Shown here one piece after another: positions 1 through 64,000 of a stretch of 64,000 nucleotides of DNA. The position numbers were made by a program, and so were the translations under genes. The stretch's first letter is position 1; every line of letters begins with the position of its first letter. The notes under the pieces were generated by a model, which saw only the letters and a program-made list of their open reading frames with translations, was not told the DNA's origin and did no database searches. This DNA comes from Nitrosopumilus sp. (GTDB taxonomy: Archaea; Thermoproteota; Nitrososphaeria; Nitrososphaerales; Nitrosopumilaceae), in the NCBI GenBank assembly GCA_965214775.1, contig OZ243974.1, positions 2,656,001-2,720,000 on the forward strand. The letters are read 5' to 3'.

Positions 1-525
1 AGGACAGGAATCAAAAACGCCCTAGAGCAAATTTCAACGATTGAAGAAGAGGTCGAAAACCTGAGAAGAAAGATCACCCGCGAGGTTGCAGACGTAGGCG
101 GGCTGATCATGAACAGGGAAAACCTCCTCAACACGGCATACACAATGGATGAGATTGCAGGATACATTACGGGAATTTCGTTCAAACTCTCAAACGTGAA
201 ACCGACTACATTGAAAAGCGCAAAGCTGGACAAGGACGTTACAAAACTAATCGAACTAGTTGTAGATGAGGTCTACAAACTAAACGAGATCATCAGAAGC
301 CTAAACACAAACACGGCAAATGCAATCGAACTGGCACAGGAAACACAGACAATTGAGCGTGAAATCGACGTCAAATACAGACAGGCTACATTAAAACTCC
401 TGACCGAAGTTGGAAACACAAAAGAGCTGATGCTCATGAAGGATGTCATCGAGGGAATCGAAGAGATGGCAGACAAGTGCCAAAGAGTTTCAGATTCGTT
501 CATACTGTTGGCATTAAGCCTCTGA
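1..525 (+). CDS. DUF47/PhoU-like phosphate transport regulator (5'-truncated by window edge)
   Basis: Frame is open from base 1; helical protein with IEEEVENLRR, IEREIDVKYR and IEEMADKC motifs typical of DUF47. Confidence 0.8.
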   Translation, partial: RTGIKNALEQISTIEEEVENLRRKITREVADVGGLIMNRENLLNTAYTMDEIAGYITGISFKLSNVKPTTLKSAKLDKDVTKLIELVVDEVYKLNEIIRSLNTNTANAIELAQETQTIEREIDVKYRQATLKLLTEVGNTKELMLMKDVIEGIEEMADKCQRVSDSFILLALSL

Positions 526-611
526 CGGACGTATGCACATACACATCATTTACTTTTTGCCCTATTTTTCGCACCAAGAGAATTCATATACGTTACAAAC
601 CGTCTAAAACC

Positions 612-1148
612 ATGAAAAGCGAGTTGGTTGAAAACAGAATCATTGTTTGGGACATTGAGGATTCAAAAAAGCTTTTCAGCAAGGGGTATTATGGAAAACC
701 CATCGGAATTCCAAAACCAAAACCTGAAGAAATTGACGTTCCGCTAGTTTTAGACTTGATCGAGGGATTGTATCTTTTAGAAAACAAAAAGATCACGGTT
801 ACAAAATCAAGACGAAAAGTCACAGTTGATAAAATGACAGAGATTTGCAAAAAAGAATACCACGGCTTTGACAAGAAATATCTGGTTTACAAGGATTTCA
901 GGGACAAGGGATACATAATCAATCCCGGAATCAAGTTTGGTTGTGACTTTGCAGTGTATGAAAGGGGGCCGGGCATTGATCACGCCCCGTACCTGGTTCA
1001 AGTGTATGACAGAAGTGAGGCAATCACGTCAACTAGAATAGTTCTTGCAGGAAGGCTGGCAGCAGCTGTCAAAAAGCAGTTTATTCTGGCAATCCCCAAG
1101 GGAAAGGACAGAGTGGATTTTCTAGCCCTGGACTGGTGGAAGGCTTAG
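612..1148 (+). CDS. endA: tRNA-intron endonuclease
   Basis: YLVYKDFRDKGY, GIKFGCDFAVY, PGIDHAPY and LAAAVKK carry the catalytic Y/H/K motifs; ATG at 612. Confidence 0.92.
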   Translation: MKSELVENRIIVWDIEDSKKLFSKGYYGKPIGIPKPKPEEIDVPLVLDLIEGLYLLENKKITVTKSRRKVTVDKMTEICKKEYHGFDKKYLVYKDFRDKGYIINPGIKFGCDFAVYERGPGIDHAPYLVQVYDRSEAITSTRIVLAGRLAAAVKKQFILAIPKGKDRVDFLALDWWKA

Positions 1149-1528
1149 ACAGATGACGATTTTATGTGGCCGGCAATGCAGTCATAAATTTCAAAGAGCT
1201 CTTTTGTAATTCCAAAAGACAGGTGATCATCCCATTTGCCCCTGATTCTTATGGCGCCATCAGTGGGCTCTACATAGATGGTTGCATCCTTTACTGACTG
1301 CCTTGCAATCATCTCGTTTAGTTTGGCATCCTCGTTGAGTTTTGTTGCAAGGATTCCCGGACCGTTCCAAGAAACAGAAACCACGGTTTTTGAGGCAAAA
1401 TGCCCCTTTGTGTCTAGGATTGTTCTTGCCACATAGCTGCCGGCATCAGCACCAGCACTTTTTCTTACGATAAAGTGTGCCTGGTATCTGTCTAGTGCGC
1501 CCCATGGAAGTGGATTTGGATCTTGCAT
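1145..1528 (-). CDS. hypothetical protein
   Basis: 127-aa ORF with core-like composition, co-directional with 1537-1779. Confidence 0.7.
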   Translation of the reverse strand: MQDPNPLPWGALDRYQAHFIVRKSAGADAGSYVARTILDTKGHFASKTVVSVSWNGPGILATKLNEDAKLNEMIARQSVKDATIYVEPTDGAIRIRGKWDDHLSFGITKELFEIYDCIAGHIKSSSV

Positions 1529-1536
1529 GACTACTG

Positions 1537-1779
1537 CTATCCCTTTTGTATAATTTGGATGACGTCAATATTGGAGTTTTTTACATCCAAGCATCCTCGA
1601 TTCGTGACCATCCGGGCAGTATGGGCAAAATATCTGCTGTAATAATCACCCAGCAGTTCAACGTCATCGGTTCCAATTTCTTTGGATTCAGAGTCTATGC
1701 CGATCTCCTCTAGCATTTTGCTGAATTTTTCGGGCCAAGTTTGGTAGACAAACGTGTCTGGCTCTGAGTCATGCATCAA
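1537..1779 (-). CDS. hypothetical protein
   Basis: 80-aa ORF divergent from the SDR gene; shares a weak GDYY/DRY similarity with its neighbour. Confidence 0.65.
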   Translation of the reverse strand: MMHDSEPDTFVYQTWPEKFSKMLEEIGIDSESKEIGTDDVELLGDYYSRYFAHTARMVTNRGCLDVKNSNIDVIQIIQKG

Positions 1780-1876
1780 AAATCATGAATCATGCCCACA
1801 AATAAAGATATCAAAAAAACTCTCCCAGGGATCAATCCAAATAAATATCACAGATGAATGGGGATTTTGTTTCACC

Positions 1877-3652
1877 ATGAAATTCCAGAACAAAGTCGCC
1901 CTTGTAACGGGAAGCGGAACAGGAATCGGAAAGGCCATTGCCACCAAGTTTGTCGAGGAGGGTGCAAGCGTGATCATCCTTGGAAGAAGGAAAGAGCCGC
2001 TTGAACAGGCAGCAAAGGAACTGGAAGGAAAGATCCCCCAGGCAGCAGCAGGAGGAAGAGGCTCCACAGTCAGGATTTTTGCAGGGGTTGACGTTGCTGA
2101 CGAATCTGCAATGAACAACATGTTTGATATTCTGAAAAATGACAACGTTACTGTTGATTACATGATTAACAATGCAGGGGTTTCAGGTCCCGTCACCTGC
2201 TTTGCAAACTCGCCAGTTGACGAGTTTAAGTGCACGGTGGGAATCCACCTGACAGGCACCTTCTGGGGCTCCGTACAGGCACTGAGAGTTATGAAAAAAG
2301 GAGGAAAGATAATTACAATTTCGACATTCTTTACCGAAGAGAGGCCATTAGAACAAAGGCCATACAGGTTCAGAAGCCCATATACTGCATCACAGGGTGC
2401 AAAGAACAGGCTAGCTGAATGCATGTCATGGGAATTAACTGAGAAAGGAATTGTTTCAATTGCAACAAATCCCGGACCGGTTCACTCTGATAGAATTTAC
2501 AAGACAGTATATCCAAAGGCTGCTGCAGAATTTATGAGAGTCAGTGGATTTGAGGACTTGGATCCGGTCCAAGTTGAGGAATCAAGAGACGATCTGCTAG
2601 AATGCATACTAGCTGATGGTATTGACAAACAAGGAATTGCCAAAGTGGCAGAAAAACTGGCAGACGGAAGAGACGTTGCAAAACTTACTGAGACATACAC
2701 AAACCTGCTGACCAAAATCAAGACAATTGCAGAAAAAGTTCAAAACAATACATCCCACATGATTGCAAACAAAGAATTTTTGGAACAGTCACAAGTGGCA
2801 GAATCTGTTCTCAATCTGTGCGACGATGAAATTGCAAACATTCTCAATGGCAAGGTCATTCCAGGCGACAGGGTCTTCTATCCAGTCAAGCCGCACGTCG
2901 GAACGGCGACTCCCGGCGTCCATCAGCCAGACTTTGCAGGAAGATCGGTGGTTTTCACCATAGATGGAACAGACAGGGCAGACGCACAAAGGGTGGAATT
3001 TTTGGCACGGCACGTTGAGAAGAACAATGGCAAAGTAGCATGTTTTATCTCGCAAACTACGCCGACTGAGGTTCAAGAGTCAATTAGCGGCAAATTCCAC
3101 TCGCATATAGTAGACATTTCAAATCCCGAAGAGGTTCAGAGGTGGCTAAACACCGCAAGGGCAAACATTGGTGATATTTTAGGCGTAATTCACGTTACTG
3201 GAAGACTTCCAGACATGGGCAAGCTGACTGAACTAGACAGGGCAGCATGGGAGGAACTGGTCGCAAAATTCATCACCACTCCGGCAATTGTCGCCCAAAG
3301 GGCATTGGAGCACTATGTCCCAGGAGGCAGAAAAGACCCAAGGCTGTTCAAAGACAAGACAGGCTCCATTATGATCATCGGTCCTGACTTGCCGGTGGGA
3401 CGCAAAGTCTCAGGCATTCAGAGAGCTCAGGTAGAAGTTTTCAGGGGGGCCCTCAGGCCGTTTACGACAACAGTAAACCAAGAACTAAGCGACGTCCTAA
3501 AATCAAAGATCAGGTTGTTTACAGTGCTTCCCGGTTCTGTTACAGGTTCTGAGCCGGACAATCAAAAAATTGCAGATGCGTTTAACTTTCTTGTATCAGA
3601 AAGCTCCGCTTCATCATCTGAAGTAACTTTCTGTGTTGACGAGTCAAGGTAA
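1877..3652 (+). CDS. tandem short-chain dehydrogenase/reductase (malonyl-CoA reductase N-half-like)
   Basis: TGSGTGIG, NNAG, RSPYTASQ and PGPVHSDRI motifs; second degenerate SDR fold in the C-terminal half; ATG at 1877. Confidence 0.85.
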   Translation: MKFQNKVALVTGSGTGIGKAIATKFVEEGASVIILGRRKEPLEQAAKELEGKIPQAAAGGRGSTVRIFAGVDVADESAMNNMFDILKNDNVTVDYMINNAGVSGPVTCFANSPVDEFKCTVGIHLTGTFWGSVQALRVMKKGGKIITISTFFTEERPLEQRPYRFRSPYTASQGAKNRLAECMSWELTEKGIVSIATNPGPVHSDRIYKTVYPKAAAEFMRVSGFEDLDPVQVEESRDDLLECILADGIDKQGIAKVAEKLADGRDVAKLTETYTNLLTKIKTIAEKVQNNTSHMIANKEFLEQSQVAESVLNLCDDEIANILNGKVIPGDRVFYPVKPHVGTATPGVHQPDFAGRSVVFTIDGTDRADAQRVEFLARHVEKNNGKVACFISQTTPTEVQESISGKFHSHIVDISNPEEVQRWLNTARANIGDILGVIHVTGRLPDMGKLTELDRAAWEELVAKFITTPAIVAQRALEHYVPGGRKDPRLFKDKTGSIMIIGPDLPVGRKVSGIQRAQVEVFRGALRPFTTTVNQELSDVLKSKIRLFTVLPGSVTGSEPDNQKIADAFNFLVSESSASSSEVTFCVDESR

Positions 3653-3654
3653 GA

Positions 3655-4104
3655 ATGAAAAAATTCAAAGAGTTCAGAGTAGGAGACACGTTCCAGTCCA
3701 CATGCAGTATTTCCGGCAAAGAACTTGAAGAGTATCTAGGCTTCTCCAGAGTTCGAAACGCGTTCTTGGATGAAATGAAAAAAACAGAGCCGATGGTTTC
3801 AGGAAGAGCAATTTTATCAAGAATGGAAGGGGAATTTACAAGACTGAGCCAGATTTACGGAAACCACATTGTCTTTATCGGGACAGACGGGGACGCAGAA
3901 TGGGAAAACAGAAGCACTAGGTTTCTAAAGCCATTATCCACTGATCAGGTGTTAAGATTAAAGTTCACTGTATCTGAAAAGGAAGACATTGATGAGGAGT
4001 ATGGAAAAATCGCAATAGATTTTGAGGGAACAGACAAGGATGGAAAAACCATCGTCATATCCAAAAAGAATCTCTACAGAATTAAAAAAGAACCTCCAGG
4101 ATGA
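3655..4104 (+). CDS. MaoC-like hotdog-fold protein
   Basis: FKEFRVGDTF start, PMVSG and RFLKP motifs; 2 bp after the SDR stop. Confidence 0.7.
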   Translation: MKKFKEFRVGDTFQSTCSISGKELEEYLGFSRVRNAFLDEMKKTEPMVSGRAILSRMEGEFTRLSQIYGNHIVFIGTDGDAEWENRSTRFLKPLSTDQVLRLKFTVSEKEDIDEEYGKIAIDFEGTDKDGKTIVISKKNLYRIKKEPPG

Positions 4105-4289
4105 CATGCTGAGAACGGAGTTGTTTCCTAATTTCACCTGCCTGACTCTGCCTGTATGTTTTTCTGAATTTTCCCCCTGATGCCACGAACTGTTTTTTCT
4201 GTATACTCATGCATGTACGTATGACTTGATCTTAATCTTTGGATCAAAAATAGTTGTCAAGATTGTCCGCTTCTTTTATGTGCTGACTA

Positions 4290-4487
4290 CATGAACAAGA
4301 CGAAAATCCTCACGGACGCCATGCATGTCAAAAAGGATGCTAGGGATCACACCAGAATCCTGGCGGGCGCTCCGTGCTGCTTGGCAACACCACTGCACAG
4401 ACCGCAGAGATTGCCGGCGTGACACAGCGTACCGTACATATGTGGATCAAGGGATTCGAGTTTGATGGCACTGATGGTCTCTGCGAC
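4290..4487 (+). pseudogene. IS630-type transposase N-terminal HTH remnant
   Basis: MNKTKILTDAMHVKKDAR, then a frameshift into TAEIAGVTQRTVHMWIKGF..DGTDGL; resembles the N-terminus of 13556-14575. Confidence 0.6.
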
Positions 4488-4577
4488 GTACGAGTTTACC
4501 CCTTGGGCGTCACTGGTGTCTGGAGCCTTTATTATCACGCCTGCCACGCCGTATCCCAGGCAGGGGTAAACTCGTAC
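4488..4577. mobile_element. MITE family G (about 90 bp)
   Basis: Perfect 16-bp inverted repeat GTACGAGTTTACCCCT / AGGGGTAAACTCGTAC; related right end at 55028-55097. Confidence 0.7.
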
Positions 4578-4615
4578 CCTCACAAGACCACTAGAAAAGC
4601 AGCGCAGACAAAATT

Positions 4616-5389
4616 TCAAGGCCAAAACATCATTGTTCCATCAATAACGGAATCAAAAAATAATTTTCCAGCTGCAATCAAAATTACAACTGAAACAAGA
4701 ATTTGCAAGTAACGTTCTGTGATTTCAATGGACAGCCTTGCTCCGACTAGCCCTCCTGCAAACGAGCCTGCTGCCAAAAACCCAGCTTGGGTAAAATCAG
4801 GATGTCCAAGAAAACTATGGGTGATGACCCCAGACAAAGACGCAAACAATAAAATTAATTGAGATGTCGGAGCGGCCCTTTTCATTGCCATCCCCATTCC
4901 AGCTACCATTAGCGGAACAAATACAATCCCCCCGCCAATTCCAAAGAAAGACGAGATTATTCCCGCAAAAAAGCTTGCACCTACTGCAAAAATCACCACC
5001 TGTATGGATAGTTTTTTTTCTTTTGATTCTAATTTTCTTCTCAAAAAGATATAGGCCGCCGATGCAACCAGCACCAAGCCAAACAACATCTTAAAGATGA
5101 CAGGTGTCACGTCCGAGGAGATCAGTGCGCCTAAAACAGATCCTGGAACAGAGAGCAAACCGAGCTTGATTCCTAGTGAAAATTCAACTCTTTTTTGTTT
5201 CGAATAAGAGACAGTGGACGCAACGGCGTTGCCTAGTGCTGCAAACAAACTGTTGCTAGCAGCTGCAGTAGGAGAAAAACCAAGAAATGTCAAAACAGGC
5301 ACGACAATTATGCCCCCTCCAAGTCCAATCATCGAACCCAGCATCCCTGCTGCAAAGCCAAGCAGAATTAGCCACAATTGATCAATCAT
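4616..5389 (-). CDS. TauE/SafE (TSUP) family membrane exporter
   Basis: Two GxGGGxxxVP repeats and multiple transmembrane segments. Confidence 0.9.
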   Translation of the reverse strand: MIDQLWLILLGFAAGMLGSMIGLGGGIIVVPVLTFLGFSPTAAASNSLFAALGNAVASTVSYSKQKRVEFSLGIKLGLLSVPGSVLGALISSDVTPVIFKMLFGLVLVASAAYIFLRRKLESKEKKLSIQVVIFAVGASFFAGIISSFFGIGGGIVFVPLMVAGMGMAMKRAAPTSQLILLFASLSGVITHSFLGHPDFTQAGFLAAGSFAGGLVGARLSIEITERYLQILVSVVILIAAGKLFFDSVIDGTMMFWP

Positions 5390-5428
5390 CGTAATGTCAA
5401 CCAGGGAATTTTCCATCACACAATCAGA

Positions 5429-6073
5429 CTACTTTAGAATCAGCAGCGTGCGCAAAACAGAATTTTCGTTGGAGGTTATCTCCAAAATGATTTCGGCATT
5501 TTCTAAATCTTCAACTTTGGATTTGATGTTGTGCTTGTCTGAATCAAGATAGAATTTTTCTACGGCCTCAAACCAAGAGGTTGGAGTTGGAAACTCCTTG
5601 GATTGCTGCTCCTCCTCCCAGCAGTCACAAACAAGGGATTCTATCATGCTTTCAAAAATTCTAAAGACCTTGTCCCTATTGGCATCCAATGTGCTTGTTT
5701 CAAGATTCGCTATGGCCACAACCGGGGAATCAACATCACCTCCTAGATTGATGTTGCCAAGGGCATTTCCCGAGGAATCATAAACGGCAGTAGTTGTACA
5801 ATAACTCACAGATCTTGCAAGTTCCTTTCGCTCCTCGTCAAAATACAAGCAATACCGGTCTATGGTATCATCAGTGATGGCAGTAGGAGGCGAGACGATA
5901 ATGCCATGCTCTGCCAAAGCTGTTTGAATTAACTCAATATCATAATAGGTAAAACCGGATTCGTAAATCGGAATTGATTCAGGTTCTGACTTTGTACTGC
6001 CTGCCAGGATTACAGATGCTGAAATTGCTGCAATTGCCCCAATTACGATTGGTATGATCACTAGTTTGTTCAC
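5429..6073 (-). CDS. membrane-anchored hypothetical protein
   Basis: N-terminal hydrophobic anchor; YC, CTTT and CDCW motifs. Confidence 0.75.
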   Translation of the reverse strand: MNKLVIIPIVIGAIAAISASVILAGSTKSEPESIPIYESGFTYYDIELIQTALAEHGIIVSPPTAITDDTIDRYCLYFDEERKELARSVSYCTTTAVYDSSGNALGNINLGGDVDSPVVAIANLETSTLDANRDKVFRIFESMIESLVCDCWEEEQQSKEFPTPTSWFEAVEKFYLDSDKHNIKSKVEDLENAEIILEITSNENSVLRTLLILK

Positions 6074-6111
6074 AAAATACAGGCGTTATGTTCAAAGATA
6101 AGGTTTTGCAA

Positions 6112-6603
6112 TCAGATAGAAATTATTCTCAAAACGGAGTCTTGTGTGATGTTGTTTGCATCAACAAAGCCTGCAGTTACTTCCAACACATACTTTGCAT
6201 CCCCTTCTGGGACAACGCTCTGACATGTTGTGATCTCTAGTGCGGTCTTACATGGCGGAACGTCTTTTTCAATGTGTACTACCTTTCCGTCTTCATCAAA
6301 CCAGATCATGTCTAGATGAAATTGCATGTTTAGCATCCACAATGAGTAAAGGCCCGGTTCGTCAAATACGAAGATCATTCCCTGATCGCCTGGCAATTGC
6401 TCCTGGAACATCAAACCACGAACGCGTCTCGGTTCAGTGTCAGCTATTTGTACCTCCAAGGGGACATCGTCAACCTTGATTGTTCCTCGGGGAAACTCCA
6501 CTGACTCTAACTTGCTTTCACTTGGGATGGACATCAAACCAACCACGCCCACAATAACTGCGGCCACAATGATTGGAACCAGGGCCTGGGTTCTAGTAGC
6601 CAT
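6112..6603 (-). CDS. DUF192 domain protein
   Basis: IADTEPRRVRGLM, GMIFVF, WMLNM..LDMIW and YVLEV motifs. Confidence 0.9.
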   Translation of the reverse strand: MATRTQALVPIIVAAVIVGVVGLMSIPSESKLESVEFPRGTIKVDDVPLEVQIADTEPRRVRGLMFQEQLPGDQGMIFVFDEPGLYSLWMLNMQFHLDMIWFDEDGKVVHIEKDVPPCKTALEITTCQSVVPEGDAKYVLEVTAGFVDANNITQDSVLRIISI

Positions 6604-6641
6604 GAAATTAGTCAGTTGTGTCCTTTTAAAAACTAAGACAG

Positions 6642-6995
6642 TCACAACATTACGGATTGCTTGAAATCGCGAATCGAAGAGATCGTGTTTTTTGCCTCAT
6701 GGCCGATATCATGAATGGTGGCACTGTTGTATTTTTTCTCCAAATACCGACCTGCGACAATCATGGGTCCTCCCACTGCACAGGTCACGCCGGTCGGTTC
6801 TGGAACCCACAGCATCAGAAATCCGATTTTTTGCAGTTTTTTGCCAGGTGCAGGGGCTTTTTGCAAGGCATTCAGCGAGTTTGCAGCGTGTTTTCCATCC
6901 ATTCCGGCGACATCACTGTACAAACCGGCTCTGCGTTTGGCAGACTCTGAGAATTTCTTTAATTTGTCGAGTCGTTCCTTTAAGGGGTCAACCAT
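6642..6995 (-). CDS. hypothetical protein
   Basis: 117-aa ORF in the same run of minus-strand genes; WVPEPTG motif. Confidence 0.6.
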   Translation of the reverse strand: MVDPLKERLDKLKKFSESAKRRAGLYSDVAGMDGKHAANSLNALQKAPAPGKKLQKIGFLMLWVPEPTGVTCAVGGPMIVAGRYLEKKYNSATIHDIGHEAKNTISSIRDFKQSVML

Positions 6996-7130
6996 TCCAC
7001 CATACCATTTAGAAAAGAATAGTTAAGATTCAAGGATCAACAACGATTACCTACAAGTCAACAATGAGTGACAAAATTTCAACAAAAAGACACCCAATTA
7101 TACTAGCCCTGATTTAGATACAAGGATCAG

Positions 7131-7595
7131 ATGAAGCCAAAAACCACCAAGAGGCTGGACTCCATCAAGGCCGCACACAAATCAGAGAGGGCAAGATCTA
7201 GCTCTAGAATGGAGGATTACCTGGAAATCATTTCAGAGCTAGTAGAGCTCAAAGGCTATGCCACGACACTGGACATTTCAAGATACATGAATGTAAGTGC
7301 CCCAAGTGTGACTAAGATGCTTCAACGGTTAGACGAGAATGGGTTTTTAGAATACGAAAAATACCACGGAATCAATCTGACAGACAAGGGAGTGCAAATT
7401 GCGCAAGGCATTAGGCAAAAGCACGGCATCTTGCTGGAGTTCTTTGAGATTCTGGGGATCGGATACGACACTGCAAATGAGGACATTGAAGGAATAGAAC
7501 ACCACCTAAATCCAAAAACAATCAAACAACTAAGAAAATTCATCACATTTCTAAAAGCAGACCCAAAGATTATCGATAATTTTAAAAGTCTTTGA
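7131..7595 (+). CDS. DtxR/MntR family metal-dependent regulator
   Basis: MEDYLEII, VSAPSVTKML, KHGILLEFF and IEHH motifs. Confidence 0.92.
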   Translation: MKPKTTKRLDSIKAAHKSERARSSSRMEDYLEIISELVELKGYATTLDISRYMNVSAPSVTKMLQRLDENGFLEYEKYHGINLTDKGVQIAQGIRQKHGILLEFFEILGIGYDTANEDIEGIEHHLNPKTIKQLRKFITFLKADPKIIDNFKSL

Positions 7596-9408
7596 GCAAG
7601 ATTTGAATCTCGTTTTGTGATGAGGCACGCTTCATCAATGCCTTGGCAGTGCTTGAGCGCTTTGAAATCTTGATTTGGCCCTTCTTTCCAATTCTGACTG
7701 ATGCGACATATTTGTCATGGACATAGATATCGGCATGCATTGAGGTGTACTCCCTGCTTACAGTTAGAATTAGCGAGGTCTTGGATTCTGAGAAGGTAAA
7801 CGGCAGATCGTTTGTGATTCCAGATGATTCATGACGGTCTTTTGGGACAACATCAATGTGAACTTTGAGTGATTTCTCAATTTCGTTAATGTTTGAGCCG
7901 CCTCTTCCAATAATGGATGGAATGCATTGTTCGTCAACCATTACTTTGACACGATTCTCTGATTGAATTTCAACTTGGGCCTGTGGGTCATATCGTTTGA
8001 AGGTCTCACGAACTTTGTCCTCTGCAAGCTTCTCAATGCCGATCTTCTCAGTCTTTTTGCCTACTGGAACTATTACGTTTTCCTCTCCAAAGGTGTAGAT
8101 TTCGTGCTCTAGTGTATTGTCCTCAAAATTTCTGATTTCTATTACAGGACGTGCAAGATCTGACTCGGTCATCCCGGAAGGAACCTTGACTTTTAATTCC
8201 AAGTCATACACTTTTTCTATTTTTCCGTTCTTGACAAAGACTACGGTATCCAAAACGTTTGGGATGATTCCCAGCTCTATCTTTCCAATAAATCTTTGAA
8301 TTGCATCAAGCGGAGAGTTTGCATGGACTACTCCCACCATTCCGACTCCGGTGAGTCGAAGATCAGCAAATGTTACAAAATCCTCCCTTCTTCGGACTTC
8401 ATCAAAGACGGTATAATCTGGCCTGACAAGCAGCAAAATGTCTGCAGTGTTGTCAAAACTTCCGTCAAGTTTGCTGTACTGTGTAATTCCGGAATCCACC
8501 TGCAGGTCTCTTGGGGACTCGAATGTTTTTACAATTTTACCTTGACTGTGGTAAAAATTTGCAAGGCCGGAGGCCAGCGTGCTTTTTCCTGAACCGGGAG
8601 AACCCGAAATTACAATTCCTTCTGCCCTGTCAGAAAATCTTTTCATCAGTTCTTCAGATACCTTATAGTCACTTAGATCTAATTTCGCTATTGGATGCAC
8701 TATTGTTATCTCAAAGGATTCTGAAAATGGAGGATGGGTGATTGCAATTCGATAGTCACCGTGCTGAATTACAGATGCGCCTGTTTGTGAAACCTCTATG
8801 GTGTTGTCATCTGAGGCATTTACGGCATTCAGGATTTGAGATGAGATCATTTCCAGATAATTACGAGTCAGGATTTCATCAGACAATACGGCAAGAGTAA
8901 AGGTTCCAGGCATGCCTTTCTTGCCCAGGGGCTGCTGGTTCTCCTTTAGATGAACGCTCATGGTTTCAGAATCAAAGAACTTTAGGAACTCCAGATCCTC
9001 CCTTTTGATCTCAGGTTTCAGATATACGGTGCCAACCCCCTCTGCCTGCGCAACCAGATGCTGCACATTGTCAGAAGTGTACAGAATTGCTTCGTTTTGT
9101 TTTGCGAGATCGGTGATAATTGCGTCAATTCTTCCCTTGTGGGCATATTCAATGTCGTCATTTGACGGGTGTGTGCCCGACATGGACACTGTCAGGCCGA
9201 ATTCTTGGGAGATCCTTTTCAAAGTCTTGATTTTCTCCAAGCCGACGAACCCTTGCTCCTTTTTTGTGGATGCCTGGGATTGCAGCTCATCAAAAACAGC
9301 CTGAGGGATGATAATCTCTGAATTCCTAACGGCTCCAGACTCAATTTGTGAGATTAGCTGTCCGTTAATGATCACGCTAGTATCAGCTACAATTTTAGAC
9401 AAATTCAC
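7582..9408 (-). CDS. PINA-type PIN domain ATPase with KH domain
   Basis: N-terminal PIN (VADTSVI), Walker A GSPGSGKST, RPDYTVFDEVR and C-terminal KH (IIGRGG). Confidence 0.9.
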   Translation of the reverse strand: MNLSKIVADTSVIINGQLISQIESGAVRNSEIIIPQAVFDELQSQASTKKEQGFVGLEKIKTLKRISQEFGLTVSMSGTHPSNDDIEYAHKGRIDAIITDLAKQNEAILYTSDNVQHLVAQAEGVGTVYLKPEIKREDLEFLKFFDSETMSVHLKENQQPLGKKGMPGTFTLAVLSDEILTRNYLEMISSQILNAVNASDDNTIEVSQTGASVIQHGDYRIAITHPPFSESFEITIVHPIAKLDLSDYKVSEELMKRFSDRAEGIVISGSPGSGKSTLASGLANFYHSQGKIVKTFESPRDLQVDSGITQYSKLDGSFDNTADILLLVRPDYTVFDEVRRREDFVTFADLRLTGVGMVGVVHANSPLDAIQRFIGKIELGIIPNVLDTVVFVKNGKIEKVYDLELKVKVPSGMTESDLARPVIEIRNFEDNTLEHEIYTFGEENVIVPVGKKTEKIGIEKLAEDKVRETFKRYDPQAQVEIQSENRVKVMVDEQCIPSIIGRGGSNINEIEKSLKVHIDVVPKDRHESSGITNDLPFTFSESKTSLILTVSREYTSMHADIYVHDKYVASVRIGKKGQIKISKRSSTAKALMKRASSQNEIQILLKDF

Positions 9409-9501
9409 TGTAAAGTCAGAAACACGCCCTAATTACCTTTCTAAAAACAACAGAAATTGTGACTGATCGGGCTGCCTTTACGCTTAACTCCAAAAGATCC
9501 C

Positions 9502-9717
9502 AGAGATAATCCGAGATTAGAGACCGTGCGAATTTTTCAAGTAATTTCAGATAGTCTGTATTTTGTTGATATTTTGAGTTGTTTTATACAAATTTATTTA
9601 CAAATATAGCAACGAGCAGAAATAATTGAGGTTTTTTACGTGTAGTTATGACCTACTTTGACTCAAAGACTTCTGCCCGTTGCTATAATCAGAGTCTGCT
9701 AATTTCGAATCAACTCT
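9502..9717. mobile_element. MITE family A copy carrying a nested family B MITE
   Basis: Ends AGAGATAATCCGAGATTAG / CTAATTTCGAATCAACTCT match the ends of the IS5-type element at 44722-45880. Confidence 0.85.
9607..9685. mobile_element. MITE family B (IS630-derived)
   Basis: TAGCAACG..CGTTGCTA ends with TA duplication, matching IS630 at 13547-14652. Confidence 0.85.
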
Positions 9718-9841
9718 GCCCCCAAGGCAGGCAGGCAGTCCAACAGGAGTGTGCGGATGCTCTGCTTAAAGAAAACAGACTCTCAGAACTAAAATTTCTC
9801 ACCCTATGAGAAAAATGGGATCTTTGAGAAGATATGATGCC

Positions 9842-9973
9842 ATGCAGCAAAAAAATGAAGATTTTTACCAAAACTGCTCAAAATATTTTGAATTTTTGAG
9901 GAAAAAAGGCGCTACTGACCGTGATTTTGAGGATGAATACTATTTCACAATGCCTGCAATCTCAAGCCACTGA
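9842..9973 (+). CDS. small hypothetical protein (43 aa)
   Basis: MQQKNEDFYQNCSKYFEFLRKKGATDRDFEDEYYFTMPAISSH, read manually; below the ORF-track cutoff. Confidence 0.5.
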   Translation: MQQKNEDFYQNCSKYFEFLRKKGATDRDFEDEYYFTMPAISSH

Positions 9974-9980
9974 CTGCCAA

Positions 9981-10040
9981 AGAGATAATCCAAAATTAGA
10001 AGCCGTACGAATTTTTCAAGTAATTTCACATATCTTGTAT
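9981..10040. mobile_element. MITE family A left half
   Basis: Matches the first about 60 bp of 16842-16978, then breaks at TGTAT. Confidence 0.75.
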
Positions 10041-10216
10041 TGTAAGAGACGTTATATCAAATCTTATCCGTAGCGGACGCCATATTATCCGTGTTGGGCC
10101 CAAGAGCCGAAGTAAACTTGCCACACATGAGGGCGCGTAAGAGACAGGCTCAGAGTAGACGGACGACGAAATGCCACATAATCGAGGGCGAATGGGAGTT
10201 TTCCGTTCAGTTGGGC
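10041..10216. ncRNA. candidate IS110 bridge-RNA-like non-coding end
   Basis: Closing stem GCCCAA/TTGGGC with two arms, each an outer stem, internal loop and TGCC..GGCG hairpin; adjacent to an IS110 fragment. Confidence 0.5.
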
Positions 10217-10317
10217 ACACACACTTTGATCGTAACCATATGTGTCTCAAAAACAAAATTCAGATGGTACCAAGATAAAAGGCAATGCAAACAGACAGAT
10301 TAGCGCAAAAAAAAGGA

Positions 10318-10506
10318 TATGTGTGAAATCAAAGGCGGAGCAGCAGTATGTCGGCCTGGACGTGCACAAGGAGTCCATCCAGGTCGCGGTGATGGACAAG
10401 GACGGCAAGGTCCTGGGGAATACAAAAATAAGCAACAGGAACAGCGAGATAAGAGAGATGTTTGCAAAGATTCCGGATAACACCAGGTGCGTCATGGAGT
10501 CCTCGT
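10318..10506 (+). pseudogene. IS110 family recombinase, N-terminal fragment
   Basis: YVGLDVHKESIQVAVMD..CVMESS is the start of a DEDD RuvC-like domain; similarity stops after MESS. Confidence 0.85.
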
Positions 10507-11234
10507 ATGCTAAAGAAATAGATGGCCTTCAGTCAGTGCATAGTGGACATGCGTGTGAAATGAACGTCATCATCATCATTATTATTGTCATTACAGTTAG
10601 AACTTTAATCTGCGTTGATGTAGTTGAGGGAGATCCTCGTTTAGTAACTGCAGAACGGTTCTGACAAATGGATGAAGAATGGTACTGAGGGAGATCCTCG
10701 TATAGATAAGTGTCCGACCTTCATTTTGTGATTGTCAGGAAGAGACCCCCAGCCAAAGCCATACTTCACAACACCGTTACGCGTGGAATCCTTATAAGCA
10801 CGACACATAGATACAACATCAGGTTCTTTTTATACTGACAAGCCAACTTTTCTGGGCAACATCTTATGATCAGATGCCACTGCAGACATGGCTGAGCATC
10901 AGATATTTGTGACCAGTCATTGCAGGATTGGAATTTGCTGGGGTGATCCATTATCGGCATCCTAGTCAAAGAATTTCGATGGAAATCTTTTTTGATCTTG
11001 CCTGTTTGATGTAACACATGGACTCCAAATCTACGCCTGCACACCATATGGATCCTGCAAAGGCATTTGTCATGATCAAGGAGCGGGATGAGAAGATCTC
11101 CGAGCTGGAAAAGGAGAACTCCGACATCAAAAAGGAGAACTCCGAGCTCCGGGCAAAGCTTGCCCTGTATGAGAGTCCCAACATGCCCACGTCCACGCCG
11201 TCATTGTACAATAACGCCAGAAGAAAGTTCAGGG

Positions 11235-11327
11235 GTATGAGGTCACGTCCCCTTACTGGCTAGGCATGGAAATCATAATTGTGTATACTAATTCGTGCCT
11301 GATTGGTGGGGATAGGTGACCACATAC
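11235..11327. mobile_element. MITE family E (IS66-type ends)
   Basis: GTATGAGGTCAC..GTGACCACATAC ends; 8-bp duplication GTTCAGGG. Confidence 0.85.
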
Positions 11328-11942
11328 GTTCAGGGAGAAAAGGGGCGAGGATCCCGGAGACAGTCCCGGTGATGCTGCTCGGGGCAAGAAACGCGGCCCT
11401 CCGTGCGGACACCATGGTACATCGCACGGCAACCGGCCATCCATGACATTAAGGTACGATCTTGATTTCAAAATATGCCCAAAGTGCAACATCCAGTTAC
11501 GGATGCTCAAGCCGATCCACAAGCTTGTAAACGACCTGGATGACTCCATGCGCATGCTCACTGCCAATGCCATCATCCAAAACGCGGTGTGTCCACAGTG
11601 CAATACCGTGCATGTAGCGGCCACCCCGTTTCTAAGCGGCACGTCACTTGGGCCCGTCTCACTCTCTCTAATCATGATGTTCTTTGAGAAGGGAAACACC
11701 GACGAGGGCATTGCAGAGTACTTTCAGTATATGTTTGGATTCAAGATGGCCCCAAATACCGTGACTGCCGCCCGGCACGCAGTGGCAGAGGCGATTCAAC
11801 AAAACATGATACAACGCATACAGACATTCATTGCGAGTCGGCCGTGGATACAGATGGACGAGACCGGCTTTAAGCGCGGCGACGGACACATGGGGTACGT
11901 CTGGGTGCTCAACTGTGAGGGGGCGTGCTTTGTGGTATTTGC

Positions 11943-12071
11943 GGGGTTGTCGCCTAATTCCACTTGTTTGACTCAACCTGCACGTTTTTCTGAATTTCCG
12001 CCCTTTTGCACGCCTGATCCACTGGCATCACAGCGGTTTTCAGGAATTCTGGCGAATTAGGCGACAACCCC
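11943..12071. mobile_element. MITE family F
   Basis: 18-bp inverted repeat GGGGTTGTCGCCTAATTC; 9-bp duplication GGTATTTGC. Confidence 0.9.
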
Positions 12072-12335
12072 GGTATTTGCAGATTCCCGGTCCTCTGAGG
12101 TACTGCACACGCACTTTGGATGGCTGGATCCCAGGACTCCCATAGTCATAGACGGGCTGGCCCAGTACAAGATGTTCTTTGAGATAATCCAGAGGTGCTG
12201 GAGGCACCTTCTGGCATATGCAGAAAAGCTTGCAGTAAAGATGCCCGAAGGCGATAACGAGAAAAGGTACGACTTGCTGCTGGAATTTTACAGGAAGGTA
12301 AAAAAGATCAAGACGCTTGCGCCGCTTACATACAT

Positions 12336-12458
12336 CAGTACTTCCTAGGTGTACTTTTACAGGCACAGTAATTACGTAATTTGGAGAAGATCTTATGCGT
12401 AAACGAAGTTAGCGGCTATGGCGTGCCGGGTCTGCAAAAGCACATCTAGGAAGTACTG
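12336..12458. mobile_element. MITE family D (ISH3-like CAGT ends)
   Basis: Inverted repeat CAGTACTTCCTAG; 4-bp duplication ACAT. Confidence 0.85.
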
Positions 12459-13315
12459 ACATGGAGCTTTCAAGGGAGGCATACAAAATAATCATTACAT
12501 ATGAGGACAATCACGTGCGCACACACATGCAAAACGCCATACCCAACATGTTTACGTGTCTGGCGCATCGGGAAATGCCACTGCACAACAACGGTACGGA
12601 GCGGTGCATACGCGACGGGATCATACCCCAGCGCAATGCGCGCCACAAGATCGTAACTGACGGTGGAAGAAAGACGGCTTCTGCGCTGCTGACATTTTCG
12701 ATGACATGCCGCAAGCAAAACATACATCCTGCCGGCGGACTCTTGGAATACCTGCGGAATCCGGGCTGGGATATCTTTGCAGAAGCAGGAGATGATAATG
12801 ATGATGCACGCCTGCTGTCCTCGCTTGTCAATACGGACGGTACCAGATACAGTGTCTTTGAGTGTCCCGGACCACCGCCGGCGTGGCCGCCTGTAGTCGC
12901 AGATGATGACGCAGGCAGAAGAGGAGGAGCGGTACGCCGGGACCGGACGGCCGTCGTACCAGTAGCAGCAGCTCCGATAGTAACAACATGATCCGTCTGG
13001 CGCCTACGGGACGGCATAACCCGCAGCTTCATATCCGAAGATCTGACCGTGTAGGCAAGTCTGCCAATTGACAACGCCTTGCAAGTGTAACAATTTCTGA
13101 CTGCATGGCAAGTGCCGTATGCCAATCTGTTGTATGCACGGCGTCAGTCAGTCTTGCATGTACAAAGGATGTGTCAGTAACAGTGTATCTAGTCTGTCAC
13201 AACAGATGATGCGAAATGATCAAAAAGTTCTTGGAAAAAAGTTGGCTTGTCAGTATAAAAAGGACCTGATGTTGTACTGTCCGTTTCTTTTGCCATGCCA
13301 TTGCGCCGGTTAGGC

Positions 13316-13373
13316 GATCCATATACTTTTCGAATGATCCCGTTTTGGCTCAAAGACTTCTGATCATTGCTAT
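13316..13373. mobile_element. solo IS630 end fragment
   Basis: Matches 14596-14654 (TATACTTTTCGAATGA..GGCTCAAAGACTT..TTGCTATA). Confidence 0.7.
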
Positions 13374-13546
13374 ACGCATAAGGTCTAGTATAGATTATCT
13401 GATTGTGTTTTGTAATTCAGGAAATATGTCGGCGTACATCATAGTGTATTTGTTACCATCTTCAGTTATTTCTGCCTCTTGAAAGTCATGTTGCAGATAG
13501 AACTCTTTTGCCTCTTTTGTAAATAATACAATGTATCTGCATCCTA

Positions 13547-14652
13547 TAGCAACGGTCACAAGTAATTGAGGGCTTTGACCGGCGATCTGTAAATGTACTT
13601 GTACATGCTAAGGTGGGCAAACGACACCGTCCTATAATATTCGGATATGGCATGTCGTAGCTCGCTGATTTTCCTGTACACTATCCCCCTGAAAACAAAA
13701 TGCTTGCCCAGGTTCCAGCATTCTTCCACGATATTGAGGTACGGCGATCCTTTCGGGAGCATTATCAGCCTGACGTCGGGATGGTCGGCCAGATATTTTG
13801 CGACATCAGTAGATCTGTGCACACTCCACCTGTCGCAAAAGACGGCAACCTTACCAAACTTGGCGCGCAGCGCCTCCAGACATTCTATGAACTGCACCGA
13901 CGTAAAGGATCCCGTAAACGTCCTGAACAGCCTTCTGCCGTCTTCTGCGATGCTTCCAAACACGGCCACCTTTGTGTGGTCTCCAGAGTACGATGCCACG
14001 CTTCTGGTGCCGACCGGACCCCACACGTATCTGTCATATGCGCCCTGCACGAAGAACGCCTCATCAGATGACACCAGCGTAAAACCGTCGTTTTTCAGGC
14101 ACGGAATACGCACGTTTTCAAGATACCACTGCCACGAGTATACCGAGCTTGGGGTGGCATGGTTGACATGTATGTTTTGCACCTTGCGGCGCGACAGGCC
14201 ATGCTGGCGCATCATTCTCCGGACATGCTCTATGCTGTATTCTGTCCCGGTGGCATCCCTTATGTCATCGCGTACCGTCATGACATCGGTACTTTTGCAT
14301 GCAGTAGACAGATCCATTATGGCTGCAATACTTTTCCTGTCCACCTTTGGCCTGCATCCGGAACGGGGAAGATCCCGGAGACCGTCTATGCCGCCCTCCG
14401 AAAACCTCGCCAGCCAGTTGCGCACGGAATTCTCACTGCACCGGATCTTTCTTGCAGTCTCGGGTACGCCCATGTCGTCTTCTAGCACAAACATCAGCGC
14501 CATGATCTTCTTGTAGACTTTGGCATCCTTTTCTTTGCGCATGGCCTCTGACAGGATGTCTGTTTCTTTTGCCATACATACTGCGCCAGTTACGTGATCA
14601 TTATACTTTTCGAATGACCTTGTTTTGGCTCAAAGACTTATGCTCGTTGCTA
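13547..14652 (-). mobile_element. IS630 family element, apparently intact
   Basis: TAGCAACG inverted ends with TA duplication; single transposase ORF. Confidence 0.92.
13556..14575 (-). CDS. IS630 family transposase
   Basis: HTH, SDEA, CDRWSVH and PKGSPYLNIVEECW motifs. Confidence 0.92.
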   Translation of the reverse strand: MAKETDILSEAMRKEKDAKVYKKIMALMFVLEDDMGVPETARKIRCSENSVRNWLARFSEGGIDGLRDLPRSGCRPKVDRKSIAAIMDLSTACKSTDVMTVRDDIRDATGTEYSIEHVRRMMRQHGLSRRKVQNIHVNHATPSSVYSWQWYLENVRIPCLKNDGFTLVSSDEAFFVQGAYDRYVWGPVGTRSVASYSGDHTKVAVFGSIAEDGRRLFRTFTGSFTSVQFIECLEALRAKFGKVAVFCDRWSVHRSTDVAKYLADHPDVRLIMLPKGSPYLNIVEECWNLGKHFVFRGIVYRKISELRHAISEYYRTVSFAHLSMYKYIYRSPVKALNYL

Positions 14653-14837
14653 TATCTGTTTGGCAATTTGTCTTGCCAATCCACTACACCACAATAAAAC
14701 ATATTCGCCAAAACCACACCTTCTTGATGGCTTATCTATGCAAAATTCTTGAATGATCATTGCTGGAAAAAATGAACCATCTCTGCTTCTGGGTCTTGCT
14801 TTTTTAAATATATGATTTTTGTGTATGCTTGATGTCG

Positions 14838-15989
14838 TGTGGGATCCAGAAAGTAGTTCGCCCCCCCTTATTTGACATCATACTCCTCTCCTGTCTGCCC
14901 GTCAATAACGGTTTCCCCCTCCTTGGGCATCTTTCTGAGAAATGCCTGCGCGGGCGTCTCCTGATTGTCCCAGTCCAGCGACCTGTGGGGCCTGTCATGA
15001 TTGTACCACTGCATGAACAGGTCTATCGGGTCGCTTTTTCTCATCATGATCTCCTCGAACTCGTGCAGCTTGCGCTGGATCTCCCCGTGGAGGCGCTCGA
15101 CCTTTCCGTTGGTCTGGGGTCGTCCCACGCCTGCCAGGATCTGCCGTATTCCCAGTTCTGTCAGTTTCTTTTCAAACTCGCCTTCGCCCCTCTTTTTTGC
15201 CGTCTCTTTCTCGTTGGCATAGAACTGGCTGCCGTGGTCTGTCATGATCGAGGCCGGCTTGCCGTGCTTTTCTATTGCCGTCTCAAGCACTGCCAGGGCG
15301 TTTTTGGTCGTGGCATTATCAAAGATGCCATATCCGGTCACAAACCTGGAGGCATCGTCCTCGTAGCACAGGAACCATCTGCCGTCGTGCATTCCGCCGT
15401 GGATCTGCTTCCAGTCTGTATGCCACAGCGAGTTTGAGTGATCGCGCTCGTAGCGGACCCACCTGTACCTTGTACCCTTGCTGGGCTGCGCCTCTGCCAT
15501 CTCCTCGTCCCTCAGTATCTTGTGTATGATGCCGTGCGGGATATGGATTCCGGTCTGATTCGCTATGCGCTGCTGCAGTCCTGCAGCCCCCATGTGCTCT
15601 GCATGTCTGGCAGACATGACTGCAGAGTGCTCCCTGCGTCCGGGCAGACCGTTCTGGGGCCTTCCCATTGGCGCAGGATGCGATATTTCGCTTGCCGCAG
15701 GGCAGCCTTTGTGCCTGGCCCACAGCTTCTGGACCCACCGTACTGTCACGTCCATGGTTCCGGCTATCTGGGCGTTGGTAAGCTCGCCCTTTTTCTTTTC
15801 TTTCACTATCCATTGTACTTGGCTTTTCTCTAGCTTCATGCCGTTTGGGTGCTCAAGACTCACGTATTTACGGAGCTTTCGTCGCCAGACCCACACACCT
15901 GTACTTCCAGTGTGGGTCAGGCTTGCACATCTGCTCCTGACCGACTTTACACACTCGGAGAAGGGGTGAACTACTTTTTGGACTATACA
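14838..15989 (-). mobile_element. IS481 family element
   Basis: TGT..ACA imperfect inverted repeats; duplication G(T)ATGCTTGATGTCG on both sides. Confidence 0.88.
14868..15839 (-). CDS. IS481 family transposase
   Basis: LWHTDWK, DDASRF, TDHGSQF and PQTNGKVER motifs; natural start is MKLEKSQ. Confidence 0.9.
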   Translation of the reverse strand: MKLEKSQVQWIVKEKKKGELTNAQIAGTMDVTVRWVQKLWARHKGCPAASEISHPAPMGRPQNGLPGRREHSAVMSARHAEHMGAAGLQQRIANQTGIHIPHGIIHKILRDEEMAEAQPSKGTRYRWVRYERDHSNSLWHTDWKQIHGGMHDGRWFLCYEDDASRFVTGYGIFDNATTKNALAVLETAIEKHGKPASIMTDHGSQFYANEKETAKKRGEGEFEKKLTELGIRQILAGVGRPQTNGKVERLHGEIQRKLHEFEEIMMRKSDPIDLFMQWYNHDRPHRSLDWDNQETPAQAFLRKMPKEGETVIDGQTGEEYDVK

Positions 15990-16255
15990 GATGCTTGATG
16001 TCGACAGCGTTATGTAACCAATTGGTTTTCTTTTGTACCTTATCACATATGTAGTACCGAGATGCTTTTCTTGCATGCCCACTGCATCCTTGTCTATGAA
16101 TCTTTGAAGTTTCTGAGTATCTTTGCCGTAGTCATCAGTACAATCCAGACATAGTTTATGTCTTTTCGAAAGTTGACTATAATACATCTCGTGTGGATCG
16201 ACTCTAAACCTAATACTTTCTGACAACATGTATCTTTAGAGAATTAGATCTCTAA

Positions 16256-16423
16256 TTATTTTTTTGCAGCTCGTTTTTTTGCTACTTTCTTACAGCGATC
16301 CTTGTAATATTCATCTGCTCTTTTGAAGAATTCAATCTCTTTTTTGGTAGCCTTGCGTCTCATATATTTGTCAAAGTTCTCGGCATTCTTGCCTTCCAGT
16401 ACGATTGGTTTGCTTGGAATCAT
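16256..16423 (-). CDS. putative antitoxin partner of the GNAT toxin (55 aa)
   Basis: MIPSKPIVLEGKNAENFDKYMRRK..; directly upstream of and co-directional with the GNAT gene. Confidence 0.6.
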   Translation of the reverse strand: MIPSKPIVLEGKNAENFDKYMRRKATKKEIEFFKRADEYYKDRCKKVAKKRAAKK

Positions 16424-16841
16424 TCTTGACTTTCTCCTCTCAGGGATAGAATGTTGGCAAAACTCCTTATTAACCTAGTCTTAGGATTCCTGCTCGGATT
16501 TCTAAGATTGGCTTTATTGACAAAAACCGATCTACTTTTCCCCATTGCAAGACATACAGTTGGGAATACTATAAGCATTACCTAAACTGCTTTTGAACAC
16601 TCTATTGTACGAAAATTAGGTTGCATTAATTTGAGGAGGATTGCAAGGGATTGCTTTGGGCTTTGCCGATCAAGGAAACCGACGGTTGTAAGGCCCAGCA
16701 TACTACAGATCAGATACGCAGTAACGCAGTGTGCCGGGGGCGAAGGCCCTTTGAGGTGACACCAGAGATAGGCGGCACGGCCTTCCTTCTCGCCTTTTGT
16801 TGCACGTGCATCATAATAGGTTAGCCCCTGCAGTCTCCCAG

Positions 16842-16978
16842 AGAGGTGATCCGAAATTAGAAACCGTGCGAATTTTTCAAGTAATTTCACAGATAATCTG
16901 TATTTTGTTGGTGTTTTGAGTCGTTTTATGCAAATTCGTTCACAAATAATCAGAGTCTGCTAATTTCGAATCAACTCT
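16842..16978. mobile_element. MITE family A, complete copy (137 bp)
   Basis: AGAGGTGATCCGAAATTAG / CTAATTTCGAATCAACTCT ends. Confidence 0.9.
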
Positions 16979-17079
16979 CGGAAGTACCGCATCAAATCAT
17001 CCCAGGCTCGAAACAACTCAAACGGACTGCCTGCAGATCCGCATGTCATCTACTGCACCACCACGAGTCGGTTACTTCT

Positions 17080-17250
17080 GGGAAGACTGCCCTCCCTAGT
17101 TGATTTTTTATGACCACCTGATCTCCCATATGAAATCGTACCTAATCCTACCGTGGACCCTTGCCAGCGTGATGTTCCGAATCAGGACGATGTTGCTATG
17201 CGATGCATCCTCTTATACTTTCTCTGCGTGAGAGCCTTGTTCTCATACGC
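17080..17250 (-). mobile_element. probable IS110 C-terminal remnant with downstream non-coding end
   Basis: AYENKALTQRKYKRMHRIATSS stop resembles archaeal IS110 C-termini (from memory). Confidence 0.4.
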
Positions 17251-17471
17251 TTGTATTTTGGCGGTATTTTGGTGGTTGTCACCTAATTCACCAAAATTCC
17301 TGAAAACCGTTGAGGTACCATATGATTCAGGCGTGTAAAAGGGCGGAAATTCAGAAAAACGTGCAGGTTGAACCAAATAAATGGAATTAGACGGCAATCC
17401 CGGTATTTTGAGGTTGTTTTGTACAAATTCGTCCACAAATAATCCGAATCTGCTAATTTCGGATCAACTCT
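17251..17471. mobile_element. MITE family A right half carrying a nested family F MITE
   Basis: Resumes at TGTATTTTG and ends CTAATTTCGGATCAACTCT. Confidence 0.75.
17272..17401. mobile_element. MITE family F, inverted diverged copy
   Basis: Reverse complement of 11943-12071; 9-bp duplication GGTATTTTG. Confidence 0.85.
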
Positions 17472-18433
17472 CAGAGGCCAGAAGATTTAGGAATGCGGCA
17501 ATCTTTCATTATTTGTGGATAGTTCAATCTTAGATTATGCCGAGAAGGCAGTGCGGTTTGCCCAAGATTTAGGAGCACAGTATTGTGATGCCAGAGCAGA
17601 AGAGCAGACTCTAAAATCAGTCTTAATTGAGAACCAGTCAGTCGAGCATACGCGGGAATCAAATGACGTCGGATTGGGGATCAGACTGATCAAGAACGGG
17701 GCATGGGCATTTTGTTCCATTACAAATCCAGAATCATGGAACCGTGTAAAAGGCAAAGTTTCCGAAACTGCAAAAAATGCACAGCATTACGGAGAAGGCA
17801 AACAGAACAAGATCTCACTTGCTCCAAATGATTCAAGGGAAATTACAGTTGACTATCCGGTAATCAATGATCCACAACTAGAAGAGATTACAGAACTGGG
17901 ACTCGAGTGCAGCAAGATTATTTCCGGCACCCCAAGAATAATCAGATCAATCGTTCATCCCTGGTTTGTAAAAAATTCAAAATACTTTGCAAGCACCGAA
18001 GGGGCAAAAATTTTGCAAAACTTTACAGATGTTGTAACTGACATGAATGCAGTTTCTCATGAATCAGGACTGACACAGTCAGTAAACATCACTGAAGGCG
18101 GAAGAGGAGGAACAGAGCAAATCACGCAAAACAACAAGATTCAAAATGCCGCAAAAGAGATTTCCCAGAGGGCATCACAGTTAATTGATGCAAGGCCTCT
18201 CAAAGGAGAAGGGGGAGGGGAAGGGGAAAAAACCACCGTAGTGATGAATCCGGATTTTGTCGCACTGCTGACACACGAGATTTTGGGCCATCCATCCGAG
18301 GCTGACAGGGTACTGGGAAAAGAGATGGCATGGGCAGGCGGTGCCTGGTGGAAAGGAAAAATAGGGGACAGGATAGGCTCCGAGCACCTTACAGTTTTTG
18401 ACGATCCTACAATCGAGGGGAGTCTTGGGCAGT

Positions 18434-19918
18434 AGACTTTATGCGTAATCGACCGTGATTAAAAATTCCGTAGGCTTTTCCAAACGCAAATGCGCTGATC
18501 GGATCAAATTACCGCATGCATCTCGTGTCATGACGCACGTAAAAGCCAGTTGCGCCAAAAGAACGTGCGCAACCATGCAGCACGGCAATGTGCCCCGCTG
18601 ACAAGTCAGAAAGAATGGCGGTCCGTACCGCCGTATGTCATGTGTCTGGCAGCAGATGCAGTTGCTGCAGCAGCTGGCCGTAGTGTTTTTTCCTTTTCAG
18701 CATAGTCTTGAGGTTCTCAAGACCCGTGATTATCTGCATGAAATAATTGAGATCCTTGGCAGTTCCGCCAAACGGCATGGTAAGAATGCCATATCTTTTG
18801 AGCCGTCCTATGTGGTGCTCCACTCTGACGCGGACCCTGCTTATCTGCTTGCGGCGCCTCTTTTGCGTTGCAGTAAGATCCCCGTCCCTGGGCTTCTTTG
18901 GGGGCTGCCTGTGTATGGCGCCCGGAAGCATCTTTTGAATGCCCTCAAATCCCAGGTCGCTGTAAATCACAAACGCCTCTTCCGGATCGTCTGCGTTTTT
19001 TGCATTCCTCATTGATCCGGTGTGCCTTCCAAAGTCCGGGCCGCCCCCTGCGTTCATCACGCCCTTGTCGTTGACGCTTCCGTCCACAGTCTTGCCGCAG
19101 TGCAGTATGAGGCCGTCCAGGTTCGAGGTAATTATCGTGTTGAACATGTGCCGCTTTTTTCTTCCCGAATATCTGGTCTTTCTTGCGGTCCTGTCCCCGG
19201 GCCTGTCTACCGGAGTCAGGGTGCCGTCAATCAGGAGCGTCTTTTTTGGGATCAGCACCTCCTCCAGCTTGCCTGCCGGGGTCTTGCAGATGATGCTTGT
19301 TAGCTTTTCGGAGGCAGGCAGGATCTGGCGCAGTAACACGGCACCGTACCGGAGGTACCTGGACATTGTGGACTGGTCGACGTCAAACGTTGCGGCCAGA
19401 TGATGCTGCGTTGCCTTGGTCCTTATGCTCATGAGTACTGCAAGCAGCGCGTGCCTGATGTACAGCTTGCACCGGTTTCCGGCATCGCCGCCTCTTACGT
19501 CGTCCTCCCAGAACAGGGGTCTGTCCTCGTCGTCCATGACTTCTTCCGTAAAGCGCTCCAGTATGATCGTAAATGACTCCTTTGTGCATCCCGTGACGTT
19601 GCAAAGGCGCACCGGATCGCCGATTATGCCGTCTGCAATCTCGATTGCGTGCATCCGCAGAGGCGTCCCGCCGCGCACGACTCTTTTTGTCTTGTTTTCT
19701 TCGGACTGCCACAACGAGTCCTCAAACGCAAGCCTGCTCTTCAGATGCTCGTTTTGCTCTACCAAACTCTTGTTTTGCTCTTGCAGTGTTTGGACAAGCT
19801 CGACATCTGAACCCATACCGTTAGAGAGCCATTACTGATCTTTATGGTTGTAGGTATGCAAACCATGATCTGTTGTGTTGTATTTTTAGATCAGATTTTC
19901 CAATTACGCATAAAGTCT
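18434..19918 (-). mobile_element. IS5 family (ISL2-like) element, copy 1
   Basis: Inverted repeat AGACTTTATGCGTAAT; 3-bp duplication AGT. Confidence 0.92.
18638..19816 (-). CDS. IS5/ISL2-like DDE transposase
   Basis: LIDGT, YSGRKKRH, SDLGF and RVRVEHHIGRLK motifs. Confidence 0.9.
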   Translation of the reverse strand: MGSDVELVQTLQEQNKSLVEQNEHLKSRLAFEDSLWQSEENKTKRVVRGGTPLRMHAIEIADGIIGDPVRLCNVTGCTKESFTIILERFTEEVMDDEDRPLFWEDDVRGGDAGNRCKLYIRHALLAVLMSIRTKATQHHLAATFDVDQSTMSRYLRYGAVLLRQILPASEKLTSIICKTPAGKLEEVLIPKKTLLIDGTLTPVDRPGDRTARKTRYSGRKKRHMFNTIITSNLDGLILHCGKTVDGSVNDKGVMNAGGGPDFGRHTGSMRNAKNADDPEEAFVIYSDLGFEGIQKMLPGAIHRQPPKKPRDGDLTATQKRRRKQISRVRVRVEHHIGRLKRYGILTMPFGGTAKDLNYFMQIITGLENLKTMLKRKKHYGQLLQQLHLLPDT

Positions 19919-20441
19919 AGTACCAGTATGACGACGAGGGCATCAGAACGAAGAGGACCACTCTAGTCGAGAACGGGTTTCTCAGGGAGCACATGCAGAG
20001 CAGGGAGACTGCAGGGATTTTTAATTCGACTCCCACAGGAAACATGAGGGCGGCAGGCTACAGATTCATGCCCCTAATCAGAATGGCCTGTACGTGTATT
20101 GCGCCAGGGAAATACAGTCCTGAAGAAATCATCAAGGGGGTCAAGGATGGTTACTATATATCAAACATGAAAATTCCCTCAATTGACATGAAGAGATTCA
20201 ACTGGAGTATTTCTGCACAGTATGCGCAAAAAATCAAAGACGGGGAGCTGACAGACATGAAAAGAGACGTTATTGTTACAGGGGTTGCGCCAGAATTTTT
20301 TGAGTCAATTGACGCATGTGGAAGAGACTTTACTGTCAGGCCGATAACAAACTGTGGGAAAGGAGACCCAATGCAATCAATGATTATGGGAAACGGGGGA
20401 CCGACGATCAGAGGAATTGCAACAGTAAAGAGCGTGAACCG

Positions 20442-21032
20442 ATGAGTAAGTTGGAGAAAATCAGACAGCAGGTAATAGAATGCACAAAGTGCAAGCTTTG
20501 CAAAACTAGGACAAATTCTGTTCCAGGTAAAGGAAGTTTTGAGTCAGATGTGATTTTTGTCGGGGAAGCTCCTGGAAGAAGCGAAGACAGAAGCGGTGAG
20601 CCGTTTGTTGGTGCCGCTGGAAAAAGATTGTCAGATGCATTAGAAGAGATCGGGATTACACGAGACTCTGTGTATATTACAAACGTCGTAAAGTGCAGGC
20701 CGCCCAACAACAGAGTCCCAAACGCCGTTGAGAAGAGTGCCTGCATGGACTATCTGAACCAGGAGATTGCAATAATTGGGCCTAAAATCATCTGTATTTT
20801 AGGAAATACTGCATTTAATTCCATTCTAGGAGGCTCTGAAATTACAAAGCACAGGGGAAAAGTTGCAAGAAAAGGCGATCAGTTGTATTTTATTACAGTG
20901 CATCCGGCAGCGGCAATTTACAATCAAGAGCTGATTCAGGTTCTAAACGGGGATATTGCAAAGCTTTTCCACACCATAACACAGCTAAAAAGCGGGAAAA
21001 AAGTGGATGTAGACATTGAATACTCTTCCTAG
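20442..21032 (+). CDS. udg: uracil-DNA glycosylase family 4
   Basis: CTKCKLC, GEAPG, PFVGAAG, VVKCRPPNNR and HPAA motifs; ATG overlaps the tldD stop. Confidence 0.93.
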   Translation: MSKLEKIRQQVIECTKCKLCKTRTNSVPGKGSFESDVIFVGEAPGRSEDRSGEPFVGAAGKRLSDALEEIGITRDSVYITNVVKCRPPNNRVPNAVEKSACMDYLNQEIAIIGPKIICILGNTAFNSILGGSEITKHRGKVARKGDQLYFITVHPAAAIYNQELIQVLNGDIAKLFHTITQLKSGKKVDVDIEYSS

Positions 21033-21576
21033 GGAATTTTATCTCAGAGATACGGTTACCGTAGCCAAGGAACTGCTTGGAAAGAGAATAGTTAGAAAGG
21101 CAGGAAGAAAAGCAGAGATTTCAGGGATAATTACAGAGACTGAGGCATACAGACACAAAGACGATCCTGCCAGCCATGCCCACAGAGGCATTACTGAGAG
21201 AAACAAGGTGATGTTCGGAGAGGTGGGGATTTCTTATGTCTATTTCACATATGGAATGCATCATTGCTTTAACGTAGTTGCAAAAAACAAGAAAACAAAA
21301 GCAGGAGCTGTTTTAATTCGTGCAATGCATCCTGAAAAGGGAATCAGGGCAATGCAGAAAAACAGAGGGCAAGACAGCATGAAAAATCTGACAAACGGCC
21401 CTGCAAAAATTACACAGGCATTACAGATTACAAAAGATCAGTACGGTTTGGATTTGACAAGTAATTCAGAGTTATACATTACAGAGGGAGTTGGCAAAAA
21501 GAAGATAAGCGCATCGTCTAGAATCGGAATAAAGGAATCCACAGACAAGCTGTGGAATTTTAAGATAAGGGTCTAA
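21016..21576 (+). CDS. mpg: 3-methyladenine DNA glycosylase
   Basis: ETEAY, DPASHA, YVYFTYGMHHC, AVLIRA and NGPAK motifs. Confidence 0.93.
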   Translation: MNTLPREFYLRDTVTVAKELLGKRIVRKAGRKAEISGIITETEAYRHKDDPASHAHRGITERNKVMFGEVGISYVYFTYGMHHCFNVVAKNKKTKAGAVLIRAMHPEKGIRAMQKNRGQDSMKNLTNGPAKITQALQITKDQYGLDLTSNSELYITEGVGKKKISASSRIGIKESTDKLWNFKIRV

Positions 21577-22217
21577 TCATCTTTGTCATCAGGATTGTTT
21601 TCATCCAATGTCCAGGGTGCAAACCTTCCCAAGATTCTCTGCCAATCTAGCCTCAAAAGCAGGACCACAACTGCAGTCATCGATGCGCCAAAGACGGTTA
21701 TTCCGATGTAAATTGGCGTTGCATCATCAATGCTTTCAATAAACGGTTCCACCAGAGACAAACCCAGATAGTGAGAAACAAATACAATGGAATAACTTAG
21801 GACGAATTTTCCAGTCAGTGTTGCTATGAAAAATCTTTTTGGATCATATTTTGCCAATCCTAGCGGGACGTAAACCAGGTCATCGGGAATCGGAGTTGCA
21901 GCCGCAAAAAATGCGGCCCCTGCGCCATATCGTTTTACCAGTCTTTCAAACGGCCTCATTCTCTTTCTTGTCTCTTCTTTGATGATTTTTCGTCCCCCGT
22001 AACTGACAAAGAATATGATTTGTTTTGCAACAGTTGCAGTTATTGCCGATAAAATTGCCAGCACATGCAAGTCAAACTTGTCGCCAACAGACATTGTTGC
22101 AAGCAGCAGGAATCCTGGCAACGGGACAAACGGAACCAGAGAGCCAAAAAAGTTTACAAGTGCCAAACTAAGATAGCCCACTTCCGGGGCAAATGGAAAC
22201 AGGTTTGCAAAATCCAC
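21573..22217 (-). CDS. VTT/DedA-like membrane protein
   Basis: FAAATPIPDD motif and transmembrane segments. Confidence 0.85.
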   Translation of the reverse strand: MDFANLFPFAPEVGYLSLALVNFFGSLVPFVPLPGFLLLATMSVGDKFDLHVLAILSAITATVAKQIIFFVSYGGRKIIKEETRKRMRPFERLVKRYGAGAAFFAAATPIPDDLVYVPLGLAKYDPKRFFIATLTGKFVLSYSIVFVSHYLGLSLVEPFIESIDDATPIYIGITVFGASMTAVVVLLLRLDWQRILGRFAPWTLDENNPDDKDD

Positions 22218-23016
22218 AAGAAAACTATTTTCGGGCTTTATTTAATTAAAAGGGAGCAGTCAAAGCCCGGGCTTTTTTTGAAGATTGTTGTTTGCCTGAA
22301 AATCAGAAGCCAAGCTTGGAGCCCATCCCCCGCTCTGTCAGGCTGGGTTTTTTCACATGTAATGCTATGAAGAACCAATAAAGGCATCGGGATTTTGATT
22401 TGCAAACTTGGCATAATTGTGGTTATCAGTTTGTGGCAAGGGGGCAGCAGGTGCCAGGTTTCTCCAATGACGCCCTAAAACAATGCCAACATGACAAAGC
22501 ATGTGGTGCTTTTTCTTATTTTTTATATCCATAGCATAATACGCCAGATGACATGTGTAGCGGTATCAACAATCAGGTGTAAAAAAGGCAAAAAACATAT
22601 CATGTCTTGATAGTGATAAGACGGCCTCCTTCCTAGGCGGCAATCAGGCACACACTTGCTTGCATTCATGATTTTCATGCCTGTCCGGCCAGAGGGTCGT
22701 GGCTTTAATTTGCCTAGGGGTCATCTGTCGCTGTTGCTACTGCTGTTGTTGCTCTTAATATCGCAAAGATTCAAAAAATTCCAAGAATGCCATCTTTGCA
22801 TCTTCTGTCACCAAGCCGTATTTGCCATCAATCCTTCAAACAATAAAAGGAAGAAGAAAAGAAGGATCACCGTGCTGAGATTCTCTTCGTCTTGCGCAAA
22901 GGCAGTCACTTGCAGCATTTGATCGCATGTCTGGCCATAACCTTTGATCTGTGACTGGTTTTTAGGCATCAAAAATAGACACCATCATTAAAATACAATA
23001 TTTCCATAGTCTAGAC

Positions 23017-23394
23017 ATGACAAATGTCAGTATGGAAGAGATTTGCAACAAGATTTCGACAATTAGCCCCTACATCAGATTCGTAGGAGCAGTTGGGGAG
23101 ACCGGTGACTTGATTGCCTACAGGAGAAGAGCAGACTTGGTTCCATTATTAGATGAAAAAAACACAAAGTATCAGTTCTCCCATATTGCAATAAAGACGG
23201 ACTTGGAGGGATTTTTTGACAAAAACCTTGGAGAAATAGAGTTTGTCTGGGAAGAGCGCAAAAAGGTTCAGACCATTTCATTTGCAATTGGAAAATCAAG
23301 GGTCTGGATTTCAATTGATAAAAGAGTAATCAGATCAGAGATGTTAAGAATTATTGATGCATGTTTGCCAATTGTCAAAGAATATTCTGAATGA
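23017..23394 (+). CDS. roadblock/profilin-like small thaumarchaeal protein
   Basis: IRFVGAV..G.L.A..R..L.PLL and LGEIEF..ERKKV pattern. Confidence 0.7.
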   Translation: MTNVSMEEICNKISTISPYIRFVGAVGETGDLIAYRRRADLVPLLDEKNTKYQFSHIAIKTDLEGFFDKNLGEIEFVWEERKKVQTISFAIGKSRVWISIDKRVIRSEMLRIIDACLPIVKEYSE

Positions 23395-23637
23395 TCTCAA
23401 AGTACCAATCAGATGGAGAATGACACTAATGAGTGGCGGAACTAACTTTCATGTGAGGCACATAAGGTCTAATCTTCATATGAGACAGATGCAAAAGCAA
23501 GATATGCTCGATTCTCCCACATTCGTGGTTCTGGAGCCTGTTTTAATGTATCGTACATTAAATGCAGAGCATGCATGCGATGGCCTATCTGTCCTGTTGT
23601 ATGACAAGGCAAAAAAGCTCTGGAGGGCACGTGTTTT

Positions 23638-25248
23638 TTGATCCGCATACAAAACAAAACCGCATTCCTCCTGCTTGCAGCCATACTGGCACTTTCTGCA
23701 TATGTCCACCTGTGGAACCCGGCGGGATTTCCAAGCTTGTTCTACGACGAAAGCATCTATATCAGAAACGCAGTGCTACTCTTGGATGATGGCATCCTGC
23801 AACCCCACGGATTTTACAACCATCCCTTTTTTGGCTGGATTGTCATGGCCGGATTTCTGGAGGCTACGGGATACAGGGAACTGATAGACACGCTGCCATC
23901 GGCGGATCCATCGTCACTCACGGCGATCTACTCGGTTCCGCGCATCCTCATGGGAATGCTTGCCGTCTTGGACACGTTTCTGATTTACAAGATTGCCGAG
24001 AGAAGGTTCGGATGGAGGACAGGAATGGTCGCATCGGCCCTGTTTGCAGTCATGCCAATGTCGTGGTTTCTCAGGATGGTCCTGCTGGATTCCATACTGC
24101 TTCCGATGGTGCTCTCCTCGATCCTGCTTGCCCTCTGCGCCAGGGACTCAGGCAGGCCCACCATACTGGTGGCCATGTCGGGCGTGTGCCTCGGACTGGC
24201 CATACTTACAAAGATCCCCGCATTTGCGGTGATTCCGCTGGTTCTGTTTCTGGTGTATGGCGTCAGGAAAAAACTAGGACATGTCATCCTGTGGTTTGTA
24301 CCCGTACTTGCGATCCCGATGATCTGGCCTGCCTATGCCATGTCTGTAGGACAACTCGATCACTGGATACGCGGGATCATTTGGCAGACAGGCAGAAGCA
24401 ACGGCGGTCTGCATGCTGCGATGTGGGATGTGTTTCGCAACGATCCGGTCTTGATCTGCATCGGGATGGCCGGCATTGCCCTGGCCGCTGCATGTCTGGT
24501 TTGGCGGCGTGCCTGGAAGGGCGCCGCCGCCGGTAAATCCGGCGCAACGGAAAAAAGCCGCTGCATGTCTGGTTTGGCGGCGTGCCTGGAAGGACGTTCT
24601 GATTCCCTGTTCGTAGTGTTGTGGTTTGCACCGCCCGTTCTGTTCTTTGCGGCAATCGGATACGTGGTGGCCTTCCACATAGGCAACCTGCTTCCAGTGC
24701 TGTGCATCGCCGCTGCCATTCTACTCATGAAGACAGAGAGGGCAGCCAAGAGGCTTACAAGACATGCCACGCAGAACCGCATGATGGCAGGCATCGTGCT
24801 TGTGGTCGTGGGATTTGGCCTCTACACTACTGGTACGGCCATAAACACGAACGCATCGCATGTGCAGTTTGAAATGCTCTCATATGTGCTGGAAAACGTA
24901 GACGACAAGGACGTGACAATCATCGCAAACAACATACATGCGTGGATATTATCATACATCTACGGATACGACAACGCGGTGTCACATTACAGCGCATCTT
25001 ACAAAACGGAGATAGACAAGGTGGTGATTATGATTGACTATGATTTTGCAGCCGACATGGATAACGCAAGAAGGAATCTTGCCATGAATCCTACAGATCC
25101 TGTCGGCGTACAGATGTCAGCAGAGGATCAGCGCAGATGGCAGTGGTTGATCGAACTACACGATGAGACCCATGTGCTGGCCAAGTTCGGGGGATCGGCG
25201 CACAGACCAATCGAGATCAGGACCAACGACGCGAACCTGCAGGGATGA
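23638..25248 (+). CDS. GT-C fold glycosyltransferase (ArnT/PMT family)
   Basis: YDESIY, HPFFG, LLD and LTK motifs with many transmembrane segments; GC-richer than the core. Confidence 0.85.
   Translation: MIRIQNKTAFLLLAAILALSAYVHLWNPAGFPSLFYDESIYIRNAVLLLDDGILQPHGFYNHPFFGWIVMAGFLEATGYRELIDTLPSADPSSLTAIYSVPRILMGMLAVLDTFLIYKIAERRFGWRTGMVASALFAVMPMSWFLRMVLLDSILLPMVLSSILLALCARDSGRPTILVAMSGVCLGLAILTKIPAFAVIPLVLFLVYGVRKKLGHVILWFVPVLAIPMIWPAYAMSVGQLDHWIRGIIWQTGRSNGGLHAAMWDVFRNDPVLICIGMAGIALAAACLVWRRAWKGAAAGKSGATEKSRCMSGLAACLEGRSDSLFVVLWFAPPVLFFAAIGYVVAFHIGNLLPVLCIAAAILLMKTERAAKRLTRHATQNRMMAGIVLVVVGFGLYTTGTAINTNASHVQFEMLSYVLENVDDKDVTIIANNIHAWILSYIYGYDNAVSHYSASYKTEIDKVVIMIDYDFAADMDNARRNLAMNPTDPVGVQMSAEDQRRWQWLIELHDETHVLAKFGGSAHRPIEIRTNDANLQG
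24484..24593. repeat. 37-bp direct repeat pair separated by 36 bp
   Basis: GCCGCTGCATGTCTGGTTTGGCGGCGTGCCTGGAAGG at 24484-24520 and 24557-24593. Confidence 0.9.
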
Positions 25249-25378
25249 TCACCGTAGTTCATGCACAAAAAAAGTACAACGTCAGATCCACCGTAAAACC
25301 ATGCATGGATAGGAAATTTGGGTGGTTGTCTTATTCCTAGAAAGTGGGTGGCATGATGTATACGAACTTTTGAAGTGG

Positions 25379-26329
25379 TCACTCGTACAGCCAGCACCTA
25401 ACATAACCCGTTTCAGTTTTAAACTTGGGCGGAAGCTGCCTGCATTTTTCAGCTGCTTGAGGACATCTGTCTAGGAATCTGCACTGTGTGGGTTTGTCAA
25501 GCAAACTTGGCGGAACTCCTTTGATATACTTTGGCGTGTTTCCACTTAGAGTGGGAATTGACTCTAGCAGTCCCTGGGTGTACGGATGTTTTGGGTCTTT
25601 GTAAATCTCTTCAGATGAGCCAAACTCGACAATTTCTCCGCCATACATTATCCCTACGACATCTGAAATCTCTGAAAGCACTGCCAAATCGTGCGTAATC
25701 AGCATAAAAGACATGCCATCTTTTTTTAGTTTTTTTAGCAGGTTGATTATTTGGGCCTGGATTAGAACGTCTAGAGCTGTTGTTGGCTCATCGGCAATAA
25801 CAAGCCGGGGTTTGAGAAGCAGTGCCATTGCAATGATTACACGTTGCTTCATTCCCCCACTAAGCTCATGAGGATATTTTTTGAGAACTGTGCGGTCCAA
25901 ACTGACTGAATCCATTGCATCGGCAATCACTTGTTTTGAATCACCTGAAAAATTGTGCTGTTTTAGAATCTCTTCGAACTGTTCTTGTATGGTAAAAACC
26001 GGGTCAAGGGAGTTCATTGCTCCCTGAAACACCATGGAGATTTTCTTCCACCTGTACTCAGAATCAAACTTTGACTCGTCCATATCCAGGATCGATTCGC
26101 CGCTACTACTACTGCTACTGCTACCAATTGAGATCATGCCTGCCGCAGTACCGCCTTGAAGCATTCGAATTATTGACAGTCCCAACGTACTCTTGCCACA
26201 TGCACTTTCTCCTGCAATTCCAATTGACTGCCCTAGTTTTAGAGTAAAATCAGCATCATCAACTGCATACACAGGGCCATTGGCAGAGTTGTACCTTACA
26301 GACAATCCTTTGACTGTGAGAAAATCCAT
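25379..26329 (-). CDS. oppD: oligopeptide/dipeptide ABC transporter ATP-binding protein
   Basis: GESACGKST, LSGGMKQR, DEPTTALD and HPYT motifs; C-terminal CRF..RCP. Confidence 0.9.
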   Translation of the reverse strand: MDFLTVKGLSVRYNSANGPVYAVDDADFTLKLGQSIGIAGESACGKSTLGLSIIRMLQGGTAAGMISIGSSSSSSSGESILDMDESKFDSEYRWKKISMVFQGAMNSLDPVFTIQEQFEEILKQHNFSGDSKQVIADAMDSVSLDRTVLKKYPHELSGGMKQRVIIAMALLLKPRLVIADEPTTALDVLIQAQIINLLKKLKKDGMSFMLITHDLAVLSEISDVVGIMYGGEIVEFGSSEEIYKDPKHPYTQGLLESIPTLSGNTPKYIKGVPPSLLDKPTQCRFLDRCPQAAEKCRQLPPKFKTETGYVRCWLYE

Positions 26330-26373
26330 AGTATTCTTGAAAAATACTAGGATTTTTGTTTTGCATTATGGAT

Positions 26374-27644
26374 GGCGTTGTCCGGAATTTTTCCAGAAAT
26401 CTACCGATAAGCTTATAGATCATAAGCGCAGGATGCGATAACCTTATGGATCATAGGATCGACGTCCCCGTATCAATGAAATCAAAGACCAACAAGAAGG
26501 AATCCAAGAAGGAATCCAAGAAGGAATCCAAGAAGGAATCCAGCAAGGCCAGCAAGAAAAAAAAGTCAGAGTACACGAGACCTCCGGAATACTATGCCGA
26601 GTACGAGGAAAAAAGGAGAGAGGACAGCAAGAGGTGCGGCATCGGAATCAAAAAGATCCGCAAGATCCTCCTGTCCCTCCTCCATAACACAGAGCAAGAG
26701 GATGAAATTCCCTATCTTCTGTGCGTACTCGACATGGAGTACCGCGGAAACTCGTATCGCAGGCACGTCGAATACATGGAGTCGAATCCTGGTTCAACTA
26801 ACATGTACGGGCTCAAAAAGGTTCCGGCCAAGTCGACACTGCATGATGCAGCCGTAAGGATAGCTGCCTGGGACAAGTCGGTGCTAAGATCGGTACTCTC
26901 AGAACAGGCAGGCGCAGACGCCAAGGGAACGCTGCTTGGCGACTCTAGCGGTTTCTCCATAATGAGATACCACACATGGGAGGACGCAAAGAAGGGCGTC
27001 ATATCCAGGCAGATGTTTGCCAAGCTGCACATACTGTTGGCCCCGCACGGCAAGATTGCCGCCTGCGAGGTGACGCCGGGCGAATTCCATGATTCCCCGG
27101 TGTTCCGTGACGAGCTGCTGCCGCAGGTTCCCAACGGCACAGGACACGTGATCCTGGATGCCGCATACGACTCGTATGAGAACTGCAGGGTCATAGCCGA
27201 CGGAGGCAGAACCCCAGTGATATGTCCGCGTACAGGATATACGGTTCACGGGTTCAACGCCCGCTCCAAGATGCTAAGATGGCACAAAAAGGACCCCGAG
27301 GGATTCGAGAAGACGTACCACCAGCGCAGCCTCGTTGAGTCGGCCTTCTCGTCGATAAAGGCAAGGTTTGACTCCACGGTGCGCGCCATGTCGCTTCCGA
27401 TGCAGTCGCTCAGGCTTACCCTCAAGGTATTCTGCTACAATCTGGTCAGCTAGGATCCATAATGCCGGTACGGTGGAATCGTCCGGCTAGCGGATGCTAT
27501 GCAGTATGACGTCAAAACACGGGCCATAACTGCACAATGCGGGCCGGAGTGCGGATTCGTCTCTATGTTTGCAGTCATTGCGCCATGATTTTGTACAAAT
27601 CTCCCCGGAAATCACGTCCTAAAATCACGATTCCGGACAACGCC
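26374..27644 (+). mobile_element. IS5 family element, apparently intact
   Basis: Inverted repeat GGCGTTGTCCGGAAT; 9-bp duplication ATTATGGAT. Confidence 0.92.
26446..27453 (+). CDS. IS5 family DDE transposase
   Basis: GDSSGF, KLH, LDAAYD and YHQRSLVESAF motifs; N-terminal 12-bp KKES repeats. Confidence 0.9.
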   Translation: MDHRIDVPVSMKSKTNKKESKKESKKESKKESSKASKKKKSEYTRPPEYYAEYEEKRREDSKRCGIGIKKIRKILLSLLHNTEQEDEIPYLLCVLDMEYRGNSYRRHVEYMESNPGSTNMYGLKKVPAKSTLHDAAVRIAAWDKSVLRSVLSEQAGADAKGTLLGDSSGFSIMRYHTWEDAKKGVISRQMFAKLHILLAPHGKIAACEVTPGEFHDSPVFRDELLPQVPNGTGHVILDAAYDSYENCRVIADGGRTPVICPRTGYTVHGFNARSKMLRWHKKDPEGFEKTYHQRSLVESAFSSIKARFDSTVRAMSLPMQSLRLTLKVFCYNLVS

Positions 27645-27685
27645 ATTATGGATATAAACAACACATTCAAAATACCAAAAGCCGG

Positions 27686-28205
27686 TTTAAGACGAAGCTT
27701 CCAATATGCGGTTTTGATGCAAAAAACAAAGTACTCTGTACCCAATATGAGGACAAGGTCAGCGACGGGACATTAGCACAGGCAGACGTTGATGCATCCG
27801 TAATTCTCGCAAAAATCGCAAACACCACAAATGAGATTGGGGACTTTACACCGTACTCTTGCAAGGAATTTGACGGGAATTTTGTCCTGTATTTGGCCAA
27901 AAACGACATCCTGATGATTCGCCAGAGAAGAACTTTGTACGGACAACTCCAAGGGCAGTTCAAGGGCAAGATATGGCTTGTGGAATCTGATGAGACTGAC
28001 AAGAAATTCATCGAGGATCTGTTTTTCCCAACCAGGATTTTGTCAATCAACTCAGTCTGGGTGCCTAGCAAAGTCCGTAGGACAAAGGCGGTGGTTTCAG
28101 GCAAATGGGCCTTAAAATTTCCAATCGACACTGAAAAAGTAGTCCCCCATTGTCAAAAATGCCCGAAACCTTGACATTGAGATAGAGTTCGAGGATAAGA
28201 AATAG
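27686..28205 (+). pseudogene. archaeal NusA-like KH protein, probable pseudogene
   Basis: KLPICGFDAK..LCTQY N-terminus with no usable start codon; frameshift in the C run near 28145 separates the IVKNARNLDIEIEFEDKK tail. Confidence 0.65.
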
Positions 28206-28213
28206 GGATTGAC

Positions 28214-29500
28214 ATGGTTTTTGTAAAGACTCACGATATAAACGAACTTACGGCTGAACTTATCGGAAACCAGGTGGTTCTTGGCGGATGGGTGGAGGAT
28301 TTTAGAAAATTAGGCAAGATGTCATTTATCACACTGCGCGATGTGACAGGAATCTCCCAGGTCATCGTCAAGGGGCAACTAAATGACAGACTGGGTGAGA
28401 TAAACCGTCAAAGCGTCGTTTCCGTAAAAGGAGTGGTTCAGGAAACCAGAGCACGTGACTTTGCTTTTGAGATCAAGGCAGACGAAATTGACGTGTTGGG
28501 CAAAGCAGTTCATCCATTGCCAGTTGATCCCATCGGCAGAGTTCAAAGCAACATCGATACAAGACTGAATCATCGTGCATTAGACATGAGAAACCAGAAA
28601 ACAGCATCCATCTTCAAGATGAGACACCATGTGCTGCAATCATTGAGAAAAACTTTGGCCGAGAAAAAATTTATCGAGATCACAACTCCAAAAATCATCG
28701 GCAGTGCAAGCGAGGGCGGTGCAAATCTGTTTTCCTTGGAATACTTTGGACAAACCGCATACCTGGCACAGAGCCCTCAGTTGTACAAAGAACAGATGAC
28801 AGTTGGATTGGAAAGAGTCTTTGAGATTTCAAACTTTTATCGCGCAGAAAACTCCCACACAGGACGGCACTTGTCAGAATTTACCAGCATCGACATAGAG
28901 GCGGCATTCATGGATTACAATGATGTAATGGATGTGCTAGAATCGCTGGTAATAAATGTCTACAAACACACTTTTGAGAACTGCAAGGCAGAGCAAGAAG
29001 CAATCGGCCATGCCATAAAAGTTCCAAAATCGCCATTTGACAGAGTTACATACTCTCAATGCGTTGATGAACTCAAGGGTGTCGGCCAGAAGATTGAATT
29101 TGGGGATGACCTGTTGGATTCGCATCTCAGGATCATCGGCGAGAATCATCCGGGACTCTTCTTTCTGACTGACTGGCCAATGAAACTCAAACCGTTTTAC
29201 ATCAGGGAAAAAGACGAGGATCCGGAACTGTCACGCTCATTTGACTTGCAGTACGGGTATTTGGAGCTGTCATCTGGCGGAACCAGACTCCACAATCCAG
29301 ACACCCTCAAAGCGCGTCTAAAAGAGCAGGGTCTGGATCCGGCACAGTTCCAAGACCACCTAAAGACCTTTGATTGGGGAATGCCTCCGCATTCAGGTTG
29401 GGGCATGGGATTAGACAGGCTGATGACCACGCTGATTGGCATTGACAATGTCCGCGAAGTTGTGCTGTATCCAAGGGATCCAGACAGATTGAAGCCTTGA
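28214..29500 (+). CDS. aspS: aspartyl-tRNA synthetase, archaeal type
   Basis: OB fold, ASEGGA, LAQSPQLYK, YRAE, RHLSEF and GMPPHSGWGMGLDR motifs. Confidence 0.97.
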   Translation: MVFVKTHDINELTAELIGNQVVLGGWVEDFRKLGKMSFITLRDVTGISQVIVKGQLNDRLGEINRQSVVSVKGVVQETRARDFAFEIKADEIDVLGKAVHPLPVDPIGRVQSNIDTRLNHRALDMRNQKTASIFKMRHHVLQSLRKTLAEKKFIEITTPKIIGSASEGGANLFSLEYFGQTAYLAQSPQLYKEQMTVGLERVFEISNFYRAENSHTGRHLSEFTSIDIEAAFMDYNDVMDVLESLVINVYKHTFENCKAEQEAIGHAIKVPKSPFDRVTYSQCVDELKGVGQKIEFGDDLLDSHLRIIGENHPGLFFLTDWPMKLKPFYIREKDEDPELSRSFDLQYGYLELSSGGTRLHNPDTLKARLKEQGLDPAQFQDHLKTFDWGMPPHSGWGMGLDRLMTTLIGIDNVREVVLYPRDPDRLKP

Positions 29501-29737
29501 GTTTTGAGAAAGACATTCATTCATGCACTCAAGGCAGCAGCACTGCAGAAAGCAGGGCAGAAAATTAAAAGACTGCAAGAGTGCAAGGATTTGGCTAAAA
29601 AACGGTTGTGAGATGACAATGTCGAAGGTACTGTATCAAGACTGAAAAAACCCGTGGAAACTAGAGCAGAAACACCGACTAGTTCCAAGAGCTCAGGCAG
29701 ATTCAAATTTTTATTGTGTCGTTGTTTTGGAGTGATT

Positions 29738-29986
29738 ATGATAGAGCAAGAAGACGCAAAAAAAGTAGCAGAAGTAATTGGAAACAATCTGATCGGAGTC
29801 TCGCATGATTCGGCCAGTTTTTCCAAGTTGCCAGATGATTTTTGGGGATATTTTGCAAGAGGCCACGACGCAAAGGGAAACTTTGGCGTAATTGTTACCT
29901 ATTCGGAGGACCGAAAAGACGTTGATGAGTTGATCAAAATGTACGAGGAATGGGCAGTAAAACACAAGGGCAATGATTCAGAATAG
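29738..29986 (+). CDS. hypothetical protein
   Basis: MIEQEDAKKVAEVIG.., 82 aa with core-like codon use. Confidence 0.65.
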   Translation: MIEQEDAKKVAEVIGNNLIGVSHDSASFSKLPDDFWGYFARGHDAKGNFGVIVTYSEDRKDVDELIKMYEEWAVKHKGNDSE

Positions 29987-29989
29987 AAA

Positions 29990-30121
29990 CTATTTTGTTT
30001 CTCGCAATAGTTTTCTGTAACCCTGGCACTCTTTGCATATGGGCTTTCCCTTGTATTTCGGGTTGCCGTCTTTGATTTTTAGTGTTCCCTCAACCAGTTT
30101 GCAGATGCAGCACTTTGCCAT
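29990..30121 (-). CDS. small zinc-finger protein (43 aa)
   Basis: MAKCCICK..PICKEC has two CxxC motifs; read manually. Confidence 0.6.
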   Translation of the reverse strand: MAKCCICKLVEGTLKIKDGNPKYKGKPICKECQGYRKLLRETK

Positions 30122-30279
30122 CAATTAAAGGATAGTTGTGTGGCTAATAAATTTACAAGTTGCCTGTCGTGCAAAAGATATGTCCTCATCCTCCTCCTCG
30201 AATCAGCAGGCCTTTTGCCAAAGATTGCTGCGTGTCAGTTCTGGCTCTAATTCCGAGTCGACTCAGCGGACAGCTCACA

Positions 30280-30549
30280 TCAGGTGATTTTTCTGGGATT
30301 TTTAGCCCTGTACCTGATCCAGACGGCTAGGATAAAAATTCCATATCCTGGCAGAACCAAAAGCAGCATAACGTTAAGCGGGACGTTTTTCCAGCAGTTG
30401 CTACGATCGGCTTCGGGGTACCATGCCGGATAGAAACAGGCATCCGGCGTGTGCTGCGCACCTATTATGACAGTGGCAAAGAAAGCAAACGACAGTGCCA
30501 ATCCTGTAATTACAAAAAATGTACGAGAAAACTTCAACGCATGTTTCAT
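30280..30549 (-). CDS. small two-helix membrane protein
   Basis: Two hydrophobic segments around a loop with two Cys. Confidence 0.55.
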   Translation of the reverse strand: MKHALKFSRTFFVITGLALSFAFFATVIIGAQHTPDACFYPAWYPEADRSNCWKNVPLNVMLLLVLPGYGIFILAVWIRYRAKNPRKIT

Positions 30550-30585
30550 TACTCGACGATAATTTTTGTGCGTTCACAGGCAAAT

Positions 30586-30666
30586 AGACTTTATGCGTAA
30601 TCGATCTGAATGAGACGAATTTGTTCGTAATAATCCTGGATCTGAACCGATTACGCATAAAGTCTA
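30586..30666. mobile_element. MITE family C (81 bp, from the ISL2-like element)
   Basis: Inverted repeat AGACTTTATGCGTAATCG; 3-bp duplication AAT. Confidence 0.9.
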
Positions 30667-30775
30667 ATACGGGTTTGCCGGCCCGCCGCCGTAGGGTCGC
30701 GGTGGTCTTTGTAGGAGTTACATTCCTGTCTACTGTAAACTGACAAGATTGAATGATTTTTTGCGCTTCTGACTG

Positions 30776-31024
30776 CTATTCATAGACACTACTTCTGTGT
30801 CCTGCTGATACAGCATACACTAGCAGTTTGCGTCTGACTAGTTGCATGATTACTCGGTAGTTGCCTACACGTAAGCTATTCAGCGGAGCTCCTTTGAGCC
30901 TTTTTGTAAAACGAAAAGGATCCTCTGCACACTCTTCAACTGCATCAATAATCCCTTGTTGCTGCGTTTTGTCAATCTTTGAAAATTCTTTGATGGCCTT
31001 GTCGGACCAATCTATGTCCCACAC
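30776..31024 (-). CDS. relE: RelE/ParE family toxin
   Basis: KRLKG, LRVGNYRVI and GHRSSVY motifs. Confidence 0.9.
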   Translation of the reverse strand: MWDIDWSDKAIKEFSKIDKTQQQGIIDAVEECAEDPFRFTKRLKGAPLNSLRVGNYRVIMQLVRRKLLVYAVSAGHRSSVYE

Positions 31025-31026
31025 GT

Positions 31027-31254
31027 CTATTTGAGTCCGAATTTCTTTTTTACATCATTGTGTGACATGATGCGACCACTTTTGATGTCTTCTAGTCCTT
31101 TTTGTACATCTGCAAGCTCTTGTTTAGTTAGAATTACATCCTTGTTGTAGTGCTCCAGAATGCGTACCACTACACTTTCCAGAGGTTCCTTTGGATAGTT
31201 GCGGTGACTTGCAAGCTCTTCTTTAACTTTTAAAGACATTTTTACCGTGCTCAT
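31027..31254 (-). CDS. antitoxin partner of RelE
   Basis: MSTVKMS..VKEEL N-terminus and GLEDIKSGRIMSHNDVKK tail; 2 bp upstream of the toxin. Confidence 0.8.
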   Translation of the reverse strand: MSTVKMSLKVKEELASHRNYPKEPLESVVVRILEHYNKDVILTKQELADVQKGLEDIKSGRIMSHNDVKKKFGLK

Positions 31255-31290
31255 TTATACTACGATATACCATGGTGCCGTATGGTATAA
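31255..31290 (-). promoter_or_regulatory. putative TA operator palindrome
   Basis: TATACCAT-N8-ATGGTATA at 31266-31289, immediately upstream of the antitoxin. Confidence 0.5.
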
Positions 31291-31848
31291 TAACATGATC
31301 ATTTGTGTAGTTTGTTGCATAACTCCGACTAGAGCCAAGTCAGTCCGCCCGGATCATGACCGGCGCCCGGTTCCTACACGGCAGCCACCGCCTCTGCGAT
31401 CCACTTGTTGTACAGCCATATCCTCAACTTTACCTCCTGCACTATATTGGACCACTTGAGGGCCATTACACATTCGCCGAACATACGCTTTATGGCCGAT
31501 ATCACGATCTCGACGATCCATCTGCTGCCAAAGCCGACCGTGCTCTTCCAGTACCGCAGGTTCTCCTGTCTTTCCTCCTTTGAGAGATCACCCACCGGCA
31601 CCTCGGGGCCGCCCCCGAGCTGCCATCGCACCAGCCGGCCCCACTTGTCGCCGGTGCCCTTGCCCCTTGCATTGCAACTTGTCAAAAGCCGTATGAGCGG
31701 TTTTATGCCGCGTTTGTGGCACTCGGCCACGTTCTTCCTTGAGCCGTATGCGCCGTCTGCAAGCAGGATCTTTCCCGGTATATCTGGATTCGCGCCGGTA
31801 CCGAGTACAACCAGCGGCTATGTCCCGTCTGCAAGCATGTTGGGGATC

Positions 31849-32129
31849 TTGACTGCATCCGCGCTGTCGGTGCGGTTCTGCTCCTCTTCCTTCTTGATGT
31901 TCTTGACTGCATCCGCGCTGTCGGTGCGGTTCTGCTCCTCTTCCTTCTTGATGTTCTTGACTGCATCCGCGCTGTCGGTGCGGTTCTGCTCCTCTTCCTT
32001 CTTGATGTTCTTGACTGCATCCGCGCTGTCGGTGCGGTTCTGCTCCTCTTCCTTCTTGATGTTCTTGACTGCATCCGCGCTGTCGGTGCGGTTCTGCTCC
32101 TCTTCCTCCTTCTCTTCCTTGATGTTCTT
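31849..32129. repeat. 54-bp tandem repeat, about 5 copies
   Basis: Encodes KNIKKEEEQNRTDSADAV in the transposase frame. Confidence 0.95.
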
Positions 32130-32246
32130 GGCCGCCTCCTCAAGCAGTGCCGGCAGTTCCGTGCTGTCGCCGATTGCATCACTTGTGACAGATACTGCCA
32201 GCACCTGCTTGGTGTCTGCATCAACCATCAGGTGCATCTTTCTATT

Positions 32247-33802
32247 AGACTTTATGCGTAATCGACCGTGATTAAAAATTCCGTAGGCTTTTCCAAACGC
32301 AAATGCGCTGATCGGATCAAATTACCGCATGCATCTCGTGTCATGACGCACGTAAAAGCCAGTTGCGCCAAAAGAACGTGCGCAACCATGCAGCACGGCA
32401 ATGTGCCCCGCTGACAAGTCAGAAAGAATGGCGGTCCGTACCGCCGTATGTCATGTGTCTGGCAGCAGATACAGCTGCTGCAGCAGCTGGCCATAGTATT
32501 TTTTCCTTTTCAACATCGTCTTGAGGTTCTCAAGACCCGTGATTATCTGCATGAAATAGTTTAGATCCTTGGCAGTCCCGCCAAACGGCATGGTAAGAAT
32601 GCCATATCTTTTGAGCCGCCCTATGTGGTGCTCCACCCTGACGTGAACCCTGCTTATCTGCCTGCGGCGCCTCTTTTGCGTTGCAGTAAGATCCCCGTCC
32701 CTGGGCTTCTTTGGGGGCTGCCTGTGTATGGCGCCCGGAAGCATCTTTTGAATGCCCTCAAATCCCAGGTCGCTGTAAATCACAAACGCCTCTTCCGGAT
32801 CGTCTGCGTTTTTTGCATTCCTCATTGATCCGGTGTGCCTTCCAAAGTCCGGGCCGCCCCCTGCGTTCATCACGCCCTTGTCGTTGACGCTTCCGTCCAC
32901 AGTCTTGCCGCAGTGCAGTATGAGGCCGTCCAGGTTCGAGGTAATTATCGTGTTGAACATGTGCCGCTTTTTTCTTCCCGAATATCTGGTCTTTCTTGCG
33001 GTCCTGTCCCCGGGCCTGTCTACCGGAGTCAGGGTGCCGTCAATCAGGAGCGTCTTTTTTGGGATCAGCACCTCCTCCAGCTTGCCTGCCGGGGTCTTGC
33101 AGATGATGCTTGCTAGCTTTTCGGAGGCAGGCAGGAGCCGGCGCAGTAACACGGCACCGTACCGGAGGTACCTGGACATTGTGGACTGGTCGACGTCAAA
33201 TGTCGCAGCCAGATGATGCTGCGTTGCCTTGGTCCTTATGCTCATGAGTACTGCAAGCAGCGCGTGCCTGATGTACAGCTTGCACCGGTTTCCGGCATTG
33301 CCGCCTCTTACGTCGTCCTCCCAGAACAGGGGCCTGTCCTCGTCGTCCATGACTTCTTCCGTAAAGCGCTCCCGTATGATCGTAAATGACTCCTTTGTGC
33401 ATCCCGTGACGTTGCAAAGGCGCACCGGATCGCCGATTATGCCGTCTGCAACCTCGATTGCGTGCATCCGCAGAGGCGTTCGGCCGCGCACGACTCTTTT
33501 TGTCTTGTTTTCTTCGGACTGCCACAGCGAGTCCTCAAACGCAAGCTGCTTCCTCATACGCTCGTTTTGCTTGGACATCTGTTTGTTTTGCTTGGATACC
33601 TGCTCGTGTTGCTCGACTAGCATCTCGTGTTGCTCGACTAGCATCTCGTGTTGCGCTTGTAACGCTTGAAATGCTTGGAGAGTCTTGTCATTTGAGCCCA
33701 TACAGTTAGGGAATCATACAGATCTTTAGGGTTGTTGGTGTGCAAATAATGATCTATTGTGTCGTATTTTTAGATCAGATGGGCCGATTACGCATAAAGT
33801 CT
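32247..33802 (-). mobile_element. IS5 family (ISL2-like) element, copy 2
   Basis: Same inverted repeats as 18434-19918; duplication ATT. Confidence 0.92.
32451..33701 (-). CDS. IS5/ISL2-like DDE transposase
   Basis: Near-identical to 18638-19816, with a longer heptad N-terminus (QHEMLVE repeats). Confidence 0.9.
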   Translation of the reverse strand: MGSNDKTLQAFQALQAQHEMLVEQHEMLVEQHEQVSKQNKQMSKQNERMRKQLAFEDSLWQSEENKTKRVVRGRTPLRMHAIEVADGIIGDPVRLCNVTGCTKESFTIIRERFTEEVMDDEDRPLFWEDDVRGGNAGNRCKLYIRHALLAVLMSIRTKATQHHLAATFDVDQSTMSRYLRYGAVLLRRLLPASEKLASIICKTPAGKLEEVLIPKKTLLIDGTLTPVDRPGDRTARKTRYSGRKKRHMFNTIITSNLDGLILHCGKTVDGSVNDKGVMNAGGGPDFGRHTGSMRNAKNADDPEEAFVIYSDLGFEGIQKMLPGAIHRQPPKKPRDGDLTATQKRRRRQISRVHVRVEHHIGRLKRYGILTMPFGGTAKDLNYFMQIITGLENLKTMLKRKKYYGQLLQQLYLLPDT

Positions 33803-33880
33803 ATTGTACGAAAAGTCGGTCCGCCTAGGATCAGGAGGACAATGGCGGGCTATTTTAGGCTGTACCGATCACGAAAAACC

Positions 33881-34840
33881 ATGAAAAAAATATTGACAGA
33901 AGAGTCACGGCAGTACCTGGTAAGACAGTGCAAGAAAGGCGTCGCGTCCTCCAAGATAGCCAGGGATTTGAACATCACGGCAAGGCATGTAAGGAGGTTG
34001 TGGGCCAGGTTCCAGGCAACAGGTACGACGCGCGTGAAAATGGGCAGGCCGCATGTCCCGGTCACGGCAGCCCAGATACGTCTGGTGACCGGGACGCACG
34101 AGGGCGAACCGACAGGCGTACTGCGCACCGCAGGCAGGCTGAGGCACAATCACAATACAAGCTACCGTGCAGTATACCGCATAATGAAGAAGAACAACCT
34201 GGTGATTCCGTCTGCGGCAAAATCAAAAAAGAGGGGATACGTCCGCTTTGAGCGCAAATACTCCAACGCGATGTGGCACGTGGACTGGCATGAAATGAAG
34301 GATCCGCGCCTAAAGGGACTCAACCTAGTCACGTATCTTGACGATGCCTCAAGGTGCATTACGGGGGCCGCACTATTTGAGCATGCCACATCTGAGAACG
34401 CCGTAATGACGCTCAGGCTGGCGATTGAACGGTTTGGTGCGCCTGCATCCATACTGTCTGACAACGGCTCGTGCTTTGTAGGACAGAACGGCAGAAAAAA
34501 GGCAGCAGCCTCCAAAAGCCGCATCGGCGGCGGGGGGACGTGGCAGCCCACGCTCTTTGAGGAGGAGCTGCTTACACGGGACATCATCCTGATAAACACC
34601 AGGCCCTACCACCCGCAGACCAACGGCAAGTTGGAACGGTTCCATCGCACCATCGAGGAGGAGATATGGCATTATGACGGCCTGAGGCAGTACGTGGACT
34701 ATTACAACGAGAGAAGGCTTCACTTTTCGCTTGACATTGCCAACTGTGAGACGCCGCTTCTGGCGTTTAGAAGCAAGGAGGCAACGGAAGCGATCAGGAG
34801 GAAGGACCCAAAATGGATGGAGAGGGATGCAGATGACTAG
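33881..34840 (+). CDS. IS481 family transposase
   Basis: MWHVDW, LDDASR, SDNGSCF and HPQTNGKLER motifs. Confidence 0.9.
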   Translation: MKKILTEESRQYLVRQCKKGVASSKIARDLNITARHVRRLWARFQATGTTRVKMGRPHVPVTAAQIRLVTGTHEGEPTGVLRTAGRLRHNHNTSYRAVYRIMKKNNLVIPSAAKSKKRGYVRFERKYSNAMWHVDWHEMKDPRLKGLNLVTYLDDASRCITGAALFEHATSENAVMTLRLAIERFGAPASILSDNGSCFVGQNGRKKAAASKSRIGGGGTWQPTLFEEELLTRDIILINTRPYHPQTNGKLERFHRTIEEEIWHYDGLRQYVDYYNERRLHFSLDIANCETPLLAFRSKEATEAIRRKDPKWMERDADD

Positions 34841-35436
34841 CGGACCGACTTTTCATATACTACACATCAGGTGCATCTTGACGAATCCTCGCCTTACCTT
34901 CCATTTCTTGCGTATCCACTCGCCCCGGTTGTGCTGCTTGAGGCCCGTGGCGTCAGATATCATGACCAGGTTACAGGTCTTGTTGCACACCGTAATTATG
35001 TTCTCTGCAATATCTACGTCAAGCTTCTGTATCCTTCTGAATATCGTGGTGTAACACGGCGAGTCTGCACCCTTTAGCATCTCCCCGAGCATGCCTGACA
35101 GCTGCCTGTATTTTAGCATGAATGCGGTCCTGAGTGCGGCTGCGGCCATTATCATGCCTTCAGCGTACAGGAACGGGGCGCCCTCCTCCTTGTGGCAGTT
35201 GGCATCCTTGAGATCCTTCTCCCAGTCCGGGTTGTACTTGACGACCAGGCCTGCCCCTCTCTCTACGTACTTTGCATTGTCCGTGTGTGCCAATGTATAC
35301 CATACGAGGCATCCTCATGATCCATTACTTTTTCGGTCAGAATTAGTTGATCATTTTGGTGATTTTCGGTCAGATTTCAAATTTTAGGAAGGGTTATGCA
35401 ACAAACTATCTGTTTGCATTGCCTTTTATTTTAGTA

Positions 35437-36489
35437 TGTGTTATATGGAAATAATGTCCGCTATTCATTGATGTCCCTCTCCATCCATTTTGGGTCGGAT
35501 TTCCTGATCGCTTCTGTGGCAGTTTTGTCCGAGAACGCCATGATGGGTGTCTGGCGGTGGGCTATGTCCAGCCCAAAGTGTAGCCTGCGCTCGTTGTAAT
35601 ACTTGATGTATGCATCCAAGCTCTCATAGTGGCGGATCTCAGCCTCTATGCTGCCGTGGAACCGTTCCAACTTGCCGTTGGTCTCCGGATGGTACGGCCT
35701 GGAGTTTATCAGCCCGATGCCCCGATCCAGCAGCTCGGCCTCAAAGGCAGTCGGCGTCCACGTCCCGCGTGGCATGTTCTTCTTGCTGCGGCCGCCGTTG
35801 AAGCACCTGCCGTTGTCAGACAGTATGGTGGCCGGCTTGCCAAACCTGCCTATGGCCTCCCTGAGTGTTATCACCACGTTTTCTGATGTGGCATCTGCAA
35901 ACGTCCGTGCCGCCGTGACACACCGGGAGGAATCGTCCAAAAACGTGACTAATTTGAGCCCTCTCAGGCGTGGATCCTTCATTTCGTGCCAGTCCACGTG
36001 CCACATTGCGTTGGAGTACTTGCGCTCATAGCGCAGCCATTTCTTTTGGCCCGACTTGGTATCTGATGCGGCAACGAGTCCCTGCTCCTTCATTATCCGA
36101 TATACGCTGTTGTAGCTTATAATGTGACCTGCATCCTGCAGGCGCATGGCAGTGCGCATCACGCCCACGTGCTCTATACAGTGCATGTCCAAGACTGCCT
36201 GCACCTGGCCTGCCGCGGGCTGCGGTGCGGCCTTTCTTCCAGCCTTTTGTTGCACATGCATCTTTCCGGTCCGGCGGTACCTGGCGTAAATCCTCCTCAC
36301 GTGCCGTGGCGTCACCTTCATGTCACGGGCCAGCGACGTGGCGCTCTTTCCGGCATTACGTCCCTTGACGATATACCTGATCTCTTTGTCCGACATCTTT
36401 CTTGTCATGTCTTTATCTGATCGGTACAGCCTGAAATAGTCAGCGATCGTACGCCTTATCTTAGGCGGACCTAATTTCTGTATAAGACA
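35437..36489 (-). mobile_element. IS481 family element, apparently intact
   Basis: TGT..ACA imperfect inverted repeats; 15-bp duplication CCTTTTATTTTAGTA. Confidence 0.92.
35461..36408 (-). CDS. IS481 family transposase
   Basis: MWHVDW, LDDSSR, SDNG and HPETNGKLER motifs. Confidence 0.9.
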   Translation of the reverse strand: MTRKMSDKEIRYIVKGRNAGKSATSLARDMKVTPRHVRRIYARYRRTGKMHVQQKAGRKAAPQPAAGQVQAVLDMHCIEHVGVMRTAMRLQDAGHIISYNSVYRIMKEQGLVAASDTKSGQKKWLRYERKYSNAMWHVDWHEMKDPRLRGLKLVTFLDDSSRCVTAARTFADATSENVVITLREAIGRFGKPATILSDNGRCFNGGRSKKNMPRGTWTPTAFEAELLDRGIGLINSRPYHPETNGKLERFHGSIEAEIRHYESLDAYIKYYNERRLHFGLDIAHRQTPIMAFSDKTATEAIRKSDPKWMERDINE

Positions 36490-36540
36490 CCTTTTATTTT
36501 AGTACAATCTGAATTTTGTTTTTGAGACACATATGGTTAC

Positions 36541-36578
36541 CACAGATAATCAGAATTTGCTAATTTTGAATCAACTCT
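36541..36578. mobile_element. MITE family A right-end fragment
   Basis: CACAGATAATCAGAATTTGCTAATTTTGAATCAACTCT. Confidence 0.7.
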
Positions 36579-36609
36579 GCGAAGGTTCGGCCTGCCGTGA
36601 TCGCACAGG

Positions 36610-39600
36610 CTAGCCGAGGCCTGCTGCATGCAGCAGCCGCATCTGCCAAGCCGACAGCTCGGCGCCATACACGCGAAGCTCGTCAAGCACCGAATCGGCC
36701 ATGCCGCGCTCTCCCGTGGTGGATGTCCTCACCGTAAACGCATGGTCGTTTGTTGTATTGCCTTCCAGTCCCAGACCCCTGCGGTAGCCGTCATAGTCCC
36801 GGTGCTCGCCGTCGATATACGCGTTCAGGCCCTCCTTTACACTAGAGCCGTCGTACGTGAATGCGATATGGTGCCATGCACCGTCTGACATGTTCAGGTG
36901 GTTGGGGGTGTGCACGTTTATGAATGTCGAGTTGTCGTGTATCGAGAGCAGGATCCTGTTGGGCGCCCCTCCCCATATCCACACGTACGAGCCCGGAAGG
37001 CCGAACGACTCTGCCTTGGACATAAGCATGGCACTAGCATTGACGGGCGCATCCTGCCTGAGCCAGAACGCAATGCTGAACGGGTCTGTCCGCCCAAAGT
37101 CAAAGTCGGCCTCACCAGCAAGGGTGACATTTGTGGAGCTGTCAAGCTGCAGCGCCCTGCCGATCCTGCCCTGCACATACGTGACATCTCCTGCAGCCGT
37201 ACCGTTGTTGTCCCCCGTGATATCGGCCAGGCTGCCCTCAAAGGACAGGCCTGCCACGAGCTCCTCGTAGGGGGCCGTGACTGTCACCGGATCTGCGATC
37301 GTGACCCATATGCCGCCCATCGGACTTCCGTCCCCGTCCACCAGGCCGACCCAGAACGCGCCTCCCGCTTCCGCGTCATCGGCCGTCCTCAACAGTATGG
37401 TATACTGGTATCCGAGCGCGTTGATCGTGTGGTACCTTACGTCGTATGCCGAGCCTGCGTGGTTGTCAAGCTCCATCGTGCGGCGCCGCTGCCCGGGAAA
37501 ATCGGTGCACACGGTCGTGTCACATGCAGAATCATCCGCGAATCCCCCAAAGTCGTCTACGGTAAGCGATCTGCTGTATACGGCAAGGGCGTCGTGCTTG
37601 TGCCTTGTGCCATCAAGGTTTACGGTATACTCGAAGGTCTGCCCCGGAAATATCCTGTCAGGGCCCGTGATCCTCCAGGTGGCGTGCTCGCCAGTTATCG
37701 TCTTTGCGGACGGCGGCATCACCGTTACGGGTATGCCGCCCACCTGGTTGTTGTTACCGTCCATCATGCCGACTGTGGCCTGTGTGCCCGCCGGCGCGTC
37801 GGCTGCCGGCTGCAGCAGTATGGTGTGGCTGGATCTGGACTTTTTCATCTTGTTGTGCATTGCAGTATACGGCGAGTCCTCGTCACTGACTATCTTGTAC
37901 GTGTCGTGCTTTTGTTCGGGAAACCCAGCGCATATGACGGTCTGACAGTCCGTATCGGGATCGTGCCACCCGATGTCCCGTTCTGGCGCCGTGCTGTACA
38001 CGGCAAGCGACTCCAGCCGCGGTCTTGCCCCGTCCTCGAGTGTTACGGTATACTCGAAGGTCTGCCCCGCGAATATCCTGTCAGGACCCGTCACGCTCCA
38101 CGTGGACCGGCCCGTGCTTACTGTCTGAGAGACGTCTAGGATGGTATCAGAGGCATCCACGTGTATGACAAACCAGTCCCTCTGCGAGTTTGCAGATTCG
38201 TCGGTTGCCATACATGACACCTCGGTGAATCCGGGTGCAAACGTCGATCCGGACTCGTGCGTGCATGATACTGCCACGACCCCGTCCACGAGGTCGGTGG
38301 CAGTCGGCGCATCGTAGCTGACTGCCGCCCCACGGCCGGCCGGATCATCCACATTTATGTTACGCAGGCCGGAGATGGCAGGCGGCGTGGTGTCCTGTAT
38401 TGTAACAGTCTGGGTTGCCATGGCAACATTGTCCGAGGAGTCCGTGGCAGTCCACGTTATTGTGGTGTTGCCCAGAGAAAACGACTCTGGCGCGTCGTTT
38501 GTTATCATCGGGTTGGGATCTGCAATGTCAGATACGGTGGGAGTCCCATAGTCGCCGGTATTCAGGACAGTCATCATGCCAGTAGCCTCTGCGGTATGGT
38601 CTGCAGACGCGGTGATCTGGGGCGGCGTCGTGTCTCGTATCGTCACAGTTTGGGTGGCCGTTGCCGCGTTGCCCGAGGAATCGGTAGCAGTCCACGTGAC
38701 TGTGGTGTCTCCCAGTGGAAATGATGCTGGCGCATCGTTTGTTATTGCCGGATCTGGATCTGCGATATCTGATACGGTGGCCTGCCCAATGGATATTGTG
38801 GTAAGTACGCCGGCAGCTTCGGTTGCGACATCCAGTGGTGCGGTAATATTTGGCAATGTCGTATCTTGTATGGTAACAGTTTGGGTGGCCGTTGCCGCGT
38901 TGCCCGAGGAATCGGTGGCAGTCCACGTGACTGTCGTACTGCCTAGAGGGAATGATGCTGGCGCGTCGTTTGTTATTGCCGGATCTGGATCTGCATTGTC
39001 GGTGGCAGTGGCCTGCCCTATGGATACTACCGTCAGTGCGCCGGCAGCCTCTGATGTGACATCTGGCGGTGACGTGATTTGGGGCGGCGTCGTGTCAGAG
39101 GAGGGGGAGGCAGTCACCGTGACGGCAAACGTGGTACTTGCGGTCTTGGAGTTTGCAGTTGCGCTCACCGTCACCGTGTGGGCACCCACATGCGAGGATG
39201 ACGTCGGGCTTATCGTTATGGTGCCGCTGCCACCGCTGCCTCCATCTGCGATGGTGACAAAGTCAGGACCCTCCGATACCGACAGGACGATGTCATCCCC
39301 ATCGGGATCCGATGCCGTTACCTGCCTTGTGGCAGTTTCCCCTTGCACCACCTCCACGTCCGGTATGGCAGAGATGGTCGGGGGCATGTCAGGGGCCGGT
39401 ACGGGTGCGGCCACCGACGAGGTGCCAGAGTGCAGTATGGCACCATCCATGTCCGGATCCAGCGAGTCTCCCACGTATGTGACTGTCACCGGCGTGTCAT
39501 ACGGTATTGTCTGGTTTAGTGTGAGGACGCGTGCAGGTGAGTTCTGGATGTTTTGTACGGACGATACCCTCCCGTGGCTGATCTCAAAGTCGGATGCAGA

Positions 39601-41901
39601 GAACATGTGGGAGGTGCTCTTTGAGAGCGTCAGGATTATGTTGATACGTCCGCTGCTCAGCGAGGAGCTAAACGTGATATCGGGCACGGCCGCCTCGGTA
39701 GGCGATATTACGATGTTGTCGATTTCCACGGGCTCGTCTTGCGTGCTGGACATTGCGTGGAACCGGAGCTTTGCCCAGTTCTCGGGTATTGTAAGACTGA
39801 TTGTGGAGCGCTCCCACCGGCCCGTGTCGTGGCCGTTGTTTTCGGTATACGAGGCAAGCGTGTTCCACGTCTCACGATCGGTGGTGTACTCTACATGCAG
39901 CCCCTCGTCCCTGTCGATCTTCCCTCCCACATACCGGTCAAAGGATATCGTGAGGGGCTCTACCGTGTTAAGCGGTGAATTGAGCAGAAGTATGCACGAG
40001 TCGTCGCATTCATCAGATGCTAGGACACGGTTTGTGGCCATGTCTGCGTCCGGTACCTTCTCGGTTGGGACAACCCTGAGCCACGTGCCGTCGCCAAACA
40101 GGCGCCAGAGGGAATGGGACAGGCGGGTCTCAAAGTCCTCGCTTACCCGCGTGACGGATCCGGATATGGGCGGGGGATGCACCGTCGCGTCTGCCGCGTT
40201 TGCAGTAAAGCTGCCGCCTGATGTGGGAGTCTTGACCACGGGGTTGCCAAATATATCTCGCGCGTTTGAAAACAGCAGCTGCACCTTCCCCTGCTCGCCG
40301 TCAAGCAGGTGCGGGTACGTGTATGTGGTTGGGGATGTCCTCGTCATTACCACCGCAGTCGTCGTGGCACCATCGGTAACGGTGATGATCGGCGGGAACC
40401 ATTCGTGGATGTCCTCGCTGAAGGTGGCGTTGATTGGCAGCGTTCCCCTCGTGGGTATGGATGACGGAAGCGTTATGGCTCCAGTCGGCATGACCGAGTC
40501 ATATGTCTGGGCCTCCCCTCTCAGCGAGGCGATGTGCGGGGCCGTTGCAAAGAGCACCCTGGCGTTCCAGTTTTCCACCGTGCCTGCAGGATCTAGTGTG
40601 CCAAAGAAAAAGCGGTGCGGGTCAGACCAGATTCGTTCCCGATCGCATAACTGCGTGCCATTGATCATAGCATCACAATCGACATCTCCCGATACCATAA
40701 TAGTGCTGGGAAGGTTTGTATTATCTGCACGATAACCCCGGCCATAACTGAATTCTGGGTTGGACATGTCATGTAGTGCCGCACCCTGCAGTGTCCCTAT
40801 GGCGACTGCAGCATAGTCGGTCATCACGCACGGGTGCGACATCACGGCAAACGCGCGGCTAGTCCCCTTTGCCAGTAACTCGCCGGATTTGACGCATTGT
40901 GCTGCAATGTTATGTTCAGTAGGATCGCCGTTGCTGGTGCCATTACGAAACGTGTCCTTGATCAGCATTATTACCAGATCCGCCTCATGGGTTTCTGCCA
41001 GGGTATGCACCCTTCTCAGACTTGGCGTGGTGGCGCCTATCAGATTCTCAAGATCGTCGTCTATGGAGTCTGCCTCAGTGTAGGACGCAAGACTGTTGTC
41101 TGCCAGCTCGATCATTATGGGAAGGTCGTTTTCACTGTACGTCCGATTGACATCTGCCACAATGTGTCTTGCCAATGACGATATGTTTGCATCCTCTTCT
41201 CGGATACTGGGTGTGCCTACAACTAGGATTCTGATGGTCACATCATCGCCAGTGTTTGGATCGCGGCGGTAGTCCGTCCATCCCATGTATGCCGATGCCA
41301 GCTGGGACATCATGTCGCGGTTCATGCTTGGCATCGTCGCAGATGATCTGTAGGCAGCAGTATCAGCAACCGCATTGTCTATGGGCGGGAATCTTGACGG
41401 ATCCAGCTCGAGCACCTCATGTACTGCTGTGGCGGAGACCGGCACAATGGCGTATGTCTGGCCATGCGTCTCTATCGTGCCAAATACATTGTTCCCCTCC
41501 ACTATGAGGATCGTGGGGGCACCCGAGCCGTCGGTGCCCACCCATGTAAGTATGCCGTCCTCCAGAGTAGAGTATTCGCGGATCACAACGATGTCCTGAT
41601 TCAGCGCCGAGAACCTGATGGTTTCGGTGGATGCTGACGGTGCGGCTACGGTCGCAAACGCTGTCCTTGCCGCATAGTTCGCATATACGCTGTGCTGCTC
41701 CACGCCGTCGTCCAGTATGGCAGTCACCAGATCCAGCGTCTGAGTCTGCGCGTAGACAGGATGGCCTGCCGCCCCCACCACCGCAATGCATATCAGGACC
41801 AGGACGGATGCTGTAACACAGCTGCGCGTTCTTGTGTCTGTAAGGATGCGGTCAGGACGTGGTATTCCAAGAGATATAATACTACCAGGTGTGCCGTCCA
41901 T
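36610..41901 (-). CDS. large surface protein: reprolysin-like, Ig/cadherin-like, HYR repeats, LamG
   Basis: Signal-like N-terminus, ADLV motif, repeated FPLGxTTVTWTATDSSGN..DTTPP (HYR), duplicated GPDRIFxGQTFEY unit, C-terminal WHHIAFTYDG..LDELRVY. Confidence 0.85.
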   Translation of the reverse strand: MDGTPGSIISLGIPRPDRILTDTRTRSCVTASVLVLICIAVVGAAGHPVYAQTQTLDLVTAILDDGVEQHSVYANYAARTAFATVAAPSASTETIRFSALNQDIVVIREYSTLEDGILTWVGTDGSGAPTILIVEGNNVFGTIETHGQTYAIVPVSATAVHEVLELDPSRFPPIDNAVADTAAYRSSATMPSMNRDMMSQLASAYMGWTDYRRDPNTGDDVTIRILVVGTPSIREEDANISSLARHIVADVNRTYSENDLPIMIELADNSLASYTEADSIDDDLENLIGATTPSLRRVHTLAETHEADLVIMLIKDTFRNGTSNGDPTEHNIAAQCVKSGELLAKGTSRAFAVMSHPCVMTDYAAVAIGTLQGAALHDMSNPEFSYGRGYRADNTNLPSTIMVSGDVDCDAMINGTQLCDRERIWSDPHRFFFGTLDPAGTVENWNARVLFATAPHIASLRGEAQTYDSVMPTGAITLPSSIPTRGTLPINATFSEDIHEWFPPIITVTDGATTTAVVMTRTSPTTYTYPHLLDGEQGKVQLLFSNARDIFGNPVVKTPTSGGSFTANAADATVHPPPISGSVTRVSEDFETRLSHSLWRLFGDGTWLRVVPTEKVPDADMATNRVLASDECDDSCILLLNSPLNTVEPLTISFDRYVGGKIDRDEGLHVEYTTDRETWNTLASYTENNGHDTGRWERSTISLTIPENWAKLRFHAMSSTQDEPVEIDNIVISPTEAAVPDITFSSSLSSGRINIILTLSKSTSHMFSASDFEISHGRVSSVQNIQNSPARVLTLNQTIPYDTPVTVTYVGDSLDPDMDGAILHSGTSSVAAPVPAPDMPPTISAIPDVEVVQGETATRQVTASDPDGDDIVLSVSEGPDFVTIADGGSGGSGTITISPTSSSHVGAHTVTVSATANSKTASTTFAVTVTASPSSDTTPPQITSPPDVTSEAAGALTVVSIGQATATDNADPDPAITNDAPASFPLGSTTVTWTATDSSGNAATATQTVTIQDTTLPNITAPLDVATEAAGVLTTISIGQATVSDIADPDPAITNDAPASFPLGDTTVTWTATDSSGNAATATQTVTIRDTTPPQITASADHTAEATGMMTVLNTGDYGTPTVSDIADPNPMITNDAPESFSLGNTTITWTATDSSDNVAMATQTVTIQDTTPPAISGLRNINVDDPAGRGAAVSYDAPTATDLVDGVVAVSCTHESGSTFAPGFTEVSCMATDESANSQRDWFVIHVDASDTILDVSQTVSTGRSTWSVTGPDRIFAGQTFEYTVTLEDGARPRLESLAVYSTAPERDIGWHDPDTDCQTVICAGFPEQKHDTYKIVSDEDSPYTAMHNKMKKSRSSHTILLQPAADAPAGTQATVGMMDGNNNQVGGIPVTVMPPSAKTITGEHATWRITGPDRIFPGQTFEYTVNLDGTRHKHDALAVYSRSLTVDDFGGFADDSACDTTVCTDFPGQRRRTMELDNHAGSAYDVRYHTINALGYQYTILLRTADDAEAGGAFWVGLVDGDGSPMGGIWVTIADPVTVTAPYEELVAGLSFEGSLADITGDNNGTAAGDVTYVQGRIGRALQLDSSTNVTLAGEADFDFGRTDPFSIAFWLRQDAPVNASAMLMSKAESFGLPGSYVWIWGGAPNRILLSIHDNSTFINVHTPNHLNMSDGAWHHIAFTYDGSSVKEGLNAYIDGEHRDYDGYRRGLGLEGNTTNDHAFTVRTSTTGERGMADSVLDELRVYGAELSAWQMRLLHAAGLG

Positions 41902-41906
41902 GATTC

Positions 41907-43511
41907 CTATCTCCTTATCTGATCCTCCAAAAGCCAGATGGTCTCGCCTATGTACCCTATCGGCCAGTCCTTGGCAAACACGATGTCGTCTCCCTCAAGA
42001 AACCAGACGTCTTGATCGTTAAGTGATGACTGCCTGTCTTTCTTGCTGGATGTGCTTTGGTCATCACCCTTAAACCAGACGGTCTTACCGTCTAGGGCAT
42101 CCACGTATATCAGCACGCCGTGGCCGCTGTTACATGAGATCCCGTCCACATTCCAGAAAGGGGTGGATGCCACCTGCGTGAGGTAGACGTAGCGCGGCCT
42201 GTCCTCCTCGGATCTGTCCGGTACGTCGATGACGCACCTGTCCAGCATGAATTTGTCGGTACGGGCAAACTCCAGCGCCCTCTTTATGGCCTCGGTTCTG
42301 TTCAGGACGGGATCCGGTACGGGATAGTCAGACCATCCGTTAAAACGCATTACGGTGGAACCGGAGTCGAATTTGAAGTCTATCCTGCCCGTGCCGTTGT
42401 ATTCGGCCTTGTAATGAGTTGTGTGCGGTTCCAAGTACTCCCTGATGTGCTCCTTGTACTTTGGATAGTTGTTGATGATCTCCTCTGCGGTGGGGTACGT
42501 GTCCGCCAGTCTTTGTTTGGTTTCCATGTGTTCATCACTGTATTCTGAACTGACACGTCCTCTCGCCATATTTAGATGTGAAAGATATGATTCGATGGTT
42601 CCCATATGCGGCCCGTATGCATCCAGTATTCCTGTTAGGCTGTGCCTTACCTCGGAGGTCTTCCCGTTGATCAGCGTGTACACAAAGTGATCATGGCCAA
42701 ATTGGTGTTTGCATTCATCATGTGGGCAGTAAAAGCCCCAGCCCTCAAAGCCCATGGCATCCATAAACTCCGTAATAAACCCGACATAGTCATGCCTGAT
42801 TACCCTTACTGAGCCCTCATCCCACCCCTGGTGGTTTATAAAGTTGCCCCCATACATGTTGTCGGATTTGAACCAGCCAGAGCCGGTTCCATGGCGGAAG
42901 ATGTATGCCTTTGCGCCAGAGTCCTCGTCGGGCTCCTCGTACTCTGCAGGTACGTACGATCGCACCTCCGGGGTTCTGACTGTGACGGTATCCCTGACTA
43001 TTGAATGGCCGGTCAGGTGTTCTGCAAACTTGCTTACCAGCTCGTCAAGCTCCGCCTTTGTAGTTCCATCCCTCCAGTATCCGGTTCGGTCGGGGTTCAC
43101 CATGACCGTCACGTCGATGGGCTCGCCGCGAAAGAACGTGACAAAGTGGCGCGGAACCCTGCCGTCTTCTGCATCGTCTATGTTGTTGGCGGCATCATCT
43201 GGTGTGCGACCGTCCTCCCGCATGACGACTTTCTGCGGCCCGTCAGGCACTGCGCGTACGACCGGTTCGAGTCCCAGCCGGTCTGCCGTGGACGGGCTCA
43301 CGCATGCGGGCCTATCGCCGGGGCGGATCACCAGTACCTTGCCCTCGCCGCACCTGACCTGGTCGGGTGCCACCCCGGATCTCAGCTGCTCGGCAGGGGA
43401 TGCGGGTGCGGCATGTGCGTTTGGCGCGTCGGGGGCGACAGCTGCCACATACAGTGCAATAATGCATAGTCCAAGCAACATGCACGGAACGACGACGATA
43501 GTCGTCTTCAT
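41907..43511 (-). CDS. secreted hypothetical protein
   Basis: Signal peptide, SPAEQLRSGV..C..ACV motif typical of thaumarchaeal exported proteins, PepSY-like YVDALDG tail. Confidence 0.75.
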   Translation of the reverse strand: MKTTIVVVPCMLLGLCIIALYVAAVAPDAPNAHAAPASPAEQLRSGVAPDQVRCGEGKVLVIRPGDRPACVSPSTADRLGLEPVVRAVPDGPQKVVMREDGRTPDDAANNIDDAEDGRVPRHFVTFFRGEPIDVTVMVNPDRTGYWRDGTTKAELDELVSKFAEHLTGHSIVRDTVTVRTPEVRSYVPAEYEEPDEDSGAKAYIFRHGTGSGWFKSDNMYGGNFINHQGWDEGSVRVIRHDYVGFITEFMDAMGFEGWGFYCPHDECKHQFGHDHFVYTLINGKTSEVRHSLTGILDAYGPHMGTIESYLSHLNMARGRVSSEYSDEHMETKQRLADTYPTAEEIINNYPKYKEHIREYLEPHTTHYKAEYNGTGRIDFKFDSGSTVMRFNGWSDYPVPDPVLNRTEAIKRALEFARTDKFMLDRCVIDVPDRSEEDRPRYVYLTQVASTPFWNVDGISCNSGHGVLIYVDALDGKTVWFKGDDQSTSSKKDRQSSLNDQDVWFLEGDDIVFAKDWPIGYIGETIWLLEDQIRR

Positions 43512-43632
43512 GTTGTCATCGCCTCAGACTTCCTATGTAAAGTCAAAAGTGTAAGCGGTGCTATCGTGATACGAGTCATGCGTGGTATGTGTTCCTGTAT
43601 AATATAAGCATGTATTTTGCTATAGTTTGTTG

Positions 43633-43782
43633 ATACAACATCAGGTCCTTTTTATACTGACAAGCCAACTTTTTTCCAAGAACCTTTTGATCATTTCGCA
43701 TCATCTGTTGTGACAGACTAGATACACTGTTACTGACACATCCTTTGTACATGCAAAACTGACTGACGCCGTGCATACAACA
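43633..43782 (-). mobile_element. 150-bp right-end copy of the IS66-like element
   Basis: Reverse complement of 13128-13277 with few differences. Confidence 0.85.
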
Positions 43783-44721
43783 TGGTGCGGACCCCAAAAA
43801 AGAAGGAACGATCTGCAATGCACACTTTTTTAGTTCGGAGGTCGAATCACAGATATGACCAAGAAAACAGGGAGTACACAGGACAAGATAGGGATAGTCA
43901 TGGAACACCTTAACACCAACATCGAAACGGCAGAGCTGTGCCGCCGCCACAACCTCTCCCCTATAGCAACGGTCATAAGTAATTGAGGGCCTTGACCGGC
44001 GATCTGTAAATGTACTTGTACATGCTAAGGTGGGCAAACGACACCGTCCTGTAGTACTCGGATATGGCATGCCGTAGCTCGCTGATTTTCCTGTACACTA
44101 TCCCCCTGAAAACAAAATGCTTGCCCAGGTTCCAGCACTCTTCCACGATATTGAGGTACGGCGATCCTTTCGGGATCATTATCAGTTTGACATAGGGATG
44201 ACCTGCCAGATATTTTGCGACATCAGTAGATCTGTGCACACTCCACCTGTCGCAAAAGACGGCAACCTTGCCAAACTTGGCGCGCAACGCCTCCAGACAT
44301 TCTATGAACTCCACCGACGTAAAAGATCCCGCAAGCGTCCTGAACAGCCTTCTGCCGTCTTCTGCGATGCTTCCAAACACGGCCACCTTTGTGTGATCCC
44401 CCGAATACGATGCCACGCTTCTGGTACCGACCGGACCCCACACGTATCTGTCATATGCGCCCTGCACAAAGAACGCCTCATCAGATGACACCAGCGTAAA
44501 ACCGTCGTTTTTCAGGCACGGAATACGCACGTTTTCAAGGTATCGCTGCCACGAGTATACCGAGTTTGGGGTGGCATGGTTGACATGTATGTTTTGCACC
44601 TTGCGGCGCGACAGGCCATGCTGGCGCATCATTCTCCGGACATGCTCTATGCTGTATTGTATCCCGGTGGCATCCCTTATGTCATCGCGTACCGTCATGA
44701 CATCGGCACTTTTGCATGCAG

Positions 44722-45880
44722 AGAGGTGATCCGAAATTAGAAATCGAGTGCCCCGTCCGCAGCCGTTCTGCTGCCGCCACTCAGGCCGCAGCAGCGATTC
44801 TGGCCAACGCCCTATCGTTGACCAGTCCGCACACGATACTGTTGGCAAGGTCGTACTTTTTGAGTGGGTTTCGGTACCGGTCGCCCATGATCCTGTATGT
44901 TTTGACCCTGCGTATGGTGTTCTCCACGTACACGCGTATCTTTGAGTGCGTGATATTGTACTCTTTTTCCGCATCAGTGAGCTTGCCGCCCGGTTTTTTC
45001 TTGATTGGGAGTATGACGTCCGTGCCTGCATCCACTGACTGTGCTCCCTGGTATCCGCGGTCCATGTAGTGACGCAGCTTTGTGCTCTTTTGTTGTTGTT
45101 GCGGCGCATCACCATCCCCGCCGCCGCCGGGACACTTTTTCTCTTTCTCTTTCTCCTTTCTTTGGTCGTACCGGAACGTGGGATGCCTCATCTGGTACAT
45201 TGTGATGTCGTTTACGCGTCCCGGAGAGTGGGGCGTCTTGTGCACTATGAGTCCGTGGATGTTGGTCGTATACTGAACCTTGACTGTGTGCGTGCCTGCC
45301 TTGCCTGAATAGTGCGATCTCTCCATGTCCTTTCTCTTGGGCCTGCATATCTTTTGCTCTGAGGCATCTGTCAGGCAGACAAGTTCTGGAAGTACGTCCA
45401 TTAGCTCCTCTACTGAGGATATTCTCTTGGTGCCCGAATAGATCTTTTCGGGGATCGACAGGCACTGCTTGAGAACCGGCGCAATCCTGTCAATTGTGCG
45501 CGAGACTGATGCCTGTCCTATTTCGAACATGGCAGATGCCACGTCCTGCGTGACGTACGTCCTGTAGTAGAACAGGGACAGCAGAAGACTCTCCTTTAGG
45601 TTCAGGGCAGTCGGGCGTCCTGCACCGATGTCACGCTTGCGGTCTTTTTTGGCAGAAAGCAGCCTCTTTCTGTCCATCTTTGGGTGTTTTTTTGCCACCT
45701 TTGCATACAACAAATCAAATTCGGGGGCAGTCATGCCGGCAAACATCCTGAATGTCCGGGGGTTTTTTGATAATTTATCAAACAACTTCATGAATTATGT
45801 ACATTTTGCCTGCATTTGGATCGGGTTGGTGTACAATATGTGCCCATTTGATCAAAATTTGCTAATTTCGAATCAACTCT
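44722..45880 (-). mobile_element. IS5 family element, likely autonomous partner of MITE family A
   Basis: AGAGGTGATCCGAAATTAG / CTAATTTCGAATCAACTCT ends; 3-bp duplication CAG. Confidence 0.92.
44781..45791 (-). CDS. IS5/ISL2-like DDE transposase
   Basis: TDASEQ, YSGKAGTH, MDRGYQG and RVYVENTIRRVK motifs. Confidence 0.9.
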   Translation of the reverse strand: MKLFDKLSKNPRTFRMFAGMTAPEFDLLYAKVAKKHPKMDRKRLLSAKKDRKRDIGAGRPTALNLKESLLLSLFYYRTYVTQDVASAMFEIGQASVSRTIDRIAPVLKQCLSIPEKIYSGTKRISSVEELMDVLPELVCLTDASEQKICRPKRKDMERSHYSGKAGTHTVKVQYTTNIHGLIVHKTPHSPGRVNDITMYQMRHPTFRYDQRKEKEKEKKCPGGGGDGDAPQQQQKSTKLRHYMDRGYQGAQSVDAGTDVILPIKKKPGGKLTDAEKEYNITHSKIRVYVENTIRRVKTYRIMGDRYRNPLKKYDLANSIVCGLVNDRALARIAAAA

Positions 45881-46420
45881 CAGTGGACAGGTCCATTATG
45901 GCTGCAATACTCTCTCTGTCCACCTTTGGCCTGCATCCGGAACGTGGAAGATCCCGGAGACCGTCTATGCCGCCCTCCGAAAACCTCGCCGGCCGGCTGC
46001 GCACGGAATTCTCACTGCCTGATTGATGGGGGTAGGTGACCACATACGATCTCCGAAAACCTCGCCGGCCGGCTGCGCACGGAATTCTCACTGCACCGGA
46101 TCCTTCTTGCAGTCTCGGGTACGCCCATGTCGTCTTCTAGCACAAACATCAGCGCCATGATCTTCTTGTAGACTTTGACATCCTTTTCCTTGCGCATGGC
46201 CTCTGACAGGATATCTGTTTCTTTTGCCATACATACTGCGCCAGTTACGTGATCATTATACTTTTCGAATGACCTTGTTTTGGCTCAAAGACTTATGCTC
46301 GTTGCTATAGGACGTTTTACCAGTGGAGGGAGCGCTTTTTGCAGGCAGGACGCGTCTCACTGTCGGGCAGGGGCCACAAGTCAACAGAGGAGCGCCTCAA
46401 TAGAGTTGTTGCTAAAAAAA

Positions 46421-47434
46421 TCAGATTCTTGCACATATCTGGGACGTAAACTCAGACGTGGATTTCTTGCCGCCAATATCCCTGGTTTTTACGCCGGATT
46501 TGACCAAATCAAATATTGCAGACTCTAATTTTTCCCCAACTTTGACGCATCTTGCGTCATTGTGCTTTGCCCCAAGCCAGTCAAGCATCATTTTAATCGA
46601 CAGTAAAAGTGACGAGGGATTTGCAATGTTTTGTCCTGCAATGTCAAACGCGGCACCGTGAACCGGCTCAAAGAGCGCAAAATCATCGCCAATGTTGGCA
46701 GCCGGCGCCATTCCCAGCCCGCCAACCACCTGTGATGACTCGTCGGACAATATGTCGCCAAACAGGTTGGTGGTCACAACGACGTCAAACTCCTGTGGTT
46801 GCCTGATCAAGTTCATGGCGCACGCATCGACATACATTTGCTCAAATAAAATGTCAGGATAGTCGCCTGAAACCTTGGCACATGCCTTTGCAAACATTCC
46901 GTCTGTAACCCTCATTACGTTTGACTTGTGGACGCAGGTCACCTTTTTCTTGCCGTTTCTCGTTTTGGCCGCTTCAAATGCATGTCTTGCAATCCTTTTG
47001 GATGCCTGCTCTGAGATAATTCTCAAGGCAACTGAGGAATCGCCCAGACTGAACTCTTTTCCGGTGTAGAGATCCTCAGTGTTCTCACGGACAATCACCA
47101 TGTCAATATCCTCACGCAGTGCAGGCATGTGTGGATAGGACTTTGCAGGACGGATGTTTGCATACAAGTCAAGCATTCTTCTTAATACGACGATTACGTC
47201 GGCAGCCGACTCCCCGACAGGCGCCTTTATGCAGGCATCAGACTGTTTTATTGCCTCAACTGTCCCATCGGGCAGGGCTTTTCCGGTTTCAGATAACGCC
47301 TTGTCGCCTGCCGGCAGTTTTGTGACATCAAATTTCAAATCCAGCTTGTCATGGATGGCCTCCAGTACGGACACTGCAGAATCGGACAGCTCAGGGCCGA
47401 TCCCATCTCCGGTAATCAACGAAATTCGATACAT
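46421..47434 (-). CDS. leuB: 3-isopropylmalate/isocitrate family dehydrogenase
   Basis: GDGIGPE, RENTE, NLFGDILSD and EPVHGAA motifs; follows leuA. Confidence 0.85.
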   Translation of the reverse strand: MYRISLITGDGIGPELSDSAVSVLEAIHDKLDLKFDVTKLPAGDKALSETGKALPDGTVEAIKQSDACIKAPVGESAADVIVVLRRMLDLYANIRPAKSYPHMPALREDIDMVIVRENTEDLYTGKEFSLGDSSVALRIISEQASKRIARHAFEAAKTRNGKKKVTCVHKSNVMRVTDGMFAKACAKVSGDYPDILFEQMYVDACAMNLIRQPQEFDVVVTTNLFGDILSDESSQVVGGLGMAPAANIGDDFALFEPVHGAAFDIAGQNIANPSSLLLSIKMMLDWLGAKHNDARCVKVGEKLESAIFDLVKSGVKTRDIGGKKSTSEFTSQICARI

Positions 47435-47470
47435 TTACAACATCACTGAAACCAAAGGGGATTTTAGGAT

Positions 47471-48988
47471 TTAGCCTGCCCGTTTTTCCTGCAGCATCTT
47501 TTTGAGCATGATTCTGTTAATTGCATCAATGACTGCCTTGACTGACGTGGTAACAATGTCTTCGCCTACCGACTTTGCAGATACCTTGTTTCCCAATGGA
47601 TCCTCGACTTTTACGGTCACCTCGCACAAAGCGCTAGAACCGCCAGAAATTGAGGCCAGTCCGTAGTCCTTGATTCTGATTTCTGAAATCTTGCCAGTGA
47701 TCTTTTGTATTGCATTTAATGCCGCGTCAACCGGACCGACCCCGTAATCAGTCCCGATATGATCCTGCCCATCAACATTGAGTTTTACAAACGCATAGGG
47801 CATCGTTCCTATCCCAGTGGATACGGAAAATCCGGTCAGCTGCACGATGCGTTTAAGATCCTTCTCTCCCAAGACTTTGCTTGCCATCGACAGGAGCTCA
47901 ACGTCGGTTATCTGCTTGCCCTGGTCGCCTAACACCTTGACTTTTTCCAGGATTTGTTTTGCCTGCTCCTCAGTTGGCCTTACCCCGTACTCTTCAAGCA
48001 TTGCGTTCATTCCATGAACTCCTGCATGCTTTCCCACTTTGAGCCACCTCTTTCGCCCAACCAATTCGGGACTGATTGGCTCGTATGTCAAGGGATTGTT
48101 CAGCACGCCATGGGTGTGAATGCCCGACTCGTGGCCAAACGCGTTGGCACCAACAATGGCCTTGTTTGGCTGGACGATAATCCCCGCAGTCTTTGAGATG
48201 TATCTTGATACGTCGTAAATTAACTCGGATTTGATGTTGGTCTCGTATTTTTTCCCGTACGGCAGGCACTTGAGTGCCATGGACAGTTCTTCCAGGGACG
48301 CATTGCCTGCTCTTTCCCCTATTCCGTTAATCGTAACATGTGCACAAGCTGCCCCGGCATGGATGCCGGCCAATGCATTGGCCACTGCCAATCCAAAGTC
48401 ATTGTGACAGTGAACGCTTACAGGCAAGTTTGTAGCCTCAATGGCATCTTTGGTAATTCCTGCCATGTGTTCAGGTGTGGAATACCCCACAGTATCAGGA
48501 ATGTTTACCCTGTCGGCTCCTGCCTTTGCGACCCTGCCAAAAACTTTTTTCAGGAATTCCCTGTCAGTCCTTGATGCGTCTTCGGCTGAAAACTCCACCT
48601 GCAAACCATGAGACTTGCCGTACTCTACTGCCTCGACTGCCTTTTCTAATGCCTGCTCGCGAGTCATCTGGAGTTTGTACTCCAAGTGAATGTCAGATGT
48701 TGCAATAAAGGTGTGAATGTATTCCAATCCTGCATCAATGGCCGCATCGATGTCCTTTTTGGTGGTCCTGGTCAATCCGCAGACCTCCGAGGCCAGTCCG
48801 GCCGATGTGATCATCCTTACTGCCTGCAACTCGCCTTCTGAAATCACCGGAAATCCGGCCTCAATTGCGTCAACTCCCAGTCCGTCTAATTTTTTTGCAA
48901 TAGCCAGTTTTTGATCAGGGGACAATGAGACGCCAAGCGTCTGTTCCCCGTCCCTTAGCGTCGTATCAAAAATTCTAACTCTTGGCAT
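47471..48988 (-). CDS. leuA: 2-isopropylmalate/citramalate synthase
   Basis: DTTLRDGEQ, HCHNDFG and GERAGNA motifs with C-terminal regulatory domain GPVDA. Confidence 0.88.
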   Translation of the reverse strand: MPRVRIFDTTLRDGEQTLGVSLSPDQKLAIAKKLDGLGVDAIEAGFPVISEGELQAVRMITSAGLASEVCGLTRTTKKDIDAAIDAGLEYIHTFIATSDIHLEYKLQMTREQALEKAVEAVEYGKSHGLQVEFSAEDASRTDREFLKKVFGRVAKAGADRVNIPDTVGYSTPEHMAGITKDAIEATNLPVSVHCHNDFGLAVANALAGIHAGAACAHVTINGIGERAGNASLEELSMALKCLPYGKKYETNIKSELIYDVSRYISKTAGIIVQPNKAIVGANAFGHESGIHTHGVLNNPLTYEPISPELVGRKRWLKVGKHAGVHGMNAMLEEYGVRPTEEQAKQILEKVKVLGDQGKQITDVELLSMASKVLGEKDLKRIVQLTGFSVSTGIGTMPYAFVKLNVDGQDHIGTDYGVGPVDAALNAIQKITGKISEIRIKDYGLASISGGSSALCEVTVKVEDPLGNKVSAKSVGEDIVTTSVKAVIDAINRIMLKKMLQEKRAG

Positions 48989-49471
48989 TTAGGCCCCGCT
49001 CCTTTGCAAGGCTGCAACGCCGGTTCGGGCAACATCCAAGATTCCAAACGGCTTTGCCAGTTCCTCAAATGCCTTGATTTGATCAGGGGTGGCAGTCAAC
49101 TCCACCATGATAGAGTCCTTTTTGACATCATGGACCTTGCCCCCGTACGCGTTTGCCAATTCGTTGATCTTCATACTGTCATTAGCATTACTGAGTTTTA
49201 TCTTAAAAATACTCAGTTCCCGAAATACAGTCTTGTGCTCGTCTAGTTGCTGCACATCAAGGGTGTCAATCATTTTGTCTAGCTGCTTGACTATCTGCTC
49301 TACATGGTGCTCATCACCGTATGTAGTTATGGTCATTCTGGAGTAGGCAGGATTCTCCGTCACCCCAACTGAGATGCTGTCAATGTTAAAGTTTCTTGAA
49401 CGAAACAGGTGGGTCACCTTAAACAGGATGCCGGGCTTGTTTTCAACCAGTATGGAAAGTATTGACCACAT
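48989..49471 (-). CDS. ilvN: acetolactate synthase small subunit
   Basis: ACT domain ENKPGIL..FNIDSISV, KQLDK and VARTG motifs. Confidence 0.93.
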   Translation of the reverse strand: MWSILSILVENKPGILFKVTHLFRSRNFNIDSISVGVTENPAYSRMTITTYGDEHHVEQIVKQLDKMIDTLDVQQLDEHKTVFRELSIFKIKLSNANDSMKINELANAYGGKVHDVKKDSIMVELTATPDQIKAFEELAKPFGILDVARTGVAALQRSGA

Positions 49472-49489
49472 TATTTTTTTCTCCTCCTC

Positions 49490-51202
49490 CTAAGATGGCA
49501 GGATCATGTCTGACAACGATGTCCCAGGAGCTACGAATGGCAATACGTCTTCTTCAGGATCAATTGGAATGTCAATTACGGTTGCAACGTCGCTGCCCAA
49601 CGCATCCTTGATTGCTTTGTCCAGCTCGTCCATTGATTGCGCCCTGATTCCTTGTGCGCCGTAGGATTGTGCAAGCTTGACATAGTCAGGACACTTTCCT
49701 TGGTCCACCCCTATCATCCTTCTATCATAGAATGTCCTTTGCCATTGAGCTACCATTCCCAATGTGAAATTGTTTAACAGAAATACGATGACCGGAATGT
49801 CTTCCAAGACGGCAGTCGCCAAAGAGTTTTCAGTCATGCTGAAGCTGCCATCACCTGCAATGTCAACTACCGGGACATCAGGACGCGCCACTTTGGCACC
49901 GATTGCAGCCGGAAATCCCCAACCCATCGTGCCCAACCCAGTGGAGCTAAAGAAGGTACCGGGTTGAATTACATCATAGAACAGTGACGCCCACATTTGG
50001 TGCTGTCCTACTTCGGTCGTAATTACGGATTCTTTTGGCAAGAGTTCCCGCAGTTTTCTTAAAATTTTGGCCGCGCCCATCTCGCCTGGATGAAGTTTCA
50101 AGTTTTCCTTCCAGTATGCCTTGGTTTCCTTGACATGCCGTATCCACGGAGTCTCTTCGGTCCTCTTTACTTCTTTTTGCAAGAGCAGTTTTACCATAAT
50201 ACGCAGTGATGCACGAACGTCTCCCACTACTGCCACCTGTGTAGTCTGATTCTTTCCAATTTCAGCCGGATCCACATCCATGTGTATGATCTTCAGTCGC
50301 CTCTCAAACTCCTCAAAGGTTCCCACGGAACGGTCTGAAAATCTTGTGCCTATTGCCAGTACGCAGTCGGCTTCAGTCATAATCCTGTTGGCCTCTGCAT
50401 GCCCGTGCATTCCGATTGGTCCTAACGACAAAGGATGGGTTTCAGGAAATCCCCCTTTCCCCTTGAAGGTAGTCACAACTGGCAGCATCAAGGTTTCAGC
50501 TACTGCCTGCAGTTCTGCAAACGCAGAAGAGATGATTGTGCCGCCACCTGCCAGGATGACCGGTTTTTCTGCATGCAACAGCATCTCTATTGCCTTTTGA
50601 ACTGCAACAACGTCGGGATCAGCCCATGGATGATATCCGGGAATTCTAAACTCCTCGGGAAATTCCATTTCAGCTTCGTTGATCTGCACATCCTTTGGTA
50701 TGTCAATCAGTACGGGGCCTGGCCGTCCGGTTTCAGCGATGTAGAATCCTTTTTTTACTGCATCAGGGACTTCGGCTGCGGTTCTGGGCTGATACGCATA
50801 TTTGATTGCAGGATTTGCCATTCCAAGAATGTCACTTTCCTGAAACGCATCGCGTCCAATCATGTCTACTGGCACCTGTCCTGTTACTGCCACCATTGGT
50901 GCAGAGTCTGCCTGTGCTGTTGCAAGACCCGTCAGGATGTTAGTGGCCCCCGGTCCCGATGTTGCAAAACATACGCCGGGTTTTCTTGAGACTCTGCCAA
51001 AGCCGTCGGCCATATGGGCAGCCGACTGCTCATGCCTTACCAGGATGTGTCTAATGTCACATCTTGCAAACTCGTCATACATTGGAAGATTTGCGCCTCC
51101 CGGCAAGCCGAACACCTGCTTGACGCCTTCTTGTTCCATGGCAGTCATCAAGGCTTTTGCGCCAGACATGGTCTCGAGTTTTTTATTCATCTTGTTCATC
51201 AA
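49490..51202 (-). CDS. ilvB: acetolactate synthase large subunit
   Basis: FGLPGGA, RHEQ, TSGPGATN, GQHQMW and GDGSF motifs. Confidence 0.95.
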   Translation of the reverse strand: MMNKMNKKLETMSGAKALMTAMEQEGVKQVFGLPGGANLPMYDEFARCDIRHILVRHEQSAAHMADGFGRVSRKPGVCFATSGPGATNILTGLATAQADSAPMVAVTGQVPVDMIGRDAFQESDILGMANPAIKYAYQPRTAAEVPDAVKKGFYIAETGRPGPVLIDIPKDVQINEAEMEFPEEFRIPGYHPWADPDVVAVQKAIEMLLHAEKPVILAGGGTIISSAFAELQAVAETLMLPVVTTFKGKGGFPETHPLSLGPIGMHGHAEANRIMTEADCVLAIGTRFSDRSVGTFEEFERRLKIIHMDVDPAEIGKNQTTQVAVVGDVRASLRIMVKLLLQKEVKRTEETPWIRHVKETKAYWKENLKLHPGEMGAAKILRKLRELLPKESVITTEVGQHQMWASLFYDVIQPGTFFSSTGLGTMGWGFPAAIGAKVARPDVPVVDIAGDGSFSMTENSLATAVLEDIPVIVFLLNNFTLGMVAQWQRTFYDRRMIGVDQGKCPDYVKLAQSYGAQGIRAQSMDELDKAIKDALGSDVATVIDIPIDPEEDVLPFVAPGTSLSDMILPS

Positions 51203-51248
51203 TTTGATTCCTCTCCATAATTTTAATGTCTAAATTTTAGGATGTACC

Positions 51249-51314
51249 TTACAGCAGTACTGGCGGCAAAACCGGCAAATAGTGGCCAATGCTTTTGTTA
51301 ATTCTTCGATTCAT
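51249..51314 (-). promoter_or_regulatory. putative branched-chain amino acid leader ORF (21 aa)
   Basis: MNRRINKSIGHYLPVLPPVLL stop, 46 bp upstream of ilvB; TTATAT box about 30 bp before its ATG. Confidence 0.5.
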
Positions 51315-51434
51315 TAAAGTCACAAAGTTCACTAGGATCTGAGATATAAGGATTTTCAGAAAAATCAACGTCATGGCAGGCTCAAACACACAGAAGACTT
51401 AAACGAATAATTTCCATATTGCAAATGAATTGTT

Positions 51435-51854
51435 TTGTCAGACAATGAGGACATTATCAACGTAATTGAAACGCTCTTTGAGGCAGGAATCTCAAAGGAT
51501 CTAGCCAAGCTCAAGGAGATTCATCTTGATGATCCTAAATTTTCTAGCTTTAGTGACTTGCCACCATATGACCTCAAGGACTGCAAGACGACAATAGAGC
51601 TCGAAGAGTTGCGCTTTGTGAGCATTTCAGACTATTCCTATGAGATTAAGAATCCAAAGATCAGTGTCTTTGGGGATACTGCAGTGGTTGCAATGGAGCT
51701 AGTCCAGAAAGGAATGCTGGTGGACAACAAGGCATTCACCGGGGAACATATGACGATTAATGGCAGGGCAACGTTTGTGCTGGTAAGAAGACGGCCAACA
51801 TGGAAGATTGCCCACATTCATATGTCAAAAATGGAACGCCTGGATGTGTCCTAA
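51435..51854 (+). CDS. NTF2/SnoaL-like protein
   Basis: VFGDTAVV, GRATFVL and WKIAHIHMS motifs. Confidence 0.85.
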   Translation: MSDNEDIINVIETLFEAGISKDLAKLKEIHLDDPKFSSFSDLPPYDLKDCKTTIELEELRFVSISDYSYEIKNPKISVFGDTAVVAMELVQKGMLVDNKAFTGEHMTINGRATFVLVRRRPTWKIAHIHMSKMERLDVS

Positions 51855-52804
51855 GAAGAATTGCCGGGTCTTGGTTGATTGCCATCAGGCCCGTCAGGTT
51901 TTTTGCTCTGATCGTCTGGCTGGTCATCCTTTTTGCTGTCGCTGTCTGCCTTCTCTTGGTCAGGACTTTCTTTCTTTTGTTGCTGTGGCTTGTTGGCATT
52001 GGCGTCTGGTTTTTTCCTTTCTTCTGAAACCAGTTTTTGGTATAGTTTGTAAGCCTGGTCAACATCGTAGTTTTGGTGGACTATTGCCCTGACTGATTTA
52101 ATCATCGATACCGGGTGATCAGACTGCCAGATGTTTCTGCCCATGTCAACTCCCACTGCGCCTCCTTTGATTGCGTTGTAGGTCAGCTGCATTGCATCGC
52201 GTTCGGGAATCTTCTTTCCGCCTGCAACGATGATTGGAACCGGACATGACCGAACCACCCTTTCAAAGTTCTCACAATAGTAGGTCTTTACAATGTGGGC
52301 GCCCTGTTCAGACGCTATTCTGCATGCAAGCGAGAGATATCTTGCGTCTTTTCCAAGTTCTTTTCCCACTGCAGTTACTGCCAGTACTGGAATTCCATAC
52401 TGTTCTGCCTCGGAAACTAGTTTTCCAAGATTGACAATTGTCTGGTATTCATATTTTGAGCCAACAAAGATGGACATTGCAAGTGCGCTTGCATTGAGCC
52501 GGATTGCGTCTTGAATTGATACTGTAATGTCTTCTTGAGACAAGTCGTCCCCAATGATGCTAGAGCCGCCTGAGACCCGCAAGACCATGGGGGTGCGCGT
52601 GTTTGCATCAACTGATGTCCTTTGGACGCCACGCGTCAGCATCAGAGAGTCGCAGTGCTTCAAAAGCGGGGCAATCACTTTTTTTGGGTTTTCTAATCTT
52701 TCGGTTGGGCCAAGAAAGTACCCATGATCGACTGCCAGCATCAACGCGCGGTTGTTTTGAGGCTTGATAATTTGTGCCAGTCTGTTTTGTAGTCCCCAGT
52801 CCAT
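51851..52804 (-). CDS. lsrF: LsrF-type class I aldolase/thiolase
   Basis: MDWGLQNRL, LAVDHGYFLGP, VKTYY, AGGKK and DMGRNIWQ motifs; low-complexity tail. Confidence 0.85.
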   Translation of the reverse strand: MDWGLQNRLAQIIKPQNNRALMLAVDHGYFLGPTERLENPKKVIAPLLKHCDSLMLTRGVQRTSVDANTRTPMVLRVSGGSSIIGDDLSQEDITVSIQDAIRLNASALAMSIFVGSKYEYQTIVNLGKLVSEAEQYGIPVLAVTAVGKELGKDARYLSLACRIASEQGAHIVKTYYCENFERVVRSCPVPIIVAGGKKIPERDAMQLTYNAIKGGAVGVDMGRNIWQSDHPVSMIKSVRAIVHQNYDVDQAYKLYQKLVSEERKKPDANANKPQQQKKESPDQEKADSDSKKDDQPDDQSKKPDGPDGNQPRPGNSS

Positions 52805-52848
52805 CTGTCTTCGAATAGCAAAAATTTCAGGCTATTCTTAAGCCTTTC

Positions 52849-53880
52849 TTACTTTGTAATGATTATCTTCATGGAATTGTCCCCTGTTCTGGCATGATCA
52901 AATGCCTTTTGGGCATCCGTGATGGGATATGTGTGAGTTATGAGTTTCCCTACCTCTATTTGTCCTGATTCAATGATGTCTAATGCCTCTTTGGTGTCTG
53001 CATCAGAAGCTGCATAACTTGTAACTAGGGTAATTTCCTTGGAGTAGACCTTGCTCATGTCAAGACTCATCATGGCACCGTCTGTCGGGACGCCAAACAT
53101 CATTACCGTTCCGCCCCTCCTGACCAGATCAATCGCGTCCTCAAGCGCCTTGAGGCTGGATGTGGCCACGATTGCAACGTCTGTTCCCCGGTTTTCAGTC
53201 GCATCCAGAATCTTTTGTTTTTTGTTCTCGTCAGTAGAGCGTATTGCATCAGTAACGTTGAATTTCTTTGCAAACTCTAGTCTGAAATCATTTACATCAA
53301 AGCAAAATATCTTGGAGAATTTTTTTGCGCGAGCCAGCATTGCATGCATCATGCCAGTCGGGCCTGTTCCAAAGACTGCAACAGAGTCACCCTCTGTGTA
53401 TCCGTACTTGTTCCAGGCCCTGATACAGCATGCCAGTGGCTCGATCATTGCGGCCTCTTCAAAACTAAGCGAATCGGAAATTTTCAAGACACCGCCGTGT
53501 GCAACGTTCCATGCGGGAACCACGTACTCTTCGGACAATCCGCACGGGGAAAGGTTTGTCTCCGAATATTTCTTGCACATTGTTTCACATCCGCGATTGC
53601 AGTAATGACAGTCATAGCACGGGACGTGATGATGTGTAAAGACTCTGTCTCCTTTTGCAAACTCAGTGACATCAGAGCCTGTTTCAACGACAACCCCTGC
53701 CGGCTCGTGTCCCAATCTCATTGACGGCTGCCCGTATTGCCCAAAGACTTTTTCCAAGTCAGAACCGCATATCCCACATGCATGCATCTGTACCAGTATA
53801 TCACCGGGCTCCAAAGTGGGTTTCTGTGTCTCATCGACTGAAATTACAGACGGCTCCTTGACTGACGCAGTTTTCATCAA
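52849..53880 (-). CDS. zinc-dependent alcohol/sugar dehydrogenase
   Basis: CGICGSD, GHEPAG, CxxCxxC..C and GTGPTG motifs. Confidence 0.92.
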   Translation of the reverse strand: MMKTASVKEPSVISVDETQKPTLEPGDILVQMHACGICGSDLEKVFGQYGQPSMRLGHEPAGVVVETGSDVTEFAKGDRVFTHHHVPCYDCHYCNRGCETMCKKYSETNLSPCGLSEEYVVPAWNVAHGGVLKISDSLSFEEAAMIEPLACCIRAWNKYGYTEGDSVAVFGTGPTGMMHAMLARAKKFSKIFCFDVNDFRLEFAKKFNVTDAIRSTDENKKQKILDATENRGTDVAIVATSSLKALEDAIDLVRRGGTVMMFGVPTDGAMMSLDMSKVYSKEITLVTSYAASDADTKEALDIIESGQIEVGKLITHTYPITDAQKAFDHARTGDNSMKIIITK

Positions 53881-53914
53881 GCAATTTTAGAAGACAGACT
53901 ATAAGTAGATTGAA

Positions 53915-54208
53915 TCACACGCCAAGAATCTTCTTGAGCATTGCCCTATAGTCAACATCAGACTTCTCGCTTCCGGCTGCCGGCAACGCAAAGACCAAGG
54001 TTGATTTCTCTGTCCTAAGTGCCGTTAGCTCATCGTTGATTTCTTTAGTGATGTCATCACTGACTAGAACCAGCCCGACATCAGAGTCGTCAGTCAGGGT
54101 TTTGATCTCCTCTAGTGCTTTTTGAGGAGTGTCAGTTACTTTTCCCGGGACCCCGGCCAGCTGAAAGCTTGCCACAAAGGACTTGCTGCCTACGGTGAAG
54201 ATCTTCAC
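53915..54208 (-). CDS. atpF: A/V-type ATP synthase subunit F
   Basis: KIFTVGSKSFVASFQLAGV, VGLVLV and KKILGV motifs; GTG start. Confidence 0.85.
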   Translation of the reverse strand: MKIFTVGSKSFVASFQLAGVPGKVTDTPQKALEEIKTLTDDSDVGLVLVSDDITKEINDELTALRTEKSTLVFALPAAGSEKSDVDYRAMLKKILGV

Positions 54209-54253
54209 AATCCAAATCCTTGCGCGTTCTAATTTAACCGTTTTTGGCAAGCC

Positions 54254-54623
54254 CAGTCTTCACAGAAGTAACTCATGGAGGCACCGGTGGAGGGGGCTGG
54301 GGCAGCATCCTATAGTCCGATATGCCGCGCATGATCACGTCCTTGAGGCGCTGCCGGGTGATCAGAGGAATCCTCGGTGGTGGTGATCCCCGTCATGATC
54401 CTCATCATCGCGTTTGTCATGACCCACGCGTTGAAGACCATGACAGAGTACACAAAGTACAGCATCCTTGCCTCGGGGCTTTTGCTGTGGGTCCTGACCC
54501 TTGCGTTCTCTATCATCCTGTATCCGGTCTCGATCCCCCACCTGCGGCTGTACTCGTCCGGATCTATTCCCTGCACGTTGGTTGGGTTCTGTGTAATCTT
54601 CGTGATATGGATCTTCTCCCGAT
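54254..54623 (-). pseudogene. ISH3/IS4-like transposase C-terminal remnant with end
   Basis: YSRRWGIETGYR and FNAW motifs; CAGT-starting terminus at 54254. Confidence 0.75.
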
Positions 54624-54889
54624 TCAAGCCTGATTCCCCTCCATGCTCAAACTAGCGTTCTGAATTATTGCCTTCCATTTGTTTTTGCCATCTACGCTGA
54701 TTAGAGCAGATTCTGCCGGGGTTTGTCCTTTGAGACCTCCGTGTTTTTTGACATAGTTGTAGCAGACCATCATTCCATTCAGGATTTCGGTATCCGTTTT
54801 CTTCAGGCCTCTGAAGACCTTTTCCCTGTCCCATATCTCCCCGTTCAGTCTCTCCATCCTGTTGTTGTTATCCCGGTCTCTCTTTCCTA
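54624..54889 (-). pseudogene. IS6-like transposase C-terminal remnant
   Basis: NNNRMERLNG..RGLK..YNYVKKH..TPAE; cut by a MITE. Confidence 0.75.
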
Positions 54890-55027
54890 AGAGATGATCC
54901 GAAATTAGAAGCCATGTAAATTTTTCAAATAATTTCACAGATAATCTGTATTTTGTTGGTGTTTTGAGCTGATTTATGCAGGATTCGTTCACAAATAATC
55001 AGAGTCTGCTAATTTCAAATCAACTCT
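54890..55027. mobile_element. MITE family A, complete copy
   Basis: Close match to 16842-16978. Confidence 0.9.
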
Positions 55028-55232
55028 CAGGCGACACTACCGGCCGGAGCATTCGTGATCACGCCTGTTGTGCCGTATCTCATTGGAGGGTAAACTCATA
55101 CTTCTAGGAGTGTATGACGGTTTATTTCAGGGAACCCAAATTCACTCCATGACGTCAGATCCACGTGTACGTTTCGCTTAGATGTAGGCAGTAGATCAGA
55201 AGGTTGATTTAGGCTAAAAAAAACGTGATCTT

Positions 55233-55532
55233 ATGGCTGAAATTGACACTAGCAAAGATGTCTATCTGTTTCTCCACGGAAGAATGGATCTTAAAGAAAA
55301 GGCAATGAATGTACTTGTTGCAAAGGGCTTTGCAGCAGACAAAGTCATCATGGCATTGCCAGACAAGGTAGGAAGTGTTGGCGATTACATGGCAATGATG
55401 TGGATGCCGCCAAACCCCGACCATGTCAAGATTCAACAGATCACCAAGGTCGAAGAGGTCAAACCAGAAGGAATGATCGGCCTCTGGAAGGGCGTAGCAA
55501 AGGACGATATCGAGTCTGTTCCATTAGAATAG
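55233..55532 (+). CDS. hypothetical protein
   Basis: 99-aa ORF with core-like codon use. Confidence 0.75.
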   Translation: MAEIDTSKDVYLFLHGRMDLKEKAMNVLVAKGFAADKVIMALPDKVGSVGDYMAMMWMPPNPDHVKIQQITKVEEVKPEGMIGLWKGVAKDDIESVPLE

Positions 55533-55533
55533 A

Positions 55534-55785
55534 TTAGCTGAATCCGGCGCCAAACTCTTTTCCTTTTCCCAAGAGATCAATCAAACCGGAATTTTTCATT
55601 TTCATAAACAACAATGTCGCATAGACTGTCTCCATTGCCTCCTTGTCATCTACTCCGCAATCAGCTTTGACTTGATCACGATATGGATCTAGTTTTGATG
55701 CATCTTGCTCGTTATAGGAGATGCCATCACGGGCCATCATCTTTGCAATTTTGTCAATTTCAGTGTTTCTTTGAGAGTCATCCAC
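55534..55785 (-). CDS. hypothetical protein
   Basis: 83-aa ORF ending FGAGFS, convergent with the previous gene. Confidence 0.7.
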   Translation of the reverse strand: MDDSQRNTEIDKIAKMMARDGISYNEQDASKLDPYRDQVKADCGVDDKEAMETVYATLLFMKMKNSGLIDLLGKGKEFGAGFS

Positions 55786-55824
55786 ACAAGAACAGTAGAA
55801 ATCATAGTTAATAACTAATTCGGA

Positions 55825-56130
55825 TCACAAGTCATGAATCAAGCCAACTAGAAAATCAGAAAACTCTTCATCTGAAAAAGCAATTTTCTCAACCTTGTCT
55901 TCCTTGATTGCCAGGGACACCGAATCCAGATGGTAGCAGGAAGACGTCTTTCCATTTGATTGGCTAAAATAAAATGCAGAGCATGAGCAAAAATCAGATG
56001 CGGGATCTATCCAATGCTCTTTGCCCTTGCCAACCACAGTCCAGATTTTCCGTCCACTAGGCTCAAAGACATGCAGTTTTACGCGCTTTTCTGATACAAT
56101 GGTTTCCAGTCGGTCAGAATCCCCGTTCAT
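55825..56130 (-). CDS. SWIM zinc-finger protein
   Basis: FCSC..CYH motif. Confidence 0.8.
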   Translation of the reverse strand: MNGDSDRLETIVSEKRVKLHVFEPSGRKIWTVVGKGKEHWIDPASDFCSCSAFYFSQSNGKTSSCYHLDSVSLAIKEDKVEKIAFSDEEFSDFLVGLIHDL

Positions 56131-56161
56131 AACGGTTTAATCCCATATGTAAGGTATAACT

Positions 56162-56914
56162 TTGATGCCACAAACGCGGATTGTTCCTTCAAAACCTGCG
56201 CTAATTCTAGAAGGTAGAAAAAAGAGCCTCATCATAACTGACATTCACATTGGCTTTGAGAGCAGCATGGCATCAAACGAAATATTTGTTGGAAAAAACT
56301 CCACTATCGCCGAAACCATATCAGAGATAAAGAAGATCATCGATTCAGAGAGTCCAGACTCTGTGATTTTGTTAGGGGATGTAAAGTCAAGCGTCAAGAG
56401 CATTGGAAAAAGCGAGTGGGACGAGGTTCCAGAATTCCTTGGGGAGATTAGGAAAAAATGTGACGTGGTACTAATTCCCGGAAACCATGATGCAAACATT
56501 CAGAGATTGGTTCCAGACGGCATCTCCATGATCAGCCCAACTGGAATGGTCGAGGAAAACGTCTTGCTGACACACGGACACATGATGCCATCTGAGAACT
56601 TTTCTCATGTCGACAAGATCATCATGGGACATCTGCATCCGGTATTCTTTCAAGAAGATTCCGTGATTAACGGGCAGCGTGTCTGGGTTTCAATCAAGAC
56701 CGAGAAGGAGAAGATCTTTCCAAGCAGATCAGGAGAGTTGGAAATTACCATAGTTCCTTCTTTTAACAAGTACTTTTATGCAACTCGCAAAAAAAGATAC
56801 AAAAAATCAATATCGCCAATCATTGACAGGATAGACTCCATTTCGGATGCAAGAATCGTTACGCTTGATGGGACAATTATCGGAAACGAATCAATCATTG
56901 ATCAGGTGCTGTAA
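56162..56914 (+). CDS. metallophosphoesterase
   Basis: DIHIG, LGD, GNHD, THGH and GHLHP motifs. Confidence 0.92.
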   Translation: MMPQTRIVPSKPALILEGRKKSLIITDIHIGFESSMASNEIFVGKNSTIAETISEIKKIIDSESPDSVILLGDVKSSVKSIGKSEWDEVPEFLGEIRKKCDVVLIPGNHDANIQRLVPDGISMISPTGMVEENVLLTHGHMMPSENFSHVDKIIMGHLHPVFFQEDSVINGQRVWVSIKTEKEKIFPSRSGELEITIVPSFNKYFYATRKKRYKKSISPIIDRIDSISDARIVTLDGTIIGNESIIDQVL

Positions 56915-56928
56915 ATGTACCGCATCAG

Positions 56929-56967
56929 AGAGGTGATCCGAAATTAGAAACCAAACACCCCGTCCAC
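56929..56967. mobile_element. solo end of the IS5/MITE-A family
   Basis: AGAGGTGATCCGAAATTAGAAA..CCCCGTCC matches 44722-44760; preceded by CAG. Confidence 0.7.
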
Positions 56968-57156
56968 AGATGTCCTGCCGCAGTACGTATATCAAAAAAA
57001 CGGATCGTAATTTTGACATATCGTGCATATTTCGATAAAAAATGTCCAGATTTCAACTGTGCGCACTCTTATGGGGAACTTTTGGGAGGACTGGCAGCAG
57101 ACTATTCAATCCAGATTGAAGATTTTCTTATTATGATGCAGTGCGCAGATGAGACA

Positions 57157-57738
57157 ATGATTTTGAATACGAAGCAAAAACTGCTGGTTTTGGGAATGGC
57201 GGCAGCCTGTCTGTCCGTCCCCGGCTCCGCACATGCGAGTCACGGTGTGGGCGCGGGATCCTGGAACCACGACGATGTGGGATATGCGTGTCTCAGCTCT
57301 GTCAATCTCATGCCTGTCGAATCCAGTACTGATCCGTGCGATGGCTTCGACAGCCGTGGATGTCTGGAACTCCATACCATCGTCAAGCTTGGAGTTTGAC
57401 GAGGTTTTGTCGAGCACGGCAGACATGACTGTTGGTGCATCCAGCCTGTATTCCGGGACATGGCCGTCAACCAAGTCGTAATACATGGGGGAACCACAAT
57501 AATGGATTCTGACATCCGGTTCAACTACAATGTGCATTGGGGTGACCGCGCAGGTGCAGATTGGTGGAAGTTCTGGGTCAAGGACTACCTGTCCACTGCA
57601 ATCCATGAAACGGGCCACGCGATCAGATTGGTACATGATCCGAACTCGGAGTTGATGCGCGGCAGTCACGACATCGGCGAGATATACCGGACCCCGTCAG
57701 AACACGACATAAGTACCGTGGAGTGGAAATATCCATGA
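57157..57738 (+). pseudogene. secreted matrixin-like (M10) metallopeptidase, frameshifted
   Basis: Signal peptide, AVDVWNS, SDIRFN, HETGHAIRLVH and Met-turn SELM are spread over three ORF segments. Confidence 0.7.
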
Positions 57739-58325
57739 GCCGCCGAATCATACTTTCAGCAGTGGTGGTGGTGGCGGTGCTGCTGCCGGCACTCCTGCTG
57801 TTCGTGCCAGGACAGACGCATGTGGAACACATGCAGACGGCGTTCCCACACACTGACAAGACGGTTGCAATACAACACTCCGATGAGGTTGCATTCACGC
57901 TTCAGGAACGAGCGAAACACAGCGATCTGGTGATCGAGGGCGTGGTGAGCAACATGGCCTCTGTGAAGAAGCAGATGGATCCGGCCGATGACGGCTACTG
58001 GGTCTTCACAATCGTCACGGTGAAGGTAAGCGATGTCTTCAAGGGCGAGACGGATGAGGGAACCGTAGACGTACAGCTGTATGGCGGGGAAACTGACGAC
58101 ATGATAGCTGTGTTCGATAGGCATGACGTCGGGATCAACGACGATGTCATAATGTTCCTAGAGAAAAATTCGGACGGCATAGCCGGTGACAGTTATGCCC
58201 TGGTCGGCCCCACGTCTGGAATGTATCTGATCGAAGGAGACTCTGCCAAGCACTACCACGAGGAAATGTCGCTGACGGCAGGGAGTCTGAGGGATGCAGT
58301 CAAGGCAGCACATGGCCTCAACTGA
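57735..58325 (+). CDS. secreted hypothetical protein
   Basis: Signal peptide; SDLVIEGVV..V.DVFKG..GGE pattern; overlaps the peptidase stop. Confidence 0.75.
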   Translation: MSRRIILSAVVVVAVLLPALLLFVPGQTHVEHMQTAFPHTDKTVAIQHSDEVAFTLQERAKHSDLVIEGVVSNMASVKKQMDPADDGYWVFTIVTVKVSDVFKGETDEGTVDVQLYGGETDDMIAVFDRHDVGINDDVIMFLEKNSDGIAGDSYALVGPTSGMYLIEGDSAKHYHEEMSLTAGSLRDAVKAAHGLN

Positions 58326-58332
58326 GGCATTC

Positions 58333-58889
58333 CTATTTTTTTCTATGCACATAGATCCTTTCCGCTACGAGTCCCATGACCACTATGAGCAGGCCCGCTG
58401 CTAGGGCGCCTGTTAGCGACAGGCCGGCATCCGAATCGGCGCCGGGATCCACCTGGACGCTTGCAGTCCGGAGTGCCAGCGGAACCAGGCCTGCAATGCC
58501 GATCGCCACGAACTTCACGCCGCCTAGAATCCGTTTCAACAACCTGTCCTCGTCCTCCTCTTGCATGCCCGGCAACGCAAGCAGTCCTTTGGGTATTCCA
58601 AAGTGCCTGTGTTCGATGCCCTTCTTGGTGATCCTCTTGTAGGTAATATCGACTAGGCGATTGACTCCATCTTGTGTAGGTGGTGGACCACCAGGTTTGG
58701 GCGCAATCCCAGTTTTTTTGCAATTTCATTCACGTACATCTCGTGGCTGATCAGCGCCTTGACAATGCTGCGGCCAGACTCGTTGCCAAGTATCCCCCCC
58801 CCCAGCACCTTCAGTGACTCATCCGAAGAAAAAACTTTGATCCTGAGATCCTCGTCCTTACCCACGTCTGCATGCCTCAGTCTTCCCAT
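58333..58889 (-). pseudogene. membrane-anchored ArsR-like HTH regulator, frameshifted
   Basis: EMYVNEIAKKLGLRPNLVVHHLHKM HTH; one base missing near 58657 separates LVDITYKRI.. and two transmembrane helices. Confidence 0.7.
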
Positions 58890-59071
58890 ATGTATCTGAC
58901 CCGTGGCGGTGCAGACGACTACGTACGGATCTACAGGCAGTGGGTCATGACTTTAATTCTGCCTAGGGGCTATCCTAGCACTCCTCCTCCTCCGTCGCCG
59001 CCACAACCTGCTACGGCGTAGACCGCCTGAAAACTTTTGCTTGCCAACATAATGCAGATCGTATTTTGGAT

Positions 59072-62000
59072 TTATTCTGTCTTGTCGTATGGCTCTATTG
59101 GATCAGTCGTGGTCTTGTTACTCTTGCGCCACTCCAGAGTCCTGACAAACGAATCGGCAAGCTCTATCGTAGTCAGGACAGGGATGCCAAGCTCGATTGC
59201 CTTTCTTCTGATTTGATATTCATCATCAAGCATTCCGACGTATTTTTCAATCGTAGAAGTACTAGGTATGTTTATGATAAAGTCGATGCTTCGCTTGTAA
59301 AGCAGATCAGCGATGTTTGGCTGGCGGTCAGGCTCTGAAATCTTGTGAACAATCTCAATGCCTCCCACTTTTTCTTCAAAGAACTCTGCAGTGTGCTCTG
59401 TTGCCATAATCTTGAATCCAAGTTGTCTTAATTTTGCAATGGAAGACAATAACTTCTCCTTGTTCTCTGTTCCCCCAACCGTAACAACTGCGGTTCCCGT
59501 CTCTGGCAGGTTGTATCCGACCGAGGTCAGTCCTTTTGATAGTGCATCATAGAAACTCGTGCCAAAGCATGCAGCCTCGCCGGTTGACTGCATCTCCACT
59601 CCCAGTGCAATGTCTGCACCGTCTAACTGCATAAATGAGAACTGGGGAACCTTGATTCCGTAATTGTGGATTTTCTGCCACTTGTCCTCAGGGATTCTGG
59701 GCAGGGGCTTGTCCAAAATGGCCTTGGATGCCAGGGAGATCAGGTTTGTTTTGACCAGTTTTGAGACAAACGGCATGGAACGTGATGCACGTATATTCAG
59801 TTCTATAACATATACATGATCATCGTTTACCAGGAATTGCAGGTTAAACGGCCCTTTGACATTAAAGGTCAGCGCAATCCGCTTGGTATAATCTGCAATT
59901 GTTTCGATGATTTTGTTGCTTAGCCTCCAAGGAGGAATGCACATCATCGCATCGCCAGAGTGAACGCCTGCACTGTCAATGTGTTCTACGATAGCTCCGA
60001 TGATTGCTTCCTTGCCGTTGCTTATCCCGTCAACGTCAACTTCCAAAGAATTTAGCATGAACTTTGAGATTACAACCGGATGGTCCGGCGACACATCGGT
60101 TGCCTCTTTGACATATGTTTTGAGCTCTTCTGGCGACCATACCACCTTCATTGCAGCACCGGACAAGACATAAGATGGCCTGACAATCACGGGAAATCCG
60201 ACATCCTGCGCAAATGACTTTGCATCATTAAGACTGGAGAATGCCTGCCACTTGGGCTGTCCGATGTGGAGATGATCAAGTTCTGCACTAAACTTTGAGC
60301 GATCTTCGGCCCTGTCAACGTCATGGGCCGATGTCCCCAGAATGTTTACACCGCGTTCGGCCAGACCGGGAGTCAGGTTGTTTGCCGTTTGCCCCCCAAC
60401 ACACGTGATGATGCCCTTTGGATTCTCAAAGTCAGAGATGTCCAGCAGTCTTTCCTGGGTCAACTCTTCAAAGTACAGTCTGGTACATATGTCATAGTCA
60501 GTCGATACTGTCTCAGGATTGCAGTTTACGACTGAGACATTCTTTTCCCCGTTTTCCTGCAAACCCCAAACCATGTTTACGGTTCCCCAGTCAAACTCCA
60601 CGCTGCTTCCAATTCTGTATGGGCCTGCGCCGACTACCACGATCCCCTGCTCGTCTTTTGGAATCTCAATGTCATGGGAAAATCCGCCGTATGTGAGATA
60701 CAGATAGTTAGTTATGGCAGGCCATTCGGCTGCAAGAGTGTCAATCTGCTTTACTGCAGGAACCACGCCTAGATTTTTGCGTATTTTACGCACCTCATCA
60801 GACGTTGTATCCTTGGAGCGGGCAATCTGTCTGTCTGAGAATCCAAGCTTCTTTGCCTCCCACATCATGGATTTTTCCAGTTCTGACTCTTTGAGCTTGC
60901 CTTCTGCATCAACGATATTCTGAATCTTTTGGATAAACCAGGGATCAATTGCAGAGAGTTTGTAGATTCTCTCAGGTGAAACCCCCATTTTCAACGCAAC
61001 TGCGACGTTGTACAGAATCTGATCATCATGGTTGGATAGTTTGAATTCAATATCTTCTTCCGTGTACTTTTCTGTTCCATCTGCACGATTCAGCACCAGT
61101 CCATCGTTTCCAATGTCAAGCATTCTGATTGCCTTTTGAAGGGACTCTTCAAACGTGCGTCCGATTGCCATGACTTCGCCGACTGATTTCATTGTCACGC
61201 CAAGCTTGCGATTGACTTGATCAAACTTTGCAAAGTCCCACCGCGGATGCTTGCACACTATATAATCAAGCGAGGGCTCAAAGCACGCAGTCGTGCTCTT
61301 TGTAATTCGGTTGACGAGCTCAGGCAGGCTGTAACCCAATCCGATTTTAGCTGACATGTATGCAAGCGGGTATCCTGTTGCCTTGCTTGCAAGTGCCGAG
61401 GAACGGGACAGGCGGGGGTTGATTTCAATTGCAACGTATCTGTCTGAATCTGCATCCAACGCGTATTGGATGTTGCATTCGCCGACAATTCCAACATGCC
61501 TTGTCGCACGCAAGGCAGCTGAACGCAGCATGTGGTATTCGTGGTTGTCAATTGTCTGGGATGGCGCAACTACAATGTTATCACCGGTGTGAACCTTCAT
61601 TGAAAGGACGTTTTCCATGTTGCAGACAATTACGCTGTTGCCGTCATAGTCCTGCATTACCTCATATTCGATCTGCTTCCAGTGACCGATGTATTCCTCG
61701 ATTAGGACTTGGCCGACAAGGCTTGCGTTCAGGCCCCGCTCTACAATTTCGTGCAGTTCGATCTCGTTGTGGGCGATTCCGCCGCCACGGCCACCCAGGG
61801 TATATGCAACCCTGATGATGACAGGATAGCCAAGATCCTTGGCTGTTTTCTTTGCGTCATCAAAGTTAGTCACAGTCTTGCTCTTGAGGATCGGGACGCC
61901 GGCCTCAGTCATCTGATCCTTGAAGAGCTGCCTGTCCTCGGTGTTTTTGATGCCTTGAACCTGTGTTCCAAGCACTTTGACGCCGTATTTTTGCAGGATT

Positions 62001-62317
62001 CCGGCTTCATCTAGCTTGACTCCGCAGTTCAGGGCAGTCTGGCCGCCATAGGCCAGCATGATTCCGTCTGGCCTTTCCTTCTCTACAACGGATTCGACAT
62101 ACTGCAGATTTACTGGGAGGAGGTAGACCCGGTCTGCAAATCTCGTATCGGTTTGAATCGTTGCAATGTTTGGGTTGATCAGGACGCTCTTGAGTCCGTC
62201 CTCGCGGATTGCTTTGAGGCACTGGCTTCCCGAATAGTCAAATTCGCCGGCCTCGCCAATTTTAATGGCGCCACTTCCCAGAACAAGAATTTTGTCTAGT
62301 GATTGATTTTTTGGCAT
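59072..62317 (-). CDS. carB: carbamoyl-phosphate synthase large subunit
   Basis: GEAGEFDYSG, two ATP-grasp domains and an MGS domain. Confidence 0.97.
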   Translation of the reverse strand: MPKNQSLDKILVLGSGAIKIGEAGEFDYSGSQCLKAIREDGLKSVLINPNIATIQTDTRFADRVYLLPVNLQYVESVVEKERPDGIMLAYGGQTALNCGVKLDEAGILQKYGVKVLGTQVQGIKNTEDRQLFKDQMTEAGVPILKSKTVTNFDDAKKTAKDLGYPVIIRVAYTLGGRGGGIAHNEIELHEIVERGLNASLVGQVLIEEYIGHWKQIEYEVMQDYDGNSVIVCNMENVLSMKVHTGDNIVVAPSQTIDNHEYHMLRSAALRATRHVGIVGECNIQYALDADSDRYVAIEINPRLSRSSALASKATGYPLAYMSAKIGLGYSLPELVNRITKSTTACFEPSLDYIVCKHPRWDFAKFDQVNRKLGVTMKSVGEVMAIGRTFEESLQKAIRMLDIGNDGLVLNRADGTEKYTEEDIEFKLSNHDDQILYNVAVALKMGVSPERIYKLSAIDPWFIQKIQNIVDAEGKLKESELEKSMMWEAKKLGFSDRQIARSKDTTSDEVRKIRKNLGVVPAVKQIDTLAAEWPAITNYLYLTYGGFSHDIEIPKDEQGIVVVGAGPYRIGSSVEFDWGTVNMVWGLQENGEKNVSVVNCNPETVSTDYDICTRLYFEELTQERLLDISDFENPKGIITCVGGQTANNLTPGLAERGVNILGTSAHDVDRAEDRSKFSAELDHLHIGQPKWQAFSSLNDAKSFAQDVGFPVIVRPSYVLSGAAMKVVWSPEELKTYVKEATDVSPDHPVVISKFMLNSLEVDVDGISNGKEAIIGAIVEHIDSAGVHSGDAMMCIPPWRLSNKIIETIADYTKRIALTFNVKGPFNLQFLVNDDHVYVIELNIRASRSMPFVSKLVKTNLISLASKAILDKPLPRIPEDKWQKIHNYGIKVPQFSFMQLDGADIALGVEMQSTGEAACFGTSFYDALSKGLTSVGYNLPETGTAVVTVGGTENKEKLLSSIAKLRQLGFKIMATEHTAEFFEEKVGGIEIVHKISEPDRQPNIADLLYKRSIDFIINIPSTSTIEKYVGMLDDEYQIRRKAIELGIPVLTTIELADSFVRTLEWRKSNKTTTDPIEPYDKTE

Positions 62318-62318
62318 T

Positions 62319-63488
62319 TTATTTCTCCATCAGCTGTCTTAGCTCTTCAAATACAAACTTGCAATCATAAGGGCCCGGAGCAGCTTCGGGATGAAATTGG
62401 ACTGCAATGCATTTCCTTGATTTGTGCCTTATTCCTTCAACTGTTTTGTCATCGGCGTTTGTAAACCACAGGCCAAAGTTGGATTTTTCAAGCGACTCGG
62501 GTTTTATTCCGTATCCGTGGTTCTGGCTTGTGACATAAACCTGGTTTGTTTCCAGATTGACGCAAGGCTTGTTTTGTCCTCTGTGGCCATACTTTAGTTT
62601 GTAGGTCTCAGTGTTTCCTGCAATGCCGATTATTTGCGCGCCAAGACAGATTCCAAGTGTCGGAACATCGTTTTCAATTAGCTGTTTGGCCGTCTGAATT
62701 GTTGCAGGACAGTTTTGTGGATCACCGGGCCCGCTGCTCAGAACGACTCCTTTTGGATTGTAAGACATTATTTTTTCATACGGCGTATCCCACGGGACAA
62801 GAATTGCTCTATAGCCAAGTTCCCTGATGTTTCTTAGAATTGCAAACTTTGCACCGGTATCAATTACTACCACCGTTGCTTCTGTTGCCTGCTCTTTATC
62901 ATCACCATAAACTTTTTCCTCCTTGGTGGAAACTGAGTCCATAAATTGCTCAGAATTGTAATGAGGGGCCTCAGAGAGTTGTTTTTTGACTGACTCGGCA
63001 TCAATCTCAGCATCAGACACTGCAAGGGCAGCCATCATGACGCCGCCGGTTCTGAGTTTCTTTGTCAGTGCCCTAGTGTCAATTTTGGCAATTCCGGGAA
63101 CTTTTTCATTGTGCATCCATTCATCCAAGGTCATTGAGAGGTTCCAGTGACTTGCCGTATGCGATAATTCATGGACTACAAGACCTCTTGCTTGAATCTT
63201 GTCTGCCTCAAAGTATTTTGGAATACCATCATCGTCTGCAATTTTTGGATCTGGAACTCCATAATTCCCAACAAGGGGGTAGGTTAGCGTAAGGATTTGT
63301 CCTTTGTAGGAAGGGTCAGTGAGTGCTTCTGTGTATCCGACCATTCCGGTATTAAATACAATTTCGCCAAAAACAGTCGTAGAATATCCAAAGCCTTCAC
63401 CTTCAAGAACAGTGCCGTCATCAAAAACGAGCTTTCCGAACTTTTTTGTGTGGATTGATTTCTTTGTGGATATTGTGACCCTCAGCAA
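62319..63488 (-). CDS. carA: carbamoyl-phosphate synthase small subunit
   Basis: GEIVFNTGMVGY, GICLG, SQNHGY and QFHPE motifs; exact start uncertain. Confidence 0.96.
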   Translation of the reverse strand: MLRVTISTKKSIHTKKFGKLVFDDGTVLEGEGFGYSTTVFGEIVFNTGMVGYTEALTDPSYKGQILTLTYPLVGNYGVPDPKIADDDGIPKYFEADKIQARGLVVHELSHTASHWNLSMTLDEWMHNEKVPGIAKIDTRALTKKLRTGGVMMAALAVSDAEIDAESVKKQLSEAPHYNSEQFMDSVSTKEEKVYGDDKEQATEATVVVIDTGAKFAILRNIRELGYRAILVPWDTPYEKIMSYNPKGVVLSSGPGDPQNCPATIQTAKQLIENDVPTLGICLGAQIIGIAGNTETYKLKYGHRGQNKPCVNLETNQVYVTSQNHGYGIKPESLEKSNFGLWFTNADDKTVEGIRHKSRKCIAVQFHPEAAPGPYDCKFVFEELRQLMEK

Positions 63489-64000
63489 TTCCGCAATACT
63501 TTGAATTTAAGTTTTTGGAGAAATGAAAAATCACATCTGTGATCGCAGAAATCTATCTCAGAGTAGCCAGATGCTTTTTTGAAAACCTGCCTGCAGTTCC
63601 CCCTCTTGGTGTCCTCCTTAAAGGAGAAGGCAGTCCTTTGATAGCATGCCCCATAGGAAAGGTTGCCATCTGATCGACGGTTCCTTGCAGATTCTCTCCG
63701 TTTTTTTTCTTTTTTGTCAAGACGGGGGCTGTCCAAAAAATTTCCAAGAGGCTGCCATAATCTGCCAGTCTGCCCCCCTCCCATATGCGGACAGATTCAG
63801 ATGTAGAACGGGACATTTTCGGCCAACCATGCGCAAAAGACAACGTAAATATCCGTGCGGGCCATATCTTACGGTAATGCTGCGGTTCACCAACTGATCT
63901 GGACCCCGTATTTTCGAACCACTTTTTGGGCGTTTTTGCGTAGCTCTGGCATCATCATTTGCCTGCCTCCCTTTGGTGCCGTACAATGAACTCCATCGGA

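Follow-up and report, generated by a model that had tools for sequence, protein, structure and literature searches.

A probable bridge RNA with target-binding and donor-binding loops in the left end of an archaeal IS110-family element

Bridge RNAs of IS110-family elements were described in 2024 and are an established kind of RNA, so that a further example comes as no surprise to specialists. According to the portions of the publications available to us, IS621 follows a guide-directed mechanism, has a left end of 191 bp and reads right end-CT-left end on its sense strand (Durrant et al. 2024, PMC11208160), and two handshake bases are located 3' of the core-pairing bases (PMC11208160; Hiraizumi et al. 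2024, PMC11208158). In the IS1111 group, as described in the same portions, the RNA (bridge RNA or seekRNA) is located in a long right end and the left end is short; the sub-terminal inverted repeats comprise 7-17 bp, compared with 2-3 bp in the IS110 group, and insertion is directed to the termini of other mobile elements or of repeats (PMC11208160). Judging by the title of the respective report, there are also bacterial IS110-family elements which target the terminus of another transposable element. In the parts accessible to us, a 2026 preprint gives 32,190 predicted bridge RNAs and 86 models, and another preprint catalogues 662 archaeal IS110 recombinases, with the RNAs not described in these passages. 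A literature search retrieved no publication dealing with Nitrosopumilaceae bridge RNAs; supplementary tables, which might list the family, were outside its scope.

The locus analyzed here is located in a 64,000-nucleotide stretch (C1:2656001-2720000; hereafter the window) of a host genome that consists of one contig of 2,833,656 bp. On the basis of comparative sequence analysis, positions 10047-10231 very probably represent the left end of an archaeal (Nitrosopumilaceae-type) IS110-family element, termed IS-A, which encodes a bridge RNA on the + strand with a target-binding loop in arm 1 and a donor-binding loop in arm 2. As in the published account of IS621, the RNA would be encoded by an extended left end, of about 190-200 nt in this case, upstream of a recombinase with DEDD and Ser domains, the right end is short (57 nt of non-coding sequence in the related subfamily IS-C), the target loop precedes the donor loop, and the targets are repeated sequences. 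Further likenesses to that account are the CT/AG core, the predicted pairing of the two strands of a loop with opposite DNA strands flanking a 2-nt core (partial for the 5' strand of the donor loop), and two handshake-like bases on the 3' strand. The locus differs from IS621, as far as the latter is described in the available text, in having a closing stem that encloses both arms and a 5' strand of the donor loop without core pairing; it also differs in its archaeal host, because of which a sigma-70 junction promoter cannot apply. Its sub-terminal inverted repeats of 9-10 bp are longer than the 2-3 bp reported for the IS110 group and resemble those of IS1111, as does the targeting of the ends of other repeats, whereas the location of the RNA in the left end is opposite to the IS1111 arrangement. 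The right ends of IS-A and IS-C are short, in contrast to those of the relatives L064 and L073, in which about 360-410 nt follow the gene. Candidate variant features of this bridge RNA are thus, judging from sequence, an inverted polarity, the closing stem, the combination of long sub-terminal repeats with an RNA in the left end, and one donor strand lacking the core. The same kind of target as in the bacterial elements mentioned above, the terminus of another transposable element, is found here for other elements.

Comparison of positions 10041-10520 with their own genome resolved the locus into three independent repeats, the first extending up to 10041, the second from 10042 to 10231, and the third starting at 10232. 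The parts of this mosaic are as follows.

10000-10041, no strand: end of a MITE, an unrelated high-copy repeat forming the far left flank, delimited by genome-wide matches
10042-10046, + strand: left target half GTAAG, a remnant of the MITE terminus GTAAG-AG-TTTAC (GTA[A/T/C]G in other copies)
10047-10048, + strand: core dinucleotide AG (CT on the opposite strand), common to both junctions and the empty site
10049-10231, + strand: left end (LE) of IS-A, the 5' non-coding end of an IS110-family element and an independent repeat unit
10054-10062, + strand: sub-terminal inverted repeat ATATCAAAT, partner of ATTTGATAT in the right end (IS-A right ends read ..AATTTGATATGGG)
10232-10813, + strand: IS-B, a different IS110-like element, here an internally deleted derivative of 582 bp directly adjoining the left end of IS-A, which it truncates

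The MITE end has dozens of matches in the genome with 84-97% identity, every one of which stops at 10041, and in other copies of the second repeat the sequence to the left of GTA[A/T/C]G is unrelated between copies. This second repeat (10042-10231) is a unit of 190 nt present in about ten genome copies. In the window it ends with ..CACTTTGATC at 10231, directly before the position of the ribosome binding site (RBS) and ATG of other copies, and in eight of the nine other aligned copies it runs on into AAAAAGGAGGTGATAAAATG ATC AAC ATA GGA ATA GAC GTT CAT AAG. The latter corresponds to an RBS followed by MINIGIDVHK (degenerate in some copies), with which a DEDD recombinase of the IS110 type begins on the + strand. 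Since other copies continue into an RBS and a recombinase, and IS-C into its recombinase gene, positions 10047-10231 can be regarded as the extended 5' non-coding left end of such an element. The sequence is flank-AG-ACG.. at left junctions and ..ATGGG-AG-flank at right junctions (..GATATGGG-AG-TTTAC for IS-A), and empty sites contain a single AG, which identifies AG as the core on the sense strand. The sub-terminal inverted repeat of IS-C is formed by ATATGAAATC and GATTTCATAT, and the C/G difference between this pair and that of IS-A recurs in mirror image at the opposite end. With its resemblance to a TATA box, the sub-terminal repeat (10052-10058) may represent an archaeal promoter element.

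IS-C is about 70% identical to IS-A in the left-end region and is represented by three intact copies of 1336 bp, in which a left end of 199 nt precedes an ATG at position 200 and 57 nt of non-coding sequence follow the stop codon. The encoded protein of 359 amino acids matches PF01548 (98.9 bits) and PF02371 (75.1 bits), i.e. it consists of a DEDD and a Transposase_20 domain. The earlier note on this DNA had named a lack of linkage between homologues and IS110 genes as evidence against a bridge RNA; we found by tblastn that at 38 of the 53 hits of a covariance model (described below) the structure is followed on the same strand, after 16-29 nt, by a recombinase N-terminus (a regular-expression motif screen found fewer, 35 of 53, and tblastn was used). 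No recombinase N-terminus was detected by tblastn within 1500 nt downstream of the window copy, which was cut off at 10231 and thus lacks the recombinase gene. The window copy is a relic devoid of both the recombinase gene and the right end. The host genome contains no intact IS-A recombinase, only broken pieces at 403965-405124 and small fragments, so that the window copy, being truncated and having no intact cognate enzyme in the genome, may do nothing; the three intact IS-C recombinases of the host genome share 54% amino-acid identity with the IS-A recombinase.

The copies of IS-B (96-100% identity) begin exactly at the position corresponding to 10232 and have unrelated left flanks. They carry nested insertions and were mapped by BLAST instead of alignment, which assigned IS-B positions 1-291 to 10232-10504 and 1085-1379 to 10507-10813. 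The open reading frame at 10242-10664 is an N-terminal fragment of IS-B with a match to PF01548 (residues 37-106). This is the recombinase fragment next to the structure that had led the earlier note to leave the cognate enzyme unresolved; it belongs to the neighbouring element, and the cognate enzyme is the one encoded by intact copies at other loci.

The predicted RNA consists of five helices. All sequences which the earlier note had read in this structure were found where it had placed them.

10098-10103 and 10211-10216, + strand: closing stem GCCCAA/TTGGGC (helix 1; 95.1% of alignment cells paired, 6 of 6 pairs with double changes)
10104-10151, + strand: arm 1, the predicted target-binding loop arm (helices 2 and 3)
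10104-10108 and 10147-10151, + strand: outer stem of arm 1, GAGCC/GGCTC (helix 2; 98.4% of cells paired, 5 of 5 pairs with double changes)
10109-10118, + strand: 5' strand of the target loop, GAAGTAAACT, reverse complement of the core and the right target half (AG-TTTAC..)
10119-10122 and 10132-10135, + strand: inner stem of arm 1, TGCC/GGCG (helix 3; 99.0% of cells paired, 2 of 4 pairs with double changes)
10123-10131, + strand: apical loop of arm 1, between TGCC and GGCG
10136-10146, + strand: 3' strand of the target loop, CGTAAGAGACA, identical to the left target half, the core and 2 element bases
10159-10206, + strand: arm 2, the predicted donor-binding loop arm (helices 4 and 5)
10159-10163 and 10202-10206, + strand: outer stem of arm 2, ACGGA/TCCGT (helix 4; 82.2% of cells paired)
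10164-10171, + strand: 5' strand of the donor loop, CGACGAAA, partial complement of element bases 2-5 past the core (CGTT, one G.T)
10172-10175 and 10187-10190, + strand: inner stem of arm 2, TGCC/GGCG (helix 5; 97.5% of cells paired)
10176-10186, + strand: apical loop of arm 2, between TGCC and GGCG
10191-10201, + strand: 3' strand of the donor loop, AATGGGAGTTT, identical to right-end ..ATGGG, AG and TT

These helices are supported by compensatory changes. In an alignment of 53 hits (51 distinct) fitted to the covariance model, 94.1% of the cells were paired and 17 of the 24 base pairs had changed on both sides; none of 500 shuffles reached this alignment on any of five measures, and sliding the 3' partners by 1-3 columns as a control reduced pairing to 30-48% (at most 48.3%). 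A model-fitted alignment leans towards its model, but the same compensatory changes are present when 25 left ends, taken from the host genome and four others, are aligned with MAFFT without fitting to the model; here 9 of the 24 pairs had changed on both sides, and RNAalifold recovered helices 1, 2, 3 and 5. The truncated copies L057 and L038, L078 from the unpublished genome G077 and duplicates of identical copies were left out of the alignments. The low value for the outer stem of arm 2 is due to the IS-C rows, which sit one alignment column off; in a free register, a choice that favours pairing, all five pairs form in 26 of 30 distinct rows. The fold stability of the single sequence was no better than that of shuffled sequences (z = -0.19 for the + strand), which we consider uninformative because the RNA has large internal loops. 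A search against Rfam 15 yielded no match with E <= 1 in 9000-12000 and none at the gathering score in the whole window.

Arm 1 of this RNA is, judging from its agreement with the insertion sites, a target-binding loop in which both strands would be complementary to the halves of the insertion site around the core. The 9-mer GTAAGAGAC at 10137-10145 is identical to 10042-10050, which comprises GTAAG, the core AG and the element bases AC. On the strength of this repeat, arm 1 had been taken in the earlier note for the donor loop, a reading we revise, as left flank, core and two element bases together make up a target guide with a handshake-like extension. A direct repeat of 9 nt arose by chance in 206 of 5000 shuffles of the 176-nt stretch; the repeat in a single copy is thus weak against chance, and it is the other copies, with their model matches, compensatory changes and tracking loops, that provide support for more than chance. 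Across copies, the 3' strand of the target loop has the sense-strand sequence of the left junction, with 4-6 flank bases, AG and two element bases, as the following examples illustrate.

Left junction TCAGT/AGAC: loop strand TCAGTAGAC
Left junction CAAAC/AGAC: loop strand CAAACAGAC
Left junction TCTTAT/AGAC: loop strand TCTTATAGAC
Left junction CCGGC/AGAC: loop strand CCGGCAGAC
Left junction TGAAC/AGAT: loop strand TGAACAGAT
Left junction TGGG/AGCC: loop strand TGGGAGCCT

An exact match of at least 8 nt between this strand and the left junction was found in 30 of 51 distinct copies, compared with 33 of 2480 non-cognate pairs, and involves about 20 different left-flank words. Among 2000 permutations none reached 30 matches and the best reached 8, figures which overstate independence because the copies are kin. 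In the remaining 21 of the 51 copies the exact 8-nt match is absent; many or most of these are one base off, and a few are not explained.

The 5' strand of the target loop makes a separate prediction. For the window RNA it predicts the right flank AGTTTAC, and this sequence is located directly past four IS-A right ends (..TTTGATATGGG) in the host genome and also past the intact element L035 in another genome (a run of 7). Among 13 distinct right ends passing an 8-nt inverted-repeat filter, runs of at least 5 were present in 6 of 13 cognate versus 9 of 152 non-cognate pairs, a result reached in none of 5000 permutations of these (again kin) copies. Of the right junctions without such a match, several need a bulge of 1-2 nt and C2634 shows a run of 2. 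Five further elements (L072, L073, L088, L069 and L064; right ends ..ACACATGGG) fail the 8-nt inverted-repeat filter and are outside this count; their right flanks show runs of 5, 6, 7 and 2 and one bulged match.

Combining both strands gives the composite target GTA[AT]GAGTTTAC (GTA[AT]G-AG-TTTAC), which occurs 74 times in the genome compared with about 2.7 expected occurrences, an excess of about 27-fold; the window's own version, GTAAGAGTTTAC, accounts for 60 genome occurrences. The context of these sites is variable on the left and conserved on the right, which identifies the composite target as the terminus of a MITE. Two targets predicted from loop variants of IS-C are likewise over-represented: TCAGTAGTTCC occurs 26 times (1.35 expected) at the termini of several repeats, and CAAACAGATTA 9 times (1.35 expected), in 8 of the 9 cases in the left end of IS-B.

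Arm 2 is, with the same reliance on comparison of copies, a predicted donor-binding loop. The TT that follows the core in its 3' strand is also what the right target half begins with, and GAATGGGAG within this strand is nearly invariant across the element family, as are the right ends. The 5' strand of the donor loop formed on average 3.73 of 6 possible pairs with left-end bases 2-6 of the cognate copy and 2.85 with non-cognate ones (26 distinct pairs; 0 of 5000 permutations of the kin copies reached the observed sum). With 3-6 of 6 pairs this pairing is weak, the weakest of the four guide strands. A full left-end complement including the core was looked for in this strand and not found; the core is carried by three loop strands (CT at 10117-10118, AG at 10142-10143 and AG at 10197-10198), and the donor 5' strand ends with AA (10170-10171) where a core-pairing CT would be needed. 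The handshake-like bases of the donor loop, compared by eye with the start of the right target, fit IS-A and some IS-C copies, but not most subfamilies. The proposal in the earlier note that both arms are guide loops is thus supported, with strands that follow the flanks in arm 1 and, in arm 2, a 3' strand that agrees with the right end and core and a 5' strand that agrees with the left end in part.

The five-helix covariance model yielded 31 matches in the host genome, and among 150 further genomes from the family of the host, 19 contained matches, including the unpublished genome G077. In a phylum-wide sample screened with stricter filters, 3 of 19 genomes of the same family contained matches and 0 of 131 genomes from 33 other families did. 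The relatives of the recombinase for which record titles were available are all thaumarchaeal (16 of 16 loci from Thaumarchaeota, Nitrosopumilaceae, Nitrosopumilus or Nitrososphaera MAGs), which supports the archaeal assignment. The relative L039 has a flank in common with the host-genome copy U1191. The two broader claims of the earlier note, that this is an IS110-family bridge RNA and that it is archaeal, are supported, the former by the outcome of all three checks which the note itself had named (recombinase linkage, stem covariation and loop tracking), the latter by the restriction of relatives to records from Thaumarchaeota (Nitrosopumilaceae and related groups).

A different strand had been proposed previously, with an RNA on the minus strand in which arm 2 would be the target loop and arm 1 the donor loop with a guide matching the element end. 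The identity between 10137-10145 and 10042-10050 can indeed be taken to mean that, on this strand, the loop is complementary to the element end, and the closing stem and the arm stems form in the minus-strand fold as well. We nevertheless consider this reading highly improbable. At two stem positions, 48 and 46 of the 51 distinct sequences, respectively, have a U.G pair that would become C.A on the minus strand, whose fold stability (z = +1.03) gives no support either; the recombinase gene follows the structure on the + strand, and the variable part of the arm 1 strand tracks the flank, not the element. Furthermore, the minus strand would place the core-pairing bases at the 5' ends of the loop strands, which agrees with the geometry described for IS621 in neither orientation of the DNA; the arrangement given in the available description of IS621, with these bases at the 3' ends of the loop strands, is obtained only on the + strand. 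The orientation of the gene, the conserved U.G pairs and the IS621-like guide geometry all argue for an RNA on the + strand. This geometry fits a + strand RNA only if the DNA is read antisense (core CT), and the crossover site thus appears to have, with respect to the RNA and recombinase genes, the opposite orientation from that of IS621, as taken from its published text, not from its sequence: the core on the RNA-sense strand is AG here and CT in IS621, and the guides that are identical to the sense strand are 3' strands here but 5' strands there.

Two other explanations accept the structure on the + strand but not its role in selecting a site. The structure might act in cis as a 5' leader of the recombinase mRNA, affecting translation or stability, or as an element end recognized by a protein, without guiding DNA; its position directly upstream of the RBS would suit a leader, and the conserved inner stems and GAATGGGAG could be protein-binding sites. 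Such a role offers no reason why unpaired loop strands should change with about 20 insertion sites, why they should predict right flanks, or why the predicted composite target should be over-represented, and we regard it as very unlikely, if slightly less so than the minus-strand RNA. Alternatively, the RNA could be a bridge RNA whose loop was copied from the insertion site, e.g. by repair or gene conversion at integration, instead of selecting it. Covariation alone gives no direction, and loop DNA can recombine, as illustrated at G000:C1:2788411/2788412, where a derivative directly adjoins the DNA that encodes the loop of another copy. However, copies with the same loop are found at different places with the same target word (74 empty sites), as a fixed guide predicts, about 90 nt of element sequence separate the loop from the junction, and the mechanism of IS621 is established as guide-directed in the text available to us (PMC11208160). 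We thus give copying of the loop as little credence as the minus-strand reading, and a + strand bridge RNA that selects its site is the interpretation we follow below.

The sequence comparisons show the anatomy of the element, the covariation of its stems, the joint change of guides with flanks and ends and the excess of the predicted target; transcription, protein binding and recombination of the element are processes that we infer. According to the proposed mechanism, the 5' strand of arm 1 would pair with the sense strand of the core AG and the right target half TTTAC, and its 3' strand with the opposite strand of the left target half GTAAG and the core; the extra AC of the 3' strand would match the first element bases, like the handshake guide of IS621. 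In arm 2, the 3' strand would match the right end ..ATGGG, the core and TT, and the 5' strand would partly pair with left-end bases 2-5. Together with the DEDD/Ser recombinase that intact copies encode immediately downstream, the RNA would then join the circularized element (right end-AG-left end) with the site GTAAG-AG-TTTAC, the abundant MITE terminus, by strand exchange at the AG/CT core. A more far-reaching proposal, which we put forward tentatively and consider somewhat less probable than even, is that of a polarity-inverted bridge-RNA system of ammonia-oxidizing archaea that has diversified within one genome. Loops would have been reprogrammed for the termini of different MITEs and IS elements, and derivatives of about 480 bp without a recombinase, such as that at G000:C1:181545-182022, which keep a complete bridge-RNA gene and their own target loop, would be mobilized in trans by the three intact recombinases.

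What the locus offers is a clean natural case, a single archaeal genome of 2.8 Mb with 31 copies, in which the loop strands alone predict the insertion site. For the window RNA, the predicted site corresponds to one end of a MITE of which the genome has dozens, and related copies have other loops, directed at other repeats. Taken together, these observations suggest that target loops have been reprogrammed naturally over a short evolutionary distance. Should the inverted polarity, the archaeal context of the promoter and the derivatives with their own guides hold true, they would represent a variant architecture for the engineering of bridge recombinases and would provide archaeal IS110 elements with a description at the RNA level.

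Immediately to the right of the truncated IS-A copy, the IS110-family element whose left end carries the bridge-RNA gene, lies a second IS110-family element, IS-B, and pieces of this and other repeats are found in the same window (strand in brackets):

10232-10813 (+), internally deleted 582-bp derivative of IS-B
11377-13277 (-), copy of a 1620-bp repeat family in three pieces (86-97% identity)
17125-17243 (-), solo fragment of IS-C, a relative of IS-A, comprising its last 119 nt (96.6% identity)
36490-36540 (-), left-end fragment of IS-B, 51 nt

Full-length copies of IS-B are about 1380 bp long, contain open frames of 377-378 aa and carry an inverted repeat at their ends (ATATGTGTC / GACACATAG); the left end upstream of the open frame comprises only about 85 nt, and the right end is longer. 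A comparison of the flanks of IS-B (23 left, 12 right) revealed no obvious word in common. The solo IS-C fragment ends with ..TTCATATGGG and is followed by AGATCAGG.

The 1620-bp repeat family is inserted within IS-C copies elsewhere in the genome (e.g. at G000:C1:1252764, on the contig of this same genome), and in several copies of IS-A the recombinase gene is interrupted after approximately codon 18 by the MITE whose terminus serves as target of IS-A (GTAAGAGTTTACCCCTCAGGCGAC..), as at locus L009 (G000:C1:833288-836477, near locus position 1746). MITE and IS-A thus interrupt each other. A chimeric copy was observed at locus L012 (G000:C1:1099094-1102284; element at 1100381-1100784, minus strand), with a left end of the IS-A type (95% identity to the IS-A unit of the window) and, 3' of it, a recombinase N-terminus showing 96.9% identity over 64 aa to that of IS-C.

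IS-C has also given rise to deletion derivatives of about 480 bp, which have lost the recombinase gene and kept the whole bridge-RNA gene together with both ends (loci L054, G000:C1:181485-181805, L055, L053, L059 and L060):

G000:C1:181545-182022
G000:C1:807934-808417
G000:C1:2726222-2726708
G000:C1:2784516-2785002
G000:C1:2787934-2788411
G000:C1:2831293-2831779

Their target loops read ..TTAT/ATC.. and CAAAC/ATT.., instead of the ..CAGT or CCGT / TTCC of the three intact copies, and in several derivatives the flanks match the element's own target loop.

Two much shorter remnants, or footprints, were noted outside the window:

G000:C1:1916160-1916215 (-)
G000:C1:1209780-1209830 (-)

Footprints consist of the left half of the target, the core dinucleotide AG, the right-terminal 16-17 nt of the element, a second AG and the right half, that is CGTAAG-AG-CATAATTTGATATGGG-AG-TTTAC for IS-A and TCAGT-AG-GTACGATTTCATATGGG-AG-TTCC for IS-C. 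In the native right ends of both elements an AG immediately precedes this right-end stretch. Nearly the whole element seems to have been deleted by recombination of the core at the left junction with this internal AG.

At one further site outside the window (G000:C1:2788366-2788497, plus strand), an IS-C derivative has, directly after its right end, AGACTGACTCG..; this sequence forms the target-loop 3' strand in another bridge-RNA gene, and an additional, lower-scoring covariance-model match (64.9 bits) begins at this point. Here loop-coding DNA itself, which copies half of a target, seems to have been used as a recombination site.
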